This document shows positions 1 to 64,000 of a stretch of 64,000 nt of DNA, one piece after another (positions within the stretch are counted from its first letter, which is position 1; each line of letters opens with the position of its first letter). Made by a program: the position numbers and the translations under genes. The notes below the pieces were generated by a model. That model was not told where the DNA came from. It saw nothing but the letters and a program-made list of their open reading frames with translations, and did no database searches. Origin of the DNA: Acutalibacteraceae bacterium (lineage in GTDB: Bacteria; Bacillota; Clostridia; Oscillospirales; Acutalibacteraceae); NCBI GenBank assembly GCA_036309125.1, contig JAXJUJ010000112.1, positions 1,552 to 65,551 of the forward strand. Reading direction: 5' to 3'.

Positions 1-252
1 TTCGCCCTTGTACACGAGTACAGAGGTAAGAAAAACACGCTATATCATTTCGATATGTACAGAATCTCCACCTGGGATGATCTCTATACTACGGGTTATT
101 TTGACTATCTGGATGCATCCGAAATCCTGGCAGTTGAATGGAGCGAAAATATAGAAAACGCTTTACCCGAGGAGTGCATTAAAGTTATCTTCACACCTGG
201 TGATAACGAAACTGAAAGAAAGATTGAAATTATCGGAGTAGATTTATCTTGA
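1..252 (+). CDS. tsaE: tRNA t6A37 biosynthesis ATPase TsaE, C-terminal fragment (5' end outside window)
   Basis: Frame 1 is open from base 1 (FALVHEYRGKKNTLYHFDMYRIS...AVEWSE...). HFDxYR and VEW motifs are typical of TsaE/YjeE. The stop overlaps the TTG start of tsaB. Confidence 0.75.
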   Translation, partial: FALVHEYRGKKNTLYHFDMYRISTWDDLYTTGYFDYLDASEILAVEWSENIENALPEECIKVIFTPGDNETERKIEIIGVDLS

Positions 253-953
253 AAATTTTAGGTATAGACAGCACTGCTAAGTCAGCATCAGTAGCAGTAC
301 TTGAAAACAAAAAAATATTAAGCAGCTTTTATATTAATACAGGATTAACACATTCTCAGACATTAATGCCTATGCTTGAAAGTGCACTTAAGTGTGCTAA
401 CCTGACACATAACGATCTTGATCTGATTGCCGTCAATAAAGGACCCGGATCCTTTACAGGGATAAGAATAGGTGTTGCAGCAGCAAAAGGACTTGCTGAT
501 ACAACAAATATAAAAACTGTCGGTATATCAACACTCGAATCGATGGCATATAATCTTATTGGCTGTAATTGCATCGCTGTTGCGGTTATGGATGCCAGAT
601 GTTCGCAGGTTTATACGGCACTTTTCAGGATAAATGATTCTGAAATAATCCGTATAACAGATGATGAAGCGATGTCTGTCATGGATCTGGCAAAGAAGCT
701 AAAAAGTTTTGACGAAGAACTTATTTTAGTTGGCGACGGAGCCGATTTATGTTATAGGATTTTATCTGTTGATTTACCTGACATTAAAATTGCAGCGGAG
801 CATCTTAAGTATCAGAACGCGGTCGGAGTTTGTTTAGCAGCTGCTGAAAAGTCAAGCGAAATGTATATCGAAGGTAAAAATCTTGTACCCGAATATCTGC
901 GTCTGCCACAGGCTGAGCGTGAATTAAAAAACAAATTTAAAAAAGGTGAGTGA
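249..953 (+). CDS. tsaB: tRNA t6A37 biosynthesis protein TsaB (YeaZ family)
   Basis: 234 aa. MKILGIDSTAKSASVAVLE... and GPGSFTGIRIG motifs are characteristic of TsaB. Operon position is after tsaE. Confidence 0.85.
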   Translation: MKILGIDSTAKSASVAVLENKKILSSFYINTGLTHSQTLMPMLESALKCANLTHNDLDLIAVNKGPGSFTGIRIGVAAAKGLADTTNIKTVGISTLESMAYNLIGCNCIAVAVMDARCSQVYTALFRINDSEIIRITDDEAMSVMDLAKKLKSFDEELILVGDGADLCYRILSVDLPDIKIAAEHLKYQNAVGVCLAAAEKSSEMYIEGKNLVPEYLRLPQAERELKNKFKKGE

Positions 954-959
954 GTAATT

Positions 960-1409
960 ATGAAAATTGCAATCGGAGCTGATCACGGTGGATTCGAGCT
1001 TAAAGAGTCAATTAAAAAGCATCTCGATGAAATCGGCGGCTATGAAATATGTGATTATGGAACATATTCGAGCGAATCTGTAGACTATGCAGCAATCGCT
1101 TATAAAGTAGGAACAGCTGTAACTGAGGAAAATATTCTTGGTATCCTTTGTTGCGGAACCGGAATCGGCATCAGTATTGCCGCCAATAAAGTCAAGGGTG
1201 TTCGTGCAGCTTGCTGCTCTGACTATTTCAGCGCAAAGCTTACAAGACAGCATAATGATGCAAATATTCTTTGTATGGGTGGACGTGTAGTCGGACCCGG
1301 ACTCGCTAACGAGTTAGTTGATGTTTTTCTTGCAACCGAATTCGAAGGTGGCGGAAGACATCAGAGAAGAATTGACCAGATCACTGCAATCGAAAACGGG
1401 GAATTTTAA
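960..1409 (+). CDS. rpiB: ribose-5-phosphate isomerase B (RpiB/LacAB family)
   Basis: 149 aa. [16 protein letters not shown]..., [13 protein letters not shown] and RHQRR motifs. Confidence 0.9.
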
Positions 1410-1426
1410 AATCACGGAGGTTAATT

Positions 1427-2056
1427 ATGGCTAACGTTATTATCACAAATCATCCGCTTATACAACACAAGCTTTCAATTCTCAGAGACAAACATACATC
1501 TTCAAAGGATTTCAGAAATCTTGTCAGTGAGATAGCTACACTTATGTGCTATGAAGCAACAAGAGATCTGCCTTTGCAGGAAATCGAAATTGAGACACCT
1601 ATATGTAAATGTAAAGCTCATAGCTTAGAAGGTAAAAAACTTGCTTTCGTTCCTATTCTTCGCGCCGGACTCGGAATGGTAGATGGTGTCTTACAGCTTG
1701 TGCCATCTGCAAGAGTCGGTCATATAGGTTTGTACCGTGATCCTGAGACATTGAAGCCTGTTGAATATTACTGTAAACTTCCTGCAGACATTACTGAACG
1801 TGATGTTATAGTTCTTGATCCTATGCTCGCAACCGGAGGTTCAGCAATAGATGCAATCTCAATGATAAAAGAGAGAAATCCAAAGTCTATCAAATTTATG
1901 GGACTTATTGCAGCACCCGAAGGACTCGATGCATTGAAAAAAGCTCATCCTGATGTAGATGTTTATCTCGCTGCAGAGGATAAAGAGCTCAATGACCACT
2001 GCTACATTGTTCCCGGACTCGGCGATGCAGGAGACAGAATTTTCGGAACAAAATAA
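1427..2056 (+). CDS. upp: uracil phosphoribosyltransferase
   Basis: 209 aa. [31 protein letters not shown] and [16 protein letters not shown] motifs. GGAGG Shine-Dalgarno upstream. Confidence 0.95.
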
Positions 2057-2061
2057 TAATA

Positions 2062-2098
2062 ACCGCACTGAACGATATAATCAGTGCGGTATTTTTTT
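2062..2098 (+). terminator. rho-independent terminator after upp
   Basis: 10-bp stem ACCGCACTGA / TCAGTGCGGT (2062-2071 / 2081-2090) followed by ATTTTTTTG. Confidence 0.8.
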
Positions 2099-2135
2099 GT
2101 GCTTGTCTGCATAAGTTTTACTCGGAGGGATAAGC

Positions 2136-2771
2136 ATGAAGAACTTAAAAATTAAAAAAACTCTGAATTTTCGCAAATATTGCATCGGGGTCAATGGCTT
2201 CGAATTTGACTGGAAGTTGATTTTAGTAATGATTTCAACGATTTCTGGTATTATAATAGGTTCACTGACAGCAAAAGGGGAGGGAAGCCTATATTTAAAT
2301 GTTATAGAAGTTATCAATAACTATCTTGTTGATAATGAATTTGAAACAACATATTCAGTTTTTATTGTTTATTTGCTTATACCTACAGTTTTTGCAATGA
2401 TACTTTTTTTCAGCGGTATGTCTCTGATAGGTGTTCCGACTGCATGTATAATACCGTTCACATTTTCGTTGTCCGGAAGTATAGTTATATATTATATGTT
2501 TGATGCATTTGCATTAAAGGGATTAGCCTATATTGTAATAATGTTATTACCATACTTAATAATATCTTTGCTATCACTGATGCTTCTTTCAATAGAAACG
2601 ATAAAAATGTCACAGTATCTTATCAGAACAATAAGCAAAACAAAACGTAATTCTGATTATAATTTTACATTATATTATAAAAACTACTTAAAAAGCTATG
2701 CGTTGATAATAATAGCGTGCATTATTAAAATAACAATTGATAAATTATTTGTCGGACTTTTTACCTTTTGA
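2136..2771 (+). CDS. polytopic membrane protein, possibly stage II sporulation protein M (SpoIIM-like)
   Basis: 211 aa with about 5 hydrophobic segments, similar in size and topology to SpoIIM. It lies next to a xerD-like gene, and spoIIM is near xerD (ripX) in Bacillus subtilis as I recall. No strong motif match. Confidence 0.45.
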   Translation: MKNLKIKKTLNFRKYCIGVNGFEFDWKLILVMISTISGIIIGSLTAKGEGSLYLNVIEVINNYLVDNEFETTYSVFIVYLLIPTVFAMILFFSGMSLIGVPTACIIPFTFSLSGSIVIYYMFDAFALKGLAYIVIMLLPYLIISLLSLMLLSIETIKMSQYLIRTISKTKRNSDYNFTLYYKNYLKSYALIIIACIIKITIDKLFVGLFTF

Positions 2772-3734
2772 TAATTTATTTAACGGATTGGATGAGACAG
2801 CTTCCTTAAGCTGGGAATCAACAATATGAGTGTATATTTCTGTAGTTGAGAGGTTTTCGTGACCGAGGATTTCTTTGATTAGAAGAACATCAACATTTCC
2901 TTGTTGATACATAAGCGTTGCTGCTGTATGTCTTAATTTATGCGTGGAAAATCCCTGATCACCAAGACCGGCTTTTTCTAAAAAGGTTTTGACAATATAT
3001 TGCACAGTTTTGGGACTTATTCTAAATTTTCTACTACTGAGAAAGAGGGCATTCTTGTCTTTAACTCCGTCAACAGGACGCACCTTCATATACTCATTCA
3101 AGGCATTGATACACATATCATTTAAATATATAATGCGTTCTTTATTTCCTTTTCCGGTAACACGCATAGTATTATCTGATCTGATATCACCATAATTCAG
3201 ATTAACTAATTCAGAAAGTCGCAGACCACAATTCAAAAAAATTGCAATAATACAGTAATCACGCTCTTTAAATTTGCCGTCAATACAATTGAGAAGGTTG
3301 ATGCTTTCGTCAAGAGTCAGATATTTAGGTAAAGCTTTTTTAGCTTTAGGTGACTCAAGCTCTTGCATAGGATTATTTTCTATCTGCCCTGTATTAACGG
3401 ACAGATATTTAAAATAAGCCCGTAGCGCAGAAGCTTTTCTTGCACGTGAAGCAGCGTCGTTGTTTCGATCAGTCTTGCAATAAGATAAAAAAGCATAAGC
3501 ATCCTGAATAGAAACAGTTTCAATTAATTCAAGATCTATTCCTGAAATATCAATCTGTTCAAAATCAATTTTACTATCAACTTTTTTTCTGAATATAAGT
3601 AAAAACTTAAAAAATAATCTCAAGTCAGATGCGTACTCTAATACAGTAAGTTCTGACTTGTTTTTAATTATACTCATATAGTTAAGGAATTCAACAACAC
3701 TTAACGGTAATTTACTGAACTCATCTTTATGCAT
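2745..3734 (-). CDS. XerC/XerD-like tyrosine recombinase
   Basis: Motifs GLRLSEL (Arg-I), THKLRHTAAT (HxxR), LGHENLSTTEIYTH (His and Tyr nucleophile). The ORF track starts at 3758, but M9 (ATG 3734) has a GGTGAT Shine-Dalgarno, and the predicted promoter would leave only about 8 nt of leader for 3758. Confidence 0.85.
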   Translation of the reverse strand: MHKDEFSKLPLSVVEFLNYMSIIKNKSELTVLEYASDLRLFFKFLLIFRKKVDSKIDFEQIDISGIDLELIETVSIQDAYAFLSYCKTDRNNDAASRARKASALRAYFKYLSVNTGQIENNPMQELESPKAKKALPKYLTLDESINLLNCIDGKFKERDYCIIAIFLNCGLRLSELVNLNYGDIRSDNTMRVTGKGNKERIIYLNDMCINALNEYMKVRPVDGVKDKNALFLSSRKFRISPKTVQYIVKTFLEKAGLGDQGFSTHKLRHTAATLMYQQGNVDVLLIKEILGHENLSTTEIYTHIVDSQLKEAVSSNPLNKLSKGKKSDK

Positions 3735-3772
3735 AATATCACCACTTAATAAGAGCATCTGTTTATATTATC

Positions 3773-3801
3773 ATTATAACAGAGGAGGCTTAAAAAGTCA
3801 A
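3773..3801 (-). promoter_or_regulatory. sigma-70-type promoter of the xerD-like gene
   Basis: On the minus strand, TTGACT (3801-3796), a 17-nt spacer, then TATAAT (3778-3773) preceded by TG (TGTTATAAT). The -35 lies 2 nt from the left palindromic site. Confidence 0.7.
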
Positions 3802-3803
3802 TT

Positions 3804-3837
3804 AATTATACAAAAGAACTAAGATTTTGTATAATTA
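3804..3837. repeat. left boundary palindromic site (att- or dif-like)
   Basis: AATTATACAAAA-GAACTAAGA-TTTTGTATAATT(A): 12-bp inverted arms with a 9-bp spacer. The same arms occur at 6535-6565. Confidence 0.6.
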
Positions 3838-4055
3838 TGAGTGCAAAGTGACGAAAGTTGTTGAGAAATATGTTTTTTCTTTCCAGCAGGCGGGAAACGC
3901 ACAGCCACAGGGCTGTAGCGAGTTTCGCGGACGTTTCGGGCCTCTGGGTTCCCGAACGTTCCGCGACGTGTCTGAAGCTGCAGCACTGTGGTGAGCGTCT
4001 CACGCTCTGCCGACACTCACTGACCGTACGTAGTGGACATAGCACAGACTTACCA

Positions 4056-4111
4056 CAGAAGGCAAACACTCACACCTTGAGGGCGCTCCCCCACGGGGGA
4101 CGGGAGGGGGC
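4056..4111 (+). repeat. 56-bp perfect direct repeat, copy A
   Basis: CAGAAGGCAAACACTCACACCTTGAGGGCGCTCCCCCACGGGGGACGGGAGGGGGC, identical to 4659-4714. Confidence 0.95.
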
Positions 4112-4146
4112 AAAACAAAAGGACCCCGACAAACGTCGGAGTCCTT
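4112..4146 (-). terminator. rho-independent terminator (minus strand) inside the GC-rich block
   Basis: The minus strand reads AAGGACUCCGAC-GUUU-GUCGGGGUCCUU followed by UUGUUUUG. The stem is 12 bp with one G-U pair. Confidence 0.8.
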
Positions 4147-4188
4147 CCGTGAAAAGTGAAGATAATCAATATCTCACACCTATCGGGC
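4112..4188 (-). ncRNA. candidate ~75-nt small RNA (promoter-to-terminator unit)
   Basis: Defined by the promoter at 4195-4223 and the terminator at 4112-4146. There is no ORF between them. Confidence 0.5.
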
Positions 4189-4194
4189 ACCTAA

Positions 4195-4223
4195 ATATTA
4201 GCACAGCCTTGTGGAAAAGTCAA
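4195..4223 (-). promoter_or_regulatory. strong sigma-70-type promoter (minus strand)
   Basis: On the minus strand, TTGACT (4223-4218), a 17-nt spacer, then TAATAT (4200-4195). An A-tract (CATCAAAAAAAGTG) immediately upstream resembles an UP element. Confidence 0.7.
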
Positions 4224-4261
4224 CACTTTTTTTGATGTCAATATATTGACCCTTCAGGGTC

Positions 4262-4352
4262 CTATGTAGCACACATCAAGGCGGACACAGCCGTCAAGGT
4301 GGAGACCGTAAGGTACTACCTTGACAGCTGTGTAATCCGCCGTGATACATAG
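4262..4352. other. long imperfect hairpin (~29 bp paired over 91 nt)
   Basis: CTATGTA..TCA.GGCGGA.ACAGC.GTCAAGGT, a 17-nt loop, then ACCTTGAC.GCTGT....TCCGCC.TGA TACATAG. Confidence 0.6.
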
Positions 4353-4658
4353 TAGTCGCTATGATAGAAAAACAGTATGCGACTGGGCGCGGGTGGGAGG
4401 CGACCGAACAAGGCGGAGCATCGCTGACCACTCACTCAATATGCTCCGCCGCAGTGAGGGTAGCGGGCGGGAATACAACTGTTCGAAGTGCCGACCACAC
4501 AACTTACCACACCACTACACTTCTCAGCTTCCCGGTAACCTGCCCCCGGCACGAGTAACCGAGAATGCGACCGGAGCAAAAGCGAAGCGGCTGTTTTTCG
4601 TGGCTGTCGGCTACCCCCGGGCGCATTCCCATAGTTGACAATTATTGCACATCTTCCT

Positions 4659-4714
4659 CAGAAGGCAAACACTCACACCTTGAGGGCGCTCCCCCACGGG
4701 GGACGGGAGGGGGC
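4659..4714 (+). repeat. 56-bp perfect direct repeat, copy B
   Basis: Identical to 4056-4111. About 20 nt of degenerate similarity extends upstream of both copies (GCACAgaCTTaCCaCAGAAGG versus GCACAtCTTCCtCAGAAGG). Confidence 0.95.
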
Positions 4715-4785
4715 TGTTCCTACCGTTTGCACTATTTTGTTATGTGGCTGTCGCTTGTATTAGACTGCCGAAGGCTGTCTGATAC

Positions 4786-4809
4786 ATTCTTGATAATATA
4801 GAAACAACG
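4786..4809 (+). promoter_or_regulatory. putative double-strand origin nick region (pC194/pUB110 type)
   Basis: ATTCTTGATAATATAGAAACAACG contains CTTGATA (4789-4795). As I recall, the pUB110 origin reads CTTGATACATATAGAAATAACG with the nick after CTTG. It lies about 45 bp upstream of rep. Confidence 0.6.
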
Positions 4810-4837
4810 TTTTTCAATAAAAAGCCTTCAATCCTTT

Positions 4838-5746
4838 ATGTATCAATGCTTTCAGCACTTTCTTATGTCTAACGATTGTCTTATAGAAGAACTTACTTAT
4901 TACAAGAATTTGACTGAAATTACTGCAGATTGTATTATAAATAATAGTGGTGCTATTATTTCAAGAGCTCAAAAAATCAAATTATGTGGTACTTTTATCG
5001 AGACTGCACACATCAGTGACGATAACGGCACGGTTCGCGAGGTGGTAACCTCTGCGAACTTCTGCCGTGAAAGACTCTGCCCGATGTGTCAAAGACGAAA
5101 GTCTTTGAAAACATCTTCAGATGTCCGAAAACTTGTTGAATATCTGAATGGCCGTGGCTGGATACATATGGTGCTGACCGTAAAGAATTGCTCTGCATCA
5201 GAGCTGGACGAAACAATAACGAAGTTGTTTCGTGACAGCTCATTTCTTATCACGAAAACGCCCGAATTCAAGAAGGCTTTTCGTGGTGCTTTGCGGTGTC
5301 TTGAAGTTACCTTCAATTCTGAGACTGATACTTATCATCCACATCTGCATGTGTTATTGAGCTCTGACAAGAGCTACAATAACAACAGCAGAAAACGCAT
5401 CAGCCGTGATCGGCTGCGTTGGTTGTGGTGGGAAGTATCAGGCATAGACTATATGCCACAAGTACACATTGATTCCAATGTTAACGAAGGTATCATCGCA
5501 GAAATAGCAAAGTACTGTGTCAAGCCTTTAGAGCTTGACTTGCCCTCTTCAAAGCGGTGCGAAGTGTTGGAGACACTTCACTCTGCTTTGCACGGTCGTC
5601 GTCTGATGCAGACTTATGGAGAAATCAAGACAGCTTTCAAAGCTCTGAAGATAGATATCAACTCTGATTCTGAAAGGGAATATGTAGCTGACACCGAACA
5701 AATGTTCGTATATGATTTTGAGCTTTCACAATATTGGAAAAGATAA
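4838..5746 (+). CDS. rep: rolling-circle replication initiator, Rep_1 (pC194/pUB110) family HUH endonuclease
   Basis: 302 aa. CRERLCPMCQRRK (compare pUB110 RepU CKSRLCPMCNWRR), MVLTVKN, HUH motif HPHLHVLL (5336-5359), active-site AEIAKYCVKP (Tyr at 5513-5515) and LHGRRLMQTYGE. There is no obvious Shine-Dalgarno. Confidence 0.9.
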   Translation: MYQCFQHFLMSNDCLIEELTYYKNLTEITADCIINNSGAIISRAQKIKLCGTFIETAHISDDNGTVREVVTSANFCRERLCPMCQRRKSLKTSSDVRKLVEYLNGRGWIHMVLTVKNCSASELDETITKLFRDSSFLITKTPEFKKAFRGALRCLEVTFNSETDTYHPHLHVLLSSDKSYNNNSRKRISRDRLRWLWWEVSGIDYMPQVHIDSNVNEGIIAEIAKYCVKPLELDLPSSKRCEVLETLHSALHGRRLMQTYGEIKTAFKALKIDINSDSEREYVADTEQMFVYDFELSQYWKR

Positions 5747-6288
5747 TTGATTTGACTTTTTATGGAAAGTCAAATCGAAAGGGGTGCTTGCTTATAAAAA
5801 GCGAATACCTTGACCCGAAGATGATCGAACATGTTTTATACGCTCTCACGCCTCAGAATAGGCTAATATGCCGAGTTTGCTTGAAAACTGGGTTGAGACT
5901 TTCTGACGTGCTTTCACTTAAAACAGACAGCCTCAGCAAGCGTATGACAATACGCGAGCTGAAAACAGGAAAGAAAAAGACTTTCACCATTGGTGACCGT
6001 CTTTTTCGTGAGATGTCGGTTCAGGCTGGACAGGTGTATGTGTTCCCACACCGCTCTGATCCTGATCGGCACAAAACAAGGCAAGCTGTATACGCTGATC
6101 TGAAACGAGCTTCTAAGGCTTTTCGGGTCAAGTGCAACTTTTCTCCGCATAGCTTGCGGAAGGTTTACGCTGTGGAATTGTACAAAAAATACGGTGATCT
6201 GAAGCGAGTTCAGAATGCTCTGAATCACGATAATGATGTTGTAACAATCATTTATGCTTTAGCAGATGAACTTCAGCGTAGAAAATAA
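5734..6288 (+). CDS. small tyrosine recombinase (catalytic domain only)
   Basis: 184 aa. Arg-I in TGLRLSD (R55), Lys in ELKTGKKK, HSLRK (H139/R142), ALNHDN (H165) and TIIY (Y174). The TTG start overlaps the rep stop by 13 nt, and the exact start is uncertain (alternative TTG at 5788 after AAAGGGG). Confidence 0.85.
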   Translation: MEKIIDLTFYGKSNRKGCLLIKSEYLDPKMIEHVLYALTPQNRLICRVCLKTGLRLSDVLSLKTDSLSKRMTIRELKTGKKKTFTIGDRLFREMSVQAGQVYVFPHRSDPDRHKTRQAVYADLKRASKAFRVKCNFSPHSLRKVYAVELYKKYGDLKRVQNALNHDNDVVTIIYALADELQRRK

Positions 6289-6324
6289 AAAAGAGACTCA
6301 CTGTTGACAGTGGGTCTCTTTTTG
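6287..6324. terminator. bidirectional rho-independent terminator after the recombinase gene
   Basis: AAAAA-AGAGACTCAC-tgttgaca-GTGGGTCTCT-TTTTG: a 10-bp stem with an A-run on one side and a T-run on the other. Confidence 0.85.
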
Positions 6325-6387
6325 TGTTAAGTTATAACCGACAGATGCGGGGAAGCTTCTATCACGGGCGTTGGGTTATAACCTTAC
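6287..6387 (-). ncRNA. candidate ~100-nt small RNA (second promoter-to-terminator unit)
   Basis: The promoter at 6394-6422 fires toward the terminator at 6287-6324. The transcript would contain the GGTTATAAC / GTTATAACC pairing (6374-6382 / 6331-6339). No ORF with an RBS. Confidence 0.4.
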
Positions 6388-6393
6388 TTTGTG

Positions 6394-6422
6394 ATAATAT
6401 CATAGCTTTCAACTGTTGTCAA
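6394..6422 (-). promoter_or_regulatory. sigma-70-type promoter (minus strand)
   Basis: On the minus strand, TTGACA (6422-6417), a 17-nt spacer, then TATTAT (6399-6394). Confidence 0.6.
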
Positions 6423-6478
6423 TAGAAACTTTCAGAGAGGAGTGAACTGACTGAAAGCAGATACTGAACGAAATAATT

Positions 6479-6500
6479 CTACAAAATCTATCTTTTGTAG
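6479..6500. repeat. third, shorter palindromic site related to the boundary sites
   Basis: CTACAAAA-TCTATC-TTTTGTAG: 8-bp arms with a 6-bp spacer. It shares the ACAAAA/TTTTGT core with the boundary sites. Confidence 0.5.
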
Positions 6501-6534
6501 CCGAGGTTTGGTCGGCTTTAATTGCTGTTTAAGC

Positions 6535-6565
6535 AATTATACAAAAGAAATATTTTGTATAATTA
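6535..6565. repeat. right boundary palindromic site (att- or dif-like)
   Basis: AATTATACAAAA-GAAATA-TTTTGTATAATT(A): 12-bp arms with a 6-bp spacer. Confidence 0.6.
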
Positions 6566-6634
6566 AGGGGAGTTTGTAATAAGAATATACCGTATTTTTT
6601 GCAAATACAGTTAATATTCCCATTATAATGACTA

Positions 6635-7402
6635 TTAACTTTGTAATAACGGAATTATACCACCGATATCAATCAATGGACCTTCAGACAATTCAATGTA
6701 ATTAATATTATATTTTAAAAGAAAATCTTTAATTAAATCTCCATCGATGTGTGTATCAAGTTTACCTGTAAAGACAATCAGGTTTTTATCAAGCATACCA
6801 CAAGTTCCGCCGATAAAACCGTATTCACGACCTTTTAATACAACCGAGCCTTTTCTGATTAAAAGACAATCAAATCCATTATTCACAGCAGTCTTATATA
6901 TTGATTCATCATCAGTTATTAAAGCATTTTCTTTAATTAATACAACTGAACAAGCGGCATATCCTTGATTTACGTGGATTAATTCATACTGATGTAATTT
7001 AGCGTAATTCTCCAATGAATTATCAATATATTTAGTGTTACATAAAATTTTATTTCCGGCAACGGTTACATTTAACTTTACATCACCCGGATATGGTGAA
7101 GAAATTTTGTGTTCTGAAACAATTAATTTAATTTCATTATTCAGATTATTAATTGTTAAATAATTAACAATTATAAATTTTAAACTTTCGTCTATAATAA
7201 CACAGTTTTCGCTTACCTGTATAAATCTGCAGTCTGCATGTGTGGCAATATCCGTAAACATCTTGTCATTATATGGAATCTCAACGACCTCAATGCCCCA
7301 AATATCTCTAATTTTTTGTGAAATCAGTGGATACTCCGAAGAAATTAATACAGACAGCACTTTTTTGTCAGGTAACAACGGTTTAACAGGAAGTTTTTTC
7401 AA
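6635..7402 (-). CDS. conserved hypothetical protein (possibly a DUF6873-type guanidino-group-modifying-enzyme fold)
   Basis: 255-aa ORF with host-like composition, located downstream of radA. The GFIGGTCGML motif is near the C-terminus. The family assignment is from memory only. Confidence 0.6.
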   Translation of the reverse strand: MKKLPVKPLLPDKKVLSVLISSEYPLISQKIRDIWGIEVVEIPYNDKMFTDIATHADCRFIQVSENCVIIDESLKFIIVNYLTINNLNNEIKLIVSEHKISSPYPGDVKLNVTVAGNKILCNTKYIDNSLENYAKLHQYELIHVNQGYAACSVVLIKENALITDDESIYKTAVNNGFDCLLIRKGSVVLKGREYGFIGGTCGMLDKNLIVFTGKLDTHIDGDLIKDFLLKYNINYIELSEGPLIDIGGIIPLLQS

Positions 7403-7416
7403 GTACCTCTCCCCTT

Positions 7417-8787
7417 TTAGACTCCCGCTTCATATGCGGCTCTTATTGTTCTGACTGGAACAACTTCAAGCAGTTCTTTGATAGAATTATTTAAATTAAT
7501 ATAATTATGATATGGAACAATACATTTTTTAAAACCAAGTCTGGATGCTTCCTTAATCCTTTGTTCGCAGCTACCAATTGACCGTATCTCACCACCAAGA
7601 CCGATTTCCCCGAAAGCAATTACATCATCTCGTATCGGCTCATCTTTAAGACTGGAAACGAGCGCAAGTGCTACCGACAAATCAGAAGCAGGTTCATACA
7701 GCTTAAGTCCGCCGATTACATTTACATAAACATCAGTGTTTCCGAAAAAGTATCCTGCACGCTTTTCGAGTACAGCAAGAAGCATCGACAGCCTGTTGTA
7801 GTCAAAACCATTGGCTGTTCTTCGTGGATTTCCGAATCCACTTGAAGCAACAAGTGCCTGTACTTCTGCTAAAATCGGCCTTGAACCCTCCATAAGGCAA
7901 GCTACACATGAACCTGAAGTGTTTTTAGGTCTTCCCGAAATCATCATTTGTGACGGATTCTCAACCTCAGATAAGCCATTGTCTTTCATTTCGAAAACAC
8001 CGATTTCATTTGTAGAGCCATAACGGTTTTTGACTGCTCTCAAAATTCGGTAAGACAAATGACGCTCTCCTTCGAAATAAAGAACTGCATCTACTATATG
8101 CTCAAGTACCTTCGGACCTGCTATGTTTCCGTCCTTGTTTACATGTCCTACAACAATAGTAGGAATATTTAATGCCTTAGCGCACTGCATAAGACAATTT
8201 GTACATTCTCTGACCTGTGCAACACTACCGAGTGAAGAGTTTAATTCAGTAAAATTCATTGTCTGAATAGAGTCGATTATTGCGATATCAGGTTTTGCAG
8301 AATTCATATATTCACTTATAACCTGAACATCCGTTTCGCAGAACACGAACAAATTTTCAGTATCAACTCCAAGTCTTTCAGCTCTGAGCTTTATCTGATG
8401 TGCAGACTCTTCACCTGAAACATAAAGAATTTTAAGTGACTGTCCTAAATACTGGCAAATCTGCAATAAAATCGTTGATTTTCCAATACCCGGATCACCA
8501 CTTAAAAGCACCAGAGATCCTTTGACAATACCACCGCCAAGGACTCTGTCCAATTCTTTCAGACCTGTATTATATCTTACTTCACCGTCACAAGTGATTT
8601 CATTGATTCTCTGCACATGCGATGTCAGTGCAGAAGATGTCCTTTTAATTTTCGAGGATGAGTCTGCCGCTTTGAAAACCTCTGACATAGTATTCCACTC
8701 ATTACAACCGGGACAGCAACCAAACCACTTAGCACTTTCATATCCACATTCTGAGCATACATATACATTTTTAGCCTTATTTGCCAT
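7417..8787 (-). CDS. radA: DNA repair protein RadA/Sms
   Basis: N-terminal zinc ribbon CSECGYESAKWFGCCPGC, Walker A GDPGIGKST, KNRYG motif and a Lon-like C-terminal domain. ATG at 8787 (MANKAK) is preceded by AGGTGA. Confidence 0.95.
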   Translation of the reverse strand: MANKAKNVYVCSECGYESAKWFGCCPGCNEWNTMSEVFKAADSSSKIKRTSSALTSHVQRINEITCDGEVRYNTGLKELDRVLGGGIVKGSLVLLSGDPGIGKSTILLQICQYLGQSLKILYVSGEESAHQIKLRAERLGVDTENLFVFCETDVQVISEYMNSAKPDIAIIDSIQTMNFTELNSSLGSVAQVRECTNCLMQCAKALNIPTIVVGHVNKDGNIAGPKVLEHIVDAVLYFEGERHLSYRILRAVKNRYGSTNEIGVFEMKDNGLSEVENPSQMMISGRPKNTSGSCVACLMEGSRPILAEVQALVASSGFGNPRRTANGFDYNRLSMLLAVLEKRAGYFFGNTDVYVNVIGGLKLYEPASDLSVALALVSSLKDEPIRDDVIAFGEIGLGGEIRSIGSCEQRIKEASRLGFKKCIVPYHNYINLNNSIKELLEVVPVRTIRAAYEAGV

Positions 8788-8792
8788 TATAA

Positions 8793-9509
8793 TCACCTTT
8801 TATATACGTAATTGATTGTCCCATCAGCAATTAACATCGCTAGTTTAAATCGGTATTCTTCGTTTTTTAATAACGTTAAATCTTCAATATTTGATAAAAA
8901 TCCACATTCAACAAGCACCGACGGTATCTGTGAATGATACAGCAGATATATCTCTGTTCCGGATTTTTTTGTTACCCGTTTATTATCTTTCTGAATGTTC
9001 GACACAACAGAATTCTGAATTGCATCAGCAAGTATCTTGCTTTTAGCGTTATTATGTGAGTAAAACACTTGTGTGCCGTTCTGACGTTCATCAGAAAATT
9101 TATTCTGATGAACACTGATAAAAATAGCATTGTTACTATTTTGTTCAATAATTTTCATGCGATTTCTTATATCTGAAACCTTTTTAGCACGTTGAGTTTT
9201 CAGACCATCGTCGCAAGTCATTGTATCAGTAGTTCTCGTCATTACAACTGTAAAACCATATAGTTTCAGAATTTTTTCCAGTTTCAAAGCAATGTCAAGA
9301 TTATAGTCTTTTTCATAGGATTTATCTAAAGCTATGGCTCCCCCATCTTCACCACCATGACCTGCATCAATTATTATAATGTTATTTTCTTCATTACAAA
9401 CAGAATTTACACTTTTAAAGCCAGTGAAATTGAGTAAATTAATCAATGTTACAAATAATAAAGTTAGAGAAATTGTAATACCCACAAGTTTCATATAAAT
9501 ACATTTCAT
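8793..9509 (-). CDS. cwlD: N-acetylmuramoyl-L-alanine amidase, CwlD-like (germination-specific)
   Basis: 238 aa. N-terminal TM segment, IIIDAGHGGEDGGA, SVHQN and VLVECGFLSN motifs of amidase_3. Size is typical of CwlD. Confidence 0.8.
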   Translation of the reverse strand: MKCIYMKLVGITISLTLLFVTLINLLNFTGFKSVNSVCNEENNIIIIDAGHGGEDGGAIALDKSYEKDYNLDIALKLEKILKLYGFTVVMTRTTDTMTCDDGLKTQRAKKVSDIRNRMKIIEQNSNNAIFISVHQNKFSDERQNGTQVFYSHNNAKSKILADAIQNSVVSNIQKDNKRVTKKSGTEIYLLYHSQIPSVLVECGFLSNIEDLTLLKNEEYRFKLAMLIADGTINYVYKR

Positions 9510-9551
9510 CTAATCCCCCCACGTAAAACTCTATGCAGGAGAATTTTATAT

Positions 9552-9902
9552 ATGAAAAGAAATCTTATTCGTTTATCAGGAATAATTACAGGAATTATTA
9601 ATTCTGTAGTAGGTGCTTGTGGCGGAATAATAGTGGTAGAAAGTCTTATTGCTGGCGGTTTTTCACAAAAAAAGGCTCAGGCAACAGCTATTTCTATAAT
9701 GTTGCCTCTAACAGCAATAAGTGCCGGTGTATATTACGCTAAAGGTTATACAAATATTTCAGACTCTGTAAAATACATTCTCCCGGGGATAGCCGGTGCA
9801 ATTGTGGGAGCTAAACTGTTGACAAAAACGTCTGATAAGGCTCTGAGAGTAATACTCTCGATATTTATAATATATGCCGGCGTAAGGATGTTTTTTAAAT
9901 GA
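9552..9902 (+). CDS. TSUP (TauE/SafE) family membrane protein, half-size, N-terminal-like unit
   Basis: 116 aa, about 4 TM segments, glycine-rich TM1 (GACGG). The stop overlaps the next start (ATGA). Confidence 0.7.
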   Translation: MKRNLIRLSGIITGIINSVVGACGGIIVVESLIAGGFSQKKAQATAISIMLPLTAISAGVYYAKGYTNISDSVKYILPGIAGAIVGAKLLTKTSDKALRVILSIFIIYAGVRMFFK

Positions 9903-10276
9903 TAATGGAAATATTGGCCGGATTTATATCCGGAGTTGTTGGTGCAATGGGATTTGGCGGTGGAGGTGTTCTGATTCTTTACCTGGTTCTGTATAAGGAT
10001 ATGCCACAGTTAAACGCACAAGGAATAAATTTATTGTTCTTCATACCCACAGCTGTTACCGCTCTCATAAAGCATCATAAAAATAATCTTATTGACAAAA
10101 AAATGAGCCTGACTTTCATAATATACGGTATTATTGGTGTGGGTATAGGATATATACTAATAAATTATCTGGATGAACACCTGACAAGAAAAATATTCTC
10201 AATAGCATTGATATCAGTTGGTATAAAATCCTTAATAATTAAAAACAAAAGAAAGAATTCAAATAACCACGAGTAG
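9899..10276 (+). CDS. TSUP (TauE/SafE) family membrane protein, half-size, second unit
   Basis: 125 aa, about 4 TM segments, GAMGFGGGG motif. Translationally coupled to the preceding ORF. Confidence 0.7.
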   Translation: MIMEILAGFISGVVGAMGFGGGGVLILYLVLYKDMPQLNAQGINLLFFIPTAVTALIKHHKNNLIDKKMSLTFIIYGIIGVGIGYILINYLDEHLTRKIFSIALISVGIKSLIIKNKRKNSNNHE

Positions 10277-11099
10277 CTTTAACTATCAGAAAATCTATAA
10301 GTTTTTTAACAAAAACACCAAGATAAAACCCTATAACATTCAGAATCAGGTCATCAACGTCCGGATGTCCGTTTCCTAAAAAATACTGAGAAACCTCTAT
10401 TGAAAAACTAATCACTACAGGCAAAATTGCTAAAAGCAATCTGTTTTTTATAAATGCAGAAACAAGAACTCCAAGAGGGAAAAATATCGCTAAATTTCCT
10501 AAAAACAAAAAAATAAGCTCATAATCCGGATAATCTCTGTCAAAAGTAAAAGTCATCATTTCAAACGGTATGAGATTTACTTGCGGTCGTTCAAATGTTA
10601 TAACTCTGACCATAAAAAAAGTATATATCAATATAACAATATAGTAAGCCAAAAAGCCTTTAGTAGCTTGCTTAATGAATTTGCTGTACGCATTAATAAA
10701 ATATTCATTGTCTTTATTTGCCAAAAGCTTAACTATAAAATACATTATACAAACAAAAAACACAACGAACAATAGCGCAGGTCTGTCATAATAAAACAGT
10801 TGATACCACCTGAAGGTAAATCCACCATTATTGATATGAAATATTATCTGTTTGATAATCGCAACTGTAATCCAAAATACAGTCATAATAATTAAAGCGT
10901 GAGCAAAAACTATCGGTTTAGGATTAAGCAATTTATCAATAACCAGTACACTTAACAAGGAAATTAAAATAGTTGCAATAATCTGACTAGTCAGATTTCC
11001 CAACAAAGAATATCCGGGTAAAACAGATATCGTAAAAACAGCTGTACACAACAGCGTTTTGATTATATCTGTAACTTTCACATCTTCCTTTTTACACAT
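10239..11099 (-). CDS. VanZ family membrane protein
   Basis: 286 aa, polytopic. C-terminal SIEVSQYF...GHPDVDDLILNVIGFYLG is characteristic of VanZ-like proteins. Confidence 0.7.
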   Translation of the reverse strand: MCKKEDVKVTDIIKTLLCTAVFTISVLPGYSLLGNLTSQIIATILISLLSVLVIDKLLNPKPIVFAHALIIMTVFWITVAIIKQIIFHINNGGFTFRWYQLFYYDRPALLFVVFFVCIMYFIVKLLANKDNEYFINAYSKFIKQATKGFLAYYIVILIYTFFMVRVITFERPQVNLIPFEMMTFTFDRDYPDYELIFLFLGNLAIFFPLGVLVSAFIKNRLLLAILPVVISFSIEVSQYFLGNGHPDVDDLILNVIGFYLGVFVKKLIDFLIVKATRGYLNSFFCF

Positions 11100-11514
11100 T
11101 CAGATTTCTCCTGTAATCAATATAGGACTGAAGTATGATTGTGGCAGCAACAGCATCAACAACATTTTTTCTTTTTTTCCCACGTGTATTAGTCTCATTT
11201 AGATAATTATGGGCTGACACTGTTGTAAGTCGTTCATCCCAAAGTACACAGTTGATTCCCGATACAGTTTCTAATTCGCAAGCAAATTCCTTACATTTTG
11301 CTGCTCGCGACCCTTCAGTTGCATCCATATTTTTAGGATAACCTACTACAATTAATTCAGGCTTTTTTTCAGCTATAAGACTTGTTATTCTATTAATTAC
11401 CTTGGGCATATACGTTTCATTTATGACCTCAACAGGAAATGCGAAAGTTTCAAGGCGGTCACAGACTGCTATGCCCGTCCTTACATCTCCGTAATCAACT
11501 GACATAATAATCAT
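11092..11514 (-). CDS. ruvX: Holliday junction resolvase-like nuclease RuvX (YqgF)
   Basis: 140 aa. SVDYGDVRTGIAV and DERLTT motifs. GGAGG 7 nt upstream. Confidence 0.9.
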   Translation of the reverse strand: MIIMSVDYGDVRTGIAVCDRLETFAFPVEVINETYMPKVINRITSLIAEKKPELIVVGYPKNMDATEGSRAAKCKEFACELETVSGINCVLWDERLTTVSAHNYLNETNTRGKKRKNVVDAVAATIILQSYIDYRRNLNV

Positions 11515-11536
11515 ATGACCGCCTCCGTATTAAAAA

Positions 11537-13774
11537 TTATTGAGTATTTTCAGCCGCTCCCGGTGTAGTATCACCGGAAGGTTCTGCCGGTACTTCCGGT
11601 GTATCCGGTGTAGCCGGTTCATCATCACTGTCTGAGTGATTGTTATCAGATCCTGAATCGTTATCCGGTTTTGAAGAGTAATGACCCGAACAATAAGATG
11701 GTAAATGCTCTTCAATATACCAACCGGCAGCTCTTGAAGAACAATTTGAAGAAGCTAACTTTCCTGTAGAAGTACAATAATACTTTTTAACAAGTTCACT
11801 ATTGTCTTCAAATTCTTTTTCAGCAAGACCTTCATGGACTTCGTCCATTACAGTTTTATAAATTGTTCCTGCAGGGTTACCTGAAGTATGAATAGTTTTA
11901 GGAATATCATATCCATACCATACCGCTGCAACATAGTATGGAGTTCCTCCAACCATCCACTTGTCGTAGTTATTATCCGTAGTACCGGTTTTTGCAAAAT
12001 TGTCAAAACCTTTAGTTTTGTAATTATAGCCGGTACCGTACGAAGCTGTTGTTACTGTCTCCATCATATGTCTCATAACTTCAGCTGTCTCAGGAGAAAT
12101 AATTTGTTCTCCTGTATTATCACGGTTATCAAGAATAACTTCGCCAAGCGAATTCTCTACATAAAAGTATGAGTATGGCTCGTAGTATAATCCACCATTA
12201 CCGAACGAAGCATATGCAGCAGTCATATCAAGAGATGTAATACCAACATTCATTGATCCTACAACAAGCGGAGCGGGATTATTATCCTCACCGTCAACAG
12301 TAGTTGAAATGTGGAATTTATTCTTGACATAATCATAAGCCACATCAGTTGAAATCATATTAACACAAATACGTGCCGGTACAGTGTTCAAAGACTTTGC
12401 GAGAGCAACCTGTACGGTTGTGTTGCTGCCTGAACCGTGATTACCACTGTAGTTTTTAGGCCAGAGTCTTCCGTTATAGGTAATAGATGAGTCTCTGACA
12501 TAAGTCGACCAGGTGATTTCACCTAATTCAATTCCGGGCGCATAAGAGCTCAAAGGCTTGATTGTTGATCCCGGAGGTCTGGGAGAATCAGTTGCTCTGT
12601 TGAGAACTCGATTACCCTCTTTTTCTCCAGCCTGACCGACTATAGCTACAACTCGGCCACTGTAATCCATTATTGTAATAGCTGACTGAGCTTTCTTATC
12701 CAGCCAATTAGTCTTGTTTACGTAGATTTTTTCTACCTTTTTCTGAACATCAAGATCTACAGCTGTGTAAATTTTAAGACCACCGCCGTAAATCATATTT
12801 GTTGCTTCTCTGGTTGAGCATCCGAGTTCCTTCTGTAAATCGTCTATAACATCATCAATAACATAGTCAACATAGAAGCTTTGTACTTCCTTATTGTTGG
12901 TGGCTTCTTTCTTGTTTTTCTGACGCTCGATTTCAGCGGCACTAGGTACATAATCATCATCGGTTGTAAAGATAAGATCATAGTTAACAGCTTCATAATA
13001 CTGCTCTTCAGTGATTTTACCTTGTGACAACATTTCGTCAAGGCAATAAATCTGTCGAAGTCTGTTTTCTTCAGGATTTTTAATCGGGTCAAGTGAGTAA
13101 GGTTTCTGTGTGATCGCAGCTATTACTGCGCATTCAGCATAATTGAGCTCACCGACTGTCTTGCCGAAATAAGTTTCTGAAGCTGTCTCAACACCGTAAC
13201 AACCTTGTCCCAGATATAAAGTGTTGAGATAAGCCTCAAGAATCTGATCTTTAGAGTAATTCTTTTCAAGATTAAGTGCTGTGAGAATCTCGTTATACTT
13301 TCGAACAAAAGTTACCTCATTATTACCCGTTACATTCTTTACGAGCTGTTGTGTGATAGTTGAACCACCTTGACCTTCGTATTTTGAAACAATCATAACG
13401 CCGATTGTTCTTTTCCAGTCAACACCCTTATGATCATTGAAACGCTTGTCTTCAAGAGCAATAAAAGCATCTCTCATGTTCTGGGGAATATCATTCAGAT
13501 CAACCCAGATTCTGTTTTCTGTACCGTGAAGGCGAAGCAACTCAATTTCGTTGCCATCAGAATCAGTTGCATAAAGAAAGGATGTCTGATTCTGGTTGTT
13601 CTTCGCACTTTCAAGATTTATTACCGGGTCACCGTTAGTAACAGTAACTATGTTCACAACAACATAACCGACTACAATCAATGCAGTAAGAGAAATGATA
13701 GAAAAAATTGACAATACTGTTGCACCAAAGTTAGAAAGATGTCTACGTTTTTTATTTTTCTTCTTCTTTGCCAT
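11537..13774 (-). CDS. class A penicillin-binding protein (glycosyltransferase plus transpeptidase)
   Basis: 745 aa. GT51 motifs EDKRF, GGSTITQQ and RKxxE; transpeptidase STIKP, SGN and KTGTT. N-terminal TM segment and a low-complexity acidic/Pro-rich tail. Confidence 0.9.
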   Translation of the reverse strand: MAKKKKNKKRRHLSNFGATVLSIFSIISLTALIVVGYVVVNIVTVTNGDPVINLESAKNNQNQTSFLYATDSDGNEIELLRLHGTENRIWVDLNDIPQNMRDAFIALEDKRFNDHKGVDWKRTIGVMIVSKYEGQGGSTITQQLVKNVTGNNEVTFVRKYNEILTALNLEKNYSKDQILEAYLNTLYLGQGCYGVETASETYFGKTVGELNYAECAVIAAITQKPYSLDPIKNPEENRLRQIYCLDEMLSQGKITEEQYYEAVNYDLIFTTDDDYVPSAAEIERQKNKKEATNNKEVQSFYVDYVIDDVIDDLQKELGCSTREATNMIYGGGLKIYTAVDLDVQKKVEKIYVNKTNWLDKKAQSAITIMDYSGRVVAIVGQAGEKEGNRVLNRATDSPRPPGSTIKPLSSYAPGIELGEITWSTYVRDSSITYNGRLWPKNYSGNHGSGSNTTVQVALAKSLNTVPARICVNMISTDVAYDYVKNKFHISTTVDGEDNNPAPLVVGSMNVGITSLDMTAAYASFGNGGLYYEPYSYFYVENSLGEVILDNRDNTGEQIISPETAEVMRHMMETVTTASYGTGYNYKTKGFDNFAKTGTTDNNYDKWMVGGTPYYVAAVWYGYDIPKTIHTSGNPAGTIYKTVMDEVHEGLAEKEFEDNSELVKKYYCTSTGKLASSNCSSRAAGWYIEEHLPSYCSGHYSSKPDNDSGSDNNHSDSDDEPATPDTPEVPAEPSGDTTPGAAENTQ

Positions 13775-13791
13775 ACAAACACTCCTTTCTT

Positions 13792-15126
13792 TTATTTTCT
13801 TAATTTTTTTGCTAATTTTATTTTAAATTTTCTCGCTTTAGGTACAAAATCATTATAAAGTGAAAACTTAAAATGATTATTTACTAAAGCGTATTCACCT
13901 ATAAACTCAATCAGATCTGAATTAAAACTTGCCTTGAAATCTCTGATACCAACGAAGTCCTCTCTGACTTTAAACTGGCCCAGAGGCTCATTCTTGTCTG
14001 ACGGGTGTTCAACTTCATCAACAAATACATAACCCAGATCATGAATATCGCATCCGGTTTCTACACTCTTCTTTAACCTGAGATAGTTAACAAAGTGACT
14101 TGGACGGGTTTCGTTTCTGAGTATATTTCTACTTCCTCCAAAAATACATCCGGCAATACCGTTATATCTTATAGTGAGTCCGGCAGCAACACAAAATCTT
14201 TCTTTATCCGAAAACTCTGATGCCAACTGATAACGCTTCAGATAATTATCAGTTTGTTGCTGTATTGTTTCGTTTTCGTTAGAAAGTTTTTTATACTGTT
14301 TTTCATTACAGTTTTCCATCTTTTTCAGATTTTCCTGAACCTGACGGTCTCGTTCGTCCTGAAGCTTTTTATCTTCCGACTTGTCATAATATACTAACGA
14401 CAAATCCATATAATCTTTAAAAACTTCCATCAAATGAGTTACATAGTCAGAATTTCTTTCCATGAAATCGTTTCTGTCAGATGTGTCACCCATAACTTGC
14501 ATGAAATCTTCCATTAATTCCGGATTATTTTTAACTTCATCGTATGTGCAAATCTTAGATGTAAGACCTCTTTGATCACCTATTCTGACGCTGTATCGTA
14601 CACCCTTTTCACATTTTTTAATAATACCGTCAGCAGTGTATCTCTCACCGGTTTCAGAATCCTTTAAAGGAATATAGAACTGTACAGGTGCTTTATATAT
14701 ATAATTTTCGATATTATGATTAAGTCGGTAGCCCTTATTTATCAGCATATTGTGAGCATCAAGGCCAAACTGCTGATTTTCATTATTGATTCGCAAAGGA
14801 ATATGCGGATCTGTGAGCAAAGCAGTAACATTATGTTTTTTCATCTCACCCTTAATAAAAGTGGTAAAACTTTCTATAAGGCTATCATTAGTATAATCAC
14901 AGATAAATCCATCCGGAATATACCATATAAGACCTGCTAACGGAAGTTTTCTACCAAGAATAAGACACTGGAAAACTCTTTCATCACCGTCATATCCTAC
15001 ATAAAAATGCGATTTCCAAGCCGGCTTGGCTTCAGGCCAGAGAGAACACTGCATATATGTTCCGCCATTATTTATGACATAATCATCAAATGCTGCAAAA
15101 TCTTTTTCAGATTCAAATCTGTACAT
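13792..15126 (-). CDS. FemAB-family peptidoglycan interpeptide-bridge aminoacyltransferase
   Basis: 444 aa. N-terminal FMQCSLW-type start of FemAB/FemX proteins and a central coiled-coil insertion (KKLQDERDRQVQENLKKMEN...). Adjacent to murE. Confidence 0.75.
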   Translation of the reverse strand: MYRFESEKDFAAFDDYVINNGGTYMQCSLWPEAKPAWKSHFYVGYDGDERVFQCLILGRKLPLAGLIWYIPDGFICDYTNDSLIESFTTFIKGEMKKHNVTALLTDPHIPLRINNENQQFGLDAHNMLINKGYRLNHNIENYIYKAPVQFYIPLKDSETGERYTADGIIKKCEKGVRYSVRIGDQRGLTSKICTYDEVKNNPELMEDFMQVMGDTSDRNDFMERNSDYVTHLMEVFKDYMDLSLVYYDKSEDKKLQDERDRQVQENLKKMENCNEKQYKKLSNENETIQQQTDNYLKRYQLASEFSDKERFCVAAGLTIRYNGIAGCIFGGSRNILRNETRPSHFVNYLRLKKSVETGCDIHDLGYVFVDEVEHPSDKNEPLGQFKVREDFVGIRDFKASFNSDLIEFIGEYALVNNHFKFSLYNDFVPKARKFKIKLAKKLRK

Positions 15127-16589
15127 CAGATATGCTCTCTCCTTTTCTTGAAAATTTCAATGTGTTCACGTTCTGAAAACGGAACATACTCACCGTTAAT
15201 CTTCATATATTGCTCATGGCCTTTTCCTGCCAGCAGAAGAATATCACCTTTTTCAAGTAAAGATAAAGCATATTCAACTGCTTCACCTCTGTCAGGTATA
15301 CCGATATATTCTCCACCGGCTTGATTAACATAATAACCGATTTCATTAATTATATTGCACGGGTCTTCGAAATCAGGATCATCAGAGGTGAGAATTGATA
15401 AATCACATTCCTTACCTGTAATAAGTCCTAATTCTTTTCTTCTCAGTTGTGTACGACCACCGACAGCACCATACAAAGCAATGATTCTGTTATGCGGATA
15501 GCCCTTAAGTGTATCCAGCATGCTCTTCATACTGATTCCGTTATGTGCATAGTCAATGATAACATCAAAGTCATCACAAACATATACACACTCTGCTCTA
15601 CCACGAACTCTTATTTCCTTAAGAGCCTCGGTGTGTTCAGCTGCATTGATACCTAAAGCATTCAGTACAGCAAAAGCAGCAAGTGCGTTATAAACATTGA
15701 ACAAACCCGGCAATGCTACTTCGGTATAAAATTCTGTATCATTAATTTTACATATAAATGAAATGCCTATAAATTTATTGTTTTTGAGTAATTTAACATC
15801 TTTAGCAACCACATCACCATTCTTCAGGCTGTATGTCGTTACAGGAGATGTACAATTTTTCAGCATCTCTGTATACGCAGGATCATCAGTATTGACTACG
15901 GCTTTATCAGCAATCTCGAACAAAACAGATTTCCAATACATGTAATCCTCAAAATCAGGATGTTCATTAGGTCCGATGTGATCAGGTGACAGATTAGTAA
16001 ATACACCAACCTCGAAATCTACACAATCTACCCTATGAGCCATAAGTCCTATTGACGACACTTCAATCACACAAGCTTTACACCCGTTATCAAGCATAAT
16101 TCTGAAAATTTTCTGAAGCTCATAGCTTTCAGGTGTAGTGTTAACTGTAGGTATTTCGATATCATCATAATAAGCACCTACAGTGCCTATAATTCCACAC
16201 TTAATTCCCGCTGATTCAAGCAAAGCTTTAACGAGATGAGCAGTCGATGTTTTCCCTTTTGTGCCCGTAATACCTATTACTTTAAGCTTTTTTGTAGGAT
16301 GATCGAAAAAGTTCGCGGAAATTTGAGCGAGCACAGCTCTTGTGTTTTCAACGATTATCTGAATTGCATCTTCGGGCAATTCAAGTTTGCGTTCAACAAA
16401 AAAGCATCTGCAACCGCTATTATATGCCTTCGAAGCATACTCGTGTCCGTCAAATCTTGCGCCGCATAAACAAACAAATGCTGTCTGCTCCTCAGCTTTT
16501 CTCGAGTCATAAACAATATCTTTAATGTCTGAATCAACAAAGCAATCACTATCAAAATCGATTCCTTTGATTATTTCACTTAAAAGCAT
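15126..16589 (-). CDS. murE: UDP-MurNAc-L-Ala-D-Glu:diamino acid ligase MurE (motif suggests a non-meso-DAP type)
   Basis: 487 aa. GITGTKGKTST P-loop and Mur ligase domains. DDPD (15372-15383) occupies the position of the DNPR motif. Confidence 0.9.
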   Translation of the reverse strand: MLLSEIIKGIDFDSDCFVDSDIKDIVYDSRKAEEQTAFVCLCGARFDGHEYASKAYNSGCRCFFVERKLELPEDAIQIIVENTRAVLAQISANFFDHPTKKLKVIGITGTKGKTSTAHLVKALLESAGIKCGIIGTVGAYYDDIEIPTVNTTPESYELQKIFRIMLDNGCKACVIEVSSIGLMAHRVDCVDFEVGVFTNLSPDHIGPNEHPDFEDYMYWKSVLFEIADKAVVNTDDPAYTEMLKNCTSPVTTYSLKNGDVVAKDVKLLKNNKFIGISFICKINDTEFYTEVALPGLFNVYNALAAFAVLNALGINAAEHTEALKEIRVRGRAECVYVCDDFDVIIDYAHNGISMKSMLDTLKGYPHNRIIALYGAVGGRTQLRRKELGLITGKECDLSILTSDDPDFEDPCNIINEIGYYVNQAGGEYIGIPDRGEAVEYALSLLEKGDILLLAGKGHEQYMKINGEYVPFSEREHIEIFKKRREHI

Positions 16590-16603
16590 ACACTGCCTCC
16601 ATA

Positions 16604-17839
16604 TTATAACGCCTTACGTAAAAGAGCATCCTTCGGTATTTCAAACTCACTCTCAAAACTAAAAATCATCATAGGATGAGGTGCTTTTTCAATCAGCTCA
16701 CCAGCTTCGTTACGAAGATCAGTGATAGTGATTTCATAGGGCTTAGCACCTCTTTGCAACACTTCAAGAGTGTCGCCTTCAAAAATTCGGTTACGTTGAC
16801 GAGCGTACACTCTGCCATCTTTATAGTCTACAACTTCAGCCATAACACTCCAGTCACGTTTATAGCCACCATCATAATATATCTGTGCATTTTCTGTAGG
16901 ATGACCATAGTAAAATCCGGTACAATATTCTCGGCTGCTCATTTTATACATTTCATCAATAACCCATTGTTCCGGCTTGTATGTATCTACAGGATTTTTG
17001 AGATATCCGTCTATAGCCTGCCTGTAAGCGTTTGTAACAACAGAAGTATAATAAGCTGACTTAGCGCGTCCTTCGATTTTAAAACTCGTAATACCGGCTT
17101 TAACAAGATCAGGTATATGCTCAATCATACACATATCCTTGGAATTCATAATAAATGTGCCACTTTCATCCTCATCAACAGGAAGATATTCACCGGGACG
17201 TGTCTTTTCCATGAGAGCATATTGCCATCTGCACGGCTGAGCACAATCCCCTCTGTTAGAATCTCTTCCAACAAGGTAGTTTGAAAGCAGACATCTGCCT
17301 GAAAAAGATACGCACATAGCACCATGTACAAAACACTCGATTTCAAGATCTTTTGGTGTTTTTATACGAAGTTCAGCAATATCTTCCATAGACAATTCGC
17401 GTGCAGTAACTATTCTTGACGCTCCGAGATTATACCATTCATTGGCTGAAGCATAATTAGTAATACCGGCCTGAGTTGATATATGAATATCAACATCAGG
17501 CGTGTATTTCTTAGCTAATGACATTACACCTAAATCTGAAATAATGAAAGCATCAACACCTGCTTGTGCTGAATCAATTAAAAATTGAGGTAAAGAATCA
17601 ATTTCATTGTTTCTGGGTACGGTATTACACGTCAGATAAACTTTAACACCCTTTTCATGGGCAGCCTTACACGCTTTCTCGAGCTCAGCAGTAGTAAAGT
17701 TTGAAGGGGCTGCACGCATTGAAAAAGCGGAACCGCCAAGGTATATAGCATCTGCACCAAAATACAGAGCTCTTTCAAAACGTTCCATGTCGCCTGCAGG
17801 TGACAGAAGTTCAGGAACTAAAGCTTTAGTTGTTTCCAT
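16604..17839 (-). CDS. peptidase U32 family protein
   Basis: 411 aa. ELLSPAG..., GADAIYLG and E..VHGA.C...SGRC motifs of the U32 family. Confidence 0.85.
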   Translation of the reverse strand: METTKALVPELLSPAGDMERFERALYFGADAIYLGGSAFSMRAAPSNFTTAELEKACKAAHEKGVKVYLTCNTVPRNNEIDSLPQFLIDSAQAGVDAFIISDLGVMSLAKKYTPDVDIHISTQAGITNYASANEWYNLGASRIVTARELSMEDIAELRIKTPKDLEIECFVHGAMCVSFSGRCLLSNYLVGRDSNRGDCAQPCRWQYALMEKTRPGEYLPVDEDESGTFIMNSKDMCMIEHIPDLVKAGITSFKIEGRAKSAYYTSVVTNAYRQAIDGYLKNPVDTYKPEQWVIDEMYKMSSREYCTGFYYGHPTENAQIYYDGGYKRDWSVMAEVVDYKDGRVYARQRNRIFEGDTLEVLQRGAKPYEITITDLRNEAGELIEKAPHPMMIFSFESEFEIPKDALLRKAL

Positions 17840-17850
17840 AAGGTACTCCG

Positions 17851-19272
17851 TTAATCTTTATTGTTAGCCTGTATAATCTTAACAAGATTTGTATTGTGTT
17901 CATCAAGAGTTGCCGCGAGATAAATTTTACCACTGTTATCATGAGCGAAATAATAATAATTGGTGCTTTCAGGATAAAGTGCTGCTTTAATAGCGTCCAT
18001 ACCCGGATTACAAATGGGTCCGGGAGGAAGACCTTTATTAGATCTTGTATCATAATAACTGTAATAAGACAAGCCTGCTGCATCACCAACAATCGGAGTA
18101 ACATAATTGCTTACATATAATCCGGTAGAGTCACAACCAAGAGTCGGATATCTCGCATCATTGTTAAGTCTGTTGTGAATAATCGATGAAATGGTTTTCA
18201 TCTGCTCAACATTGTCAGCTTCTTTCTGAATAATAGAAGCAATGATAATAATCTCATCACAGGTGTAACCGAGTTTATCAGCCCTTGCCTGATATTCATC
18301 AGTCCACTTGCTTTCAAAGTTATCCAAGAATTTTTTAATTACATAGTTAGTATCGGCACCAACATAGAAATCGTATGTGTCCGGGAACAAATAACCTTCA
18401 AGCTTAAGATAGCGTTTATTATCATCTTCAATTTCAATGAAGAAATCGTACGAATAATTAGACCTGATAGTTGAATAAAGCTTACTAGCCTCACTGACAT
18501 CATTTTTTTCAAGCTTTTCAAATATCTGTTGAACGGTCCATCCCTCAGGGAAAGAAAGCTTGATAGTTTCAGCTGTAACAGGAGATACCATCATATCTCT
18601 GAGCATACCTTCGAGTCCCATGCTGCTTTGAAGATAATATTTACCACTAAGATATGTTTCTTCATCAAAATCACGATACTGAGTAAACAATTTGCAGAAA
18701 AGTCTATTTTTAATCAGATCGTTATCATAAAGAATGTCTATTACTTCTTCATAATTTGAATCTTCCGGAATTGTAATTTCTACACTTTCATCACTTCTGT
18801 TAATAGCAAGCATATCTCCTATGCAAGAAATACCTATATAAGAAAGGATCGAAGTAGTAACTATGATAACAGCTAAAAAGATAAGAGCTGCTCTGCCACC
18901 AATACTTTTTCTCTTTAGTGTGTTGTTTTTTCCATTAGTTGAATCAGTTGTTTTTTTGTTAAGCTGCTCTGCAGCATTAGACTTAACAGGTTTATTTTGC
19001 TGAACAGGTCTGATATTATTCTGTTGCTGTGCATTACGATTTTTCTGATAATTAGAAAAATAGATGCCACCGCTGTTACCCTGAGGTTTAGCAGAAGATT
19101 CCTCAGACTGAGTATCAACAAGAGATTCATCAATATGAAGTACAAACTTTTTATTTGTACCGTTACCCGATGTTTGTTCGGTATTTCTGCCATTATCCCT
19201 GCCGATAGCAGAATATTCTTCTAAGATTCGATTGAGGTCTAATTCAGAATCTCTTGAATTTCCATCCTTCAT
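17851..19272 (-). CDS. mltG: endolytic murein transglycosylase MltG (YceG-like) with a long N-terminal extension
   Basis: 473 aa. TM segment followed by a YceG domain (ASIIQKEA, LGCDST, YDTRSNKGLPPGPICNPG, YYYFAHD). Confidence 0.85.
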   Translation of the reverse strand: MKDGNSRDSELDLNRILEEYSAIGRDNGRNTEQTSGNGTNKKFVLHIDESLVDTQSEESSAKPQGNSGGIYFSNYQKNRNAQQQNNIRPVQQNKPVKSNAAEQLNKKTTDSTNGKNNTLKRKSIGGRAALIFLAVIIVTTSILSYIGISCIGDMLAINRSDESVEITIPEDSNYEEVIDILYDNDLIKNRLFCKLFTQYRDFDEETYLSGKYYLQSSMGLEGMLRDMMVSPVTAETIKLSFPEGWTVQQIFEKLEKNDVSEASKLYSTIRSNYSYDFFIEIEDDNKRYLKLEGYLFPDTYDFYVGADTNYVIKKFLDNFESKWTDEYQARADKLGYTCDEIIIIASIIQKEADNVEQMKTISSIIHNRLNNDARYPTLGCDSTGLYVSNYVTPIVGDAAGLSYYSYYDTRSNKGLPPGPICNPGMDAIKAALYPESTNYYYFAHDNSGKIYLAATLDEHNTNLVKIIQANNKD

Positions 19273-19288
19273 TCAATTATCTCCTTCC

Positions 19289-19834
19289 TCAAAACGGACA
19301 CTGCAACGATAATTTAATGCGTTCCGCCGTATTTTTATCTAGTAAATTAGCAACTATCTCTCTGCTGAAGTCGATAGCTGCACCCATTCCCTTTGCAGTA
19401 ATTATTTTGCCGTCTGTGCAGACGAAATCTTTACTTACATCAGCGCCTTCCAGTTCATCTTCAAATCCCGGGAAACAACAAGCAACCTTACCTTTTAAAA
19501 GACCTTTATGTCCAAGTATTGAAGGTGCTGCACATATGGCACATAAATACTTATCTTTTTCTGCACAAAAATCAATAAAATCATTTACTGTCTTATTAGC
19601 TTCAAGATTAAGTGTTCCCGGCATACCTCCGGGAAGAATTACAGCTTCGATTTCATCACTGACAGAAACTTCATTCTCATCAAGATCGCAAAATACCGGA
19701 ATATTATGTGAACCCGTTATTATCTTCCCACCGATGCCAACAGTATAAACTTCCATCTCAGCACGACGCAAATAGTCAACGACAGTCAAAGCTTCAATTT
19801 CTTCAAAACCTTTTGCTAAAAAAACATAAATCAT
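19289..19834 (-). CDS. DJ-1/PfpI family protein
   Basis: 181 aa. LPGG and nucleophile-elbow AICAAP motifs. Confidence 0.85.
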   Translation of the reverse strand: MIYVFLAKGFEEIEALTVVDYLRRAEMEVYTVGIGGKIITGSHNIPVFCDLDENEVSVSDEIEAVILPGGMPGTLNLEANKTVNDFIDFCAEKDKYLCAICAAPSILGHKGLLKGKVACCFPGFEDELEGADVSKDFVCTDGKIITAKGMGAAIDFSREIVANLLDKNTAERIKLSLQCPF

Positions 19835-19846
19835 TTTAATTGCCTC

Positions 19847-20689
19847 TCAATCGAGATACATAGAAGCATAAAGATCCTGATGCATCTCCAAATAATCCAT
19901 TAATTCATTACACAGCGGAAGAGCCATACCACATTTTGTATACACTCCCACTATATCTTTATTATTATACACTATCGGAGTTGAAATGTAAATATTTTCT
20001 GTACTTTTGTCAACAAAAAAATTATACAAATAATCATAATTGTCAATTTTTTCGGTTAAATATTCCTTGACAACTAATGACTTATCATTGTAATAAGTAA
20101 AGAAAAGTGTATCATCATTAAGTAAATGTATTTCTCCACCATTGTACAGATGTTCTTTAATCGTATATTCTGTAACATCTGCCGAAAACTGAAAACCATC
20201 AACTTTATTTTGCAGACGTCTTTTCAATTTTAAAATTTTCTCAATATCAGTTGTGCAGTAATTTGTGTTTGTATTTTCTTCTGAATTTTTAATTCTAAGC
20301 ACTTTCTTTCGGAAAGATGGTATGAAACCGAATTTAGCATAATATGAATACAACTCCGGATTAGCCGGTACAAGAAATATAGACGAATAACCTTGATCTT
20401 TACAATATGCAATAGCATAATTAATCAAATAACTCATAAGACCCTTTTTTCTGAAATCGGTATGAGTGCATGCAGCATAAAGATACTTGCTTTTTTCTCC
20501 AGCCAGCTCCCCTTCCAAAAGAAAAAACATTGAAACGACGCTATTATCCACAATATCTGCGATACACAAATAATCAGGACACTCATCCAGAAAAAAATTG
20601 ATATACTCAGCAGAATCCCCAAAAGAATGCTTCCAAAGTTCAATAACTTTTTCTCTGATAATATTTTCAGGTGTAAAAACTTTAATCAA
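19847..20689 (-). CDS. GNAT family N-acetyltransferase
   Basis: 280 aa. The acetyl-CoA binding-type segment FRKKGLMSYLINYAI fits the GNAT motif A context. Confidence 0.65.
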   Translation of the reverse strand: MIKVFTPENIIREKVIELWKHSFGDSAEYINFFLDECPDYLCIADIVDNSVVSMFFLLEGELAGEKSKYLYAACTHTDFRKKGLMSYLINYAIAYCKDQGYSSIFLVPANPELYSYYAKFGFIPSFRKKVLRIKNSEENTNTNYCTTDIEKILKLKRRLQNKVDGFQFSADVTEYTIKEHLYNGGEIHLLNDDTLFFTYYNDKSLVVKEYLTEKIDNYDYLYNFFVDKSTENIYISTPIVYNNKDIVGVYTKCGMALPLCNELMDYLEMHQDLYASMYLD

Positions 20690-21552
20690 ATCTTCACCGC
20701 CGTATACTTTTCCAATAAAATTTCAGGGTAATAAGAAAGTTTTGCTTTTCTGAGTCCTTCAGAACCTAAATCATCTTCACGATTGACAAATTCAAAATCA
20801 TTCAGACTATTAAGTGCAAATTGATTATTAATCATCGGATAAGCACCGCGGACAGCTGAAAAAGCTTTTTCAAAGTGCGTAACAAAAACATTATCATTAA
20901 GCTTTTCTCCAAACGTAAAAGCAACAACTTCATCATCGATCTTAAGAACCCCTCCGATAAAACCGAACTTCCTGAAATTCTCAAAAGAAAATTCAAGTAC
21001 CTTTCGCTCTGCATCTATACCTATAGGATCTTTATCAACATTTAATTCATACCACTTTTCATTCATAGCTATACATTCACCGATATTATCCTGATTAATT
21101 TCTTCATAGCTCCAATTGTAGTTCTTCATAAAAAACGAAATATGATTGCGCTTCGAATGATATTTTTTACCCGAAAGAGTAGCGAGATCCGAAACTCGAT
21201 AGATATAATCAAATGAATTTCTCGAAGGATAGAACACATACTCTCCCGGAAAAACTTCTTCAAGTAAATCCTTCTCTTCTGTTGTCAGTCCGTAAAAAGA
21301 AGGATATTCATATTCGCTTTTGAGAGCCTTTAAAGAGTTTTTCCAATTTAACCCTTTAGGAAATCCGAACACTTCATTTTTAACAATTTTAGCTACAAGA
21401 CAATCCTCGATACATGCTATTTGCGCACCGTAATGCGATGACCATCCGATCAGATTACTGAGTGCATATTCACAGCTCATAGGTTGTGCTTGATCAAGAA
21501 CTCTTTTTAACCAATCAAAATCATTCATTGTTGGTTGATGAAAATCAAACAT
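20686..21552 (-). CDS. DUF2156 (MprF C-terminal-like) domain protein
   Basis: 288 aa. Overall similarity, as I recall it, to the stand-alone phosphatidylglycerol lysyltransferase C-terminal domain family (KRNHISFF, LRKAKLSYYP). Confidence 0.6.
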   Translation of the reverse strand: MFDFHQPTMNDFDWLKRVLDQAQPMSCEYALSNLIGWSSHYGAQIACIEDCLVAKIVKNEVFGFPKGLNWKNSLKALKSEYEYPSFYGLTTEEKDLLEEVFPGEYVFYPSRNSFDYIYRVSDLATLSGKKYHSKRNHISFFMKNYNWSYEEINQDNIGECIAMNEKWYELNVDKDPIGIDAERKVLEFSFENFRKFGFIGGVLKIDDEVVAFTFGEKLNDNVFVTHFEKAFSAVRGAYPMINNQFALNSLNDFEFVNREDDLGSEGLRKAKLSYYPEILLEKYTAVKI

Positions 21553-22213
21553 CCGTTAACTCCTCAGACACAATTTTAAAGATTTCTTCGCCAATATCAT
21601 CAATACTGCGAGGTTCATCACCATCATTGCATTTAATTACATGCCATCCCATTTCATCGGCAGCAACAAGTGCAGCTTCGCGGCATTTAAGAAGATATTC
21701 AATGTTGCTTTCATGAATGTCTTTCTTTGATTCATCGCCGCTGTAACGTTTGCTCATCATTTTCTGTGAAATTTCGATAGGCATATCAAGATAAATTACA
21801 GCATCAGGCTTCGGAATTCCGATCAAGTTATATTCAAAATCTTCAAGCCAATCAAAATATTCTGACCAACATTCTCTATGAATTTTTGTAGACTGATGAT
21901 ATGCATTTGATGTAGTGTATCTGTCTGAAATTATTATATCTCCGTTATCATAAAAATCCTTCCATTTTGTTTTGAAATTAGCAAAACGGTCTACAGCATA
22001 AAATGCTGAGGCAGCATATGCATTTACGTCATCAGGATTTTTACCGAATTCACCGTAAAGATACATTTTTACAAGTGAGCTTGACGGACTGTCATAATCC
22101 GGAAGTTTTATCTGATGTATCTGCTTGTCCGATAATTTTGATTTAAGAAGCTCTATCTGCGTTGATTTCCCGCTACCGTCAAGACCTTCAATAACTATTA
22201 ATTTACCTCTCAT
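21545..22213 (-). CDS. tmk: thymidylate kinase family protein
   Basis: 222 aa. P-loop IEGLDGSGKST and a DRY..S..AYQ-type motif (DRYTTSNAYHQ). Confidence 0.8.
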   Translation of the reverse strand: MRGKLIVIEGLDGSGKSTQIELLKSKLSDKQIHQIKLPDYDSPSSSLVKMYLYGEFGKNPDDVNAYAASAFYAVDRFANFKTKWKDFYDNGDIIISDRYTTSNAYHQSTKIHRECWSEYFDWLEDFEYNLIGIPKPDAVIYLDMPIEISQKMMSKRYSGDESKKDIHESNIEYLLKCREAALVAADEMGWHVIKCNDGDEPRSIDDIGEEIFKIVSEELTDV

Positions 22214-22280
22214 TACATATCACCTCTATTATATTATAACTATTTTTTCAATATAATCAACTACAAAAGGTTACAAATTC

Positions 22281-22314
22281 CAACAAAAGAATACGCAGTC
22301 CTTCAGGACTGCGT
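22281..22314 (-). terminator. rho-independent terminator downstream of the DUF2804 gene
   Basis: Stem ACGCAGTCC / GGACTGCGT (22293-22301 / 22306-22314) with loop TTCA. It is followed on the minus strand by ATTCTTTTGTTG. Confidence 0.75.
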
Positions 22315-22319
22315 AAACG

Positions 22320-23371
22320 TTACCATTTATTATGTACTCTTTCAGCAAAAATTAACTTATCTTTAACCTCGATTACAGTTCCATCATCAAGCATTGCCGT
22401 TCCTGAAATCAAACCAAAACCTGGTGTGGTATCATACAAATAATCTTAAGATCAATCGGCGCTACACGGTCAATGATAGGTTTGAAGCTCATTTCAAAAC
22501 GTCCGTCATTACTTGTAAATGTCCAATCAGACATATAATCGAAGTCACCGTTTTTCATCGGAATATTGAATTTTACCTGATCAAGCTTATGTGCTTTACC
22601 ATTGTAGAAAAGCATATTTTCACTTGCCGCGGATGTATTACCGAAACCATAGCCGATATTAAAACCGAAAACGTTTCCGTCATCAAGAACCATCTGTCCG
22701 CTTCCCCAGTACCACGTGTTGTCATAAGTCCACACGCCGCGACCCCAGTCGAGCGTAGCAAGTGCTTTATTTTCTTCATTAAATACCCAGTCAATATCAT
22801 CGTACTTAACAAAGCCGTCGGCTTTCATACAGTTAATTTTCTGGTTATAATAAAAATGTTTGTCTTTATCGAACGGAGTAGCAATTACCATACTCTCTTC
22901 AGGAAAATCTGTGAGCTTAACGTCAAATGTCAATGTTTTACCACTATTGCAGTAATTTTCATATTTGCCGAAAAGATGACGTACTTTACCATCATTGTTA
23001 AATGTAACATCAAAGGTGCCCGCCTTCGTGCTGACATCGCCTCTGACACTGGTAGAAGGCATATTAACTTTACCCAAGGGAAGAATGCCCAATTCGCTGT
23101 CATTCATCTGAAAAGGCTTATCACCGAATTTAAGCAAAGACACAGACAAACTACTTACATATCCTACGTCAGAAACTGTAAGACAAAGTCCGTAATCCTG
23201 AGTGCCGATATAATAATAATCCCACTCCTTGATACGAAGTTTACTAGCTTTTATAGCTTTACGGTCATATTTCCACAGAAGTTTTTTAGCAAAACCGGGT
23301 TCAGCGATATTCCCTTTTGAATCGAGCAATGGCTGTTCTGAAGTAATTTCGTGCTGAGTAAATTCAAACAT
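22320..23371 (-). pseudogene. DUF2804 family protein gene interrupted by a 1-nt frameshift near the 3' end (or a sequencing error)
   Basis: The ORF 22409-23371 (320 aa, WGRGVWTYDNTWYWGSG motif) stops early. The adjacent frame continues GFGLISGTAMLDDGTVIEVKDKLIFAERVHNKW* and ends at 22320, just before the terminator. The span is 1052 nt, not a multiple of 3. Confidence 0.6.
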
Positions 23372-23380
23372 TAAATCACC

Positions 23381-24292
23381 TTATTTTCTCATTTTTGCAA
23401 GATCGCGATAATTTATAAGCTTGAATCCGAGAGACTCGATATGCTGTCTGGTCTGCGGATCCTTAAGGATCTGATACTCCCATACTCTTCTCTGCCAAGC
23501 ACCTGTTGTTCCCTTAAGGTCATCTGTTTCAAGAGAAGGATGCATATATGTCTCGGTTACAGCATCATCCGGGAAATGTCTGTAAAGCTCATAAATATAT
23601 TCCTTGAAGTTGTCGTAGCTCTCGTCCTGCGGTCCGCCCCATTCATTAGGAATAAGGAAGTCCGGAATTGCAACACCCTTCATATCAGCATAAGAAACTA
23701 TGTTCGAAAGTAAACCTTTAACCATTTCTTTGTCTACCTTGATTTCAAGCATTGTGTTATCAAAAACTTCATCAGGAAGAATTTTCGGAAAACGGAAAGG
23801 AAGACCGTAATCAGAAGCAACATCAAAAGCTACGTTAAGGAGCTCAAAACGGCCTGTCTCGATACCGTAGATTGAACCCATATGGTTATCGACATGAGAA
23901 GGATTCGTAAGACCAAGCTTCTTAAGTCTTTCTATCTGAGCTCTGCACTCTGCTTCAATTTCATCGATATCAGCATTGATTTCAACCTGATCGCTTTCAT
24001 GATAGAAGAAACCATCCTCATCTCTGAGAGAATCAGTGTTTGAAGCACCGACAGGTGCCCAACGATACTTGCTCCATTCACTTGTGAAAGTCCAGTGAAC
24101 ACCTATACCAAGCTCAGGATTTTCTTTAGCAAACTGTGCTGCTTCGGGAGCCCATGCACACGGAGCCATAATAGTAGAAGATGTGAGTGCACTGTCAGGA
24201 TCTTTAAAAAGATCCATGACAGCAAGGTTAGCACCTCTGCACATTCCAAAATCATCAGCATTTATAATAAGATACTTACTCATTCTGATCAC
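23381..24292 (-). CDS. ChbG/YdjC family carbohydrate deacetylase
   Basis: 303 aa. N-terminal LIINADDFGM and downstream HxDxH-type segment (SHVDNHMG) are typical of the YdjC family. Confidence 0.8.
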   Translation of the reverse strand: MIRMSKYLIINADDFGMCRGANLAVMDLFKDPDSALTSSTIMAPCAWAPEAAQFAKENPELGIGVHWTFTSEWSKYRWAPVGASNTDSLRDEDGFFYHESDQVEINADIDEIEAECRAQIERLKKLGLTNPSHVDNHMGSIYGIETGRFELLNVAFDVASDYGLPFRFPKILPDEVFDNTMLEIKVDKEMVKGLLSNIVSYADMKGVAIPDFLIPNEWGGPQDESYDNFKEYIYELYRHFPDDAVTETYMHPSLETDDLKGTTGAWQRRVWEYQILKDPQTRQHIESLGFKLINYRDLAKMRK

Positions 24293-24301
24293 CTATCCTG
24301 A

Positions 24302-25927
24302 TTATTTTTTCTTAGATTTTCTTGCTGCAATTTCAGCAACCATTTCACGCTGTCTCTTCTCAGTAACTGTGTAGAAGAACATAGGAACTGCACAAGCAAA
24401 CATACTGATTACACCTGAAAGGATAAGTACATCCCAGAGAGCATCAGGATTGTCTACTTCATATGTTCTTGTATTAATACCGGCAATCCAAATTGAAAGT
24501 ACACCGATAAACGCACCGACAGCCATACCGATCTTGTTGATAAGAGTCTGCATAGCAAAGCAGATACCTTCGCCTCTTTCACCAGTCTTCCACTCAAGGT
24601 AATCAACGGTATCACCGATCATAGCATATGTCATGATATTATTAACACCTTGTGGAATGCCAAGCAGAACCAAACCAATTGCGCATACAATAAGCTTCCA
24701 GGGCTTATCATAACCAACAAAATACATTGCTGTCATAATTATACCACCGAAAATATGAACTGCAACATATGACCATTTCTTTGTGAATTTCTTAGACATC
24801 CAGGGAACAAGGATAGATGCAACAAGTCCGCCCGGTACGACAAGAAGTGTGATAATACCATATAAGCCCTCGTTGTAAAGAATATACTTGGCAAAGTAAA
24901 GACCACCGGTATATGAATATACCATTCTTGCGCCGCCAAGAACACCAGAAAGAACAATAAGAAGAAGTTCTTTATTCTTGAAAAGGAGTTTGAGATTATG
25001 ACCAAAAGACGGAGGATTTTCATCAGATGTGAAGCGTTCCTTAGTGTTCTTGAATCCGTAGAAGAACATCGGAATAGCTAAAACAACAAGAACAACAGCG
25101 CTGATAAAGTAAACCCACTTAAGTGTATCAGCATTCTGAATTTCCATGCCCACTTTAACTGTACCAACAAAAGTCTGAATAGCTTCTTCTTTTGTAATAC
25201 CCTGATTAGCAACCATATTGAAGATAGCTTCAGCCTTATCAACAGCGATAAGTGCTTTATCCTCAATGGTATCAGCATATTTAAATTTTTCAGTAAGAGC
25301 ACCTGTGATCATCGGGATGAAAACAGTAACAATACCCGCACCTACTGTACAGAACATACGGGCAACAGTAAGGATGTTTCCTCGAACAGTTGTATCATTT
25401 GAAAGACAGGTTGACAATCCCCAATAAGGAACGTCAGCTATAGTGTAAACAACACTCCAAACAACATAAACTATAGCAATAGTGACAAATGTCTGAGTTG
25501 TCTGTGAACTATCATAAACATTCTCTGCACTGAAAACAGGAAGGAAGCAGAGAATTGTCATAATGCCGATCGGAATTGCCATCCATTTAAGATAAGGACG
25601 ACACTTACCCCATTTTGTACGTGTTTTATCAACAACCGAACCCATTATAGGATCATTGAATGCATCGAAAACTCGTGCTCCAAGCATAAGGATCGCAACT
25701 GCCATTGCACCTTCAAGCGCACCGACATAAACTCCGTCAGCACCAAAAAGAAGCGCATCAGTCATAAATACAGTTATGTATGAACCGATGATTGTACAAA
25801 TAAAGTTCTGACCAAAGCCGGCTACGCTATACGCTAAAGCCTCTTTAGGCTGAACTCCGACACCGGGTGTGGTGCCGAACAACGAATGTAAAGAAAACTT
25901 TTTCTTCATTACAAGACCTTCTTCCAC
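24302..25927 (-). CDS. glycoside-pentoside-hexuronide (GPH):cation symporter-like MFS transporter
   Basis: 541 aa, about 12 TM segments, DAFNDPIMGSVVD motif typical of the GPH family, and a central soluble insertion. Confidence 0.8.
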   Translation of the reverse strand: MEEGLVMKKKFSLHSLFGTTPGVGVQPKEALAYSVAGFGQNFICTIIGSYITVFMTDALLFGADGVYVGALEGAMAVAILMLGARVFDAFNDPIMGSVVDKTRTKWGKCRPYLKWMAIPIGIMTILCFLPVFSAENVYDSSQTTQTFVTIAIVYVVWSVVYTIADVPYWGLSTCLSNDTTVRGNILTVARMFCTVGAGIVTVFIPMITGALTEKFKYADTIEDKALIAVDKAEAIFNMVANQGITKEEAIQTFVGTVKVGMEIQNADTLKWVYFISAVVLVVLAIPMFFYGFKNTKERFTSDENPPSFGHNLKLLFKNKELLLIVLSGVLGGARMVYSYTGGLYFAKYILYNEGLYGIITLLVVPGGLVASILVPWMSKKFTKKWSYVAVHIFGGIIMTAMYFVGYDKPWKLIVCAIGLVLLGIPQGVNNIMTYAMIGDTVDYLEWKTGERGEGICFAMQTLINKIGMAVGAFIGVLSIWIAGINTRTYEVDNPDALWDVLILSGVISMFACAVPMFFYTVTEKRQREMVAEIAARKSKKK

Positions 25928-25980
25928 TAATTTTATTTATTTTAACACACATTAAACATATTTGTAAACACCAAAACGAA

Positions 25981-26016
25981 AAAACCTACCTTAATCACAA
26001 AATAATGGTAGGTTTT
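25981..26016. terminator. bidirectional terminator-like hairpin downstream of spoIIR
   Basis: AAAACCTACC / GGTAGGTTTT stems with a 16-nt loop, flanked by an A-rich run and a T-run. Confidence 0.6.
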
Positions 26017-26047
26017 TTATCTAAAACAGCTATATATTGTTTATCAG

Positions 26048-26656
26048 CTAATTGCAAATCTTATTTCTGAATTTTTCATATAATTCAATAATTTTAAATC
26101 TTGGTTCATACTCAGGTTTGCTATTCACAAGTTTGATTTCTTTTTCACTTAATGTTGTTTTCAATACATCCTCTTCGTCTGCCGCAGATACACACATCGG
26201 AGGAAACATTACACACCACCAATTTTTACCTTTACCCTCCCCTATTCTGACGATTAAAGAAAGATATTTCCCGGCCGGGAGTGTAACGGTTTCATATGTT
26301 CTTGTTTCAAAATATTCTTCATCTATACTTACGTCTACATTATAGTCAAAGCCATAATTTTCAACTACTCTTTCAGCAATTTCTTTAATATTGTTTATTT
26401 CAGGTGTAATTTTTTCGACTGCATTATCAACAGTTACTGTGCCATCAAAAATTTCTTCACTTTCATTAATTATGGCATCACGTACAGCTAACTTTAAATT
26501 CTGATCTACTGAAACATCAGAGTTAGCGATAACGTGCAGACGAAGAACACTTTCTCTTATATGTTCAGATGTCTGCGCAAATGAAATAACACTGAAAATG
26601 ATGCTCGTAACTATACCAATTGTAAGCGACAGTTCAATTTTTCTAAATAAAGACAT
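26048..26656 (-). CDS. spoIIR: stage II sporulation protein R
   Basis: 202 aa. Signal/TM segment followed by LRLHVIANSD and WWCVMFPPMC motifs characteristic of SpoIIR. Confidence 0.85.
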   Translation of the reverse strand: MSLFRKIELSLTIGIVTSIIFSVISFAQTSEHIRESVLRLHVIANSDVSVDQNLKLAVRDAIINESEEIFDGTVTVDNAVEKITPEINNIKEIAERVVENYGFDYNVDVSIDEEYFETRTYETVTLPAGKYLSLIVRIGEGKGKNWWCVMFPPMCVSAADEEDVLKTTLSEKEIKLVNSKPEYEPRFKIIELYEKFRNKICN

Positions 26657-26710
26657 ACAGTCAACTCCTCGTTTAATTGTTCAAACGAATTGTTGACTGT
26701 ATTAATTCAG

Positions 26711-27706
26711 TTATTCATATATCGAGAGAATTTCTCTAGTTTTTACAAGCAAAGCATCAGAAAGTTGCTTGGGAGAAAGCACTTTAACATCAGCACCATA
26801 CTGCATAATCCAACTGATAAGACCATTGCTCATTTCAACGTCAGCTTTAAAAGTAAAGTGTGATTCATCAAAAACTTTCAGAGGAATTTCATCACCGAAC
26901 TTTTCGAGAATATCATCAATAATATTATTGTTACAGCAGAGCTCAATCTCACCCGACTCGCCGGTAAACATATTGAATATCTTGTTAGAATAATCAGCAG
27001 TGTCAAATTTTTCTGTATATTTAGATACTTTTGAAAAATGCTTTGAGGCTGTATCCAACGGAACTATTTCACTGATCCTATCGAGTCTCAGGTGCATAAG
27101 GTTATTATATTTGTCATTATTACACACAAGATAATAATGATCGTTTGACCAGAGCAATGAGTATGGATTGATCAGAAAAACCTTGCCCTCCATTGTTTTG
27201 AGATATCTGTTCTCAAGTTTTCTTTTCGAATATGTAACCTGCACTTGTTTCGATTTCTTGATAGCTGTATCTAAAATTTTGATTATATCATAGAGGTCCT
27301 CTTTTTCAGACTTAAAGGTACTATCGACATAAATCTGTTCCCTAAGCTCTTCTTCCTGAAACTCGCTTAACAAGCTGCCTATTTTATAAATCAAAGCTTT
27401 TGTTTTCCTTGATGAAATAAACTTAGCAGCCTGAACAGCGTCAATCAGGAGTCTTACTTCTGCGATGTCAAACTTGCGGTCTTTAAGATAATATCCCCTC
27501 TTTGGACTTCTGACATTAACGATGTCCATACCGTATTCTTTAAGTGCTTCAATATCACTGTAAATAGATTTTCGTTCACAGTTAATGCTGTAATCCATAA
27601 GCAGATCACAAAGCTCATTTGCAGAATATACGTGATCTTTATCCGTCTGACGTGAAAAGATATCATGCAAAAACAGCAGTTTGATTTTGTTGAGTTCCTT
27701 ACCCAA
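26711..27706 (-). CDS. HTH plus WYL domain transcriptional regulator
   Basis: 331 aa. N-terminal wHTH-like region, then a central region with the HYYLV pattern of WYL domains, then a WCX-like C-terminus. Confidence 0.65.
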   Translation of the reverse strand: MGKELNKIKLLFLHDIFSRQTDKDHVYSANELCDLLMDYSINCERKSIYSDIEALKEYGMDIVNVRSPKRGYYLKDRKFDIAEVRLLIDAVQAAKFISSRKTKALIYKIGSLLSEFQEEELREQIYVDSTFKSEKEDLYDIIKILDTAIKKSKQVQVTYSKRKLENRYLKTMEGKVFLINPYSLLWSNDHYYLVCNNDKYNNLMHLRLDRISEIVPLDTASKHFSKVSKYTEKFDTADYSNKIFNMFTGESGEIELCCNNNIIDDILEKFGDEIPLKVFDESHFTFKADVEMSNGLISWIMQYGADVKVLSPKQLSDALLVKTREILSIYE

Positions 27707-27717
27707 TTACAAGCACC

Positions 27718-29472
27718 TCAATACTTCATCTTTTCGTTGATACTCTTGATAGTGTTTTCGTCAATTTTAATAAGTTCACGGTCATAGGTAAATATGCCGT
27801 TAACCTCAAATTCGACATCACTTACCTGAGTATAAACTGTTGCACAAAGACCTTTACTGATTTTCGGGATAATCTGACGTTCAAAAAGTCTCTCATATGC
27901 TTTCGTCAACGAAGTCTTATCCTTGAACATTATGTAGCCAAAGCTCTTCTTCGCATTCCACATATGATTTTCGATCTTTCTGCTGTATCCACCGAACTCA
28001 GTCAAAGCAAAAGGTCTTCCGTCATTTTTTCTCATTGTAACAGGAAGAATGTATCTGTGCATACTGTTAATTTCCGGACCACCCTGATCATGCCAACCAC
28101 TTGCATGGTCAACAATACGTGATGGATCATAAGCTTTTACTTGTTCACCGATTCTCTTAGCATCAAACTGACCCCAGGCTTCATTGAACGGAACCCAACA
28201 GCCGATAGACGGGAAATTATAAAGATTGTCAATTGTTTCGTACATTGCCTTTTCGTGCTCACGTCTGCATTCCTCGGGAGCAACCTTGAACAAAGCGTAA
28301 TTTGAGTCTTTTGCCTTTCTTATTCCGATATTCGGCAAGAAACCGACCACAAAATTATCAATCTTTTCAGCACCGCAGACCATATCCTGCCATACTATCA
28401 TACCGAGTCTGTCACAATGATAGTACCAACGCTGAGGCTCAACCTTGATATGCTTTCTGAGCATATTGAATCCAAGGTCTTTCATAGCTTTTATATCAAA
28501 TATAAGTGCCTCATCACACGGAGCTGTAAGACCACCGTCACTCCAGTAGCCCTGATCGAGAAGTCCGTTCTGGAAATAAGGCTTATTATTAAGACACAGG
28601 CGAGGAATACGCTTATCGTCATATCCGATACTGAACTTTCTCATTCCAAAATAACTTGTTACAGCGTCAAGGATAGTTCCGTCAGCACTGCAAAGAGCTA
28701 ATGCTATGTCATAAAGGAACGGGTCCTCAGGACTCCACAAACGAGGATTCGGTATTTTTATCATCGCTTCGGATCTGTCGATTTCACCGGCAAAAACAAT
28801 ACGGTCTCCTTCTTTAACAATAGCCTTTATCGTAGCTTCACCATTAAAATTTGTTGTAAGCTTTACAATACCATTATCTATGTCAGGAGTTATCTTAAGA
28901 CTTTTAACATATACCTCCTCAACAGGTTCAAGCCATACAGTCTGCCAGATACCACTTGTAGCAGTATACCAGAACCCTTTACTTTCACGAACCTGTTTAC
29001 CTCTGTCCTGCCAGTTAGCATCAGTGGGGTCATATACACGTACAATAAGTTCATTCTCACCATCAATGATAGCATCAGAAATATCTGCAGAAAAAGGAAC
29101 ATAACCACCGGTATGCTCAGCGACAAGATTTTTGTTAATATAAACCTTACATTTCCAGTCAACCGCACCAAAATTAATAATGCATTTCTTTCCTGCAAAA
29201 GAATTCTTAAGAATAAACTTTTTTCTGTACCACAAAAAATTATCCGGTTCTATAGTCTTATTTACGCCTGAAAGATAACATTCCGGCGCAAACGGAACAA
29301 TAATTTCACCATCATAATTCTCAGGAAAAGCTTCATCAAGGCCGGTAATAGCATACTCGAATCTACCGTTAAGATTCTGCCATTCACTTCTTACCAACTG
29401 TGGTCTCGGATATTCAGGAAGCGGACAATCAAGATCAACTTCATCTGTCCATCGAGTTTTCATTTCAATCAT
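27718..29472 (-). CDS. glycoside hydrolase family 2 protein
   Basis: 584 aa. GH2 sugar-binding-domain signatures (WYRKKF, GAVDWKCKVYINK, VRVYDPTD), NMLRKH and WQD...NEAWG catalytic-region motifs. Confidence 0.85.
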   Translation of the reverse strand: MIEMKTRWTDEVDLDCPLPEYPRPQLVRSEWQNLNGRFEYAITGLDEAFPENYDGEIIVPFAPECYLSGVNKTIEPDNFLWYRKKFILKNSFAGKKCIINFGAVDWKCKVYINKNLVAEHTGGYVPFSADISDAIIDGENELIVRVYDPTDANWQDRGKQVRESKGFWYTATSGIWQTVWLEPVEEVYVKSLKITPDIDNGIVKLTTNFNGEATIKAIVKEGDRIVFAGEIDRSEAMIKIPNPRLWSPEDPFLYDIALALCSADGTILDAVTSYFGMRKFSIGYDDKRIPRLCLNNKPYFQNGLLDQGYWSDGGLTAPCDEALIFDIKAMKDLGFNMLRKHIKVEPQRWYYHCDRLGMIVWQDMVCGAEKIDNFVVGFLPNIGIRKAKDSNYALFKVAPEECRREHEKAMYETIDNLYNFPSIGCWVPFNEAWGQFDAKRIGEQVKAYDPSRIVDHASGWHDQGGPEINSMHRYILPVTMRKNDGRPFALTEFGGYSRKIENHMWNAKKSFGYIMFKDKTSLTKAYERLFERQIIPKISKGLCATVYTQVSDVEFEVNGIFTYDRELIKIDENTIKSINEKMKY

Positions 29473-29819
29473 TGTTTCATCTCCAAACTACTAAATTGTT
29501 TCAAAGCATTTGTTTCAGCATCATTAAGCCATAACTCCGCCTCAGAAATTCCCTGGGGAGAAGCTTCAAAGGTTTTTTCATTAATGATTTCTTTATCAGT
29601 AGAATCATATGAATACTCACCAAGATAGTGAGCTGCATGTAAAATCAGACCATCATCAGTCTTATTCAACCAGACACGACATCTGAAGGTTTTCAAAGAA
29701 TTGTTTCCGTAAAAAGGGTCACATCCTGCAGAGCCGGAATAGATATTACCATCACCACGAAAAGGTATATTCCCTAAAAACCATATATAGTTGGGTAACT
29801 TTACCATTTTACACCTCAA
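29469..29819 (-). CDS. hypothetical protein
   Basis: 116-aa ORF overlapping the start of the downstream GH2 gene by 4 nt. No recognisable motif. Confidence 0.5.
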   Translation of the reverse strand: MRCKMVKLPNYIWFLGNIPFRGDGNIYSGSAGCDPFYGNNSLKTFRCRVWLNKTDDGLILHAAHYLGEYSYDSTDKEIINEKTFEASPQGISEAELWLNDAETNALKQFSSLEMKQ

Positions 29820-29821
29820 TA

Positions 29822-30838
29822 TTATTTGCGAAGAATCTTCGTTTTAAGATTTAAAAACTTAAACATAATAAATATATATAATGGTTTCTTCTTCCTGATA
29901 AATTTATCTAGCATTTCGTCAATCTTATTTTTGAAAGTTACATATTCATCGCTCGAAACATAAAGCGAATAGAACGTATCATTTTCAAGAATACGCCTGA
30001 TATAACTGATAGCATCTCTTCCCTTCAGGTAGGTCCCTGCGGTTTTAATAGCAAAAAAACTTTTAAACAAAAAAGATGATATAAGCCATTTTTCTAACAG
30101 CTTATTGCTATAGCCTGAATCATTAAAGTACTCTTTTTTCCATTCAAAAATAAACAGAAATGTTTCAAAAGATTTCGGAACAACCGACGTTGAGTTTAAT
30201 TTGTTGATAAAGTAGTAGTAAACTGCTTCATCAACAATCGATAAGGTTTTGCAAAACCTGAGATAAGTGAACACAAAAACCATATCTTCTGCAAATTTTC
30301 TTCCGGGTGGAAAAAATATATTATTTTCAATGATAATATCGCGTTTAAATAGCTTAGCCCAACAAGTGTAAAAGTAGTTGTTCGATGAAGCAAGAGCATC
30401 TTCAAGCGACTCAGATATTTCTGTGATATAACAATTACCTGCCTTGAGATAAGCATCAATACCAACAACATCAGAATCGTTCGACTTATGCTCTGCGCAA
30501 ATCAAATCAGCTTCACCATATTTAAAGAATTTGGTGAAAACATCATCAAGAAGATAATCATCACTGTCAATAAAGCAAATCCATTCTCCATTTGCGCACT
30601 TTATACCGCTATTTCGAGCAACAGAAACACCTGAATTTTCCTGGTGAATAACCTTGATGTTCGTGAACCTCTCCGCATACTCATCACAGATTGCAGAAGA
30701 ACCGTCAGTTGATCCGTCATCGACAAGAATCAATTCAATCTGCTCGAATTCAGGTTGTTTAACAACAGATTCAATTGCACCTTCAAGCATACTAAAACAG
30801 TTGTAAACAGGGATAATTATTGAAAACTTAATATTCAT
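29822..30838 (-). CDS. glycosyltransferase family 2
   Basis: 338 aa. SIIIPVYN, VDDGSTD and DSDD motifs. Confidence 0.9.
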   Translation of the reverse strand: MNIKFSIIIPVYNCFSMLEGAIESVVKQPEFEQIELILVDDGSTDGSSAICDEYAERFTNIKVIHQENSGVSVARNSGIKCANGEWICFIDSDDYLLDDVFTKFFKYGEADLICAEHKSNDSDVVGIDAYLKAGNCYITEISESLEDALASSNNYFYTCWAKLFKRDIIIENNIFFPPGRKFAEDMVFVFTYLRFCKTLSIVDEAVYYYFINKLNSTSVVPKSFETFLFIFEWKKEYFNDSGYSNKLLEKWLISSFLFKSFFAIKTAGTYLKGRDAISYIRRILENDTFYSLYVSSDEYVTFKNKIDEMLDKFIRKKKPLYIFIMFKFLNLKTKILRK

Positions 30839-30850
30839 CAGAACACAACC

Positions 30851-32515
30851 TTAATTATCCGTAAATTTTTTAAATAACGCCTCAAGTCCTGAACTTTCTT
30901 CAGCTTCAGGTTCATTTTTTTCATCAACCGTACTATTAACTGACGGTTTTAAACTGTCAACCTTATAAACAAACATAACAGACGATGTCATATTGCTTGA
31001 TTTACTTGTGAAGATTGTATAACGCTTTCCGAGTTCAATCCAAGCAGTCATTTTAGCTGTAATTTCATCAGCATCGCCCGTAATGGTAGCGAACTGAGAT
31101 ATACCTCCAGCAGCAAGTGAACCTTCGAAACTTGAAATTGTAGATTCAATTGTTGAAAGTGCATCACTCTGAGCTAAAATCTGAAGAGCGTCGATCAAAT
31201 CTCTGTTTTCATCCACAGCCTTCTGAAGTTCAGACAATGTAGCAACTGTCTGTGGCAAATTTTTGATTGCCTTCTGCACCTGAGGATCATTAAGATCTTC
31301 TGACATCTGTCTTAAAAGATCGAGACCTTCCTGAATTTTGGTTGCACTAGCCTCATCGCCAAAAATGCTGTTAATTACACCCAACGCATCCTCAAGACCA
31401 TCAAAATCAGCCGAAGAAATATACTCAGTTAACATCTGTATAGTCTGCATATTCTGCGGTGTTGCAAAGTTATCAAGAAAATCAAGGAGTGCTTTATTCT
31501 CATCATACAAAGAAGCAGCTCTGCCCACAAGATCACTTAATTCGCTGATTTTATTAGGATTTGATGTAAGAGTTGTCAGAAGCTGATCGGCATCTATACT
31601 CTGCAGACTCTGCTGGATTGTGCTTAATTTTGAAAGATTTTCTCTAACATCATCCATAGAAGTAGAGATCGAGTTAAGTCCGATATCAAGGGATGCAATC
31701 GGAAGAGCTGAAAACATAAAGTTTCCGATTTCAAACTCCGATACATCTGCGGAGATTACAAAAGAATCATTAAAACTGTATTGTATATCAGTTCCGGTAG
31801 ACTGAGTAATATCAGTCAGGCCGAGACTTTCGTTAATTCCTGGGAAACCTACCAAAACAGCAAACTGTGTATTACCGTTACCCACAGTCTTACCATTCAT
31901 AACACTGATGTTCTGGAATTTATTTTCGCTCAAAGCGACACCGCCGACAACAATCATTGGTGTATACATAACCATCTCACGACCGTTAACTTTAACAGTT
32001 TCGGACTTTGTATTTTTCATTTTAACTACGATCTCAACATGTCCGCTTTTTCCGACGAGCTCTTCTGCAGAAACAGAAGTACCATTAAGGAAATATGTAA
32101 ACTCAAATTCAAGCGGTAACGGAGCTGTTGATGTGCCCTGATAGTACAGATCTGTTGTGTCCATATACCATCTGAGATTCTGTCCTGAAACATCAGGAAC
32201 TGAATCATCCTTAATATTTTCAATCTGAGAGAGATTGGTAATATCGTCGACATATACCTGACTCTGTGTGGTGTGAATCCAGTCACTTACTATTGTCTGG
32301 GTAGCTTTTCCGTAATTATCAAGATTTACATAAACTGTTTCACTCTTTTTAACAAGACCGGCCGGAGTTGAATACTTGACCTGATTTGTTTCCATCGGAA
32401 CCGTACTCTCAGGCTCTTCAATATTACTGCAAGAACAAAGAAACAGCATTACAGCCACAAGTATTAAACTTGCAATTCTTTTAAAAACTTTCATTTGTAT
32501 TTTCCTCACAATCAT
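30851..32515 (-). CDS. putative lipoprotein with a coiled-coil-rich middle region, partner of the MMPL transporter
   Basis: 554 aa. Lipobox LFLCSC after a hydrophobic segment, so the real start is probably MKVFKR at 32494. It overlaps the 3' end of the MMPL gene. Confidence 0.65.
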   Translation of the reverse strand: MIVRKIQMKVFKRIASLILVAVMLFLCSCSNIEEPESTVPMETNQVKYSTPAGLVKKSETVYVNLDNYGKATQTIVSDWIHTTQSQVYVDDITNLSQIENIKDDSVPDVSGQNLRWYMDTTDLYYQGTSTAPLPLEFEFTYFLNGTSVSAEELVGKSGHVEIVVKMKNTKSETVKVNGREMVMYTPMIVVGGVALSENKFQNISVMNGKTVGNGNTQFAVLVGFPGINESLGLTDITQSTGTDIQYSFNDSFVISADVSEFEIGNFMFSALPIASLDIGLNSISTSMDDVRENLSKLSTIQQSLQSIDADQLLTTLTSNPNKISELSDLVGRAASLYDENKALLDFLDNFATPQNMQTIQMLTEYISSADFDGLEDALGVINSIFGDEASATKIQEGLDLLRQMSEDLNDPQVQKAIKNLPQTVATLSELQKAVDENRDLIDALQILAQSDALSTIESTISSFEGSLAAGGISQFATITGDADEITAKMTAWIELGKRYTIFTSKSSNMTSSVMFVYKVDSLKPSVNSTVDEKNEPEAEESSGLEALFKKFTDN

Positions 32516-34676
32516 TTACATAGGATGTTACATTTTCTTCATTTACTCTGAATGCAGGAGGTTGAACTAAAAATTCCGAAGCAATTTCAGGATTTTTCTC
32601 ACCAGACCATCCTTTTGTTGTTTTTGAAATAACTTTTTCAAAAACAATCAACAACGGTGTAAGTACAAATATAATTATCAATGCACTTATAATTGATCCT
32701 CGTGCAAGAAGCGCACAAAGCTCTTTGACAATCGATATACTTGAAACCAAATAAACACCAATTGTAACGAAGAAGAATATTACAGCACTTTGGAAAACAG
32801 AATGAATCGATTCTGTCGCAGCTTTTTTCATAGCAGTAAATTTATCTTTACCCGTTCTTATCTCTTCTTTAAATCTTGAAGTCAATAAAATCGCGTAATC
32901 AACCGTAGCTCCAAGCTGAACACAAGAAATTACTGTCGGAGCAAAGAAAGAAATCGGAGTTCCGAATATTGTTGATATTGATTCATTGATAAAAATCGCA
33001 AATTCAATAGAAAGAATCAGAATCACAGGTATAGAAATTGATTTAAAGATAAAAGCAATAACTATAAATATCGCTAAAATCGAAATTATACTAGTTACCG
33101 TAAAGTCTGTAACCGTTATATCGACCATATCGCTGTACATTGCACCTTCACCTGTAATATAGGCGTTGGAATCGTATTCTTTTACTATCGAATACATTGA
33201 TGCAACCTGTTCATTTGAAGGCTCTGTAGCAGCTTCATAGGCAGAGTTAACAAGCATAACCTGATATCCGCCCTGTTTAATTATTTCAGTAATTCCGTCA
33301 GGTATTATTGAATCAGGTATTGAAGAGCCAACAAACTGATTGTATGCAATCATAGAAGTTACACCATCAAGATTGTTAATTCTGTTTTCCATTTCAATTA
33401 ACTTTTCAGCTGAAACAGAGTCATCAACTACAATAAAATGAGTTGTAGTCATATTAAATTCATCTTTTAATGTATCAAGTGCGACTACTGAATCAAGATC
33501 ATCCGGCAACGTGGCAGTAATATTATAATATTTTTTTACATTTACAGCCAGAAGAACAGCCGGTATCATAAGAACAGCAAAAACAGCTGTGAACAATTTG
33601 CTATGTTTTATTGAGAAGTCAATTGTTCTTTTAAAGGTCGGAATAAAAGTTTTATGTGTCTTACTGCTTATAGCTTTATCAAAAACTAAAAGATAAGCCG
33701 GCAAAATCAATATAACTGATAACACACCGATAACGACACCCTTAACCATAACGATACCGATATTGAAGCCGAGTGTCAGTTGCATAAAACAGAGCGCTAA
33801 AAAGCCGAAAACTGTTGTTACTGAACTTCCGAAAAGCGACGTTAAAGATACTTTTAATGTGCGTGCCATAGCCTCTTCTTTTGTCAGGCACAATTGTTTT
33901 TCCTCTTTAAATCTGTTAATAACAAAAATCGAGTAATCCATTGTAACCGCAAGCTGAAGAATTGCTGCCACACACTGAGTAATATACGATACACCACCGA
34001 TCATCCAGTTTGATCCCATATTGTATATTACAGTTAAGCCAAGAACAAACGTCATAATAAACGGCAGCAAGAATGATTCCATTGTTAACAGCATTATAAT
34101 AATGATAAAAACAACAGCTAATGCAATATAAATGGGTAGTTCACTCGTCGTGAGTCTCTGTGTATCAGCATTGATCGGTGTAAGACCACTGAGCAAACAA
34201 TGCTTACCGGTAACATCTTTGATTTCGTTTACAGCATCAATTGTATCTTTTGATGTACACTCAGGTGAAAACTGAACAAACATCATAGTATAATTACCAT
34301 TTTCACTGTAAAACACATTTCTTATCTCATCAGGAAGTATATCAGCCGGTATACTCGTATCAATCAGATCGTCATACCAAAGCACTGAAGAAACGTTTTC
34401 AATCTCAGAAATTTTGTTTTTTAACTGAACAACCTTCTTAGGTTGCATATTTTCAACAATAACCATCGTTGTTGAGTCAACATTATAAACATCACTTAAC
34501 ACCTGCTGACCCTTTACCGAATCAAGCTTGTCCGGTAAATATGAAAGGATATCATAATTTACATCAGTAAAAACATATCCAATCAAAGAAGGTATAAGTA
34601 AAATTAAAGAAAATACTATAATCAACTTAGGTCTTTTAGTAACAAATTTTGCAATTCTTTCCATAAATACTCCCAA
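32481..34676 (-). CDS. MMPL/RND-superfamily membrane transporter
   Basis: 731 aa. Two repeats, each with about 6 TM segments plus a large extracytoplasmic loop. MDYSIF and VDYAIL motifs. Confidence 0.85.
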   Translation of the reverse strand: MGVFMERIAKFVTKRPKLIIVFSLILLIPSLIGYVFTDVNYDILSYLPDKLDSVKGQQVLSDVYNVDSTTMVIVENMQPKKVVQLKNKISEIENVSSVLWYDDLIDTSIPADILPDEIRNVFYSENGNYTMMFVQFSPECTSKDTIDAVNEIKDVTGKHCLLSGLTPINADTQRLTTSELPIYIALAVVFIIIIMLLTMESFLLPFIMTFVLGLTVIYNMGSNWMIGGVSYITQCVAAILQLAVTMDYSIFVINRFKEEKQLCLTKEEAMARTLKVSLTSLFGSSVTTVFGFLALCFMQLTLGFNIGIVMVKGVVIGVLSVILILPAYLLVFDKAISSKTHKTFIPTFKRTIDFSIKHSKLFTAVFAVLMIPAVLLAVNVKKYYNITATLPDDLDSVVALDTLKDEFNMTTTHFIVVDDSVSAEKLIEMENRINNLDGVTSMIAYNQFVGSSIPDSIIPDGITEIIKQGGYQVMLVNSAYEAATEPSNEQVASMYSIVKEYDSNAYITGEGAMYSDMVDITVTDFTVTSIISILAIFIVIAFIFKSISIPVILILSIEFAIFINESISTIFGTPISFFAPTVISCVQLGATVDYAILLTSRFKEEIRTGKDKFTAMKKAATESIHSVFQSAVIFFFVTIGVYLVSSISIVKELCALLARGSIISALIIIFVLTPLLIVFEKVISKTTKGWSGEKNPEIASEFLVQPPAFRVNEENVTSYVNDCEENTNESF

Positions 34677-35840
34677 TTAATACAAAAACCTTTCAAAAAG
34701 ATGAAATACGGATAAAATATATGTTAATAACGATGCACAGATTATTATAGACAAAGTCACAAGCACAGCTTTCACCTTTTCATATTCATCGGCATTCATA
34801 ATATATCTCAGAACAGAGAAGAAATTTTTACCAAAGAGGTCAAAATAGCTGATTGTATAAGTCTTGAACGTAGATGTATCACTCTCATCAAGTTCAAAAA
34901 CTCTTACACCTCGCGAAACCATATTGCCATAACTGCGGAAAGATGCACCTGGTGACTGAACTATATTTACTCCGTCTAATTCAGCAGTAAAACAGTTGAT
35001 ATGATCGTGACCTGATACCAATGCACATACATCGCCACGTCTTCTTATAGCATCAAGCTGTCCGAAATCTTCTGAAGTTGTCTCAGCATATTCAAAAGCA
35101 TAGCCACTGGCTTTTGTGGTATCGAGCTTATAGAATTTACCGTCACGACCCTTTACCGCAAATTTGTCGTTCTGATCACACTCAATAAATAATTTTTTAG
35201 TCTGAGGCACAGGGATATGCTGAAACATAAGTGACATAACTGGTCCGTCATTCTGTTTTTCAAGTTCTAAGCTTTTTTCTTCATACCATTTTACAGCCTC
35301 AGGTTTGACGTACTCAAAACCATTATCACCATTGTCGTCACAACCCGCCGAATCCACCATCCATATATTATAAGCAATCTTATCATCATCTTTTGACGAG
35401 AATATCGGCACATTATATGTATCGCAATCAACAGTTTTATCTGAAAGATTGTACGGAACACAAAAATCGTAAGAACCGTAAATTTCAGCCTGTTCATTTT
35501 TTGAGATACAATTTCTATCATCATGATTGCCATATACAAAAGCAAAAGGAATTTGACGCTTATTGATAGGCTTGAGAAGGTATCCCAGAGCTTTTTTCAT
35601 CCTCTTTAGCGTACCTTTTTTGCTTTTAACATTCTGCCAATTTCCTACAGGAGCGTCATTAATATGATTTCCAAGGATATTATCTCCTGTAAGAACAATA
35701 AGATCCGGATTGATCTTATCATAAAACTTATTGAGCATTTTAAACATGCCTCTTCTCGGAATATGCATATCCTGAGCATCACTCACCTGGAGAATTGTAA
35801 ACTTCCCCTCGTTATTGAATTTCAACTTCTTATTATACAT
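34677..35840 (-). CDS. metallophosphoesterase with a C-terminal TM anchor
   Basis: 387 aa. Calcineurin-like motifs QVSDAQD, TGDNI, GNHD and GHDH. Confidence 0.85.
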   Translation of the reverse strand: MYNKKLKFNNEGKFTILQVSDAQDMHIPRRGMFKMLNKFYDKINPDLIVLTGDNILGNHINDAPVGNWQNVKSKKGTLKRMKKALGYLLKPINKRQIPFAFVYGNHDDRNCISKNEQAEIYGSYDFCVPYNLSDKTVDCDTYNVPIFSSKDDDKIAYNIWMVDSAGCDDNGDNGFEYVKPEAVKWYEEKSLELEKQNDGPVMSLMFQHIPVPQTKKLFIECDQNDKFAVKGRDGKFYKLDTTKASGYAFEYAETTSEDFGQLDAIRRRGDVCALVSGHDHINCFTAELDGVNIVQSPGASFRSYGNMVSRGVRVFELDESDTSTFKTYTISYFDLFGKNFFSVLRYIMNADEYEKVKAVLVTLSIIICASLLTYILSVFHLFERFLY

Positions 35841-35910
35841 ATAATCACTACTTTCTATATAGAGTTAATTGTAACACAACAATGTATGTTTTGCAAGAAA
35901 AAGAAAAAGG

Positions 35911-35937
35911 AAAAAGCCACCAAGAGGCGGCTTTTTT
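35911..35937. terminator. bidirectional terminator-like hairpin
   Basis: AAAAAGCCACC-aaga-GGCGGCTTTTTT: a 7-bp stem with one mismatch, flanked by A and T runs. Confidence 0.6.
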
Positions 35938-36022
35938 ATGTATCTTCATTCTTTTTAATACCAAATATCAACCTCAAAATTCCTTTGAGCGCCTTAGGTG
36001 TGTTCAGCATTACAACTTTCAT
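35936..36022 (-). CDS. candidate 28-aa cationic peptide (not in the ORF track)
   Basis: MKVVMLNTPKALKGILRLIFGIKKNEDT. AAAGGGGA lies 5 nt upstream of the ATG, and the stop abuts the terminator at 35911-35937. Confidence 0.35.
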   Translation of the reverse strand: MKVVMLNTPKALKGILRLIFGIKKNEDT

Positions 36023-36035
36023 ATGTATCCCCTTT

Positions 36036-36188
36036 CTATTTAGCTACGATGATGCCTAGAATTACAATTACAACAGACAAAACTGCAACAGTAAATGTTT
36101 TCGGACACATTAAAGAAAGCAGCATACCAAGGCCGAAAGCTGTAAAATACAGACCTATTCTGTTCGCGCAACATCTGTTTTTTCTCAT
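36036..36188 (-). CDS. candidate 50-aa two-TM membrane protein (not in the ORF track)
   Basis: MRKNRCCANRIGLYFTAFGLGMLLSLMCPKTFTVAVLSVVIVILGIIVAK. GGTGGTG lies 5 nt upstream of the ATG, but it sits inside the 3' arm of the rsgA terminator hairpin. Confidence 0.4.
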   Translation of the reverse strand: MRKNRCCANRIGLYFTAFGLGMLLSLMCPKTFTVAVLSVVIVILGIIVAK

Positions 36189-36228
36189 AAAAACACCACC
36201 ATAGTTTTTACTATCATACTATGGTGGT
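36189..36228 (-). terminator. rho-independent terminator after rsgA
   Basis: 11-bp perfect stem ACCACCATAGT / ACTATGGTGGT (36195-36205 / 36218-36228) followed on the minus strand by GTTTTTAT. Confidence 0.7.
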
Positions 36229-36240
36229 ATAAGAAAAATG

Positions 36241-37140
36241 TTACAGTTGCCAATCCTTGAGATCTTTCACTTCATTATAAAGAGCAATATAACTTTCGTG
36301 TCGTGACGGATTAATCCTACCATCCTTAACCGCCTCAACAACCTTGCAGCCTTTATCGTTAACGTGAGCACATGAAGTAAACTTACACGTGCCTAAATAT
36401 TCTGAAAACTCAGGAAAGCAATCAGCTAAATCATCTTTTTTAATTATATCTTTATTTTCCATGTCAAGCGAAGAAAATCCGGGTGTATCCGCAATATAAC
36501 CACTACCCACTTTAAAAAGTTCAACGTGACGTGTAGTATGACGCCCTCGACCTAATTTAAGGCTTATCTCTGCTGTTTCAAGTGCGAAATCAGGTTCAAT
36601 ACAATTAAGCAATGATGATTTACCAACGCCGGAATTCCCTGTAAAAACACTGATTGCGCCATCCAACATTTCAGTCAGAGCTTCTACTCCTTCACCCGTT
36701 TTATTTGAAACAACAAGCGTATCAATCCCCGTTTTTTCAAATCTTTGAGTGTATTCAATTGCACTTGACAGATCGTTCTTTGTGAACACGATAATAGGTC
36801 TGACACCTTTATGAATTGCAATAGCCGTAAGTCTGTCAATTATAAACATATTCGGTTTCGGTTCACATGTTGAGGAAACTATAACTAAATTATCAACATT
36901 AGCTATCGGTGGTCTGTTGAAATAATTACGTCTGTCAAAAATTTTATCAATAGAATTTTTGCCGTGTTCGTCTATACTTATCTGTACGCTATCGCCGACA
37001 AGAGGAGTAATTCTTTCCTTCCGAAAAATCCCCCTTGCCTTACATTCATATATTTCACCAGCGGCTTCTACATAATAGAAGCCGCCAATTCCTTTAATAA
37101 TTGTTCCGTTAACTATCAATTCAATCACCAAGATAAACAC
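36241..37140 (-). CDS. rsgA: ribosome small subunit-dependent GTPase A
   Basis: 299 aa. Circularly permuted GTPase motifs (TKNDL, GNSGVGKSSL, DTPGF) and a C-terminal zinc cluster CKFTSCAHVNDKGC. Confidence 0.95.
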   Translation of the reverse strand: MFILVIELIVNGTIIKGIGGFYYVEAAGEIYECKARGIFRKERITPLVGDSVQISIDEHGKNSIDKIFDRRNYFNRPPIANVDNLVIVSSTCEPKPNMFIIDRLTAIAIHKGVRPIIVFTKNDLSSAIEYTQRFEKTGIDTLVVSNKTGEGVEALTEMLDGAISVFTGNSGVGKSSLLNCIEPDFALETAEISLKLGRGRHTTRHVELFKVGSGYIADTPGFSSLDMENKDIIKKDDLADCFPEFSEYLGTCKFTSCAHVNDKGCKVVEAVKDGRINPSRHESYIALYNEVKDLKDWQL

Positions 37141-39289
37141 TGATATTCACATTGTAAGGATACTGTTGACCAGATGGAGGATACTGTCCTGTAACTATAG
37201 AGCCGCTACCGGTCATATTAATTTCTGATTCTGAAAAACCTGCAGCAATAAGTTTGTTTCTTGCAGCCTCCGGAGTATCACCAGTGAGGTCAGGCATCAA
37301 AATCACCATGCTGCTGGTTGTAGACTCAGTAGTAGTTTCTTCCTCATAAATATAAGTAGATACATTTGAAATATCACATGGAGTTGTAGTGAAATCAATG
37401 TCGCATTTATAAACCAGTTTATTATTTATAAACACCTTGAAAACTGAATCAGACTTATGACCTATTACATTAAAGCTGAACGTTGAACCATCGAGTTGTC
37501 GAGTTTCTGAATGAATTGACTCAGAATCGAGACTTGCTGTAATAAGGCCTGTTGTACCAAGATTAGGAAGTGAAATATCAATCATAGTTGTCTGCTCAAC
37601 CTTAGTTCCCATACTTATGGTAAGAACAATTTCAGATCCCTTTGGGATTTTAGTATCCTTAGGCACAGAACTTTTGATAGCATAACCACTTTTAATAGTG
37701 TCATCATAATCATACTGAATTGAAACAGTGAAGCCACTTAGTTTAAGAAGCTTTTCAGCACCCTCGCGTGTTAATCCTGTAACATCCGGCACCGGAACTA
37801 CTTCAACATTATTGGCACTGTACGACAAATAAGTTACAGTTACGGTAGAGTTCTTATAAACCTTCTGTCCCGAACCGGGAGTAATATCAATAACGGTACC
37901 CGGTTCAACACCCTGCTCCTTATGCTCAGGAGTATAATCAAGCTCTTTATCAACTATTGTCAACTTAAGATCAGATAAAGTGTTTTTAACTGTTACATAA
38001 TCTTTACCATTGAGATCCGGTGGTATAACTACCATTTCCTTGCCTGTAGCAATCACAAGGTTAATAACAGTCTTTTTAGGATCAATTCGTTCACCCTTCT
38101 GAGGGTCCTGAGAAAGAATTGTGTTGGGTGTCACCGAGGTATCAAGCTGTTCAGTAACAGTAAACTTAAATTCAGGATATTCCTGTTCAAAAATTTCTTC
38201 AGAATACTCCTTACCAACAAATCCGGGCACCTTTACATTTTTATCACCCAGAATACCAAAATGAGTACCTAAAAGCACTCCGCCTAAAATAAGAATTACT
38301 AAAGCTACAATAATACCTATAAGGATAGGTATTGTTCTGTTTTTTACAACAGGTTCGTCTTCCTGCTCGTCATCAACCTCATAAGCAGTAACTGTTGTAC
38401 CGACATTTGGGATATATTTCGTTGGTTCGTTGTTGGAATAGCTGTAATCAAATTTAATAGAAGGATTTCTTCTGAATTCCTCAAGATCAAGGAGCATTTC
38501 AGCAGCAGACTGATAACGATCATTAACATTTTTCTGCATTGCTTTAATAATAATCTGCTCTAAACCTACAGGTATCTGTGGGTTAATCGTACGAGGCATT
38601 ACAGGGTCCTTCTGAAGCTGCATAATGGCAACTGAAACGGTGTTATCCGATTCAAATGGAAGTTTACCCGTTAACATTTCATAAAGCATTACACCTACAG
38701 AATAGATATCAGCTTTATCATTTGTAACATCGCCACGCGCTTGTTCAGGACTTATGTAATGTACTGAACCAATGGCTGAATCAGTCATAGTTCTGGTTTC
38801 ACTTGCAAAGAAACGAGCTATTCCGAAATCAGTTACTTTGATTGCACCATTTTCAAGCAAAAGAATATTCTGCGGTTTTATATCACGGTGAACAATCCCC
38901 TTGTCATGAGCATGTTGCAATGCGCGAAGAACCTGCATTACAAAGAATACAGCTTCACGATGATTAACAACACCCTGTTGCTGAATGTACTCTTTAAGAG
39001 TAATTCCTTCAACATATTCCATAACTATATACTGAAGTCTGTCACCATAACTCACATCGAAAACCTTGACAATATTCATATGTGAAAGGACTGCAATTGC
39101 TTTTGACTCGTTCTTAAAACGTCTGCGAAACTCCTCGTTTGCGAGAAACTCTTCTTTAAGTATCTTAACAGCAACTATTCTGTCGTCGATATTGTCATAT
39201 GCCTTATATACAACAGCCATACCGCCAACACCGATTATTTCACGAATCTCATATCTGCCGTCAAGTCTTTTTCCAACATAATTCTGCAT
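37121..39289 (-). CDS. prkC: Ser/Thr protein kinase with extracellular PASTA repeats (PrkC-like)
   Basis: 722 aa. Hanks kinase motifs (GVGGMAVVYKA, HRDIKPQN, DFGIA, SPEQ), one TM segment, and repeated PASTA-like units (VPDVTGL..., MPDLTGD...). Confidence 0.9.
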   Translation of the reverse strand: MQNYVGKRLDGRYEIREIIGVGGMAVVYKAYDNIDDRIVAVKILKEEFLANEEFRRRFKNESKAIAVLSHMNIVKVFDVSYGDRLQYIVMEYVEGITLKEYIQQQGVVNHREAVFFVMQVLRALQHAHDKGIVHRDIKPQNILLLENGAIKVTDFGIARFFASETRTMTDSAIGSVHYISPEQARGDVTNDKADIYSVGVMLYEMLTGKLPFESDNTVSVAIMQLQKDPVMPRTINPQIPVGLEQIIIKAMQKNVNDRYQSAAEMLLDLEEFRRNPSIKFDYSYSNNEPTKYIPNVGTTVTAYEVDDEQEDEPVVKNRTIPILIGIIVALVILILGGVLLGTHFGILGDKNVKVPGFVGKEYSEEIFEQEYPEFKFTVTEQLDTSVTPNTILSQDPQKGERIDPKKTVINLVIATGKEMVVIPPDLNGKDYVTVKNTLSDLKLTIVDKELDYTPEHKEQGVEPGTVIDITPGSGQKVYKNSTVTVTYLSYSANNVEVVPVPDVTGLTREGAEKLLKLSGFTVSIQYDYDDTIKSGYAIKSSVPKDTKIPKGSEIVLTISMGTKVEQTTMIDISLPNLGTTGLITASLDSESIHSETRQLDGSTFSFNVIGHKSDSVFKVFINNKLVYKCDIDFTTTPCDISNVSTYIYEEETTTESTTSSMVILMPDLTGDTPEAARNKLIAAGFSESEINMTGSGSIVTGQYPPSGQQYPYNVNISVYLGD

Positions 39290-39306
39290 TTTACTACCTC
39301 CGTTTA

Positions 39307-40035
39307 TCAGTCGGTAACAGTTATAACAGTAACGTTGTCTCCGCCACCATTCTCATTAGCCTTGTCAACAAGAGCATCAGCTAACGTATAACTGTCATAG
39401 GTATTACAAATATCAAGTATAGTTCTCTCGTCGACAAAATTTGTCAACCCATCACTACACAAAAGTACAATATCACCGGAATTATACACTTCCTGGCTGA
39501 AGTCAATCCGGATTTCAGCATCAACACCTATAGCACGGGTAATTACATTTTTTTGTGGATGGTCCTTAGCTTCTTCCGGACGAATTTCGCCTCTGTCTAT
39601 CATCAACTGTACAACAGAATGATCAACAGTGAGCTGATTAATACTGTCTTTAGTGACAATGTATATACGCGAATCACCAACGTGGGCTATGTAAAGCGAA
39701 TCGTTTTTTATGATCGCAAGAACAACTGTAGTTCCCATACCTGACAAAGTTGAATCATTTCTTGAGCGTGAGAACACAGTGGCATTTGCTGCCTCAACAG
39801 AAGAGACAATCAAGTGTTTGATTGAATTATCATTCATAGCCTCATGATATCCGAAATTTAGTTTTTCTGAAATCGTTCTGGCAGCAGTTTCACTAGCTAT
39901 GTTACCACCATTAGCACCGCCCATTCCATCGCAGACAAGAGCCCATGTCGCACCATCAGGAAACTCACCGGCAAGACAAAAGTCCTGATTATTCTGTCTT
40001 ACTACCCCTACATCTGACTTAGCAGAAATTTTCAC
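39307..40035 (-). CDS. stp: PP2C-family Ser/Thr phosphatase (Stp/PrpC)
   Basis: 242 aa. NQDF, DGMGG, GDSR and GGGDNVT motifs. Upstream of prkC. Confidence 0.9.
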   Translation of the reverse strand: MKISAKSDVGVVRQNNQDFCLAGEFPDGATWALVCDGMGGANGGNIASETAARTISEKLNFGYHEAMNDNSIKHLIVSSVEAANATVFSRSRNDSTLSGMGTTVVLAIIKNDSLYIAHVGDSRIYIVTKDSINQLTVDHSVVQLMIDRGEIRPEEAKDHPQKNVITRAIGVDAEIRIDFSQEVYNSGDIVLLCSDGLTNFVDERTILDICNTYDSYTLADALVDKANENGGGDNVTVITVTD

Positions 40036-41090
40036 TGTTCACCCTCCTTTTCTGTTTTTTCACGGACATGCTTACTTCTGAGCTGTCCGCAAGATGCATC
40101 AATATCAGATCCGAGACTTCTACGGATTGTTGTATTGACACCTTTAGAATTTAATATTTTCATAAAGCGCTGCAAACGCTCATTAGTACTGCGTTTATGT
40201 GCACTTTCATTGATCTCATTAGCAGGAATCAGATTTACATGGCAAAGCATCCCCTTTAAAAGAGAAGCAAGCTCATATGCACACTCATCTGAATCGTTGA
40301 CATCCCTGATCATAGCGTATTCAAAAGATATGCGTCGCGATGTCTCATTAACGTAGTCACGACACGCTTTGATAAGCTGATTAACAGGATATTTTTTATT
40401 AACAGGCATAACCTTCGAACGCATTTCATCATTAGGTGCGTGTAACGAAATTGAGAGTGTAATCTGCAGTTTAAGACTTAACAAATCATAAATTCTCGGC
40501 ACTATGCCACAAGTAGATAAAGAAATATTTCGCATCGACAAGTTAAGCCCTTTTTCGTCCGATGCAAGTTCAAGAAAACGCAATGTGTTTTCGTAATTAT
40601 CCAACGGTTCGCCCATACCCATCATTACGACATGTGAAACTCTGACATTCATATCTCTCTGTGCAGCATGGATCTGACCGAGAATTTCAGAAGGCATCAG
40701 GTTACGAACACAACCATTTTTTGTTGATGCGCAGAAAACACACCCCATCTTACATCCGACCTGTGAAGAGACACATAAAGTATATCCATACTTATATTTC
40801 ATTAAAACAGACTCTACGAAATTACCATCATAAAGTTTAAACAAGTATTTTACAGTAGAATCAATTGCCGAGACCTGTTTTAACTCAATCTCACAGCTTC
40901 TTACAGGATATTTATCATTTAATAAATTTCTGACTGCTTTTGGCAAATTAGTCATTTCATCATAACTCATTACACCATAAAGTTGAAACCAATCAAAAAT
41001 CTGCTTAGCTCTGAACTTAGGTTCGCCAAAAGATTTAACTATATCTTCAATTTCAGTCAGATTCATTGATTTTATATCAAAATCAGACAA
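40032..41090 (-). CDS. rlmN: 23S rRNA/tRNA adenine-C2 methyltransferase RlmN (radical SAM)
   Basis: 352 aa. FRAKQIFDW, radical SAM CKMGCVFC, and CGQL near the C-terminus. Confidence 0.95.
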   Translation of the reverse strand: MSDFDIKSMNLTEIEDIVKSFGEPKFRAKQIFDWFQLYGVMSYDEMTNLPKAVRNLLNDKYPVRSCEIELKQVSAIDSTVKYLFKLYDGNFVESVLMKYKYGYTLCVSSQVGCKMGCVFCASTKNGCVRNLMPSEILGQIHAAQRDMNVRVSHVVMMGMGEPLDNYENTLRFLELASDEKGLNLSMRNISLSTCGIVPRIYDLLSLKLQITLSISLHAPNDEMRSKVMPVNKKYPVNQLIKACRDYVNETSRRISFEYAMIRDVNDSDECAYELASLLKGMLCHVNLIPANEINESAHKRSTNERLQRFMKILNSKGVNTTIRRSLGSDIDASCGQLRSKHVREKTEKEGEQ

Positions 41091-41092
41091 GT

Positions 41093-42400
41093 TTACACTT
41101 CCTTAATTTTTCTTATGCCGGCAATAAAAAAGCCATCGCAGTTATGTAAATGTGGCATAAGAGTAATATAATCGGTATCCTCACCGTACCTTCTTAGTTC
41201 CGGCAAAACCTTAAAAGACTCAAAACCCGGATGTTCTGAAAGGAATTTATTTACAACGTCTTCGTTTTCAGTTTTATTCAAAGAGCAGGTAGAGTATATA
41301 ATTATACCGTCTTCTTTAAGATATTCAGCCGAAATACAGAGTATAGAATACTGCAAATCAGGTAATTTGTCAACTTCAGTCGGGTCCTTATACCTTATTT
41401 CAGGTTTTTTACGTATCACACCAAGACCAGCGCACGGTACATCACAAAGTATTTTATCAGCCTGCGGCAAATCCGGGTTAAATACCGTGCCATCATTTAC
41501 CTTTGTTTCAAGATTTGTAATTCCAAGTCTGTCTGCACCATTTTTTATCAGATCCAGACGATGAGTGTAAACATCCATCGAGATCAATGAACCTGTATTG
41601 TTCATTTGCTCAGCTAAAGTAAAGCTCTTACCACCCGGAGCAGCACAAATATCCAACACAGTATCACCTTCGCAGACTTCAAGTGCTTTGCAACACAGTT
41701 GTGATGCATTATCCTGAACGTGAAACAAACCTTTTTGATACGAGTCAGATTTATGCAATGGTCCATGACCTTTTACAATCAAAGAATTTTCACATAAGTC
41801 TGATTTAACTGCTTCAAAACCATCAACATGTAACAGTTCAATAAGTTTATCTGGCGTTATCCTTAAAGTATTTACTTTTAAGTTTGTTTCAACAGCTCCG
41901 AACGTAGCTTCGAGCAAAGCTATTGCATTATCTCTGCCGTAATTTTCTATCCATAAATCACAAAGCCATTTCGGCATTGAGTATCTGACCGTCAAGTCAT
42001 CTGTTTCTGTGATGCCATTTGAAGATATTTTACGCAACACTGCATTCACAAGACCGGAAGCAAAAGAAAGTCCGTTATTTTTAGTAAGCTTAACACACTC
42101 ATTAATAGCTGCAGATGCAGGAACTTTATCCATGTATAAAATCTGATATGCGCCAATACGTAAAATAGTGAGAACCTGCGGTTTTAGCTTTCTGAGTGGT
42201 TGCTTCAAGTAGCATGAAAGCTCAAAATCAAGTGTTATAACTCGCTCAGCAACACCGTAAACTATTGCTGACACAAAAGCTCTATCAGTAGCATTTACAT
42301 CCAATTTTTCAAGATAAGAATCAAGAACAATATTGGAATAAGAATTATCTTTAAATATTCTGTTTAAAATTTCAAAAGATACTTGTCTTGCAGTTTTCAT
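41093..42400 (-). CDS. rsmB: 16S rRNA m5C967 methyltransferase RsmB
   Basis: 435 aa. NusB-like N-terminal domain, DICAAPGGK SAM motif, DVPC and YSTCS catalytic cysteines. Confidence 0.9.
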   Translation of the reverse strand: MKTARQVSFEILNRIFKDNSYSNIVLDSYLEKLDVNATDRAFVSAIVYGVAERVITLDFELSCYLKQPLRKLKPQVLTILRIGAYQILYMDKVPASAAINECVKLTKNNGLSFASGLVNAVLRKISSNGITETDDLTVRYSMPKWLCDLWIENYGRDNAIALLEATFGAVETNLKVNTLRITPDKLIELLHVDGFEAVKSDLCENSLIVKGHGPLHKSDSYQKGLFHVQDNASQLCCKALEVCEGDTVLDICAAPGGKSFTLAEQMNNTGSLISMDVYTHRLDLIKNGADRLGITNLETKVNDGTVFNPDLPQADKILCDVPCAGLGVIRKKPEIRYKDPTEVDKLPDLQYSILCISAEYLKEDGIIIYSTCSLNKTENEDVVNKFLSEHPGFESFKVLPELRRYGEDTDYITLMPHLHNCDGFFIAGIRKIKEV

Positions 42401-42408
42401 ACAAATTC

Positions 42409-43125
42409 CTATCTGCGTCTGTTATTACCCAAAAGCCTGAGCGCATAATACAAAAGATTTACAATAGCTGTTGCAAGCGCTGCCACGTAAGTCATAGCAG
42501 CTGCAGTAAGCACACTTTTAGCACCACTATATTCCTCAACAGACAACATTCCGGTTTCTTCTATAACGCGTAAAGCGCGTCGACTTGCATTAAACTCAAC
42601 AGGTAAAGTAACAAACTGAAACAAAGCAACAAGTCCATAAAGAGCCAGACCTGCAATTATAAAATAGAAGCCAAAATCAGAGTTTGATCCATATGCAAGA
42701 AAATAACCTAAAAAAGCAATAATCAAACCAAACCTTGAACCAAAATTCGTTACCGGAACCAAAGCAGTCCTGATAGTGTTTGGAAGATAATTTTCAGCAT
42801 GCTGAGCTGCGTGTCCTGCTTCATGACAAGCTATTCCTACAGCCGCAACTGAAGACCCGGAAAAAACACCTTGTGACAAACGAATAACCTTTTCGTTGGG
42901 AGAATAATGATCCGTCAACTTCCCTTGACACGATTCGATCCTAACATCAGTTATTCCGTAATGATTAAGAATCAACTGAGCCGCCATAGCGCCACTGATT
43001 CTTCTTGAATTCTGGATTTTAGAGTATTTTTTGTATGCACTTTTTACTTTAGCCTGCGCTAAGAGCGAAATAATCAGTACAGGAGCTGCGAAAATAAGAT
43101 ATGAAAAATAGTTATAAAAAAACAT
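42409..43125 (-). CDS. putative neutral zinc metallopeptidase (Zn_peptidase_2 family membrane protein)
   Basis: 238 aa. HEAGHAAQH zinc motif and flanking TM segments. Confidence 0.8.
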   Translation of the reverse strand: MFFYNYFSYLIFAAPVLIISLLAQAKVKSAYKKYSKIQNSRRISGAMAAQLILNHYGITDVRIESCQGKLTDHYSPNEKVIRLSQGVFSGSSVAAVGIACHEAGHAAQHAENYLPNTIRTALVPVTNFGSRFGLIIAFLGYFLAYGSNSDFGFYFIIAGLALYGLVALFQFVTLPVEFNASRRALRVIEETGMLSVEEYSGAKSVLTAAAMTYVAALATAIVNLLYYALRLLGNNRRR

Positions 43126-43134
43126 CAGATCACC

Positions 43135-44061
43135 TTATTTTAGAATAGTACCTTTTTCTATAGGATTGCCCCTGAGAAAATCAGAAGCATTCATAGCCTT
43201 TTTACCCTCGAGCTGCAACTTGACAATTTCAACAGAAGTTCCACAACCACAGCAAACAATCAGCTTTTTATCAGACTGAATTACTTCACCAGGTTCACCA
43301 CAAACATCTTCGGCTATGGCGGTCTGATGAATTTTAACAGTCTTGTCGTTGTATCGCGTAATTGCAACAGGCCACGGATAAAGACCTCTTACTTTATTAT
43401 GAACTTTGTCAGCTGTATCATTCCAATTCACCGGGCACAAATCCTTGGTAAGCATTGGTGCATAATTTGACAAAGCATCATCCTGCTTAACCGGTGTAAG
43501 CTCATCCTTGAGAAGCTTATCGATAGTTTCAGACATAACCTTTGCACCAAGAACAGACAACTTGTCGTGTAATTCACCTGCTGTTTCATCCTGTCCGATT
43601 TCTACAGTTTCAGTAAGAAGCATATCACCGGTATCAAGTCCAATATCCATCTGCATAGCAGTAACTCCCGTTACTGTTTCACCGTTAAGCACACTCCACT
43701 GTATCGGAGCAGCTCCTCTGTAGGCAGGCAACACTGAAGCGTGCATATTGATGCAACCATACTTCGGAAAATTTAATATCTCCGAAGGTAAAATTTTGCC
43801 ATATGCAACTACGATAATAAGCTCAGGATTAAGATCTTCAATGATTGAAAGAGCAGAACCATCTCGCATTTTTTCCGGCTGAAATACAGGGATTCCTGCA
43901 TCTACTGCACACTGTTTGACAGGAGGGAACTGCATCTTATGTCCTCTCCCCTTTGGTTTGTCCGGTTGAGTGAAAACACCCTTGACATTATGACCGTCAG
44001 AAATTAAGCGTTCAAGACAAGGTACAGCAAACTCAGGAGTTCCCATAAAAACAATATCCAT
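43135..44061 (-). CDS. fmt: methionyl-tRNA formyltransferase
   Basis: 308 aa. VFMGTPEFAVP, NMHASVLPAYRGAAPI and a C-terminal beta-barrel domain. Confidence 0.95.
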   Translation of the reverse strand: MDIVFMGTPEFAVPCLERLISDGHNVKGVFTQPDKPKGRGHKMQFPPVKQCAVDAGIPVFQPEKMRDGSALSIIEDLNPELIIVVAYGKILPSEILNFPKYGCINMHASVLPAYRGAAPIQWSVLNGETVTGVTAMQMDIGLDTGDMLLTETVEIGQDETAGELHDKLSVLGAKVMSETIDKLLKDELTPVKQDDALSNYAPMLTKDLCPVNWNDTADKVHNKVRGLYPWPVAITRYNDKTVKIHQTAIAEDVCGEPGEVIQSDKKLIVCCGCGTSVEIVKLQLEGKKAMNASDFLRGNPIEKGTILK

Positions 44062-44073
44062 AGCTAACCTCCA

Positions 44074-44532
44074 TCAATCGCTTTCCAATTCACCTACAAG
44101 ATGGCTTGTATATAGAATTCCATCGAGATGATCAAGCTCATGACAAAAACATCTGGCTTTAAGACCTTCGCCTTTATACAAGCACCACTTACCATCTCTG
44201 TTCTGTGCCTTAACTATAACTTTCATTGGTCTCTCAGTAACACCATATTTACCGGGTAAAGAAAGACAACCTTCAGTTTCGTGCTGAACTTCCTGAGAAC
44301 ATTCTACAATCTCAGGATTGACCAATTCAAGGTATCCGTCACCACAATCAATTACAACTATACGTCTTAAAATTCCAACCTGAACAGCCGCAAGACCTGC
44401 ACCTTGAGCCTTATAAAGCGTGTCCTTCATATCATCAAGAATCTGGTAAAGTTTTTCATCAAAATTCTCAACAGGTCGACTTTTCTTTGATAATATCGGA
44501 TCTCCCAATTTTACAATATTTCTGATCGCCAT
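44074..44532 (-). CDS. def: peptide deformylase
   Basis: 152 aa. GAGLAAVQVG, EGCLS and HELDHL motifs. Confidence 0.95.
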   Translation of the reverse strand: MAIRNIVKLGDPILSKKSRPVENFDEKLYQILDDMKDTLYKAQGAGLAAVQVGILRRIVVIDCGDGYLELVNPEIVECSQEVQHETEGCLSLPGKYGVTERPMKVIVKAQNRDGKWCLYKGEGLKARCFCHELDHLDGILYTSHLVGELESD

Positions 44533-44550
44533 TACGATTTCCTTTCATTA

Positions 44551-46998
44551 TTAAATGATACTTTCCGGATTGATGTCTATATACACAGATACAGAATTTG
44601 CGAAACCGGAATTGTTATATTCTTCAAGAACCTCTGACATCATTTTTCTGAACATCTTGGAGTTCTTGCACTTAATTATTAAACGATATCTATATTTATT
44701 GCTTATCTTCGAGACACGAGCCGGCATAGGACCCAAAATTATAACTTTCTGATCCATAAAATCACTTTTAAGTTTAATTCTCAAAAATTCAAAAAATTTA
44801 GCTGAAGCTGCATGTACCTTATCATCATTAATGCCTGTAAAACCAACAAGCGCAATGTCACAATAAGGCGGATAGATAAGCATTTTTCTCATCTTTATTT
44901 CAGAATTATAAAACCTGTCATAATCCTGTTCCGAAGCAAAAGAAATAACCTCATTCTCCGGATTCATTGTTTGGATTATAGCCATGCCCTTGTACTTTCC
45001 TCTTCCTGCACGGCCAACTACCTGAGTCAAAAGGTCAAACGTTCGCTCCTGACTTCTATAATCATCGTTATTCAGCTGAACGTCAGCATTAATTACACCA
45101 ACTAATGTAACATTTTCAAAATCCAGCCCTTTAGCAACCATCTGGGTTCCTAATAAAATATCATATTCTCCTTTGGAGAATGCATCAAGCATAACTTCAT
45201 ATGAATGTCGGTTCATAGTACTGTCTGCATCCATTCTAAGCACACGCGCCGAAGGAAACAGTGTAGCTAATTCATCTTCAATCTTTTGCGTACCCGCTCC
45301 TGAATATCTGACATTTTCAGATTCACATTCCGGACATCTGGTAGTAAATGGTTGAGAATGCCCACAGTAATGACACATAATACGCCTGTTCGCGTGATGA
45401 TATGTCATAGAAATGCTGCACGAAGGACATGTAAAAACATAACCGCAAGATTTGCACGAAGCATAAGTGTTATAACCTCTACGATTCATCAGCAGAATCG
45501 ATTGTCTGCCATTTTTTAAATTCAAATCAATAGCATCAAACAAAGCTTTACTGAAATAAGAAGATTCGCTGAGTGCATCCAAACCCATATCAACAACCTT
45601 TACTTCCGGCAAATCTGAGCGAGAAAACCTTTTAGTGAGTTTGTTGATACTGTATCTGCCGTTTAAAGCGTTTGCATAAGTTTCAAAACTCGGAGTAGCG
45701 CTTGACAAAACAGTCAAAGCATTATGATAAGCTGATCTGAAGCGAGCAACTTCTTTAGCATTGTAACGTGGCGACTGTTCTGATTTATAAGTATGCTCCT
45801 GCTCTTCGTCAACAATAATCAATCCCAGATTATCAAAAGGAGCAAATACTGCACTTCTTGTACCGATAACAATGCTTACTTCACCGTTTTTTACACGTTT
45901 CCATTCGTCTGTTCTCTGTCCGGTTGAAAGTGCACTGTGAAATACAGCGATCTTATTTCCATAACGCTTACGAAAAATAGAAATGGTCTGTGGAGTCAAA
46001 GCAATCTCAGGCACCATTACAATTACCTGCTTGTCAATATTCATCATATGGTCAATCAGTTTGAGATAAACCTGCGTCTTACCACTACCTGTAACGCCAT
46101 ATAAGAGCGATACATTACCATTTGATTGAGTAAATTGGTTCAAAAGATTATCATAAGCTACCTGTTGTTCTGAGTTTAAAATAATGTCACTGGCGCAAGC
46201 TACATCCTTATCATAATCATAAGGAGTTCTATATACTTCGTTATCAAATATATCAGCCAGACCTTTTTTTACCAATGCATATACAACAGACGGAGTGTAA
46301 CCTGTGAAATAACAGATTTCTTTAACCGAAGCTGTATCAAGTTCTGCAAGAAGTGTCAGAATCTCACGCTGTTTCTTTGTGATTTTATCGGTTGATTCGA
46401 GCTTAGCGATACCTTCACAGTTGATTCTTACCATTTTAACAGTAAGATCACCGGCTCTTCGTACAGAATCATAGTTTCTGAACAGCAAGCCTTTTGAAGT
46501 CATCTTTTCAAGTATAGACAAATCAGGAATAAACCCGAGTGTTTTTAAAACTTTTTCACCGTCAACGTATACTTTAGCATCTTTAATATATTCGTAAATT
46601 TGCTTTATATCCGCATCACAATCAGAAAGATCTGCATCAAGAACAGCAGCATATGTAGTAACTACCTTATGACACATTCCTGCAGGAAGGATAGTTTTAG
46701 CCGCGTCAAAAAGCGTACAAAAGGTACGCTCCTTTAGCCACTCAACCAACATAATCATCTCTTCTGAAAGAATCGGTTCAAAATCTATAACCTGAGAAAC
46801 TTTTTTTAACTTATGATTACTACTATCAGCAGCACTTACACTCATTACTATGCCCTGTCTGCATTTATTTCCTTTTCCGAAAGGTACAATAACTCTGCAT
46901 CCGGGCTTTACAGTATTGTCAGCAAGGTAGTCATATGCTTTATCAAATGACATAGCAGAATTTTCAATTGCAACTGAAACAATTCTGTTATCTGACAT
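44551..46998 (-). CDS. priA: primosomal replication restart helicase PriA
   Basis: 815 aa. GVTGSGKT Walker A, DEEQ, and zinc-binding cysteine cluster CKSCG...CPSC...CHYCG...CPEC. Confidence 0.95.
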   Translation of the reverse strand: MSDNRIVSVAIENSAMSFDKAYDYLADNTVKPGCRVIVPFGKGNKCRQGIVMSVSAADSSNHKLKKVSQVIDFEPILSEEMIMLVEWLKERTFCTLFDAAKTILPAGMCHKVVTTYAAVLDADLSDCDADIKQIYEYIKDAKVYVDGEKVLKTLGFIPDLSILEKMTSKGLLFRNYDSVRRAGDLTVKMVRINCEGIAKLESTDKITKKQREILTLLAELDTASVKEICYFTGYTPSVVYALVKKGLADIFDNEVYRTPYDYDKDVACASDIILNSEQQVAYDNLLNQFTQSNGNVSLLYGVTGSGKTQVYLKLIDHMMNIDKQVIVMVPEIALTPQTISIFRKRYGNKIAVFHSALSTGQRTDEWKRVKNGEVSIVIGTRSAVFAPFDNLGLIIVDEEQEHTYKSEQSPRYNAKEVARFRSAYHNALTVLSSATPSFETYANALNGRYSINKLTKRFSRSDLPEVKVVDMGLDALSESSYFSKALFDAIDLNLKNGRQSILLMNRRGYNTYASCKSCGYVFTCPSCSISMTYHHANRRIMCHYCGHSQPFTTRCPECESENVRYSGAGTQKIEDELATLFPSARVLRMDADSTMNRHSYEVMLDAFSKGEYDILLGTQMVAKGLDFENVTLVGVINADVQLNNDDYRSQERTFDLLTQVVGRAGRGKYKGMAIIQTMNPENEVISFASEQDYDRFYNSEIKMRKMLIYPPYCDIALVGFTGINDDKVHAASAKFFEFLRIKLKSDFMDQKVIILGPMPARVSKISNKYRYRLIIKCKNSKMFRKMMSEVLEEYNNSGFANSVSVYIDINPESII

Positions 46999-47025
46999 AC
47001 CCTACCCTCCCGGAATACTCAAAAA

Positions 47026-47259
47026 TTATAAGTTTTTAATCTCATCTGGCTCGATGATCTTGTACTTACCTTCAATGATTTCATCAATAGCAATACTTAC
47101 CGGTTTTTCAACGAGAATAATTCCGTCATTCTCAGCTTCCTCTGAAATTTCGCGAGCGCGTTTAGCTGTTGCTCTGACCAAAGAATAACGGCTCATATGG
47201 TTAGAAAGTACTGAACTAAGGTCAGGATTAAACTTGAATTTTTTGTTCTGATCAAACAT
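47026..47259 (-). CDS. rpoZ: DNA-directed RNA polymerase omega subunit
   Basis: 77 aa. SRYSLVRATAKRAREI motif. Immediately downstream of gmk. Confidence 0.85.
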   Translation of the reverse strand: MFDQNKKFKFNPDLSSVLSNHMSRYSLVRATAKRAREISEEAENDGIILVEKPVSIAIDEIIEGKYKIIEPDEIKNL

Positions 47260-47864
47260 TATTTATTTACCTCACTTAAAATATTCTTTCTTCTGCTTAC
47301 TTTAAGCTGTTCAGCAGAAATAATAGTCTTAATATCATCAACGGCTGACTCAAGGTCATCGTTAACTACAACGTAATCATACTCAGAAATTCTGGCAAGT
47401 TCTTCACACGCAATATTAAGTCTTCGTCTTACATCCTCATCATCTTCACTGCCTCTGCCTCTGAGTCTCTTCTCCAACACTTCCATACTGGGAGGTGTCA
47501 GGAAAATACTGACTGCATCAGGATACATTTTTCTAACATTTCCTGCTCCCTGTACTTCAATTTTAAGTACAACAATTTTACCTTCAGCAAGCCAATTATC
47601 AACCGGCATTTTGGGTGTGCCATAAAAGTTATTACCGTACTTTGCATGCTCTAACATTTTTCCGTCATTAATTTCCGAACAGAAAAATTCTTCAGTAACG
47701 AATATGTAATCAACTCCGTCTCGTTCACCGTCACGAGGCTTTCTTGTAGTCATTGAGACTGACTGTACAAGACCTATATCCAGCTTAAATAACTCAGCAA
47801 GAACAGTATCTTTGCCAGAACCCGAAGGACCTGAAAGTACAACAAGCATACCATTATTGAGCAT
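47259..47864 (-). CDS. gmk: guanylate kinase
   Basis: P-loop [20 protein letters not shown] and Y.GT motifs. The ORF-track start at 47951 would overlap remA, so MLNNGML at 47864 (or 47873) is preferred. Confidence 0.9.
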
Positions 47865-48123
47865 CTTCCTCATCCTCCTCGTAATCCTTTTCTTCATCAA
47901 GCCTGTTCGCAACAGTTTCCGCCTGAAGATACGTAAGAATAACCTGATCACAATCAGTTATAATTACAGCACGAGTGCGTCGACCATGTGTCGCATCAAT
48001 CAATGTACCGTTTTCTTTGCAAACCTGTATAATTCTTTTTATAGGAGCAGACTCCGGGCTGATTATAGCGATTATTCTCTCAGCGTTGACCATATTACCG
48101 AAGCCGATGTTTATAAGTTTCAT
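47854..48123 (-). CDS. remA: RemA/DUF370 family regulator
   Basis: 89 aa. [30 protein letters not shown]... is highly characteristic of RemA. Acidic tail. Confidence 0.85.
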
Positions 48124-48134
48124 AGCCGATCCCC

Positions 48135-49013
48135 TTACTCGATATTCTGTACCTGCTCACGTATCTTTTCAACTTCAGACTTTATATCAAGGACGCAACG
48201 AGCAATATCAACATCACAAGCTTTAGAACCTATAGTGTTGGCCTCACGGTTAATTTCCTGTACAAGAAAATCCATTTTTCTACCGATCGGTTCATCAGAT
48301 TCAAAGAAACTTTTAAGCTGCTCGATATGACTTCTGAGTCTGACAGTTTCCTCGGCTACTGCAACTTTATCAGCATAAACTGCAGCCTCAGTAAGTATAC
48401 GTGTTTCGTCAATATTTACTGAGCCAAGGACGTCTTGCATTCGGGCAAGCAACTTCTGTGTATACTCTTTTACAGTTTCAGGCGAACGAGATTCAACAAA
48501 AGCGACCTTGTCGAGAATAACATCAGCACGTGAACAAATATCATCACGAAGCTTCTCACCCTCAACACCACGCATTGAAATAAACTTGTCCACTGCAATT
48601 TCTGCAACTGTTTTCACTGCATTCCAGATTTTTTCTTCATCAGCTTCTTCTTTTCTGATGAGTAAAACATCATTGAATCTTGCGAGAATACCTGAATTAA
48701 GATTATTATCTATTCCATATACTGATGAAAGTTCTTCAAAAGCTTTTACGTAACCTTTCGCAAGTGAATGATTAATTTCAACCACTACACTGTCATCTTC
48801 AAGATTGTCGACCTGAACATAGCATTCAATTTTACCTCTTGAAACTCTGGACTGAACATAGCTCTTAAGTTTCTCGTCCAGAAAGCCGTAAATACGGGGT
48901 GTTCTTGACGAAAAATCAAAATATCTGTGATTGACACTTTTAATTTCAACAGTTATGTTCATCGACTCAACAGCCTGCTGATGACGACCATAACCTGTCA
49001 TACTTTTAACCAT
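48135..49013 (-). CDS. yicC: YicC family stress-induced protein / endoribonuclease
   Basis: 292 aa. SMTGYG start, SVNHRY and [12 protein letters not shown] motifs. Confidence 0.9.
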
Positions 49014-49025
49014 ATTTATACCTCA

Positions 49026-49394
49026 TTATTTTCCTTTACAGCAACTTCCCTGAAGAAGAGTCGGAATATCTCCTGATAATACACCGTTAGTTTTTTCAAA
49101 TCCGAGTGTTTGTGCAACAGCAACTCCCGACTCAGCAAGATAATCAGCTAAATATACGCTTCGATTACCACCGTAATTTAGTGCGCTTCTGATAAGACCT
49201 TCAATAGTCTCAGGATCATCATCATACGCATCAACATAAACTATCTCCATAGAATAACCCTTAAGTCTGAAAGCACATTTTCCGCATTCTCTGCCATTGT
49301 CAGAAAGATCGAATCCCAAGTATCCGTTAAGAGAATCGTCACTTTCAAACGGTTTACCTAATTCTTTATTGCTGACCGGTAAAAATTTAAGCAT
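49026..49394 (-). CDS. hypothetical protein
   Basis: 122-aa ORF, compact spacing within the operon. No motif recognised. Confidence 0.5.
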   Translation of the reverse strand: MLKFLPVSNKELGKPFESDDSLNGYLGFDLSDNGRECGKCAFRLKGYSMEIVYVDAYDDDPETIEGLIRSALNYGGNRSVYLADYLAESGVAVAQTLGFEKTNGVLSGDIPTLLQGSCCKGK

Positions 49395-49405
49395 CTGATT
49401 CGCTC

Positions 49406-50149
49406 CTAAAATTTATTTACACGCATTCCTGAAGAAACTTTAAGTTTGTGAACCTCATCCTCAGTAAGATTGCGCCACTTGCCCTGAGGAAGCATACCAA
49501 GCTTAATCGAACCGATATGCGTTCTTTTAAGACGTGCAACTTCCAAACCAAGCTCCTCGCACATACGACGTATCTGACGATTTCTACCTTCATGAAGAAT
49601 TATCTCAAGAACCACTCTGTTTTCAGATTTATCAATAATATGAGCTTCCGCAGGAGCCGTCCTTTTACCGTCAATTACTATACCTTCGTTAAACGAAAAA
49701 AGCTGATCTTCATTTACATCCGGTCGTACTGTTACACGATAAGTTTTGGGAACGTGTTTTGACGGATGAGTCAAGTGATTAGCAAAATCACCATCATTTG
49801 TCATCAGAAGCAAGCCTTCAGAATCTCTGTCAAGACGCCCAACGGGATAGACACGTGCTCCTACATCTTTAACAAGTTCAGCTACACACTTTCGGCCCAT
49901 CTCATCTTCCATTGTTGTGATATAGCCTCTTGGTTTGTGAAGCATTATGTAATAATGTTTCTTTGAAGACACAATCTTCTTGCCGCTGACTGTAACAGTA
50001 TCCTTTTTAGGATTGATTTTATCACCAAGACCTGCCACTTTACCGTTAACTTTTACCTTACCTGAAAGTATAAGTTCTTCGGATTTTCTTCTTGACGCAA
50101 CAGCGCATTGCGACAAATACTTTTGAAGCCTGATTCTATCATCAGTCAT
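49406..50149 (-). CDS. rluB: pseudouridine synthase, RsuA/RluB family
   Basis: 247 aa. S4 domain (RLQKYLSQCAVASRR), catalytic GRLDRDSEGLLL and NRQIRRM. Confidence 0.85.
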   Translation of the reverse strand: MTDDRIRLQKYLSQCAVASRRKSEELILSGKVKVNGKVAGLGDKINPKKDTVTVSGKKIVSSKKHYYIMLHKPRGYITTMEDEMGRKCVAELVKDVGARVYPVGRLDRDSEGLLLMTNDGDFANHLTHPSKHVPKTYRVTVRPDVNEDQLFSFNEGIVIDGKRTAPAEAHIIDKSENRVVLEIILHEGRNRQIRRMCEELGLEVARLKRTHIGSIKLGMLPQGKWRNLTEDEVHKLKVSSGMRVNKF

Positions 50150-50164
50150 TATAAAACTCCTTTA

Positions 50165-51229
50165 TTATCTTTGCATAACACTTTCTGTAATAACAATCGG
50201 TTTGACGATCTTCAACTCATCACCTAAATAGTAATCACAATGACCAACCACTGTGCCTTTACTGACAGGAGCATAAGCAAATTTTTCCAGATAAATTCTA
50301 CAGTGTAGATTTTTCATCTTCGAGAAGGCGTAACTAAACTTCTCTGAAAAAATCTCTACTGAATCCATGTTGCCGCCTACAACAGAAATTTCATCGGGTA
50401 GCTCAGGTGAAATTTCTTCATACTCAGATACCGAAAAAGCATAATCAAACATAAGCATATGATCATTCCAATCATCCGGTGCATTCAGCGTAACAGCAAC
50501 AAATTCTGCAGAATCTTTTTTAGCATACGAGACAAGACAGCGACCACTCTTTTTAGTGAAACCGGTTTTAATTCCCAATGCATAATCATAGTTACCAAGC
50601 AACTTATTATGATTATACAGAGTACGCAAATATGGAGGATTTCCGAACGATACTGTTGCCTTTTGTGATGAACACACCGAAACGAACTTAGGATTACGAA
50701 CCGCAAAAGAGCCCAAAAGAGCCATATCATAAGCAGTAGAGTAATGCTCATCATCATCAAGTCCGGATGCTGTAACAAAATTGGTGTTATTCATACCGAG
50801 CTGCTCAGCGCGTTCGTTCATCATTAATGCAAATTTTTCAGTACTTTTTCCTAAAAATATGGCAGTAGCATTAGCAGCATCGTTACCTGAAGGCAACATC
50901 ATACCGTAAACCAACTCATCCAATGAAACAGAATCACCAGGAAGAAGACCCATCGATGTACCTTCAACTTTTGACATTATTTCACTGATGATAATCTCGC
51001 TCTGCAATTTGCCTGATTCTATCGCAATCAAAGAGGTCATAATCTTAGTAGTGCTAGCCATAGAACGCCTCTTATCGGGATTTTTTGAGAAAAGAACCTC
51101 ACCGGTTTGAACGTTCATAACAACAGCACACTCAGCCGACACAGAATCAGCTGTTAAAGCAGACACTCTCAGCGTACAAACAGAAAACATTAACAAAAAT
51201 GATATTATTTTTTTAACCAAACCAATCAC
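50165..51229 (-). CDS. D-alanyl-D-alanine carboxypeptidase (PBP5/DacB-like)
   Basis: 354 aa. Signal peptide, SMASTTKIMT (SxxK), SGND (SxN) and KTGFT (KTG) motifs. Confidence 0.9.
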   Translation of the reverse strand: MIGLVKKIISFLLMFSVCTLRVSALTADSVSAECAVVMNVQTGEVLFSKNPDKRRSMASTTKIMTSLIAIESGKLQSEIIISEIMSKVEGTSMGLLPGDSVSLDELVYGMMLPSGNDAANATAIFLGKSTEKFALMMNERAEQLGMNNTNFVTASGLDDDEHYSTAYDMALLGSFAVRNPKFVSVCSSQKATVSFGNPPYLRTLYNHNKLLGNYDYALGIKTGFTKKSGRCLVSYAKKDSAEFVAVTLNAPDDWNDHMLMFDYAFSVSEYEEISPELPDEISVVGGNMDSVEIFSEKFSYAFSKMKNLHCRIYLEKFAYAPVSKGTVVGHCDYYLGDELKIVKPIVITESVMQR

Positions 51230-51275
51230 CTGCCTGTAAATAATATGCAGACAGGGGTTGTTTGTATTATTTTAA

Positions 51276-51695
51276 TTACTCAATTTCTTCAAAAACAGAG
51301 TCAACTACCTCAGTAGTTTTATCTGCTTTAAACTTTGTAACAACGTCAGTAACCTTGTTAACCATATCAGGCACCATACTGATGATTCTTTCAGCAGAAT
51401 TCTCAGCACCCTCTGATATGTACTTAACACTTACATCGCCGTCTTTAATTACAAGAAAAGCAACCGGAGAAATTGTAACACCGGCACCGCCGCCACCACC
51501 GAAAAGTTCCTTTGAAGTCTTTGTCGGGAAATCAGAACCACCTGAAGCAAATCCATAAGTTACCTTAGAAATAGGAATAATCTTAATTCCCTCACCTGCA
51601 TCGATAGTATCACCGATGATTGTCTGGCAATCAACCATTTCCTTAATTCTGTCAATAGCTGTTGCTAAAATTCCTGATGCTGACTGATCTTTCAT
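51276..51695 (-). CDS. ytfJ: sporulation protein YtfJ (GerW family)
   Basis: 139 aa. Conserved glycine-rich GGGGGAGVTISPVAFLVI segment typical of YtfJ. Confidence 0.85.
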   Translation of the reverse strand: MKDQSASGILATAIDRIKEMVDCQTIIGDTIDAGEGIKIIPISKVTYGFASGGSDFPTKTSKELFGGGGGAGVTISPVAFLVIKDGDVSVKYISEGAENSAERIISMVPDMVNKVTDVVTKFKADKTTEVVDSVFEEIE

Positions 51696-52396
51696 TGTTC
51701 TTGTCCGCCTTTCAAATTATTATTTTTCTTCTTAGCTTTTAAATATACAAGCAAAGCCTTTACAAGCCTTACTACAATCCGGAATACGAATGCTATACCG
51801 GCATTGATTACACTTCTTGGAATAAGAGCAATCTTAGTCTCAAATTCACCTTTTGTTTTAGATCCGCAGTAATCTGCCCAGATATTCACGTCATAATTTT
51901 TAACGTGACACGAAGTACATATAAATCCCAACGGTGGGTAAATCATCTGACAGAATTTACCGTACTTTATGGCAGTTTGAGCAGCATCACCCTCTGTTAC
52001 CCAAATTCTTAAATTAAGCTTTCTGATGTAAATACTTTTTAGAAAACCTTTGGTAAATTTCCCAAGGTAAGATGCACAGTTATTAATTAACTCGACTATA
52101 CCTGAAACACCCTGATCCTCATAAAAAATCTTTATAGGATTATCCTTTTTAGGAGCAATCTCATCAGGCTTTTCATCAGAATCAATTGTGTTCTGCTTCT
52201 TTTCCTCCTTAGGTTTCTTTTGCTTTTTATTTTTCTTCTTTTTATTTTCATCCTTCGGCAAAATTTTAATTTTTATAAAAAGCCAGGACACGGTTAACTT
52301 AAAAGTATCCGTATACTCCATATCAAGAACTACCGGAACGCTTAAAATTGCAATAAAAAACAAAACAATACCTAGAATTATGTACAAGGCTGTCAC
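51692..52396 (-). CDS. DUF2953 (YtfI-like) protein
   Basis: 234 aa. N-terminal TM segment and a Lys-rich linker. Lies upstream of and overlapping ytfJ, as in the Bacillus ytfI-ytfJ pair. Confidence 0.65.
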   Translation of the reverse strand: MTALYIILGIVLFFIAILSVPVVLDMEYTDTFKLTVSWLFIKIKILPKDENKKKKNKKQKKPKEEKKQNTIDSDEKPDEIAPKKDNPIKIFYEDQGVSGIVELINNCASYLGKFTKGFLKSIYIRKLNLRIWVTEGDAAQTAIKYGKFCQMIYPPLGFICTSCHVKNYDVNIWADYCGSKTKGEFETKIALIPRSVINAGIAFVFRIVVRLVKALLVYLKAKKKNNNLKGGQEQ

Positions 52397-52407
52397 AGAC
52401 CCACCTC

Positions 52408-53037
52408 CTATTCAACAGTTTCAACTACCTGGATTTCACCTGTAATAGTCATATTTTCAATTATCTTACCATCATCAAGATTTATCTCAAGCTGATTAGG
52501 TAATTCGTCATTTTTGGGCATATCCTCATGATCGGGCAATTCCGGAAGTTCAGACAGATTATTAACACAAAAACATTTAAGAAACTCCGGTGTTGTACCG
52601 TAAATCAACGGTCGACCCGGTAACTCAAGCCTTCCTCGCTCTTCGATTAATCCCTTCAGAATAAGTGTCTGAATAACACCCGAACAGTCAACTCCCCTGA
52701 CCTGCTCTATAAAAGCCTTAGTTACAGGCTGATTATATGCAATAACTGCAAGTACTTCAAATGCAGCATTTGAAAGTGGAGCATTCTTTTTGATCTCAAG
52801 TACAGCCCTGACTTGTTGAGCATATTCCTGGCGAGTACATAATTGATACAAATTGTCCATCTTCACAAGACAAATACCGCCATTAAATTCATCAAGATTT
52901 CTTTTAAGCTCAAGTAAAATAGACTCAACCATTTCCTTTTCTATCTCAAGAGATTCAGCAATTCTGTCAATTTCAAGCGGCTCACCGGCAGCGAAAAGAA
53001 TCGCCTCAACCGCTGCATGCAAATCATTCATTTTCAT
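52408..53037 (-). CDS. scpB: segregation and condensation protein B
   Basis: AVEAILFAAGEPL and ITKAFIEQVRGVDCSGVIQTLILKGLIEE.GR...PGRP..YGTT motifs. The start is placed at MKMNDL, overlapping the scpA stop. Confidence 0.9.
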   Translation of the reverse strand: MKMNDLHAAVEAILFAAGEPLEIDRIAESLEIEKEMVESILLELKRNLDEFNGGICLVKMDNLYQLCTRQEYAQQVRAVLEIKKNAPLSNAAFEVLAVIAYNQPVTKAFIEQVRGVDCSGVIQTLILKGLIEERGRLELPGRPLIYGTTPEFLKCFCVNNLSELPELPDHEDMPKNDELPNQLEINLDDGKIIENMTITGEIQVVETVE

Positions 53038-53776
53038 CTGCGTAGTGTTCCTCCACATCAAAATTAATATTAGAATCTACCATCTCAACCTCAAGATCAC
53101 CTTCAACTTCAGTCAAGACAATCTTCTTATCCTTTGTAAGTGATAGCAAAGCAAGAAAAGTTGCAACCATTTCCGAGCGAGATTCAGCTTTTTCAAAAAA
53201 GGTCCTGAATCGCTGTTTTTTACCCCTAAACAACTTGTCCATTATAAAACCTACACGTTCTTTAATCGGAACAATTTTATGAGCAACTATTCCTGAAAAA
53301 GCTTCAATCGGCGGTGGTAAGTTTCTTTTACCTCTGCCTACTGCAGCAATATATGCCTTAAGCAGCTCAAAGGGTTCATGAAGTCTGGTATATGTCATAT
53401 CAGGTGCGAACTTTTCAGGTTTTCTTGAAATAAAATCAAAGCCTTCAGCCTTTTCCGAAAGTTTCTGTGCCATAAGTTTACAATCTTTATACTCTGAAAG
53501 TTCACCCTGAAGTTCATTTTTCAGAGCGTCAGCTTCTTCTTCATGAACAGGTAATAACGATACTGTCTTGATGTAAACAAGTCTAGCAGCCATTTCAAGA
53601 AATTCACTGGCTATTTCCATATCCTCTTCCTGCATCTGTCTGACATAGTCAAGATATTGCTCCACCAGCAAGAGAATAGGAATATCATTAATATCAATTT
53701 TATGCTTACTTATCAGATGAAGCAAAAGATCCATTGGACCTTCAAAAACATCAAGTTTATAGGAAATAGCTTCCAT
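53024..53776 (-). CDS. scpA: segregation and condensation protein A
   Basis: 250 aa. FEGPMDLLLHLI and VATFLALLSL motifs. Confidence 0.9.
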   Translation of the reverse strand: MEAISYKLDVFEGPMDLLLHLISKHKIDINDIPILLLVEQYLDYVRQMQEEDMEIASEFLEMAARLVYIKTVSLLPVHEEEADALKNELQGELSEYKDCKLMAQKLSEKAEGFDFISRKPEKFAPDMTYTRLHEPFELLKAYIAAVGRGKRNLPPPIEAFSGIVAHKIVPIKERVGFIMDKLFRGKKQRFRTFFEKAESRSEMVATFLALLSLTKDKKIVLTEVEGDLEVEMVDSNINFDVEEHYADENE

Positions 53777-53786
53777 AAATTACTCC

Positions 53787-54461
53787 TTAAAAAATGAGTG
53801 TGAAAAAAGATTTAAAAAGATTAAAAACAAAATTCGATAAAAGTGAAAGCGGAGTTGAAAGAAGTCCTGTAAATAATAAGAACATAATTCCGATTACAAT
53901 GTATCTTTCGTATTTCATTACTGCAAAATAATACTTTGTAGGCAATACTGCAAAAAGTATCCTGGAGCCGTCAAGCGGTGGTACAGGAATCAGGTTAAAA
54001 ACAGCAAGATTTATATTAATAGACGTAATGAAATAAAGGAAATAATATAATGAACTTCCTATAATTGTAGTTAACCCGAGAAACTTAAGAGAGAGAAACA
54101 TACAGAACATAGATATGAATGCCAAAATAAGATTTGAGACAGGACCCGCAAGAGCAATTAATGCCATTGCAAACTTCTTATTTTTCATCTTAACATTTCT
54201 AATATTTACCGGTACAGGCTCAGCATAACCGAATCCAACAAGCAGAATCATTAAAGCTCCTATCCAATTGATATGGGCAAACGGATTGATTGTGAGTCTT
54301 CCCTTCAGCCTGGCAGTATTATCACCAAGCTTATAAGCAATCAATGCATGTGCAAACTCGTGTATCGGTGACGTACAGAAAATAACAAATGCAACCGAAG
54401 AAACACGAATTATAAGATCAACAATATCAAAACTTTCGCCACGTAAAATACTTAAAAGCAT
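53787..54461 (-). CDS. site-2 protease (M50) family membrane metalloprotease
   Basis: 224 aa. HEFAHAL zinc motif in a TM segment and the downstream NLIPVPPLDG motif. Confidence 0.85.
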   Translation of the reverse strand: MLLSILRGESFDIVDLIIRVSSVAFVIFCTSPIHEFAHALIAYKLGDNTARLKGRLTINPFAHINWIGALMILLVGFGYAEPVPVNIRNVKMKNKKFAMALIALAGPVSNLILAFISMFCMFLSLKFLGLTTIIGSSLYYFLYFITSININLAVFNLIPVPPLDGSRILFAVLPTKYYFAVMKYERYIVIGIMFLLFTGLLSTPLSLLSNFVFNLFKSFFTLIF

Positions 54462-54471
54462 AACTACTCCT

Positions 54472-55317
54472 TTACTTAAAAGCTGTCACTATTCTTTGTA
54501 AATTATTAAAATCATAATGAATGCTTGAGTCATCAGTGAAACGTGAAAACATAGATAAAATATAATCACCCTGATCTTCAGCACACTCGAGCATCATAGC
54601 TGAATTTTCAGGCAAATACTCACCAAACCAATATCCGCAAAGGAATCTGTAAAAGTCATATCCATCATTTCCACCATCAAGCGCTGTCACAGGTTCATGT
54701 AACACCTCAGTCTGGAGAAATTTAAGATCATCCTTCCTGATGTAAGGTGGATTAGATACAATCAGATCAGGTAAAATGCCTGACAATACATTTTTATCGA
54801 ACAAATCGCCTTTAATAGGTATAACATTGTCTGCATGATTATGTTCAATATTTTTTTTAAGATAAGAAAAGGCCTTATCATATTTCTCAACAGCGAACAC
54901 TTTTGAATTTTTAAATGATTTAGCTACGCTGACAGCAATACAGCCAGAACCGGAACACATATCAACCACGACGGGATCTTCTTTATCTTTTAAAAATTCA
55001 CACGCCAGTTCAACGAGCTGCTCAGTTTCAGGTCTTGGTATAAGCACACCATCACCTACATAAAATTCATTGCCCATAAACTCCCATTTGCCAAGGAGAT
55101 ACTGCAAAGGAATTCCACTGATTCTGTTTTTAATAAGTTCATTGTAATGTTCCGAGATATGACTGTTTATATTTTCTGACCGCAACATAAAGTACTGAGT
55201 TGTGTCAACATTTAATGCATATTCCAACAAACATCTTGCATCAAACTCAGCATCTTCGATTCCGGCATTCTCAAGTAAAACAACCGATTTCCTATAAAGT
55301 TCATTTACAGTCATCAT
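54472..55317 (-). CDS. prmC: release factor glutamine N5-methyltransferase
   Basis: 281 aa. DMCSGSGCI SAM motif and NPPY catalytic motif. Confidence 0.9.
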   Translation of the reverse strand: MMTVNELYRKSVVLLENAGIEDAEFDARCLLEYALNVDTTQYFMLRSENINSHISEHYNELIKNRISGIPLQYLLGKWEFMGNEFYVGDGVLIPRPETEQLVELACEFLKDKEDPVVVDMCSGSGCIAVSVAKSFKNSKVFAVEKYDKAFSYLKKNIEHNHADNVIPIKGDLFDKNVLSGILPDLIVSNPPYIRKDDLKFLQTEVLHEPVTALDGGNDGYDFYRFLCGYWFGEYLPENSAMMLECAEDQGDYILSMFSRFTDDSSIHYDFNNLQRIVTAFK

Positions 55318-56293
55318 TATCCGATTTCTCTTTTTTATTAATATTTTCTTCTTCGAGTCCGAGTGAAACCTTCAGTGAAGCAATACCTACTTCAATGATA
55401 TCATCAGTAGGTTCCTTTGTCGTAATACGCTGCATCAAAGTACCAGGAGCTGAAATAATTCTGGTAATAACATTATCATGCTTACCTGCTAACCTGATAA
55501 GTTCATAACCTACACTCATGATAAGCGGGAGAATAAGAATTTTAATACCCATCCATATCCAGCGCATCTCTTCATTTCTGATTGTCGGCCAAATAAGCAC
55601 CACGGTTGTTGAAATAACAATACTGACAATCAAAGACAAGAATATAAAGCTAGTACCACATCGCGGGTGGAATCTTTTCTGTTTTTTTACATTTTCCACA
55701 GTAAGTTCCAAACCTTTTTCATAGCAAAATATAGATTTATGTTCAGCACCATGATACATAAAAAGACGCTTGATATCTTTCATTAAAGATGTAAGGTACA
55801 TATATGTGATAAAAATAACGATTCTCATCACACCTTCAATCGCAGGCTTCCAAGTATTATTATTTTCGCCCAATATCAAGTCTGCTACAAATGAAGGCAA
55901 CCACATAAACAGAAAAAATCCTACAACCATAGCTATCACCATTGCTATAACTCCGATAACCGTCATCATTTTCGGTCCGAAATGGTCAGTAATCCATTTA
56001 TCAAGCTTCGACATTTCTTCTTCGCTGCCACTTTCAATATCTGTAGTTTTTTCAGCAGACTCCATAAGACACTTATAACCGAATATCATCTGTTCAACAA
56101 AATTAACCGGTCCTCTGATAAAAGGAATTCTGAAAAACTTATATTTGTCACGTAAAAGTTTGACTTTTTTTAATTGAGTTTCAATGCTGCCGTCAGGTAA
56201 CCTGAGTGCCATGGCAGTACCTTCCGGACCCTGCATCATAACACCCTCCATAAGGGCCTGTCCGCCAACACTATGCTTTTTATTTTCAGACAT
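55301..56293 (-). CDS. DUF1385 family membrane protein
   Basis: 330 aa. GGQALMEGVMM and YHGAEHK motifs. Typical neighbour of prmC. Confidence 0.8.
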   Translation of the reverse strand: MSENKKHSVGGQALMEGVMMQGPEGTAMALRLPDGSIETQLKKVKLLRDKYKFFRIPFIRGPVNFVEQMIFGYKCLMESAEKTTDIESGSEEEMSKLDKWITDHFGPKMMTVIGVIAMVIAMVVGFFLFMWLPSFVADLILGENNNTWKPAIEGVMRIVIFITYMYLTSLMKDIKRLFMYHGAEHKSIFCYEKGLELTVENVKKQKRFHPRCGTSFIFLSLIVSIVISTTVVLIWPTIRNEEMRWIWMGIKILILPLIMSVGYELIRLAGKHDNVITRIISAPGTLMQRITTKEPTDDIIEVGIASLKVSLGLEEENINKKEKSDNDDCK

Positions 56294-57821
56294 TGTAATT
56301 ATCCTCCGTAGTTATCATTTCATTCTCTTTAGCAATAACCTCATCAATATCCCATACATCCTCAATTTCAACATGATCTATATCAAAACTAATAGTGACT
56401 GTAGTACCTTTTCCGAGAATACTGTCAATGTCAAATGTTCCGTCATGCATACGTATAATTTCATCAACAACCGCAAGTCCTATTCCGGATCCGTGTTCAG
56501 TCATATTCTTCTTGTAAAATTTTTCTTTGACGTGCGGCAAATCCTCTTCCGAAATGCCACATCCATTGTCAGAAACCGTAATTTTAATTCTGTCGTCAGC
56601 AATTTCAGCAACAGTAAGTATTTTACCGCCTTGTTTTGTATATTTTAAAGCGTTGTCAAGGATGTTTACAAAAACCTGTTTAATTCTGTCAGGATCGCCA
56701 TCCATTGGTGCCGGAAGATTTGGTGCTGTATAAACAAGCTCTTTACCTTCACGCATCGCTCTATCTTTAAGCGCAAACACAGTTTCGTCAAGTTCAGCGA
56801 GAACATCCATTTTTTCAATCTTTAAAGTCATTCGACCGCTTTGCATTCTTGAAAAGTCAAGTAATTCCTCAACTATACCATTAAGTCTGGTTGACTCGCT
56901 GATAATTACACCCATACCACGCTGAGTTAAAGCAGGGTCAGTATCAGCAATCTGTAACAGCGTTTCTCCCCATCCTTTAATAGCCGTCAACGGTGTTCTG
57001 AGTTCATGCGAAACAGTTGATATAAAATCATTTTTAATTTTGTCTGACATTTTTATCTTTTCAGCCATATTATTGATAGTATCACATAGATCTCCGACCT
57101 CATCATTATATAGGTAGTGGTCGATTCTGGCATCATAATTTCCGTCAGCAATCATTCTGGCTGTATCATTTATCTCACGGATTGACTTAACTACTGAATT
57201 GATAAAAATTATACCCGAAATCAATAAAAGTAAAACGAGTACAACGAAAACCATAACGATAATGATATACCATGTGCCAATCTGAGCATCTATATCCTCC
57301 AGAGAAACAAGATATCTGACCGCACCAATAGTTTCGTTTTTGCTATTGAGAATGGGTTTAGTAAGCGTTGTTACCTTTTCTCCCGAATCAAGTTCACCCG
57401 TCCAGCGTGCTACTTCATTGACATTCGATATAGCAGTATCATATTCAGGAATAACAGTATAATTACTCACCGAAAAACCACTGGAAGATATTACAACATT
57501 GCCATACTTATCTATTATCCAGACTTCGACAGAGGCTTTATCTTTAAATCCATAAATAAAATCCCTTGCACCTTTTTCAAAAGAAGCCTCATCACCGGAA
57601 TAGCTTTCAAAGTAGTTATCAACGGCACTGTTGGAATAGTTCAGCATTTTACGATCAACCGAGTTATAATAATATGAGTGCACGATGTACGCACCGACAA
57701 CACAGATTATGAGCAAAAAAGCAATAACAATTACAGTTGTCTGAACAAACCATCGTCTTGTAAGACCAAAAAACAACTTACTGTTTTTGCTTTTTATTTT
57801 ATCCGTTGCCACAGCGTACAC
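56286..57821 (-). CDS. sensor histidine kinase
   Basis: 511 aa. Two TM segments flank an extracellular domain, then HAMP, H-box SHELRTPL, and N/G1/G2 boxes (NALKYT, DNGCGI, GSGIGL). Confidence 0.9.
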   Translation of the reverse strand: MYAVATDKIKSKNSKLFFGLTRRWFVQTTVIVIAFLLIICVVGAYIVHSYYYNSVDRKMLNYSNSAVDNYFESYSGDEASFEKGARDFIYGFKDKASVEVWIIDKYGNVVISSSGFSVSNYTVIPEYDTAISNVNEVARWTGELDSGEKVTTLTKPILNSKNETIGAVRYLVSLEDIDAQIGTWYIIIVMVFVVLVLLLLISGIIFINSVVKSIREINDTARMIADGNYDARIDHYLYNDEVGDLCDTINNMAEKIKMSDKIKNDFISTVSHELRTPLTAIKGWGETLLQIADTDPALTQRGMGVIISESTRLNGIVEELLDFSRMQSGRMTLKIEKMDVLAELDETVFALKDRAMREGKELVYTAPNLPAPMDGDPDRIKQVFVNILDNALKYTKQGGKILTVAEIADDRIKITVSDNGCGISEEDLPHVKEKFYKKNMTEHGSGIGLAVVDEIIRMHDGTFDIDSILGKGTTVTISFDIDHVEIEDVWDIDEVIAKENEMITTEDNYNV

Positions 57822-57841
57822 CTCCCTTTAGCAATAGTTAA

Positions 57842-58552
57842 TCAAACCCATTTATAACCCAAGCCCCAAATTGTAAGCAAGTGTTTCGGATTTGACGGAT
57901 CATCTTCAATCTTTTTCCTCACACGCCTGATATTTACATCTACTATTTTTTCTTCACCGTAATAATCCGCACCCCATACGTAGTTCAGAATATCGGTTCT
58001 TCCCAAAGCAGTTCCCTGATTTCTGAAAAAGTATTCCAAAATCTGAAATTCTACCTGCGTTATATCAATATAAATATCATTCTTCGTCAACGAGCGACTC
58101 TTACAATCAAGTCTGAACGGACCTGAAACAATAACATTCTCATCTGAGGCATCATTAGACTTTACGGCTGTAACACGTCTTGCCAACGCATCAACTCGAG
58201 CTGTAAATTCAGATGGAGAAAAAGGTTTGGTTATGTAGTCATCAGCACCCAAGAGCAAGCCTGTAACTTTATCCATCTCCTGGGTTTTTGCAGTGAGCAT
58301 TACTATACCTATATTGTTGCTCATACTACGCAATCTTTTACAAAGTTCAAGACCGTCCATCCTCGGCATCATAATGTCCAGAACAGCAATTTTTATAGAA
58401 CCGCTTTCGACCTGATATTTTTCAAGTGCGTCCTGACCGTCAAAAGCCTCTACAACATCATATCCTGCTCTGATAAGATTAATTACTATGAACTCACGGA
58501 TCGGAGCCTCATCTTCAGCAACTAAAATTTTTACTTTACTCATCATAATCAC
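57842..58552 (-). CDS. OmpR-family response regulator
   Basis: 236 aa. Receiver domain (ILVAEDE, DIMMP, TAK) and a winged-helix C-terminus (TIWGLGYKW). Confidence 0.9.
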   Translation of the reverse strand: MIMMSKVKILVAEDEAPIREFIVINLIRAGYDVVEAFDGQDALEKYQVESGSIKIAVLDIMMPRMDGLELCKRLRSMSNNIGIVMLTAKTQEMDKVTGLLLGADDYITKPFSPSEFTARVDALARRVTAVKSNDASDENVIVSGPFRLDCKSRSLTKNDIYIDITQVEFQILEYFFRNQGTALGRTDILNYVWGADYYGEEKIVDVNIRRVRKKIEDDPSNPKHLLTIWGLGYKWV

Positions 58553-59991
58553 CCAAAATCAGTTAATATAAAATTAGATTCAAGCCAATCATTACTTATT
58601 CCGAAATCAAGTCCGGCGTTGGAAATTTGCGAAACATAAGTCTTGGACGATGTTGTCTTCAACACTTGGTATCCGACATACTTATCTTTACTCTCATTAT
58701 CTGAGTTATCGTAAGCATATATACTGAAAAGCAAATCACCTACAACACCTCTTGAAGCATTCCAACGATAGAAGTCCCACTGTCCATTATTTCCTAAGAC
58801 AGTAATTTTTCCTACCCAGGTACTTTTAATTTTCAACATATATTTAAGTGTAGTATTGACGATTGAATATTGTACAGGTGTAAGCTTATCATTTCTGAAC
58901 TTAACCCACTTTGTAAAATACATTTTTGTAGCTGGTTGTTTATCAGAAGTTATCGTTGACGAAGAGTTTGAAGTATCAGTATTAGTAACAACAGAACCCG
59001 GCATATCTACGCTGGTCGGAATTTCAAGGAAACCGTCAGAATCGACATCGTAAACTGACAGCTTCATATTGCGCCAGGTCTGATATGTAGACTGAGTTGC
59101 AATATCAAAAAGCGGAGATACAAGCTTATTGATATCATCATCCCAATAAATCACTTCAGTAACCGATTCATTCAATCCTTTATTGGATTCAATATAAATA
59201 ATATTTTTATCCTGAACAGTTTCTACCGAAACAGAAGAATAAGATGAGATGCCACCATCCATAGCAGTTTCACCATACAAAGATAAACATTTAGACTGCT
59301 GATCAAAATTATATATTCTTGCCGTTGCAGTCAAATTATCCGGAACAGATGACTCCACAGTTAAAGCTAAAACATCTGAATATCCATCTCCGTTTGCATC
59401 GACAACATCAAAATGTGTGTACGGATACGTTGCAATCTGAGTAAAGGAATCAGAATCCAGGGAATACTCAGAAAAGGCTCTGTTTGTTTTACTTGAGTAT
59501 AACAGCCAACCAATCAAAACTTCGGACAAGCCGTCATTATTAAAATCATCAACAATAACCTTGTCAACTGAGCCTCCTAGCCCATCAAGAGTTGTAATAT
59601 GATTCCATTCTTCATCTGAATATTCAAAGTATGAAACCTTAGCTATCTCAGGATTATCGTTCAAGGCGTACATAACTATAGCTTCTTCATCACCGTCCGC
59701 ATCCACGTCAACAGTAAGAAACGAAGACTGTAAATCTCCATTCTCCGGAGTAATCAGCGTAAACGGATCATTTACAGTTTCTTCAAAAGCATCTTGCAAC
59801 CCCTGATACTTACCGATTAATTTCGGAGGTCTCATCAAGTTTTCAAAACTTGAAAACTCCAGAGAGCAGCCGGAAAATGAGATTAAAACAGATAAAGCAA
59901 GAAAAACAGAGATAACTTTTCTTATTTTAATCATGCCGACACCTCCAAACAATACAATTATCCATAATATTTTCATATTATTATAGCACAA
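58549..59991 (-). CDS. putative lipoprotein with FG-GAP/VCBS-like calcium-binding repeats
   Basis: 480 aa. Lipobox SFSGC, so the start is probably MIKIRK at 59934. Repeated DxDxDG motifs (DVDADGDEE, DFNNDGLSE, DANGDGYSD, DVDSDGFLE). First gene of the two-component operon. Confidence 0.65.
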   Translation of the reverse strand: MCYNNMKILWIIVLFGGVGMIKIRKVISVFLALSVLISFSGCSLEFSSFENLMRPPKLIGKYQGLQDAFEETVNDPFTLITPENGDLQSSFLTVDVDADGDEEAIVMYALNDNPEIAKVSYFEYSDEEWNHITTLDGLGGSVDKVIVDDFNNDGLSEVLIGWLLYSSKTNRAFSEYSLDSDSFTQIATYPYTHFDVVDANGDGYSDVLALTVESSVPDNLTATARIYNFDQQSKCLSLYGETAMDGGISSYSSVSVETVQDKNIIYIESNKGLNESVTEVIYWDDDINKLVSPLFDIATQSTYQTWRNMKLSVYDVDSDGFLEIPTSVDMPGSVVTNTDTSNSSSTITSDKQPATKMYFTKWVKFRNDKLTPVQYSIVNTTLKYMLKIKSTWVGKITVLGNNGQWDFYRWNASRGVVGDLLFSIYAYDNSDNESKDKYVGYQVLKTTSSKTYVSQISNAGLDFGISNDWLESNFILTDFG

Positions 59992-60093
59992 ATCAAAATA
60001 ATTTTACAACATATAATTAGAAAATAATTGTTAAAATATTTACATATTTTCCCTAAAAATAAACTAAGGAGGTAAAAACCTCCTTGTGTTCAT

Positions 60094-61389
60094 TTATTTG
60101 GATTTCACAGTAGCATAGTATGTACCTGCTACCCAGGATTCGTCACTGTATTTCACATTGAACTCTATAGGGACACGTTTACCTTCAGTAGTTACCGTAA
60201 CCCCTGTAAGATCAATTTTCCCCTGCAAACTTTCAGGTGATATTTCAACCTGATCTTTTGTCGAAGAGCAAACAGTTACAGTCTTTGAATCCGAAAAATC
60301 AATCGAAAAGACATCTTCATTCTGCGCACCTTCAATAATTATATTATTTTTATACACGCTTAAAGATTCCGTTACAATAGTTTCAGGCAGTTGTAAATAT
60401 ATATATATTTTTTCAGTGTTATCAAGTATCTTAGCATTTTTGATGTCTGTTGCATCAAATTCAAACACCTTTTTATCCGGAGTAATTTGCGAGAAATTAA
60501 TTTCACCAACGTCGAGCACAGAAACTTCACCGGATCCGTCCTGCAGCACAGCTACATTCACAGTAGAAGGCACAGATGAATACTTAAGCGGATTATTCAG
60601 ATACTCCTTCGGGGAATGTGTAAACGAAACGCTGACGGGAAGAGTCTGAATCTTATAAACCGGTATTGTAGCTGTAAGTTTTACGTTCTCAGGAGTTTCA
60701 CCATCTACCTTAACATATTTAATTTCATCATCTGAAGCAGTTATAAACTTAACTGAACCTTCGACAACCTTAGTAGACGTAAGTGGTTCATTTATAGTAA
60801 CTTCAAGATATGCTCCCTGAATTTTATCAACCTCTGTCTTAGGTCCGGTAATTGTAATAGTCTTTTCGACACTGATTTCTTCTTCATAGAAAGTATAACC
60901 GTCTGCTACAATTTCTTTTGTCGGAGAAGAAACCTTAGGGGTAAGACTTATCTCTTTAGTAGCTTCTCTGTCAAAAAAGACATTGATATAATCAGCTGAC
61001 AATTCAACAATTTCAAATTCAGCGTTAGTATTTTTAGGGGCAACTTTAAGAGCAAGAGCTTTTTCTCCGGCCGAGTCGATATACGCAGTTTCAGCTTCAA
61101 CAACAAAATCATCAGCTGTCAATTTTTTCCCACCCACATCATATCTTTTACCTTCAACAGTAATATCAACAGTAATATTTGTATCGCTGAATGGTTTAAG
61201 GCCAAGACGCTCAGGTGCAGTATCCTTGAGTTCAATTTTGACAGGAACTTCCTCTATTACATTTTGAATTATCGGTGTGTATTCAAGTGCTACAACAATC
61301 CAGAAAATCAAAGCAAGAACAGTGGAGAATACAACAAGAAACTTTGTGTTTGAAAAAAGTCCTCTTAGATTTAACAAACGTTTAATCAT
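60094..61389 (-). CDS. cdaR: YbbR-domain protein CdaR (diadenylate cyclase regulator)
   Basis: 431 aa. N-terminal TM segment followed by repeated YbbR-like beta-rich modules. Overlaps and follows cdaA. Confidence 0.8.
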   Translation of the reverse strand: MIKRLLNLRGLFSNTKFLVVFSTVLALIFWIVVALEYTPIIQNVIEEVPVKIELKDTAPERLGLKPFSDTNITVDITVEGKRYDVGGKKLTADDFVVEAETAYIDSAGEKALALKVAPKNTNAEFEIVELSADYINVFFDREATKEISLTPKVSSPTKEIVADGYTFYEEEISVEKTITITGPKTEVDKIQGAYLEVTINEPLTSTKVVEGSVKFITASDDEIKYVKVDGETPENVKLTATIPVYKIQTLPVSVSFTHSPKEYLNNPLKYSSVPSTVNVAVLQDGSGEVSVLDVGEINFSQITPDKKVFEFDATDIKNAKILDNTEKIYIYLQLPETIVTESLSVYKNNIIIEGAQNEDVFSIDFSDSKTVTVCSSTKDQVEISPESLQGKIDLTGVTVTTEGKRVPIEFNVKYSDESWVAGTYYATVKSK

Positions 61390-62303
61390 TTCTTTTTCTT
61401 CTCCTTTATAAATCTTACTACTTTAGCAATCTGAGAACTCAATATTCCCTTTGCCATATTCTCCTTCTGAGGAAGGATGTATGTTATAAGTTTTTCCATA
61501 AGCACACCGTCTGAAACACCACGATGCAAAGTGCCGGCATGAGCAACAGAAATCTTTCCTGTTTCCTCAGAAACAACAATCGCTATAGCATCACTTTTTT
61601 CAGTGATACCAAGCGCAGCTCGGTGACGTGTACCAAGATGAGAAGTCAACATATCTTTATCCGTAAGCGGCAAAATACAGCCCGCTGCATACGCTCTGCC
61701 ATCTCTGATAACTAAGCCACCGTCATGCAATGGCGAGTTAGGAAAAAATATACTTTCAATGTGATCACGATTTACTTTCGCATCAATAACAGTGCCTGTT
61801 TTTATAACATCTCCGACCATAGTTTCTCTTTCAAAAACTATCAAAGCTCCGATTTTTTTATCGCTCATATCTGAGCAAGCCTTACACACTTCAAGTACGG
61901 CTGATTTTTTTCTTTCATATAACGAGTCACCTTGTTGAGCTCCGAAGAAATTGAAAAAAGCAAAATTTCTTCTACCCATAGTTTCCAAGGCATGTCTGAT
62001 TTCCGGAGAAAAGAGAATAATCAGAACAATAATAAAATCAGAAAGAATCGTTTTAAAAAGGAAAGAGCTTGCATGCATATCAAGTAAATTAATCACAAAA
62101 TAGATGGCACCAACCACCAGCAATCCCTTAACTATCTGTATACCACGTGTTTCCTTTAACATTTTAATCGCACTGAATATAAGAAATGCAACAAGTGCTA
62201 TATCAACCAAATCTGTAATGGTAAACATAGAGAAAACAGACAGTAGTCTGTCCCACAGCAAATTAATATTTTCTATTTTCTCAGCCATAACTAATTCACC
62301 CAA
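61386..62303 (-). CDS. cdaA: diadenylate cyclase CdaA
   Basis: 305 aa. Three N-terminal TM segments and a DAC domain with GALIV, DGG..I, TRHRAA and SEETG motifs. Confidence 0.9.
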   Translation of the reverse strand: MGELVMAEKIENINLLWDRLLSVFSMFTITDLVDIALVAFLIFSAIKMLKETRGIQIVKGLLVVGAIYFVINLLDMHASSFLFKTILSDFIIVLIILFSPEIRHALETMGRRNFAFFNFFGAQQGDSLYERKKSAVLEVCKACSDMSDKKIGALIVFERETMVGDVIKTGTVIDAKVNRDHIESIFFPNSPLHDGGLVIRDGRAYAAGCILPLTDKDMLTSHLGTRHRAALGITEKSDAIAIVVSEETGKISVAHAGTLHRGVSDGVLMEKLITYILPQKENMAKGILSSQIAKVVRFIKEKKKK

Positions 62304-62340
62304 TCTTTATTATTCTTATATTTTATCATACATTACGCGA

Positions 62341-62826
62341 TTAATCAATAAGACACACACAATGTGCAGCTATACCTTCACAAGCTCCGGTAAATCCTAA
62401 TTTTTCTTCAGTTGTAGCTTTTACATTGATACAATCAAGATTTACACCTAAAGCGTCTGCGATATTTGCTCGCATATTTTCGATATGAGGCAACATTTTA
62501 GGCTTTTGAGCAATAATTGTCGCATCAACATTAACAGGCTTGTATCCTGCATCTCGTATACGAGCAACAACTTTTTTTAACAAAACAAGGCTGTCCGCCC
62601 CCTTGAAGGCAGGATCGGTATCAGGAAACATTCCTCCTATATCCCCCATCGCTGCAGCACCCAGTAAAGAATCGCTTATGGCATGAAGCAAAACATCAGC
62701 ATCAGAGTGACCCAACAAGCCTTTATCATGTTCAATCTCAACGCCACCTATAATCAGCTTTCTGCCTTCACAGAGTCTGTGTACATCGTACCCGTGACCT
62801 ATCCTCATAACACTACCTCCCTGCAT
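62341..62826 (-). CDS. ispF: 2-C-methyl-D-erythritol 2,4-cyclodiphosphate synthase
   Basis: 161 aa. [16 protein letters not shown] and IAQKPK motifs. Confidence 0.95.
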
Positions 62827-63404
62827 TCCTCCGCCGCAGTTTTATAATCATCATATGTCATTATCGTATTAATAACTTCCAAAAGAGCCTTCGTACTTAA
62901 TCTTTCAGGCAAATCAAGATACTTAAGCAGTTGTAAACGTCTGTATTTGCTGTCCGGAGCTCCATTAAATCCATCTTCATACAAATCGATATTTGTAATC
63001 TGATTATGATGAATCTCAACCGTATCAGTGCACCCTACTCCGGCTCGCTCCAAAGCCTCAGCAATCACTTCAACTGAGACACCTTCAACCCCGAGCTTAC
63101 CTTCTTTCGAGGCAGTAACTTTTCGTTTTTCTTTTCCGAAAATATCAGGAATATACGCATTTACAATATACTCGTTCGGCACAATAGATGCCAGAAAAGA
63201 TCTTATCATAAACCCTGCCGAATCACTATCCGTAAGAATAAGCAAACCCTTTTTTTCTGCAAGTTTTCTTAAAAGTTTCTGTTTATCCTTATTTTTAAAT
63301 ATTCCAAAACCCTCAGTTTCAATTATAACGCCATCAATAATTGATGAAAGTTTAATTTTATCATATTTACCTTCAACAACAATAATCCTGTCAACCTTAA
63401 TCAT
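62805..63404 (-). CDS. rnmV: ribonuclease M5 (TOPRIM)
   Basis: 199 aa. VEGKYD and TDSDSAG TOPRIM motifs. Confidence 0.85.
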
Positions 63405-64000
63405 ACTTTCTCACCGTTAGAAACAAGCAATAATTTTGTTATAGTCTGTTCAAGAATAAGTCTACCGCTGATTGAAGTAGATTTCAGTAAGATGTCAGCT
63501 TCATTAAGAACTTCAAGAAAACGCCTTAACTGGTTTATTGAATATTTTGAAGATGACCTGGCTGCATTCGTAAGTCTGAATTCTTTATTTCTGTAATTGA
63601 AGTCTTTTGACGCATCCTCAGCACGCATTCCACCTGAAACATATACCTTAGCCCGATACATATCTACATAAGGAGTAATTATTGCGCCTAAAATATTTAT
63701 CGGTTCCTCTTTCATAGAAATCAGTGTATCAAGAATCGCCATAGCAGTATCACAATTATTGTTTACAAGAGCTTTAGCAAGATCAAAAGCCCTTGCCTGA
63801 ATACTTTTAATAACAACAGCATCAATATCAGCTTTTGATATCTTCCCCTGCCTCTTATAAGCACAAATCTTTTCAAGCTCATTGATTATAACAATCATAT
63901 CGTCGCCAATCGATGATATAAGGTAATTGATTTCGGAAAATCCGATATCACACCCGCGTTCCTTCGCACCTTTTTCTATCAATTTAGAAAGTTGCTGCAA
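63401..64000 (-). CDS. holA: DNA polymerase III delta subunit, C-terminal part (5' end outside window)
   Basis: ORF open to the window edge. The helical C-terminal domain pattern (ELEKIC.Y, FDL..A, and the QLRR/LLKST region) is consistent with HolA. The position before rnmV is plausible. Confidence 0.7.
   Translation of the reverse strand: MQQLSKLIEKGAKERGCDIGFSEINYLISSIGDDMIVIINELEKICAYKRQGKISKADIDAVVIKSIQARAFDLAKALVNNNCDTAMAILDTLISMKEEPINILGAIITPYVDMYRAKVYVSGGMRAEDASKDFNYRNKEFRLTNAARSSSKYSINQLRRFLEVLNEADILLKSTSISGRLILEQTITKLLLVSNGEKV

Follow-up and report, generated by a model that had tools for sequence, protein, structure and literature searches.

What is the segment of about 2.7 kb that lies immediately upstream of a xer gene in an Acutalibacteraceae-type gut Clostridia bacterium, how did it enter the chromosome, and why at this place? 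In the 64,000-nt stretch of DNA analyzed here (the window), this segment carries a replication initiator gene, a small tyrosine recombinase gene and a long GC-rich block (Table 1). We conclude that positions 3819-6549 are probably an intact, recently mobile rolling-circle plasmid of the pC194 (Rep_1) family, integrated at the probable dif site of its host.

Insertion polymorphism and replicon identity

Two sites bound the segment where the earlier note had placed them, and the 15-nt and 13-nt blocks that they share are exact. The direct repeats are spaced 2731 bp apart, and the inserted element (3819..6549, + strand) is 2731 bp long; its boundary may lie at any position of the 15-nt identity (3804-3818 = 6535-6549). 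The former estimate of ~2.76 kb (3804-6565, 2762 bp) was too large because it took in the right-hand site, which is the host site in regenerated form. From 6535 onward, the sequence of that site is that of the empty site in three contigs (L001, L002, L004). As had been anticipated, comparison of the joined flanks with other assemblies revealed empty alleles with a single palindrome. Three independent assemblies lacked the segment at the same site, and one of them, the metagenome contig L004, matched over 1069 bp with 0 mismatches; occupied and empty alleles encode an identical Xer protein. Copies of the element with 98-100% identity occupy this site in L003, L005, L006/L008 and L038.

The assignment of the initiator to the Rep_1 type was borne out by the Pfam profile (142.9 bits against a cut-off of 33.2). 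Its HPHLH (HUH) motif and residues E147, E213 and Y217 do not vary among 20 relatives, following the same logic as the catalytic residues Glu142/Glu210/Tyr214 of pC194 RepA (PMC5703833). The true start is likely ATG 4865 (MSN..., conserved in relatives) rather than 4838, and neither start has a Shine-Dalgarno sequence, as stated before. Just upstream of rep lies the origin core TCTTGATAATA, common to the pC194 origin sequence (PMC7072734). The origin motif is kept upstream of rep in many relatives, and L009, with a Rep of only 39% identity, has exactly the same 24-nt block. After excision, Rep would nick at CTTG|ATA (4792/4793), a position predicted by analogy, and drive rolling-circle replication.

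Most of the 164 Rep homologues (E<=1e-20) reside on 2.5-3.2-kb contigs, and relatives of the same layout with a long-spacer attP are closed circles of 2.5-2.9 kb. L054 and L055 represent one 2706-bp circle with different assembly breakpoints and 0 mismatches. The rat-caecum circles pRGI00836 and pRGI00891 had been deposited previously; pRGI00836, from a physically enriched circular-DNA library, is a 2713-bp circle of the same gene order (PMC3913684). Rep of the nearest closed circles is only 65-67% identical, and no free circle or attP junction of the exact element was recovered. The element is a member of a large family of tiny circles, as yet uncharacterised, in which a dif mimic is combined with a pared-down recombinase and a long structured non-coding block. 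The earlier proposal of an integrated plasmid-like element is thus backed by empty sites, Rep_1 and Phage_integrase matches, a pC194-type origin and circular relatives, and that of a possible ~2.7-kb circle by relatives of the same gene order that are closed circles.

Table 1. Features of the inserted element and its target site (window coordinates)
Feature	Position	Strand	Description
Host xer, Xer-family tyrosine recombinase, 337 aa	2745..3758	-	Pfam Phage_integrase 1.5e-35 + Phage_int_SAM_1
xer promoter	3773..3801	-	TTGACT-17-TATAAT with TG; promoter scan, 11/12 positions match; abuts left arm of probable dif
attL	3802..3837	.	TTAATTATACAAAA GAACTAAGA TTTTGTATAATTA
attL, host left arm	3802-3815		
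attL, plasmid 9-nt spacer	3816-3824		GAACTAAGA
attL, plasmid right arm	3825-3837		
GC-rich structured non-coding block	3838..4786	+	between attP and double-strand origin; ~950 nt
H1, ~120-nt imperfect hairpin	3886..4008	+	attP-proximal end of block; minimum-free-energy folds
R1, first 59-nt direct repeat copy	4053..4111	+	CTCACACCTTGAGGGCGC; C5/G5 hairpin + G-run
sRNA1 unit	4112..4223	-	promoter 4223..4195 (TTGACT-17-TAATAT with TG), predicted ~75-nt transcript, intrinsic terminator 4148..4110
H5, conserved hairpin	4263..4351	+	invariant inner stem GTCAAGGT/ACCTTGAC, covarying outer stems
Conserved block core	4380..4655	+	GGG-T-GGG ... hairpin ... GGG-C-GGG tracts, covarying hairpins (e.g. 4408-4447); alignments
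R2, second 59-nt direct repeat copy	4656..4714	+	repeat family D1
Double-strand origin	4757..4810	+	hairpin GTATTAGAC...GTCTGATAC 4757-4785, then TTCTTGATAATATAGAAACAACGT 4787-4810
rep, Rep_1 (pC194/pUB110-type) rolling-circle initiator	4838..5746	+	Pfam Rep_1 1.6e-41
Small tyrosine recombinase, catalytic domain only, 166 aa	5788..6288	+	Pfam Phage_integrase 1.4e-22; longest ORF from 5734
sRNA2 unit	6285..6422	-	promoter 6422..6394 (TTGACA-17-TATTAT with TG), predicted ~100-nt transcript
Bidirectional intrinsic terminator	6288..6323	.	inverted repeat I5, T-runs both sides
siteX, second inverted dif-like site	6477..6500	.	TTCTACAAAA TCTATC TTTTGTAG; 6-nt spacer, 60 bp from attP
Hairpins a + b between siteX and attP	6500..6539	+	consensus fold of 8 elements; a 6500-6516; b 6519-6539, overlaps attP left arm
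attR (regenerated host site, probable dif)	6533..6566	.	(GC)AATTATACAAAA GAAATA TTTTGTATAATTAA
attR, left arm	6535-6546		
attR, spacer	6547-6552		GAAATA
attR, right arm	6553-6566		

Junctions and the integrating enzyme

The spacers of the two sites are unequal, 9 nt on the left and 6 nt on the right. This difference, passed over by the earlier note, proves key to the mechanism. The plasmid attP has the arms of the host dif (12-13-bp palindromic) and shares with it the first three spacer bases (GAA). The spacer and right arm of attL and the adjoining TGAGTG are those of attP in free circles (L054: GAACTGAGA TTTTGTATAATTA TGAGTG). Since attL retains the attP spacer and attR has the attB spacer, regenerating an exact dif, the junctions indicate that strands were exchanged on the shared GAA side alone, in the manner of Xer-exploiting elements (IMEX). 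A second species, whose spacer is of the TAA type, shows the same one-sided pattern.

In the proposed mechanism, an arm-bound tyrosine recombinase would swap one strand pair at the left-arm/GAA boundary, the only place where plasmid and host spacers match. Exchange on the other side would be barred because the spacers differ in sequence and length, and the junction would therefore be completed by replication or repair. As a result, attL would keep the spacer of the plasmid and attR would become a new, exact dif, by which dimer resolution of the chromosome would be preserved. VGJ/CTX-type IMEX elements operate in this manner.

Two recombinases are candidates for the acting enzyme. The gene product in the element, previously described as a 184-aa recombinase overlapping the rep stop, is indeed a tyrosine recombinase, but the overlap is a longest-ORF artefact: the protein very probably starts at TTG 5788 (Shine-Dalgarno AAAGGGG, 5778-5784) or ATG 5821, and its 394 relatives are 155-180 aa long. 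The structures matched by its AlphaFold2 model (pLDDT 94.3) are IntI4, P2 Int, XerH, XerA and lambda Int, in each case through the catalytic domain alone. A conserved tyrosine recombinase of 166 aa that consists of the catalytic domain only is new. Classical IMEX elements lack a recombinase of their own. The present element differs from them in encoding an intact, strongly conserved one, which could be the real integrase.

It is accordingly possible, though we favor it less, that this is an ordinary integrative plasmid, whose 166-aa recombinase recognises the palindromes and integrates and excises the element, the host dif being merely the chosen target. None of the catalytic residues (R, K, HxxR, H and Y) varies among 50 relatives, the protein is conserved in hundreds of circles, and its gene is always next to rep and near both dif-like sites. 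Homologues even accompany unrelated G2P-type Rep genes in the dif inserts L106 and L119. However, the protein has no core-binding or arm-binding domain, so sequence-specific synapsis by it alone is doubtful. The attP arms are the host Xer site rather than a private sequence, and full two-strand exchange would require identical spacers, whereas these differ. Furthermore, in other species the same site is used by Rep_trans+Zot, Zot and RepB replicons that are flanked by a long-spacer site and in which no recombinase was detectable. Together with the junctions, these replicons point at least as strongly to host Xer as the integrator. We therefore regard host Xer as the likely acting enzyme, possibly helped by the recombinase of the element, even though a 9-bp central region exceeds the length that Xer sites normally tolerate in duplex form.

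The non-coding block and the second dif-like site

The GC-rich non-coding block had been recognized before. Its GC content is 50-57% over 3900-4800, compared with about 27-36% in the flanks; searches of the block found no conserved reading frame and no Rfam family match. Fold z-scores are -8.9 (+ strand RNA), -6.6 (- strand RNA) and -8.9 (+ strand DNA). Homologous blocks occur in all family members, keeping their position and orientation just 5' of the origin. L039 has, by eye, an equivalent of the long hairpin H1 with a different sequence. The repeats R1 and R2 (family D1) are 98% identical, and their motif is kept in L039, L051, L054, L058, L040 and L009. In hairpin H5, 14 of 22 pairs are changed on both sides, a degree of covariation reached in 0 of 500 shuffles (score 0.39 versus <=0.12 in slid controls). 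Its 3' arm holds TTGACA (4321-4326), followed by a poorly conserved -10-like element. A 950-nt GC-rich non-coding block with covariation-supported hairpins is new.

The element also has two predicted small RNA units of antisense orientation. Promoter, body and terminator of sRNA1 are kept in L039, L050 and L051, and by eye in L054; the terminator has a weak ctRNA_p42d-like match (E 0.033), and the 5' end AGGUGUGAG is complementary to CUCACACCU in R1 and R2. The sRNA2 promoter matches at 11/12 positions, and equivalent units are kept in L054, L011, L012 and L142, and by eye in L039 and L009. Its transcript ends at the bidirectional terminator that also serves the rep-recombinase operon; this is the strong terminator reported previously, with 17-nt arms that are 94% complementary.

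Most likely, the block is a lagging-strand (single-strand) origin region of a new type. H5 would present TTGACA as a -35-like element in a folded-DNA promoter, and the block would also hold replication control through the two small RNAs. It is 3-5 times longer than known single-strand origins, and their RSB and CS-6 signature motifs were sought in it and are absent. Less probably, the block acts as RNA instead of as a DNA-level origin and represents a new class of large structured non-coding RNA, e.g., a long leader of rep under the control of sRNA1. A GC content well above that of replicon and host, the strong z-scores and the covarying hairpins would fit such an RNA. So would the location of sRNA1 in L039, L051 and L054, where it lies antisense between R2 and the origin, with its 5' end complementary to the R repeats; rep without a Shine-Dalgarno also hints at unusual expression control. 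Nevertheless, on both strands, promoter scans and alignments revealed neither a conserved sigma-70-type promoter nor a conserved terminator that could serve a long transcript. The stems of 10 elements show no excess of G.T over A.C on either strand (21 vs 26), a lack of asymmetry unusual for RNA. Besides the missing Rfam match, the central 603 nt of the block seem to be missing from one 98%-related copy.

A second inverted dif-like site in the element, siteX, is also new. Its distance from attP is 59-62 bp in nearly all members and 145 bp in pRGI00836. Across the family, the siteX spacer, when reverse-complemented, recurs as a subsequence within the attP spacer of the same element (mean 5.4/6, reached in 0 of 20000 permutations; direct orientation, 3.0). 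In the consensus fold of hairpins a and b, 6 pairs are changed on both sides. These features raise the prospect, which we judge rather unlikely, of CTX-type integration: the displaced + strand would fold, siteX pairing with attP into a dif-like duplex with 2-4 bulged bases, and this folded single strand, not duplex DNA, would recombine with dif. An inverted pair of sites is also found in CTX phage (attP1/attP2; PMC4246890). In the consensus fold, the right arm of siteX is paired with the left arm of attP (C-G becomes A-T in the TAA-type element). The GAA at which exchange took place forms the 5' end of the spacer on the strand that bears the nick, which the model demands, and single-stranded circles are a necessary product of the replicon. 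On the other hand, the same co-variation would be expected if siteX served as another duplex site that needs an identical spacer start, or from gene conversion between siteX and attP. Each palindrome can fold on itself, the siteX spacer is flipped in one sample, which would abolish pairing, and the junctions fit double- and single-stranded substrates alike.

The target site

Judging by position, conservation and skew, the palindrome at which the element is inserted, TTAATTATACAAAA-GAAATA-TTTTGTATAATTAA, is very probably the dif site of the chromosome. Host Xer has orthologues (55-89% identity) in 80 Acutalibacteraceae/Ruminococcaceae species. A 6-nt-spacer palindrome lies <=260 nt upstream of xer (median 88 nt) in 59 of 76 related species, and it is kept there whatever the neighboring gene. 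In 43 of 47 species, the site separates a side of positive GC skew from one of negative GC skew; to its right in the window, the skew is negative for 58 kb. Window genes converge on the site, those on the left being on the + strand and ~50 of 54 long ORFs on the right on the - strand. The palindrome also has Xer-like geometry (6-bp spacer, 11-13-bp arms), and in other species unrelated rolling-circle plasmids and filamentous (inovirus-like) prophages are inserted at it, as in Vibrio. In this host lineage, dif would thus probably sit immediately upstream of xer, and Xer is the probable cognate recombinase. The earlier note rightly saw that a "xerD-like" gene adjoins the element; this neighborhood is not incidental, as the element is inserted in the conserved site of this very recombinase, where GC skew switches.

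Against these observations, it is very unlikely that the palindrome is the private target of an xer-like recombinase of another system that happens to attract mobile elements. Such a reading would draw on the dif role resting on position, conservation and skew rather than experiment, on scores of host Xer below the XerC, XerD, XerS and XerA equivalog cut-offs (196-215 bits with the NCBIfam XerC/XerA/XerD models, every score under its cut-off), and on 10 of 76 species in which a strict-pattern search detected no site. Least probable is an IS91-like rolling-circle transposon: Rep has weak N-terminal similarity to the IS91 zinc-binding domain and transposase (Pfam Zn_Tnp_IS91 4.4e-5, below cut-off; NCBIfam IS91 32 bits against 125), but Rep_1 scores 143 bits, the element ends in dif-like recombination sites rather than origin/terminus ends, insertion is site-specific with the target regenerated, and unit-length circles with attP exist. 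The identity of the palindrome as a probable dif had escaped the earlier note.

A recent insertion beside a host xer gene

The segment is an insertion, and a recent one. The earlier note had read it as an integrated rolling-circle plasmid-like element bounded by two sites; the positions it gave for these sites are exact, its core interpretation is supported, and the finding is real. The left and right sites have identical arms, and their spacers, 9 nt and 6 nt, have only the first three bases in common. Between the sites GC content rises to 50-57%, compared with about 27-36% in the flanks. The element ORFs encode an initiator of the Rep_1 type (E 1.6e-41) and a protein of the Phage_integrase family (E 1.4e-22), so that both profiles proposed in the note as a check gave significant matches. 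The left neighbor is the gene of a 337-aa Xer-family recombinase on the minus strand, whose promoter abuts the left site; to the right lie a DUF6873 gene and then radA.

A look-up of the exact Xer protein led to eight contigs from independent metagenomes. In the loci L001, L002 and L004 some 145 bp separate the DUF6873 gene from xer, and only one palindrome is present, TTAATTATACAAAA GAAATA TTTTGTATAATTAA; these loci are the empty-site alleles that the earlier note had suggested looking for. When the window flanks were joined, they matched L004 with 0 mismatches over 1069 bp, and the insert is 2731 bp long. In L003, L005, L006/L008 and L038 the element is present at the same place with 98-100% identity. 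Samples containing the element include SRR24599560, ERZ27236851 and SRR25030063. Of the two bounding sites, the right one is the target in regenerated form and the left one is a hybrid.

Two of the integrated copies differ in structure. A 98%-identical copy (L038:1021-1440, compared with window positions 3825-4870) has only 361 nt from attL to the origin and is without the 603-nt unit between the 59-nt repeats (sRNA1, H5 and core). The shortening may be a genuine deletion mediated by the repeats or else an artifact of assembly collapse at k=31; the Logan contigs L006 and L008, unlike L038, break at the 59-nt repeat. An 81%-related integrated copy (L039:1-110) has an attL spacer of 8 nt (GAAACATG), a degenerate right arm, and an additional lone half-site (TTTTGTATAATTG) 60 nt further in. 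Its left flank is unlike the host flank of the window, which may reflect tandem elements or another host.

Features of the element, attachment sites, and other inserts at the same target (window positions unless a locus of another assembly, L-number, is named)
Feature	Position	Sequence or content	Remark
Left site (attL)	3802-3837	TTAATTATACAAAA GAACTAAGA TTTTGTATAATTA	Host arm - GAACTAAGA - plasmid arm
Right site (attR)	6533-6566	AATTATACAAAA GAAATA TTTTGTATAATTAA	Plasmid arm - GAAATA - host arm; identical to empty site
attB (empty host site)		Left arm - GAAATA - right arm	
attP (free circle)		Left arm - GAACTAAGA - right arm	
siteX (second, inverted dif-like site)	6477-6500	TTCTACAAAA TCTATC TTTTGTAG	Sixty bp before attP
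GC-rich block	3838-4786	In order: H1, ~120-nt hairpin; two 59-nt direct repeats; sRNA1 unit; H5; core	~950 nt; directly 5' of predicted nick site
Predicted double-strand origin	4787-4810	TTCTTGATAATATAGAAACAACGT	27-54 nt upstream of rep start; hairpin before it
Small recombinase gene	5788..6288 (+)	166-aa tyrosine recombinase	
Other replicon, same site	L104:1512-5830	Inovirus-like, Rep_trans and Zot	
Other replicon, same site	L062:214-6000	Zot-bearing insert	
Other replicon, same site	L086:1337-6000	RepB-type rolling-circle plasmid with DUF2726 gene	
Other replicon, same site	L106:1-3000	G2P-type Rep and small-recombinase homologue	
Other replicon, same site	L119:1839-5910	G2P-type Rep and small-recombinase homologue	Tandem 4047-bp unit
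Other insert, same site	L095:4968-5920		~930 bp

A probable dif site and one-sided exchange

To judge by its sequence and surroundings, the target palindrome is very probably the dif site of the chromosome. In a scan for Xer, with one genome per species, we obtained 80 loci of 55-89% identity (L059-L138) from Acutalibacteraceae, Ruminococcaceae and unclassified Clostridia MAGs. In 59 of the 76 loci that had enough DNA upstream of xer, the sequence ATACAAAA-N6-TTTTGTAT was found no more than 260 nt upstream of this gene (median 88 nt), irrespective of the neighbor gene. Of the 47 loci with 2.5 kb or more on both sides, 43 had GC skew of opposite sign on the two sides, positive on one (mean +0.081) and negative on the other (mean -0.058). 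The window genes left of the site are on the plus strand, and on its right about 50 of 54 long ORFs are on the minus strand, i.e., gene orientation converges on the site, and the skew to its right is -0.07 to -0.25 over 58 kb. No second xer is present within the 64-kb window, and the score of the host recombinase reaches none of the named Xer equivalog cut-offs. The perfectly palindromic site lies mostly 50-150 bp upstream of xer, with its CCCT/AGGG flank in either orientation relative to the gene. The DUF6873 gene (6635-7402, minus strand) is the neighbor across the probable dif in many related species.

The linkage of a recombinase gene to its own adjoining site has a precedent in XerS/difSL (PMC1914069). 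In Legionella, the XerL/dif site was revealed by the mimic carried by a mobile element, LME-1 (PMC9765430), and here, too, the site is exploited by a mobile element with a mimic. As in the single-recombinase systems XerS/difSL, XerH/difH (PMC3325230) and XerL/dif, the site is at the skew switch. Unlike in these systems, the lineage is Oscillospirales/Acutalibacteraceae and the palindrome formed by the arms is perfect over 13-14 nt. The searched literature contained no description of an xer-linked dif module for Acutalibacteraceae/Ruminococcaceae; xer and the palindromic site at the skew switch apparently form such an undescribed module. A probable dimer-resolution site and a linked recombinase can thereby be named for these abundant, mostly uncultured gut and rumen Clostridia.

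The arms of attP and its first 3 spacer bases are the same as those of the host site. It follows from the att site sequences that the crossover occurred in AATTATACAAAAGAA; read along the rep-sense strand, this is the 5' side of the spacer, and the opposite side of the spacer was not exchanged. In a second species, a relative with a 62% identical Rep lies between xer and DUF6873 in 24 contigs; both of its spacers begin with TAA, and the same one-sided pattern is seen. In integrative mobile elements exploiting Xer (IMEX) of the VGJ/CTX type, one strand pair is exchanged where the central regions match, and replication completes the process (PMC4246890). The element junctions have the anatomy of this type of integration.

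Like VGJ-phi-type IMEX of Vibrio cholerae (PMC4246890), the element has a single duplex dif-like attP with dif homology on one side of the central region only, shows one-sided exchange with a hybrid site and a regenerated dif as flanks, and uses rolling-circle replication. Unlike VGJ-phi, which is a filamentous phage, it is a plasmid, it carries its own mini-recombinase and a second inverted site, and its attP spacer exceeds the dif spacer by 3 nt. Moreover, whereas VGJ-phi relies on XerC plus XerD, the host here seems to act on a palindromic site with a single recombinase. With regard to the definition of IMEX, the element is integrated at the probable dif, its attP mimics dif, and dif is regenerated. 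However, IMEX have no recombinase of their own, and the element encodes an intact, catalytic-domain-only tyrosine recombinase; therefore, it is not a canonical IMEX.

Several other replicons occupy the same site in other species, and in inserts with a visible second site the spacer is 7-9 nt. No recombinase was detected in the L104, L062 and L086 inserts. Such recombinase-less replicons indirectly favor the host Xer, which we infer to be the probable enzyme of integration or at least a required partner. Relatives of the small recombinase (394 at E<=1e-10) are 155-180 aa long and occur mostly in 2-3-kb contigs. The R, K, HxxR, H and Y residues of this protein are invariant, and its AlphaFold2 model (pLDDT 94.3), which consists of a catalytic domain only, with no core-binding domain, can be superimposed on the corresponding domains of IntI4, P2 Int, XerH, XerA and lambda Int. 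The protein may serve in integration, excision or multimer resolution, or may assist Xer.

The mechanism of Xer-site hijacking has been worked out mainly in filamentous phages of Vibrio. Tiny rolling-circle plasmids and inovirus-like prophages of Gram-positive gut anaerobes probably also hijack Xer sites, which would explain how the 'cryptic' 2-3-kb circles of the metamobilome persist and find hosts. Because the start of the attP spacer matches the host dif, hosts can be assigned for a family of hundreds. The system is small enough for a synthetic rebuild and could yield vectors for site-specific integration in those gut Clostridia that resist genetic manipulation.

A rolling-circle plasmid with a structured GC-rich block

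We regard the element as a rolling-circle plasmid of the pC194 family, from gut Clostridia, with IMEX-like behavior at the probable xer-linked dif site. Its Rep_1 (PF01446) score is 142.9 bits (cut-off 33.2). The HPHLH (HUH) motif, E147, E213 and Y217 (counted from ATG 4865; E and Y four residues apart) are invariant among 20 relatives, and the three residues match the catalytic set Glu142/Glu210/Tyr214 of pC194 RepA (PMC5703833). The origin block is identical over 24 nt in L009, though the Rep of this locus is only 39% identical. A predicted nick motif, CTTGATA, with the nick expected at 4792/4793 in the window, is found upstream of rep across the whole family, and the element and pC194 origins have TCTTGATAATA in common (PMC7072734). 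The absence of a Shine-Dalgarno sequence before rep, reported in the earlier note, holds at both candidate starts (4838-4870). In the relatives inspected (L039 and L040), rep likewise lacks one, and a conserved TATCAAYGCTTTC precedes the start.

The element is similar to the pC194/pUB110 family in its Rep_1 protein with HUH and Glu/Glu/Tyr, the TCTTGATAATA origin core just upstream of rep, small size (2.7 kb), a structured region upstream of the predicted nick site, and small counter-oriented RNAs. It differs from this family in that it integrates site-specifically in the chromosome, carries a tyrosine recombinase and two dif-like sites, and has a structured block that is ~950 nt long, GC-rich, and without the RSB and CS-6 of ssoA/U/T/W. 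An IS91-like transposon can be dismissed, with an NCBIfam score of 32 bits against a cut-off of 125 and with ends that are recombination sites, not origin and terminus.

Rep homologues with E<=1e-20 number 164; they are located on contigs mostly of 2.5-3.2 kb, many of which have k-mer terminal overlaps. L054 and L055 are one 2706-bp circle, with differing assembly breakpoints and no mismatch. The attP of circular relatives has the same arms and an 8-10-nt spacer; that of L054, AATTATACAAAA GAACTGAGA TTTTGTATAATTA TGAGTG, is almost base-for-base the attL of the window. Closed circles were seen for relatives, and a near-complete one has 88% Rep identity (L143). The attP junction of this exact element, predicted to read ...GCTGTTTAAGCAATTATACAAAAGAACTAAGATTTTGTATAATTATGAGTGC..., was not found, and exact-protein look-ups with Rep and the recombinase returned integrated or broken contigs only, with no free form of this element. 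A whole-element blastn search against PLSDB plasmids and INPHARED phages gave no match. An IMG/VR scan with Rep peptide patterns from a single sequence found none, and one with a Rep alignment query found two distant, uninformative matches. Among named plasmids, the best Rep identity is about 32%.

The closest deposited records are pRGI00836 (HG796380.1) and pRGI00891 (HG796394.1), which come from a rat caecum library of physically enriched circular DNA and were deposited without functional annotation and with no integration reported (PMC3913684). The former has siteX, a long-spacer attP, the GC-rich block, CTTGATAATATAGAAACA, rep and the small recombinase; the latter has rep, the small recombinase and the origin motif in common with the element, and no dif-like site was detected in it. 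Identity of the element to these records is only 40% (Rep) and 45-54% (recombinase).

In their plasmid and IMEX-like traits, these elements are known kinds varied, not a wholly new kind. Three oddities stand out, i.e., the stand-alone catalytic-domain recombinase, the co-evolving inverted dif-like sites, and the very large covarying GC-rich block.

The block matches no known origin or RNA family. Its position and orientation directly 5' of the predicted nick site are conserved in every member and, relative to the origin, fit a single-strand origin. Known classes of such origins were ruled out: RSB (TTATGCCGAGAAAATTT) and CS-6 (TAGCGT) in a folded region are conserved in ssoA/U/T/W (PMC4598088, PMC5703833), RSB within 3 mismatches is absent from the non-coding block of all 7 elements of 7, and CS-6 is not consistently present. 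In the H5 hairpin, the inner stem (GTCAAGGT/ACCTTGAC) does not vary and the outer stems covary, with both-sided change in 14 of 22 pairs; the observed covariation was reached by 0 of 500 shuffles. TTGACA is located on the 3' arm of this plus-strand hairpin, a geometry that would be expected of a folded-DNA promoter priming lagging-strand synthesis, by analogy with ssoA and filamentous-phage origins. The core has conserved G-tracts on either side of a covarying hairpin. The reading that we favor, about as likely as not, is that the block is a new type of single-strand origin with copy control.

The main rival explanation, a novel large RNA, is less likely in our estimate. The block folds far better than shuffles on both strands (z from -6.6 to -8.9), with fold energies alike on the two strands. 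Neither strand shows an excess of G.T over A.C mismatches in stems (21 vs 26), and this absent wobble asymmetry fits DNA-level hairpins somewhat better than RNA. An Rfam search at a permissive E<=0.5, covering the window and 11 relatives, gave no family, only terminator-like and unrelated weak matches below gathering thresholds. For the whole core, RNAalifold was applied to a 4-sequence MAFFT alignment that proved too poor, and only individual hairpins were evaluated. A protein-coding block was rejected, as a six-frame fragment comparison of 10 elements gave only short weak matches in all frames and on both strands. An nhmmer search with the block profile found no block in unrelated replicons at dif; therefore, there is no evidence for the block as an exchangeable host-specific cassette.

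At 4391-4480 and its equivalents in L039, L051, L054 and L144, five diverged elements have the arrangement GGG-T/C-GGG, covarying hairpin, GGG(G)-C-GGG(G), possibly a quadruplex with a duplex loop. The two 59-nt repeats, R1 and R2, likewise end in G-runs (GGGGGACGGGAGGGGG). The conserved minus-strand sRNA1 unit has a canonical promoter and terminator, and its transcript would run from about 4188 to 4112. Its module (4112-4226) follows R1 in the window, and follows R2, beside the origin, in L039 (905-1040), L051 and L054. Within each element, the R repeats change together with the sRNA 5' region (CACACC vs CCCTTC types), which is compatible with antisense pairing or iteron-like concerted evolution. 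A second minus-strand unit, sRNA2 (6285-6422), starts at a promoter close to consensus (TTGACA-17-TATTAT with TG), and its transcript, from about 6387 to 6285, would read into the bidirectional terminator where the recombinase gene ends. Distant relatives keep this unit, and no ORF is evident in it.

A second inverted site near attP

The distance between siteX and attP is 59-62 bp in nearly all members (145 bp in pRGI00836), and two covarying hairpins lie between them. When the siteX spacer is reverse-complemented, it forms, in most members, a subsequence of the attP spacer of the same element, e.g., GATAGA in GAACTAAGA, GACGGA in GAAGCGAGA and TAAAAA in TAAGCAAAA. The match averages 5.4 of 6, a value reached by none of 20000 permutations and by none of 2000 letter shuffles, compared with 3.0 in direct orientation.

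In CTX phage, attP1 and attP2 form a functional site by folding in the single-stranded genome (PMC4246890), and by analogy a folded single-stranded attachment site is possible for the element. Two circumstances allow such a reading here: the plasmid would make single strands, and the strand with the predicted nick also carries the exchanged side. As in CTX-phi, there are two inverted dif-like sites nearby, one with an over-long central region and neither ideal as a duplex; the spacers are mutually complementary save bulged bases, and a single-stranded replication intermediate would be available (PMC4246890). Unlike CTX-phi, the element has a spacing of 60 bp rather than 90 bp and fully palindromic arms, so that each site can self-fold. 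The spacer co-variation would also follow from a shared need of siteX and attP to match dif.

A joint reading of these features, which we consider unlikely, is that the elements are a new class of Xer hijacker with single-strand insertion at dif by means of a mini-recombinase and with the block as a new single-strand origin. The displaced single strand would fold so that its inverted pair of dif-like sites forms a bulged mimic of dif. The small recombinase would be an added catalytic subunit beside the DNA-bound host Xer, or would read bulged bases like integron integrases, and together with the host Xer it would insert the single strand at dif. The GC-rich block, as a new single-strand origin with a folded-DNA promoter hairpin and a quadruplex-with-hairpin motif, would set the duration of the single-stranded state and thereby couple replication to integration.

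Two circles from one sample, L053 and L052, have 13 differences in 2693 nt. In these circles, the 6-nt siteX spacer is exactly reverse-complemented (GACGGA at L053:2339-2360 vs TCCGTC at L052:2492-2513) with the arms unchanged. This flip/flop suggests a palindrome-loop switch, by either hairpin-templated switching or recombinase action at siteX.

Follow-up and report, generated by a model that had tools for sequence, protein, structure and literature searches.

A xer-linked, dif-like palindrome in Acutalibacteraceae and the putative rolling-circle plasmid inserted in it

Genes and repeated sites at the locus

The window, by which we mean the whole stretch of 64,000 nucleotides of Acutalibacteraceae DNA that was analysed, carries an inserted element of 2,731 bp between two groups of genes. 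On its left lies xer, on the minus strand and convergent with a SpoIIM-like gene, and on its right are found a DUF6873 gene and radA, both on the minus strand. The coordinates of all features are collected in Table 1. The true start of xer is likely the methionine at codon 9 (position 3734), which is preceded by GGTGA and would give a protein of 329 aa, the length found in its homologues. The product scored below the NCBIfam equivalog cut-offs for XerC, XerD, XerA and XerS (215 vs 335, 196 vs 330, 204 vs 220 and 153 vs 267, respectively), and only 68 bits were obtained with the XerH structure. The criterion for membership of a named family is not met and, as judged from its sequence, the protein is a Xer-family recombinase of an unnamed subfamily. 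Searches against solved structures placed both this protein and the small recombinase of the element merely among generic Xer and integrase folds. Neither a second Xer-like gene nor a Bacillus-type dif site, with up to 7 substitutions allowed for the latter, could be detected in the 64-kb window.

The element codes for two proteins, Rep and a small tyrosine recombinase (Int). The Rep product meets the Rep_1 criterion of HUH and catalytic tyrosine motifs, HPHLHVLL and EIAKYCVKP being visible in its translation. Just upstream of rep, the CTTGATA heptamer is what we take, without the support of a model, to be the nick-site core of double-strand origins of the pC194/pUB110 type. The recombinase is reduced to its catalytic domain. 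In one contig carrying the same element (L003) its gene is called at 166 aa, which fits a TTG start at position 5788 of the window. The R55, K80, H139, R142, H165 and Y174 residues are invariant in 10 homologues, and the best matches among solved structures include IntI4 (E=9e-14). Over the whole window no Rfam family reached the gathering score, and the use of permissive thresholds on positions 3700-6700 only highlighted a weak ctRNA-like hairpin (4110-4148, minus strand, E=0.022). A scan with the 59-bp repeat found no matches, and no similarity to the DNA of the element was found among the PLSDB plasmids.

The element is bounded by two palindromes, named here the L and R sites, and contains an inner dif-like site, named site 1. 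A first-pass annotation made from the letters alone had described the two end palindromes as having identical 12-bp arms and unequal spacers, of 9 bp on the left and 6 bp on the right. Both the arms and the spacers are read in the sequence as described, and only the ends given for the sites, 3837 and 6565, had to be corrected, each being one base too long. The third site, noted at 6479-6500, is real and wider than first thought. The two promoter-like features pointed out in the same annotation were also found again: TGTATAAT, which reads as a perfect extended -10, is contained in every arm, and the TTGACT hexamer, the -35 of the xer promoter, ends 2 nt from the L site. When the flanking T/A pair is counted, the arms of the L site reach 13 bp. 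The exact 12-mer is present in four copies, which are the two arms of both end sites, and nowhere else in the 64-kb window. With at most one mismatch, 8 matches were obtained, compared with 2.06 ± 1.35 in shuffled sequences, and none of 100 shuffles reached 8; the element itself contains two of the matches with a mismatch, one of them at the start of site 1. In the right arm of site 1, conservation is limited to the inner 7 bp. The AAGGGGAG flank next to the R site recurs in other species.

Table 1. Features of the xer locus and of the inserted element (positions in the window; sites are given as arm-spacer-arm).
Feature	Position	Strand	Description
xer, Xer-family tyrosine recombinase	2745-3758	-	337-aa ORF; Pfam PF00589 (1.5e-35) and PF02899
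Promoter-like sequence for xer	3773-3801	-	TTGACT-17-TATAAT; 11/12 matches, TG before the -10; consensus match only
L site	3804-3836		AATTATACAAAA-GAACTAAGA-TTTTGTATAATT; arms 3804-3815 and 3825-3836, 9-bp spacer 3816-3824
L site, chromosomal part (inferred)	3804-3818		chromosomal dif arm and GAA
L site, plasmid part (inferred)	3819-3836		remainder of plasmid spacer (CTAAGA) and plasmid arm
Integrated rolling-circle plasmid	3819-6549	+	2,731 bp; limits from the inferred crossover after GAA
G+C-rich non-coding part	3838-4788		about 950 bp, G+C 0.46-0.62; 59-bp direct repeats at 4053-4111 and 4656-4714
CTTGATA	4789-4795	+	rep-sense, just upstream of rep; read from the sequence
rep, Rep_1 rolling-circle initiator	4838-5746	+	302 aa; PF01446 (1.6e-41 over 215 residues)
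int, small catalytic-domain-only tyrosine recombinase	5734-6288	+	184-aa ORF; PF00589 (1.4e-22)
Terminator-like hairpin and T-run	6293-6324	+	downstream of int; read from the sequence
Site 1, inner dif-like site	6475-6504		AATTCTACAAAA-TCTATC-TTTTGTAGCCGA; 6-bp spacer
R site	6535-6564		AATTATACAAAA-GAAATA-TTTTGTATAATT; arms 6535-6546 and 6553-6564, 6-bp spacer 6547-6552
R site, plasmid part (inferred)	6535-6549		plasmid arm and GAA
R site, chromosomal part (inferred)	6550-6564		ATA and chromosomal arm, giving a regenerated dif
AAGGGGAG flank	6565-6572		xer-distal side of dif; C-rich (CCCCTACCC-like) when read on the opposite strand

Empty alleles and the native palindrome

Empty sites were searched for by looking up the exact Xer protein of the window in public assemblies. 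Three contigs coding for the identical protein (L001, L002 and L004) have a gap of 145 bp between DUF6873 and xer, in which only one palindrome is found, whose spacer is GAAATA and whose flanks are those of the window. The site is occupied in four further contigs (L003, L005, L006 and L009), which carry the junctions of the window. The difference between empty and occupied alleles is exactly the 2,731-bp segment, and the sequence of the L site, identical in L003, L005 and L006, is absent from the empty alleles. Because the latter carry a single palindrome with GAAATA, the R site, which has the same sequence, is the chromosomal site in its native form, whereas the L site is a hybrid junction (attL). 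Absence of the palindrome from empty-site alleles had been proposed as a refutation of its role as a target; the comparison of genomes revealed that it is present there, with its 6-bp spacer.

Since the L site has the long spacer and the R site the chromosomal one, the crossover is placed within AATTATACAAAA-GAA, from which the composition of both junctions is inferred. The reconstructed attP would read AATTATACAAAA-GAACTAAGA-TTTTGTATAATT, and the junction predicted for the circular excised form is ...TTAAGC-AATTATACAAAA-GAACTAAGA-TTTTGTATAATT-ATGAGTGC, with GTTTAAGC as left flank.

The native palindrome was then followed in other species by scanning one genome per species with the Xer protein. 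The 80 loci obtained come nearly all from metagenome-assembled genomes of Acutalibacteraceae or of 'Ruminococcaceae/Clostridia'. In about 60 of the 80 species a palindrome lies upstream of xer, usually at a distance of 57-220 bp, in the form (A)ATTATACAAAA-N6-TTTTGTATAAT(T) or as the variants GATACAAAA and CTTATACAAAA. The spacer of these palindromes is 6 bp long without exception and variable in sequence, and the linkage of the site with xer is also found in hosts of which the Xer is only 41-49% identical to that of the window. No further copy of the palindrome was detected in the 64-kb window and, apart from the junctions of inserted elements, no second palindromic copy with a 6-bp spacer in the survey loci, which extend over at most 21 kb and do not cover whole genomes. 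Sites with 9-10 bp spacers located about 2.7-2.9 kb upstream of xer in four loci (L031, L037, L042 and L057) were considered as junctions and rejected, DUF6873 lying between them and dif.

The position of the site relative to the replication terminus was assessed by GC skew, as the first-pass annotation had recommended. In the window the skew is +0.097 to the left of xer and, for the 57 kb to the right, -0.161. The extension of the window to the left, through tsaB, only brought 1.1 kb, and for this reason the terminus argument rests on other species. In all 40 loci with enough flanking sequence, the skew of the 8 kb upstream of the site is higher than that downstream of xer; the change from plus to minus is strict in 37 of the 40, with means of +0.093 and -0.057 (Wilcoxon p=1.8e-12). 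The site is thus found at a sign change of the skew both in the window and in these 37 species, with the reservation that at most 10 kb per side was used in the survey loci and that no whole-chromosome skew curve was drawn.

The core sites of tyrosine recombinases are made of inverted arms, of about 11 bp in dif, around an overlap region of 6-8 bp. Dimer-resolution sites, which are bound and recombined by Xer and of which the loss impairs segregation, have been described in Proteobacteria, Bacilli, streptococci, epsilon-proteobacteria, archaea and Legionellales. The criteria of structure and position for such a site are met here: in the empty alleles and in the R site, perfect inverted arms of 12 bp surround a 6-bp centre, the site stands at the sign change of the GC skew and, as in single-recombinase Xer systems, xer is linked to it. 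The 30-bp palindrome AATTATACAAAA-N6-TTTTGTATAATT is most likely the chromosome dimer-resolution site (dif) at the terminus, a reading made from sequence data in which neither binding nor recombination by Xer has been demonstrated. The neighbouring Xer-family recombinase presumably acts on it, and the perfect symmetry of the arms suggests that one protein may do so.

The same site is occupied by other elements in other hosts. Between DUF6873 and xer, inovirus-like insertions coding for a Zot-like ATPase and a G2P-type Rep were found in L020 and L047, and RepB elements in L044 and L060. In these four insertions PF00589 was not detected in any of the 17 ORFs scanned by Pfam, which include all those of at least 160 aa. 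Each of them has an intact dif with a 6-bp spacer at its far side and a hybrid next to xer, in which the xer-distal arm is degenerate and the remainder, made of the central region and the other arm, agrees with dif. The dif-like site is an integration hotspot for unrelated mobile elements, and the presence of elements without a recombinase of their own argues that the host Xer can integrate DNA here, as it does for the elements known as IMEX. The earlier proposal that the element of the window had inserted into a palindromic, dif-like target beside the Xer-like gene is supported by these insertions, by the empty alleles, by the skew switch and by the conservation of the palindrome beside xer.

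The palindromes could also be primarily transcriptional, as an autoregulatory operator with extended -10 promoters of xer, their place at the ends of the element being secondary. Besides TGTATAAT in each arm and the consensus promoter abutting the L site in the window, the L018-L024 loci of sister species speak for it: the xer-proximal arm ends there 27 nt before the start codon, where the -10 would be, and the interval contains a ribosome-binding site and no other promoter-like sequence. In such an arrangement the binding of Xer to dif would probably repress xer, a prediction for which there are no expression data. A purely transcriptional function, however, leaves unexplained the strict 6-bp spacing around a spacer of variable sequence, the position at the skew switch and the repeated integration of unrelated elements through crossovers inside the palindrome, and we consider it very unlikely as the primary role. 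The alternative of operators or promoters raised in the first-pass annotation can be retained as a possible second function of the site and fails as its sole one, the terminus position and the junctions being left without explanation.

As a dif-like site, the palindrome offers a terminus marker for genomes that are mostly uncultured and makes it predictable where mobile DNA, such as plasmids, inovirus-like prophages and tandem arrays, will land. Genetic tools for abundant gut anaerobes might also use it as a candidate neutral locus of integration.

The plasmid family and a possible mechanism of integration

Relatives of the element exist in free form. Homologues of its small recombinase, 39-54% identical, are coded by 7 plasmids that occur as free circles of 2.2-3.8 kb in a plasmidome of uncultured bacteria (HG796380 and others), and the Rep of the window is 33-40% identical to that of three free plasmids (L010, L012 and L015). 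A scan of metagenomes yielded more than 571 relatives of the small recombinase, many of them on contigs of 2.3-3.6 kb with terminal overlaps, i.e. circles, and no relatives were found when viral contigs were scanned with the alignment of the small recombinase.

In this family two dif-like sites, 40-145 bp apart, are located 85-810 bp downstream of int. The spacer of site 1 is usually 6 bp long, and only the inner half of its right arm is conserved. In site 2, both arms are good and the spacer measures 7-12 bp, as observed in the free circles L010, L012, L013 and L014 and in many circular contigs. The module is present in these four, in L077 and in many metagenomic relatives, and the circle reconstructed from the window carries the same one, made of its site 1 and of a site 2 with the 9-bp spacer. 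In L012, site 2 is AATTGCACAAAA-TTAAACATG-TTTTGTGCAATT and its distance from int is that of the window. As the free relatives carry the two-site module with the long spacer, this spacer is native to the plasmid and no product of an aberrant exchange.

Integrated copies beside xer were also detected in hosts with a Xer 41-49% identical to that of the window, namely in L077, L064 and at least 12 metagenomic loci. In every locus that contains both ends, the order is the hybrid with a spacer of 7-10 bp, rep, int, site 1 and the dif with its 6-bp spacer. Site 1 is followed by this dif in 13 of 13 integrated-type copies, which places the crossover at site 2 and never at site 1. L077 carries two tandem copies of a 4,046-bp element with a G2P-type Rep and a small recombinase 33% identical to that of the window, and its middle junction, a site with a 7-bp spacer, is the same as the xer-proximal one. 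In this and three other tandem arrays (L173, L132 and L118) the middle junctions keep a site with a 7- or 9-bp spacer.

The spacers of dif and of site 2 share only their start. In the window this is GAA (GAACTAAGA vs GAAATA), the rest being different, and in relatives the site 2 spacer begins with TAA, the first three bases of the host dif spacer, TAAAAA or TAAAGA. The reservation expressed in the first-pass annotation, that unequal spacers do not fit a simple exchange across an identical overlap region, is resolved by these data: the 7-12 bp spacer belongs to the free relatives and only its first 3 nt match dif. The criterion known from CTXphi-type integration, homology with dif on one side of the central region only, is met. 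The arm of the plasmid that rebuilds dif copies the arm of the host exactly, its outer 6 bp included, and changes from host to host; in the window, in L150, in L173 and in L174 it matches at 12 of 12 positions. Such copying would fit a selection to restore a working dif, as far as can be judged from sequence.

We consider it likely that the palindrome is dif at the terminus and that a 2,731-bp plasmid carrying a mimic of dif was inserted in it by one crossover at AATTATACAAAA-GAA; all the genomes are metagenome assemblies, the evidence is computational only and no experiment was carried out. In the proposed mechanism, the mimic would consist of the same 12-bp arms around the 9-bp spacer, and a single crossover at the sole identical part of both spacers would insert the plasmid, leaving the hybrid with the 9-bp spacer beside xer and an intact dif with the 6-bp spacer on the far side. 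The hybrid L site is expected to be inactive and the chromosome would retain a working dif. The same crossover logic could account for the tandem arrays of other hosts. Of this, the data themselves establish the empty site, the junctions, the position at the terminus, the conservation of the site and the long spacer native to free plasmids. It is inferred that only one pair of strands is exchanged and that replication completes the event. The substrate may be a single-stranded replication intermediate of the plasmid in which site 1 would pair with the crossover site to form one dif-like duplex with a bulged centre, as attP1 and attP2 do in CTXphi. The host Xer would act on dif, and the small recombinase of the plasmid would act, or help, at the plasmid site.

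The elements found at the dif-like site are all rolling-circle replicons, so that single-stranded intermediates should exist. In the minimum-energy DNA folds of 6 of 6 elements, the left arm of site 1 pairs with the right arm of site 2 in a forked hairpin of 120-185 nt from which the extra spacer bases are bulged out. For the window, the predicted folds have dG values of -24.5 and -25.6 kcal/mol (z = -6.7 and -8.1), and the integrated sequence and the reconstructed attP fold about equally well. In 26 elements of the free type, the site 1 spacer at its 5' end and the site 2 spacer at its 3' end are complementary over 1.96 nt on average, compared with 0.66 ± 0.15 in shuffled pairings, none of 2000 reaching 1.96; the relatedness of the elements was not corrected for. 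This complementarity is absent from 13 integrated copies (0.46 vs 0.33), in which dif replaced that part of the spacer. Beyond the arms, the ungapped complementarity of the outer flanks shows no excess (3.7 of 12 vs 3.3 in the control). The right arm of site 2 mirrors its own left arm better in 12 elements and complements site 1 better in 7. A folded substrate would explain both the tolerance of 7-12 bp spacers and the fact that crossovers always occur at site 2. On these modelled folds, the chances that a folded single strand is the substrate seem to us about even, its use for integration being inferred.

Two other readings dispense with a folded strand. In the first one, the host Xer alone would integrate the double-stranded plasmid as it integrates an IMEX, the small recombinase and site 1 serving for example in multimer resolution or copy control. 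The elements without integrase at the same site are in its favour, site 2 is often a better palindrome than a hairpin would need, and plasmid Xer sites with a longer centre have a precedent in cer, 8 bp vs 6 bp in dif (PMC5357621). The range of 7-12 bp is, however, hard to square with the fixed geometry of two Xer monomers on a duplex. Nor is it clear why the crossovers of the 13 integrated copies all fall at site 2, with its odd spacing, and none at site 1, where the spacing is correct, and the complementarity between the spacers of the two sites remains unexplained; this reading is, in our opinion, rather unlikely.

In the second one, the small recombinase would act alone as a classical integrase on double-stranded DNA through the ACAAAA/TTTTGT cores, the palindrome being its attB and the host Xer playing no part. 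Its gene is intact in every member of the family, with all catalytic residues, and is always linked to the two-site module at the distance given above, and across all elements it is the inner ACAAAA/TTTTGT of the arms that is conserved. Against it, the site is shared by elements without a recognisable recombinase, whose crossovers lie in this same central region, and the outer 6 bp of the arm that rebuilds dif track the local host, as expected if the host Xer must bind the rebuilt site. It can also be inferred that a protein reduced to the catalytic domain is unlikely to be the sole determinant of specificity for 12-bp arms. We hold such an autonomous integrase to be decidedly unlikely.

Within the single-crossover insertion of the plasmid into dif that we favour, the identity of the catalyst is unresolved. 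The elements without integrase, the mimicry of host arms and the need to act on dif point to the host Xer, and the strict linkage to the two-site module points to the recombinase of the plasmid. A sharing of the task between them, Xer at dif and the small enzyme at the short arm of the plasmid site, is an attractive but speculative idea. Its full form, a mixed synapse in which the attP hairpin folded from the 6-bp and the 7-12 bp mimics is held by the small recombinase on its short arm and joined to host Xer at dif, can be put forward only as a tentative proposal, more doubtful than probable. By analogy, such a synapse might combine features of CTXphi integration and of integron attC recombination, a comparison that is equally tentative. 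Does a recombinase without a DNA-binding N-terminal domain cooperate with the host Xer, and is its substrate a folded single strand? If the folded-substrate reading is true, it concerns a large family of rolling-circle plasmids of 2-4 kb in gut and rumen Clostridia (more than 570 metagenome relatives) at a xer-linked palindromic dif.

Comparison with known systems

The known single-recombinase modules are XerS/difSL of streptococci and lactococci, XerH/difH of Helicobacter and Campylobacter, XerA of archaea and XerL of Legionella and Coxiella. As in these systems, the site of the window has inverted arms, a 6-bp centre and a position at the GC-skew switch, and as in XerS and some XerA and XerH systems the recombinase gene adjoins its site; this linkage and the symmetry of the arms recall the single-recombinase systems (PMC5357621; PMC9765430). 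The inner motif of the site, ACAAAA-N6-TTTTGT, resembles difH, TGAAAA-N6-TTTTCA (PMC3325230), both being of the form xAAAA-N6-TTTTx. The dif of XerL was revealed by a mimicking mobile element that left one intact and one modified dif (PMC9765430), and the site of the window was revealed in the same way. It differs from the known single-recombinase systems by arms that are perfectly palindromic over 12 bp and by its hosts, which are Oscillospirales-type Clostridia.

The definition of IMEX excludes elements with their own recombinase. The other IMEX criteria are met: integration at dif with dif-like flanks is seen in the window and in at least 12 other hosts, and to the dif-like attP reconstructed from the window correspond homologous sites on free circular relatives and at tandem junctions. 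The element shares with IMEX and CTXphi the dif mimic, the one-sided central homology, the regeneration of one dif with alteration of the other junction, the tandem arrays and the rolling-circle replicon. In IMEX that exchange a single pair of strands, homology on only one side of the central region is likewise the hallmark, and the single strand of CTXphi contains two inverted dif-like sites, attP1 and attP2, which pair with each other (PMC5357621). Two inverted dif-like sites separated by tens of nucleotides and predicted to fold in single-stranded DNA are also present here. Unlike IMEX, the element and its family encode a tyrosine recombinase of their own and do not meet the no-recombinase criterion. 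Because this recombinase has an intact catalytic set, the element is, on its sequence, IMEX-like and not a strict IMEX. Unlike CTXphi, it is a 2.7-kb plasmid and no filamentous phage, its host site is palindromic and the use of a single strand is only predicted.

The proposed mechanism would resemble the attC x attI recombination catalysed by IntI of integrons by its folded strand, in which two boxes are paired and the centre is not, one strand being exchanged before replication completes the event. The resemblance is mechanistic only, since the locus, unlike integrons, has no platform and no cassette and the recombinase has neither the IntI-specific insertion nor an N-terminal domain.

The dif/Xer pair, IMEX and rolling-circle plasmids are kinds already known. 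In the literature searched, no mention was found of a dif of the ACAAAA-N6-TTTTGT type beside xer in Oscillospirales-type gut Clostridia, of a widespread plasmid family with a dif mimic and its own catalytic-domain-only recombinase, or of a bipartite module made of a 6-bp-spacer site and a long-spacer site. To our knowledge, no classical Rep_1 plasmid is known to carry such a recombinase together with a bipartite dif mimic. By its Rep_1 initiator, the CTTGATA upstream of rep and its small size, the element is similar to the pC194/pUB110 plasmids and, like cer and psi, it has a plasmid-borne Xer-like site with a centre longer than that of the chromosomal dif.

Elements inserted at dif

Small-recombinase plasmids were found at dif as two-copy tandem arrays in the xer locus of another species (L077) and in three metagenomic loci (L173, L132 and L118). 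In the arrays that were seen whole (L077, L173 and L118), the two copies meet at a junction that is the same as the one with the long spacer at the array's far end.

Two xer loci of other species, L020 and L047, carry between dif and xer an element encoding a Zot-like ATPase (see Table). No Pfam integrase was found in the scanned ORFs of either element, among which all those of at least 160 aa were included. Both elements probably represent clostridial prophages of inovirus-like type that make use of Xer. One gene for tRNA-Met and one for a DUF2726 protein also lie inside insertions at dif (L044:9800-9874, L047:7900-7974), and in L044, a further xer locus, some 20 bp separate the end of tRNA-Met from the xer-proximal junction. 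The insertions of L044 and L047 may be composite.

The exact 12-bp arms are present in 26 contigs of the IMG/VR viral database (L176-L201), with a 6-bp spacer in 20 of them. Some of these contigs are regions containing xer, dif and a G2P-Rep; others are phage-like, 8-55 kb long, and harbor the palindrome in the absence of xer (for example L184, L185 and L193, which have the spacer TACATA in common). The contigs bearing the palindrome without xer may be phages or phage-plasmids endowed with a dif mimic.

Features of the integrated plasmid, of dif and of related loci (positions in the window unless a locus is named)
Feature	Position	Strand	Remarks
Non-coding block, ~950 bp	3838-4788		46-62% G+C
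59-bp direct repeat, two copies	4053-4111 and 4656-4714		98% identical
ctRNA_p42d-like (plasmid antisense RNA family)	4110-4148	-	weak match, below gathering score
Palindrome	5749-5776		GATTTGACTTT-TTATGG-AAAGTCAAATC; 11-bp arms, 6-bp spacer
C-rich motif copy	6565-6572		reads AAGGGGAG on plus strand
Two-copy tandem array	L077, -8213 to -90 relative to xer		
~5.7 kb element	L020:4209-10000		Zot-like ATPase; between dif and xer
~8.3 kb element	L047:1651-10000		Zot-like ATPase and G2P-type Rep; between dif and xer

Non-coding sequences of the plasmid and of dif

The non-coding block of the plasmid is richer in G+C than the host (37%). No DNA likeness to the other plasmids was found for it, and no Rfam family reached the gathering score. 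The ctRNA_p42d match obtained 24.9 bits (gathering score 50, E=0.022); the matched sequence is a G+C-rich hairpin with a T-run after it, and its distance from rep is about 700 bp. The copies of the 59-bp repeat enclose 544 bp (603 bp from start to start), and publicly available contigs from the same strain break off at this repeat. The palindrome with 11-bp arms is placed exactly at the rep stop, 5' of the likely int start, and could act between these genes as an operator or an attenuator. Next to dif, on its xer-distal side, a C-rich motif (CCCCTACCC, CACCCCG) is conserved in many species (L017-L060) and could be an accessory sequence.

Start and neighbourhood of xer

The xer ORF was listed as 337 aa. 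Because its relatives are 329 aa long and begin with MHKDEF, and because GGTGA is found upstream of the ATG opening this sequence in the window, the listed start is probably 8 codons too early (window 3734-3758). At their 3' ends, xer (-) and a SpoIIM-like gene (+) are convergent and overlap by 27 bp (window 2745-2771); gene orientation switches at this overlap, about 1 kb from dif. This neighbourhood recalls the ripX-fur-spoIIM region of Bacillus subtilis.

Follow-up and report, generated by a model that had tools for sequence, protein, structure and literature searches.

A GC-rich, hairpin-dense region in a gut Oscillospirales rolling-circle plasmid as a candidate ssoT-like lagging-strand origin with an embedded small RNA gene

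The block at positions 3842-4785 of the stretch of DNA analysed here (64,000 nt; hereafter, the window) is probably an enlarged ssoT-like lagging-strand origin combined with a small regulatory RNA gene and rearranged in the window copy, a reading to which we assign a probability of about 0.6. The block is modular, comprising a variable domain (A), a duplicated element (R), a small RNA gene (T), a long hairpin (H), a G-tract domain and the hairpin of the double-strand origin (dso). This modularity, its conservation among relatives, the covariation of H and of the T terminator, the locking of R and H to one strand and the sharing of motifs with validated origins are all observed. That the block primes strand synthesis, what each module contributes and what the small RNA acts on are, by contrast, inferred.

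Results

The block belongs to a Rep_1 rolling-circle plasmid integrated at a dif-like site

The block sits in a rolling-circle plasmid of ~2.7 kb whose integration site is dif-like and adjoins a xer gene. The element encodes a Rep of the Pfam Rep_1 family and a small tyrosine recombinase, and it carries a nick motif and flanking dif-like sites, with inverted repeats I14 and I18 and direct repeats D8 and D10 tying the left site (3802-3837) to the site at 6535-6566. The left site bears promoter-like hexamers on both strands, and the extended -10 TGTATAAT (3828-3835) previously proposed to fire into the block is indeed present, but it is the right arm of this palindrome. The features discussed below are as follows.

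3802-3837, no strand: left dif-like palindromic site (TTAATTATACAAAA-N8-TTTTGTATAATTA), boundary of the integrated plasmid
3842-4052, plus strand: module A, variable GC-rich hairpin domain, with hairpins 3901-3916, 3926-3965 and 3993-4007
4053-4111, plus strand: R1, a CACACC box followed by GCGCT-C5-ACG-G5-ACGGGA-G5; direct repeat D1
4110-4223, minus strand: module T, small RNA gene, with -35 at 4223-4218 and -10 at 4200-4195
4248-4261, plus strand: small hairpin h, GACCC-TTCA-GGGTC, just upstream of H
4262-4352, plus strand: H, long hairpin with a roughly 30-bp stem and core GTCAAGG...CCTTGAC
4354-4384, plus strand: hairpin AGTCGC...GCGACT, between H and G1
4391-4481, plus strand: G-tract domain, comprising G1, a variable helix region that includes hairpin 4412-4450, and G2
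4391-4397, plus strand: G1, GGGTGGG, first G-tract motif
4465-4471, plus strand: G2, GGGCGGG, within the 21-mer TAGCGGGCGGGAATACAACTG (4461-4481)
4482-4655, plus strand: 'post' domain, two long-range helices read directly from the sequences
4656-4714, plus strand: R2, second R copy, 58/59 identical to R1
4715-4756, plus strand: junction segment C', with ~16 nt left where relatives carry module T
4757-4801, plus strand: double-strand origin, hairpin GTATTAGAC...GTCTGATAC (4757-4785) and nick motif CTTGATAATATAG (4789-4801)

Many relatives of the element are circular contigs of 2.5-2.8 kb, in which the same dif-like site precedes the block, and they are found in Acutalibacteraceae and Oscillospiraceae metagenome-assembled genomes (gut Oscillospirales). 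A second lineage (Rep 62%), whose protein occurs on 24 contigs, has the same chromosomal integration place in most of the places listed.

The block is GC-rich, non-coding and strongly folded

With 53.9% GC, against 37.2% across the window, the block is the GC maximum among all 944-nt stretches of the window, which bears out its description as markedly GC-rich; the next GC-richest region outside it lies in the rep gene (43.5%). The longest stop-free run in the block is 127 aa. An all-vs-all blastp comparison of the stop-free stretches of at least 35 aa in 10 homologous blocks revealed no conserved ORF; the translated matches were short patches in six frames and on both strands, so that reading frames are not kept and the earlier verdict of no credible ORF holds. 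Folded as RNA, both strands are far more stable than their shuffles (plus strand, -371.8 kcal/mol, z = -7.9, with none of 20 shuffles equal; minus strand, -386.7 kcal/mol, z = -5.2). Under DNA parameters, 9 of the 10 blocks have their more stable fold on the plus strand, whereas RNA parameters applied to the whole block favour the minus strand in the long subfamily. We attribute the latter preference to the A+C-rich plus strand, which gives its complement more G-U options, and the strand comparison is hence based on z-scores and DNA parameters instead of whole-block RNA energies.

All of the helices that the sequence-only reading had listed (3901-3916, 3926-3965, 3993-4007, 4119-4146, 4248-4261, 4262-4352, 4354-4384 and 4412-4450) were found in the sequence. 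The proposed pseudoknot did not survive comparison, as the complementarity between the loop CCACTCAC and a downstream GTGAG is lost in two relatives (L003 and L127). A feature absent from that reading, a 59-nt direct repeat (4053-4111 and 4656-4714; 98% identical, 603 bp apart), accounts for much of the size of the block.

Searches with blastn in 'distant' mode (query 3780-4840 for PLSDB) yielded no matches to the block among 72,556 PLSDB plasmids and 50,697 phages, and an nhmmer profile running from H through most of the downstream domain recovered the close family alone. A scan of viral contigs for GTCAAGGTGGARRGCG returned at least 120 matches on large phage contigs, which look like chance and were set aside.

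Module order and motifs are kept across ten plasmids

A homologous block of 706-1012 nt and 53-64% GC, located between the dif-like site and the nick, was identified in 10 distinct plasmids. With Rep proteins only 56-88% identical, the plasmids still agree in the order and spacing of their modules and in specific motifs. Module A, which aligns with L003 and L001 with compensatory changes in hairpin 3926-3965, is poorly kept in sequence across the family; a TAGCGA lies beside a module A hairpin, at 3917-3922. The R element, a C-run/G-run hairpin followed by a further G-run, is kept in all ten family members, and R-like elements are strongly strand-biased, with 32 distinct instances on the rep strand against one on the other; one instance lies inside the pTA1060 single-strand origin (sso).

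Every guanine of G1 and G2 is invariant in the ten family members, while the intervening 37-65 nt vary; G1 follows H at a spacing of 59-66 nt, and the 21-mer TAGCGGGCGGGAATACAACTG is invariant in the window, L002 and L003. Together, G1 and G2 thus satisfy the sequence motif of a G-quadruplex (four guanine runs, each three or longer, on a single strand), and such a structure may form. RNAalifold on MAFFT alignments found no common structure inside the G1-G2 interval. Two helices are predicted by eye in the 'post' domain. The first pairs GTGCCG (4488-4493) with CGGCAC (4547-4552) and reads GCGCCG/CGGCGC in L003 and L002 and GCGGA/TCCGC in L127; the second pairs TGCGACCGG (4566-4574) with CCGGGCGCA (4617-4625) and is perfect in L003 and L002. 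A conserved unpaired GAGTAACC follows the first helix at 4553-4560. The conserved unpaired motifs of the G-tract and 'post' domains could equally well belong to an RNA.

At the right edge, the dso hairpin is kept with compensatory variation, and the last 14 aligned columns, nick motif included, are invariant in all 11 aligned blocks. A promoter-like TTGATA-16-TATTAT overlaps the nick site, with a counterpart at the same place in L127, and the TTGATA of the nick motif may double as the -35 of the rep promoter. Beyond its ~16-nt remnant, junction segment C' is homologous to L002 sequence that flanks the small-RNA promoter towards the dso (window 4731-4823 against L002 383-473; 89% by blastn).

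Two exceptions bear on function. An integrated relative with Rep at 98% (L001) has lost one repeat unit of 603 bp (e.g. 4112-4714), H with it, and retains a single R; the loss of this H-bearing unit between R repeats fits a function needed for autonomous replication alone. In L138 and L139, an unrelated block of the same size occupies the same position, as expected if origin cassettes are exchangeable.

Hairpin H covaries strongly and is locked to the rep strand

The long hairpin H folds in all ten family members and occurs in about 40 of 100 Rep_1 loci, at times 2 kb from rep. RNAalifold on the first MAFFT alignment of H gave a poor consensus, because MAFFT misplaces bulges, and H was re-aligned with ungapped arms for the covariation counts. 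Over a 24-pair helix in 31 distinct sequences, 75.9% of cells are paired, against 58.6% in shuffled controls (0/500), and the covariation score is 0.44, against 0.156 in shuffles and 0.14-0.20 in slid controls. Cells in which both positions change number 168, against 82, a count reached in none of 500 shuffles. G-T oppositions exceed A-C oppositions in the H arms (133 vs 89), and the H covariance model (labelled R1) matches the window at 4277-4341 on the plus strand with 43.8 bits.

In a palindromic-regex test, the asymmetric interior of H showed a consistent orientation relative to rep (23 vs 7 overall), and none of ~20 clear cases was reversed. A strand comparison by scores of the covariance model across loci was dropped: its seeds are plus-oriented, so that plus exceeds minus by construction. 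Covariation and plus-strand bias, as such, cannot tell folded plus-strand DNA from a plus-strand RNA.

The 3' arm of H bears a TTGACA and a -10-like TGnTA motif, and H is the candidate single-strand promoter and sso core. The promoter-like spacing is 17-20 nt in H and ~6-10 nt in another class of H hairpin, and this variability renders the 'single-strand promoter' reading loose. A constant distance between -35 and -10, taken in base pairs along the stem of H, was also considered; counts in the window sequence disagree, and the notion was abandoned. The neighbours of H are also kept: hairpin h has equivalents at the same place in L003, L123 and L127, and the L003 version of hairpin 4354-4384 reads AGTTGC/GCGACT, with a T-G pair on the plus strand.

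Module T encodes a putative minus-strand small RNA

The strong leftward promoter noted earlier at 4195-4223 is a real consensus match (TTGACT-17-TAATAT with TG), and it belongs to a small minus-strand RNA gene whose terminator stem spans 4148-4119, with a U-run to 4110. From these signals, transcription would start near 4188 and yield an RNA of ~77 nt (4188 to 4112). Promoter (TTGAC[AT]-17/18-TAnnAT) and terminator are kept in five plasmids (the window, L003, L123, L124 and L127), and 10 of the 17 terminator pairs show compensatory changes. One U-G pair of the terminator is invariant in 5/5; on the plus strand it would be a C-A mismatch. Rfam ctRNA_p42d (RF00489) matches 4148-4110 on the minus strand weakly (24.9 bits, E = 0.033), short of the gathering score of 50 bits that family membership requires. 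By its sequence features (its own promoter, an intrinsic terminator and an orientation opposite to rep), module T would nonetheless fall in the functional class of countertranscript RNAs (ctRNAs).

Module T is associated with R in several ways. The 5' box of the small RNA recurs at the left edge of R, and it co-varies with the R2 box plasmid by plasmid (CTCACACC, CCCACACC, CTCCCACC, TTCCCTC/TC). The small-RNA terminator always adjoins an R copy; in relatives the module lies between R2 and rep, and in the window it lies after R1. In the short subfamily, the core is present but the small RNA is not. No conserved plus-strand promoter was found upstream of T, and the small RNA may overlap some unmapped upstream transcript. 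Targeting of the rep start region in trans was considered and rejected, given that its duplex energies with the nick-to-rep region were no better than those of shuffled RNA (z from -1.3 to +0.4).

Discussion

A composite lagging-strand origin as the probable explanation

Under the reading that we favour, the block, itself non-coding, would control the replication of a rolling-circle plasmid of ~2.7 kb with a Rep_1 initiator. Its sso-like core would consist of R and H together with a conserved domain downstream. Rep would nick at CTTGATA (4789-4801), and the displaced plus strand would then fold, forming H (4262-4352) with its promoter-like TTGACA and TGnTA, together with R1, R2, the helices on either side and the G-tract domain. 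By analogy with characterised origins, this folded DNA would be recognised by host RNA polymerase, which would lay down a short primer for complementary-strand synthesis. The embedded gene for a ~77-nt minus-strand RNA would be an independent unit resembling copy-control countertranscripts. The size of 944 nt would follow from modules that add up and from the rearrangement in the window, where R is duplicated and the small-RNA module follows R1, away from its usual place beside the double-strand origin.

Alternative explanations

The block might instead specify a large structured plus-strand RNA, either a stand-alone non-coding RNA or a long rep leader, which would start at the TTGACA/TGnTA of H or at the dif-site hexamers and whose folding, combined with small-RNA pairing at the CACACC boxes, would control Rep synthesis. 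The strong plus-strand fold (z = -7.9) and the conserved unpaired G1, G2 and GAGTAACC between variable helices agree with this, as do a promoter-like TATACA-17-TATAAT directed into the block, the co-variation of small RNA 5' box and R2 box, which is what a pairing partner on a transcript predicts, and the position of the module between R2 and rep in relatives, the classical one for a countertranscript. Nevertheless, a conserved plus-strand promoter within the block is absent from the window, L003, L004 and L127, no plus-strand terminator was found, and the rep promoter candidate is located at the nick site, on which grounds we set aside the giant rep leader. In the window, moreover, the small-RNA gene lies upstream of H and so would not overlap a leader starting there, and the short subfamily has the core without any small RNA. 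Other plasmids carry H 2 kb downstream of rep, its orientation unchanged, and both H and R have motifs in common with DNA origins that act as single-stranded DNA. Nor did Rfam 15 (4227 models) recognise such an RNA: at E ≤ 1, window positions 2500-7000 gave three sub-threshold, chance-level matches and nothing else, 11 related loci gave no match at E ≤ 0.1, and no family was matched beyond the sub-threshold ctRNA hit, which speaks against an RNA of the ROOL/GOLLD classes. Taken together, we consider a large plus-strand RNA unlikely.

A bolder version of the origin, an RNA-regulated one with non-canonical DNA structure, appears to us a rather long shot. Here, G1 and G2 would form a split G-quadruplex on the displaced strand, clamped by the intervening helices, the R elements (C-run, G-run, G-run) would fold as a hairpin or a triplex-like structure, and the small RNA would pair at R with the single-stranded DNA intermediate or with a transcript, thereby licensing, priming or blocking complementary-strand synthesis. 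If true, copy number or strand conversion in rolling-circle replicons would be controlled in a new way.

It is very improbable that the block serves as accessory or substrate sequence for site-specific recombination, its folded form aiding host Xer and/or the catalytic-domain-only tyrosine recombinase of the plasmid in integration, excision or resolution, in the manner of cer/psi accessory arms or folded single-stranded attachment sites. The block does directly adjoin the dif-like site in every family member, the element is known both free and integrated, rolling-circle replication supplies single-stranded DNA, and the CACACC boxes in R1, R2 and T could be protein-binding sites. The dif-like site, however, is already a complete duplex palindrome and thus needs no folding, and module A, which lies nearest to it, is the least conserved part of the block. 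There are Rep_1 plasmids in which H and R stand far away from dif-like sites, and in pTA1060 the two lie within a mapped replication origin. The similarity or complementarity of the block to dif-like sequence is limited to words of 8-9 nt, the longest that it shares with any of the three dif-like sites, which is about the chance level, estimated by us at some 1.5 8-mers per site; this also removes the basis for the earlier idea of a guide RNA for the recombinase.

That the block is functionless passenger DNA, a decayed gene or a fragment from a GC-rich organism, is scarcely credible: its composition is sharply unlike that of the host, spurious ORFs reach 127 aa, the window copy is rearranged and L001 has lost 603 bp, but module order, spacing and motifs persist at 56-88% Rep identity, H shows compensatory evolution, no reading frame is conserved, and a block that makes up about a third of a 2.7-kb replicon would be under pressure to be shed if useless.

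Implications

Work on single-strand origins has centred on plasmids of Bacilli, and for the abundant small plasmids of gut Clostridia no description of such origins is known to us. The composite origin favoured here would occupy a third of the replicon and would join two motifs of validated Bacillus ssoT origins to a small RNA gene and conserved G-tract modules, both of them additions. Confirmation would offer a strand-locked H and R signature for annotating lagging-strand origins in metagenomic plasmids, a useful part for stable Oscillospirales shuttle vectors and a test case for G-rich folds in strand conversion. Most likely, then, known plasmid biology accounts for this GC-rich, hairpin-dense island, as opposed to a new class of large RNA.

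Comparison with known systems

ROOL, GOLLD, HEARO/omega RNA and OLE resemble the block in their length of 0.5-1 kb, in being GC-rich relative to the host, in their many helices and in their association with mobile elements of Firmicutes. Unlike these RNAs, the block matches no Rfam model and contains no promoter and terminator that would delimit such a transcript.

Plasmid ctRNAs (pT181 RNAI/II, pMV158 RNAII, RF00489) are likewise small, antisense to rep and bounded by a promoter and an intrinsic terminator, and the module T RNAs, of ~75-85 nt, lie in the plasmid control region as ctRNAs do. In contrast to ctRNAs, module T overlaps no demonstrated rep transcript; in the window it lies 600 nt from rep, and its 5' box corresponds to one found in the R elements.

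In origins of the ssoA type (pT181, pE194, pLS1/pMV158) and in Frpo of the F plasmid, a long imperfect hairpin with -35/-10-like elements is read by host RNA polymerase, which makes a short primer. An ssoA, of ~130-230 nt, consists of an RSB element and a CS-6 sequence (TAGCGT/A) in the terminal loop of the main hairpin. A GTAGC is found in the H loop of 5 of the 10 family members, in four of them as GCGTAGCG; the window H loop reads CCGTAAGG, not TAGCG.

The closest likeness is to ssoT (pBAA1, pTA1060, pTA1040, pTA1015 and sso1 of ICEBs1). The block lies, as an ssoT does, in a non-coding region, between the dif-like site and the nick motif and on the rep strand. Mapped origins are available for pTA1060 (NC_001766; 6349-6549) and pTA1040 (5109-5307), and sso1 of ICEBs1 was recognised through 76% identity to pTA1060 (PMC4595007). 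Both the pTA1060 and the pTA1040 sso hold a GAGTCAAC...GTTGACTC hairpin with an interior asymmetry as in H, and both hold a C5-6...G5-6-TN-G5-6 element. In four further loci (L048, L050, L053 and L055), H is followed by R ~100 nt later, as in pTA1060; in the window, unlike pTA1060, R lies upstream of H and is duplicated. The ssoT stem-loop set is thus recognised by motif only, in an order that differs from pTA1060. The stem of H measures roughly 30 bp, that of the pTA1060 hairpin about 12 bp as we read its sequence, and the H core is GTCAAGG, in place of the GAGTCAAC of ssoT. With filters off, the H covariance model detected generic hairpins and no true match in pTA1060 (6349-6549), pUB110 and pC194, and given this result and the negative blastn searches, homology to ssoT is not claimed; the link is therefore carried by a pair of short motifs and the way they are arranged.

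In length, the region exceeds an ssoT of ~200 nt 2-5 times, and the G-tract domain, the 'post' domain and the small-RNA gene are additional to it. Even in the short subfamily, the conserved region from R to the nick (~480 nt) exceeds described origins, which span 168-340 nt (PMC4595007), and the G-tract and 'post' domains are without counterpart in them. The earlier objection that the block is too large for an sso is weakened by its division into modules and by published lengths of up to 340 nt, the size of the pUB110 origin (PMC4595007). The sequence-only reading had left three options, a large RNA, a rep leader and an atypical sso, of which the third is favoured here in composite form and the first two are not. 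What ssoT and the block have in common is a GC-rich, non-coding, multi-hairpin sequence on the strand displaced by a Rep_1-type initiator, a GTCAA...TTGAC hairpin with a small internal hairpin and a 3' tail, a C-run/G-run stem-loop followed by a second G-run, and a specific orientation in both.

The non-coding block of an integrated rolling-circle plasmid

The gene-free block between the left dif-like site and the nick motif (3842-4785) makes up most of the non-coding DNA of a rolling-circle plasmid, ~2.7 kb long, that has inserted at a dif-like site, as indicated by the genes and sites that flank it:

2745-3758, minus: Xer-type tyrosine recombinase gene (337 aa), left of the block
3802-3837: palindromic dif-like site, left of the block
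4789-4801: nick motif CTTGATAATATAG, right of the block
4838-5746, plus: Rep_1 replication gene
5734-6288, plus: tyrosine recombinase of 184 aa, catalytic domain only (Pfam Phage_integrase, residues 28-177)
6474-6499 and 6535-6566: two further dif-like sites, right end of the element
Beyond the right-hand dif-like sites: host genes DUF6873 and radA

The sequence-only reading had described the block as GC-rich and lacking a credible ORF, and the analysis bears out both points. G+C content is 53.9% versus a window mean of 37.2%, the top value among all 944-nt stretches of the window (the runner-up region, in the rep gene, reaches 43.5%). Both strands contain only short overlapping frames (longest stop-free stretch, 127 aa) and no reading frame is conserved among homologous blocks, which speaks against a degraded gene. 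The helices named in that reading are all present in the sequence, although the pseudoknot it proposed is not conserved, and folding is markedly stronger than in dinucleotide shuffles (z = -7.9 on the plus strand, -5.2 on the minus strand). It had missed a direct repeat of 59 nt, whose copies at 4053-4111 and 4656-4714 lie 603 bp apart and agree at 58 of 59 positions.

Module order across relatives

Ten distinct plasmids with Rep proteins 56-88% identical to that of the window carry 706-1012 nt of 53-64% G+C between dif-like site and nick, with modules in a fixed order:

A: GC-rich hairpins, poorly conserved
R: CACACC box, then GCGCT, a C5-6 run, a short loop, a G5-6 run, ACGGGA or a variant, and a further G-run
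Small hairpin between R and H
H: long hairpin around GTCAAGG...CCTTGAC
G1: GGGTGGG, 59-66 nt beyond H
Variable helices: 37-65 nt between G1 and G2
G2: GGGCGGGA.AT
Further helices after G2, with GAGTAACC or GAGAAACC unpaired
Origin hairpin, then nick

A "long" subfamily (the window, loci L003, L123, L124 and L127, and in part L002) additionally harbors a second R and a small RNA gene (module T), both located between the origin and the "post" domain, the helices that follow G2. The arrangement in the window is different, with T located after the first R copy (R1) and ~16 nt left at its usual position. In the window's nearest relative (L001, Rep 98% identical) there is only one R, and a repeat unit of 603 bp (e.g. 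4112-4714) is missing, as recombination between the two R copies would be expected to produce. Two circular plasmids with the same backbone (L138 and L139, Rep 55%) carry in the same place an unrelated block, equal in length (994 nt, 54% GC) and devoid of H and R motifs, suggesting cassette exchange of the origin region. The block is a genuine, conserved, structured non-coding region, and its 944-nt length is accounted for by separate modules, duplication of R and relocation of the small RNA gene.

Hairpin H covaries and is oriented with respect to rep

H folds as a long hairpin in every family member, with ~20-30 paired positions per arm. On ungapped arms from 31 distinct Rep_1-plasmid sequences, its 24-pair helix shows pairing in 75.9% of cells, against 58.6% with partners shuffled (0 of 500 shuffles as high), and 168 cells changed on both sides against 82. 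The covariation score of H is 0.44, versus 0.156 in shuffles and 0.14-0.20 when partners are slid by 1-3 columns. A covariance model built from this alignment (model R1, distinct from element copy R1) identified window positions 4277-4341 at 43.8 bits and matched ~40 of 100 Rep-bearing loci.

Regular expressions find the outer core of H on either strand because it is a perfect palindrome. The interior is asymmetric, with a small GC hairpin beside GTCAAGG and an 8-11-nt tail beside CCTTGAC. Once every locus is oriented by its rep gene, this tail lies on the 3' side in 23 cases versus 7 overall, and in all ~20 clear cases, including plasmids in which H lies ~2 kb from rep or abuts an opposite-strand gene. 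G-T oppositions in the arms outnumber A-C (133 versus 89). The 3' arm contains TTGACA and, further out, TGnTA(N)3T, which at the sequence level resemble a -35 and an extended -10, although their spacing varies from 17 to 20 nt and is as short as ~6-10 nt in a different class of these hairpins. In another class of Rep_1 plasmids (L010, L013, L032, L034, L035, L042, L043 and L062), the 5' arm overlaps the RBS and start codon of an opposite-strand gene, and a -10-like TATAAT in the 3' arm faces non-complementary bases, forming a bubble.

H-like and R-like motifs recur in experimentally studied single-strand origins

A search of Rep-oriented loci for a C-run, G-run, short linker and G-run (the R pattern) returned 32 distinct sequences on the rep strand versus 1 on the other, and one of the 32 lies at pTA1060 position 6469. 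The experimentally studied single-strand origins (sso) of pTA1060 (NC_001766, 6349-6549) and pTA1040 (NC_001764, 5109-5307) belong to a class that lowers single-stranded plasmid DNA and raises stability in one orientation only (ICEBs1 paper, PMC4595007). Both carry a hairpin of the form GAGTCAAC-(small hairpin)-(A-rich tail)-GTTGACTC, followed in pTA1060 by GTGCTAC, and ~110 nt beyond it CCCCC(C)...GGGGG(G)-T(A/T)-GGGGG(G). The same order, H and then R ~100 nt on, occurs in L048, L050, L053 and L055, whereas in the window's family R precedes H by 54-70 nt, and in the long subfamily a second R lies ~330 nt beyond H. The block's two best-supported modules are therefore hallmark motifs of a functionally shown origin class. 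This correspondence is one of motifs: blastn of the block against 72,556 plasmids and 50,697 phages found no match, and model R1 gave the pTA1060 hairpin no score.

Evidence for a minus-strand RNA encoded by module T

The minus-strand promoter proposed in the sequence-only reading is part of a small RNA gene, listed here with a 16-nt box that it shares with the R elements:

4223-4195, minus: promoter TTGACT-17-TAATAT, with upstream TG
4148-4110, minus: terminator hairpin plus U-run, ~40 nt after the promoter
4069-4084, 4173-4188 and 4672-4687: copies of a 16-nt box, also in L003, L123, L124 and L127

L003, L123, L124 and L127 share this layout (TTGACA, a 17-18-nt spacer, TA..AT, and a long terminator that ends 75-85 nt further on). 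Ten of the 17 terminator pairs show compensatory changes, and one U-G pair, whose plus-strand counterpart would be a C-A mismatch, is invariant in 5 of 5. Layout, compensatory pairs and invariant U-G together provide good sequence-based evidence for a real minus-strand RNA. Rfam ctRNA_p42d matches the terminator, but its 24.9 bits fall short of the 50-bit threshold. Predicted duplexes between the small RNA and the rep start region were no better than for shuffled RNA. The 16-nt box, CTCACACCT..G/CGGC, is present in both R copies (R1 and the second, R2) and again where the small-RNA template has its 5' end. The first 8 nt of the box vary between plasmids (CTCACACC, CCCACACC, CTCCCACC or TTCCCT(C/T)C) but within each plasmid are identical or nearly so in the template and the R2 left box, and the terminator abuts an R copy in every case. 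Either a shared pairing partner or gene conversion among neighboring repeats could account for this.

G-tracts and interpretation of the block

The guanines of G1 (4391-4397, GGGTGGG) and G2 (4465-4471, GGGCGGG) are invariant in 10 of 10 plasmids, and the intervening sequence is not alignable among them. The four G3 tracts, separated by 1-nt loops and by a central loop that can form helices, match a quadruplex motif, and a split G-quadruplex might form on the displaced strand; alternatively, the tracts may bind protein or belong to an RNA fold. In the "post" domain, two long-range helices show compensatory differences, as judged by eye.

We consider that the block probably serves a rolling-circle plasmid as its lagging-strand origin and copy-control region (probability about 0.6), an explanation ordinary in kind. 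Among the earlier proposals of a non-coding RNA, a rep leader or an atypical sso, the last is favored, in composite form; that the plus strand acts to a substantial degree as RNA appears unlikely. Plus-strand folding with DNA parameters is better than minus in 9 of 10 blocks, which fits a displaced strand of DNA and a plus-strand transcript alike and does not discriminate between them. No conserved plus-strand promoter was found upstream of the small RNA, and a candidate rep promoter takes its -35, TTGATA, from the nick motif. A known large RNA family is rejected, as no Rfam family matches the block or 11 relatives. The suggestion that the block guides the truncated recombinase finds no support, since its matches or complementarity to dif-like sites do not exceed 8-9 nt.

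A likely integrative plasmid with a dif-like site

Homologs of Rep (185 at E<=0.001) lie mostly on 2.5-3.2 kb contigs, many with terminal k-mer overlaps and therefore assembling as circles; genome matches are MAGs of Acutalibacteraceae, Oscillospiraceae and related Clostridia. A Rep lineage of 62% identity, found on 24 contigs, shows where flanks are visible the same chromosomal order: SpoIIM-like gene, xer, element, DUF6873, radA. The whole element (2745-6566; also L131-L136, L004, L124 and L127) has the appearance of an integrative plasmid of the IMEX type: a Rep_1 rolling-circle replicon of 2.5-2.8 kb with a dif-like site, seen both as circular contigs and as integrated copies.

Several features of the element were also observed. 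The longest rep ORF begins at ATG 4838; relatives align from a conserved ATGTCTAA (4866) and their called Rep proteins are 6-9 residues shorter, so that translation probably starts at the ATG further downstream. Rep residues 42-115, in the N-terminal part, weakly match PF14319 (E 4.4e-5, below cut-off), the zinc-binding domain of IS91-family transposases, which are rolling-circle (HUH-type) enzymes. The start of the 184-aa recombinase overlaps the end of rep, and versions in relatives span 147-184 aa. Its gene is followed by a strong bidirectional terminator-like hairpin, AAAAAGAGACTCACTGT/ACAGTGGGTCTCTTTTT (6288-6323), and beyond it by two copies of GTT(A/G)(A/G)GTTATAACC 44 nt apart (6326-6383). 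One right-end dif-like site is degenerate and the other close to the left site, with a small hairpin, GCCGAGGTTTGGTCGGC, between them; L003 likewise has two in tandem, and such pairs could be remnants of successive integrations.

Integrated copies adjoin the host xer gene directly, and at least two lineages (Rep 62% identical) share one chromosomal locus. As in the XerS/difSL system of streptococci, where a dif-like site lies beside its own recombinase gene, the host dif-like site here adjoins its own recombinase gene. The element as a whole may be more novel than the block itself, which is of a known kind and is set apart from described origins by how long its main hairpin is, by its overall size and by the added G-tract modules.
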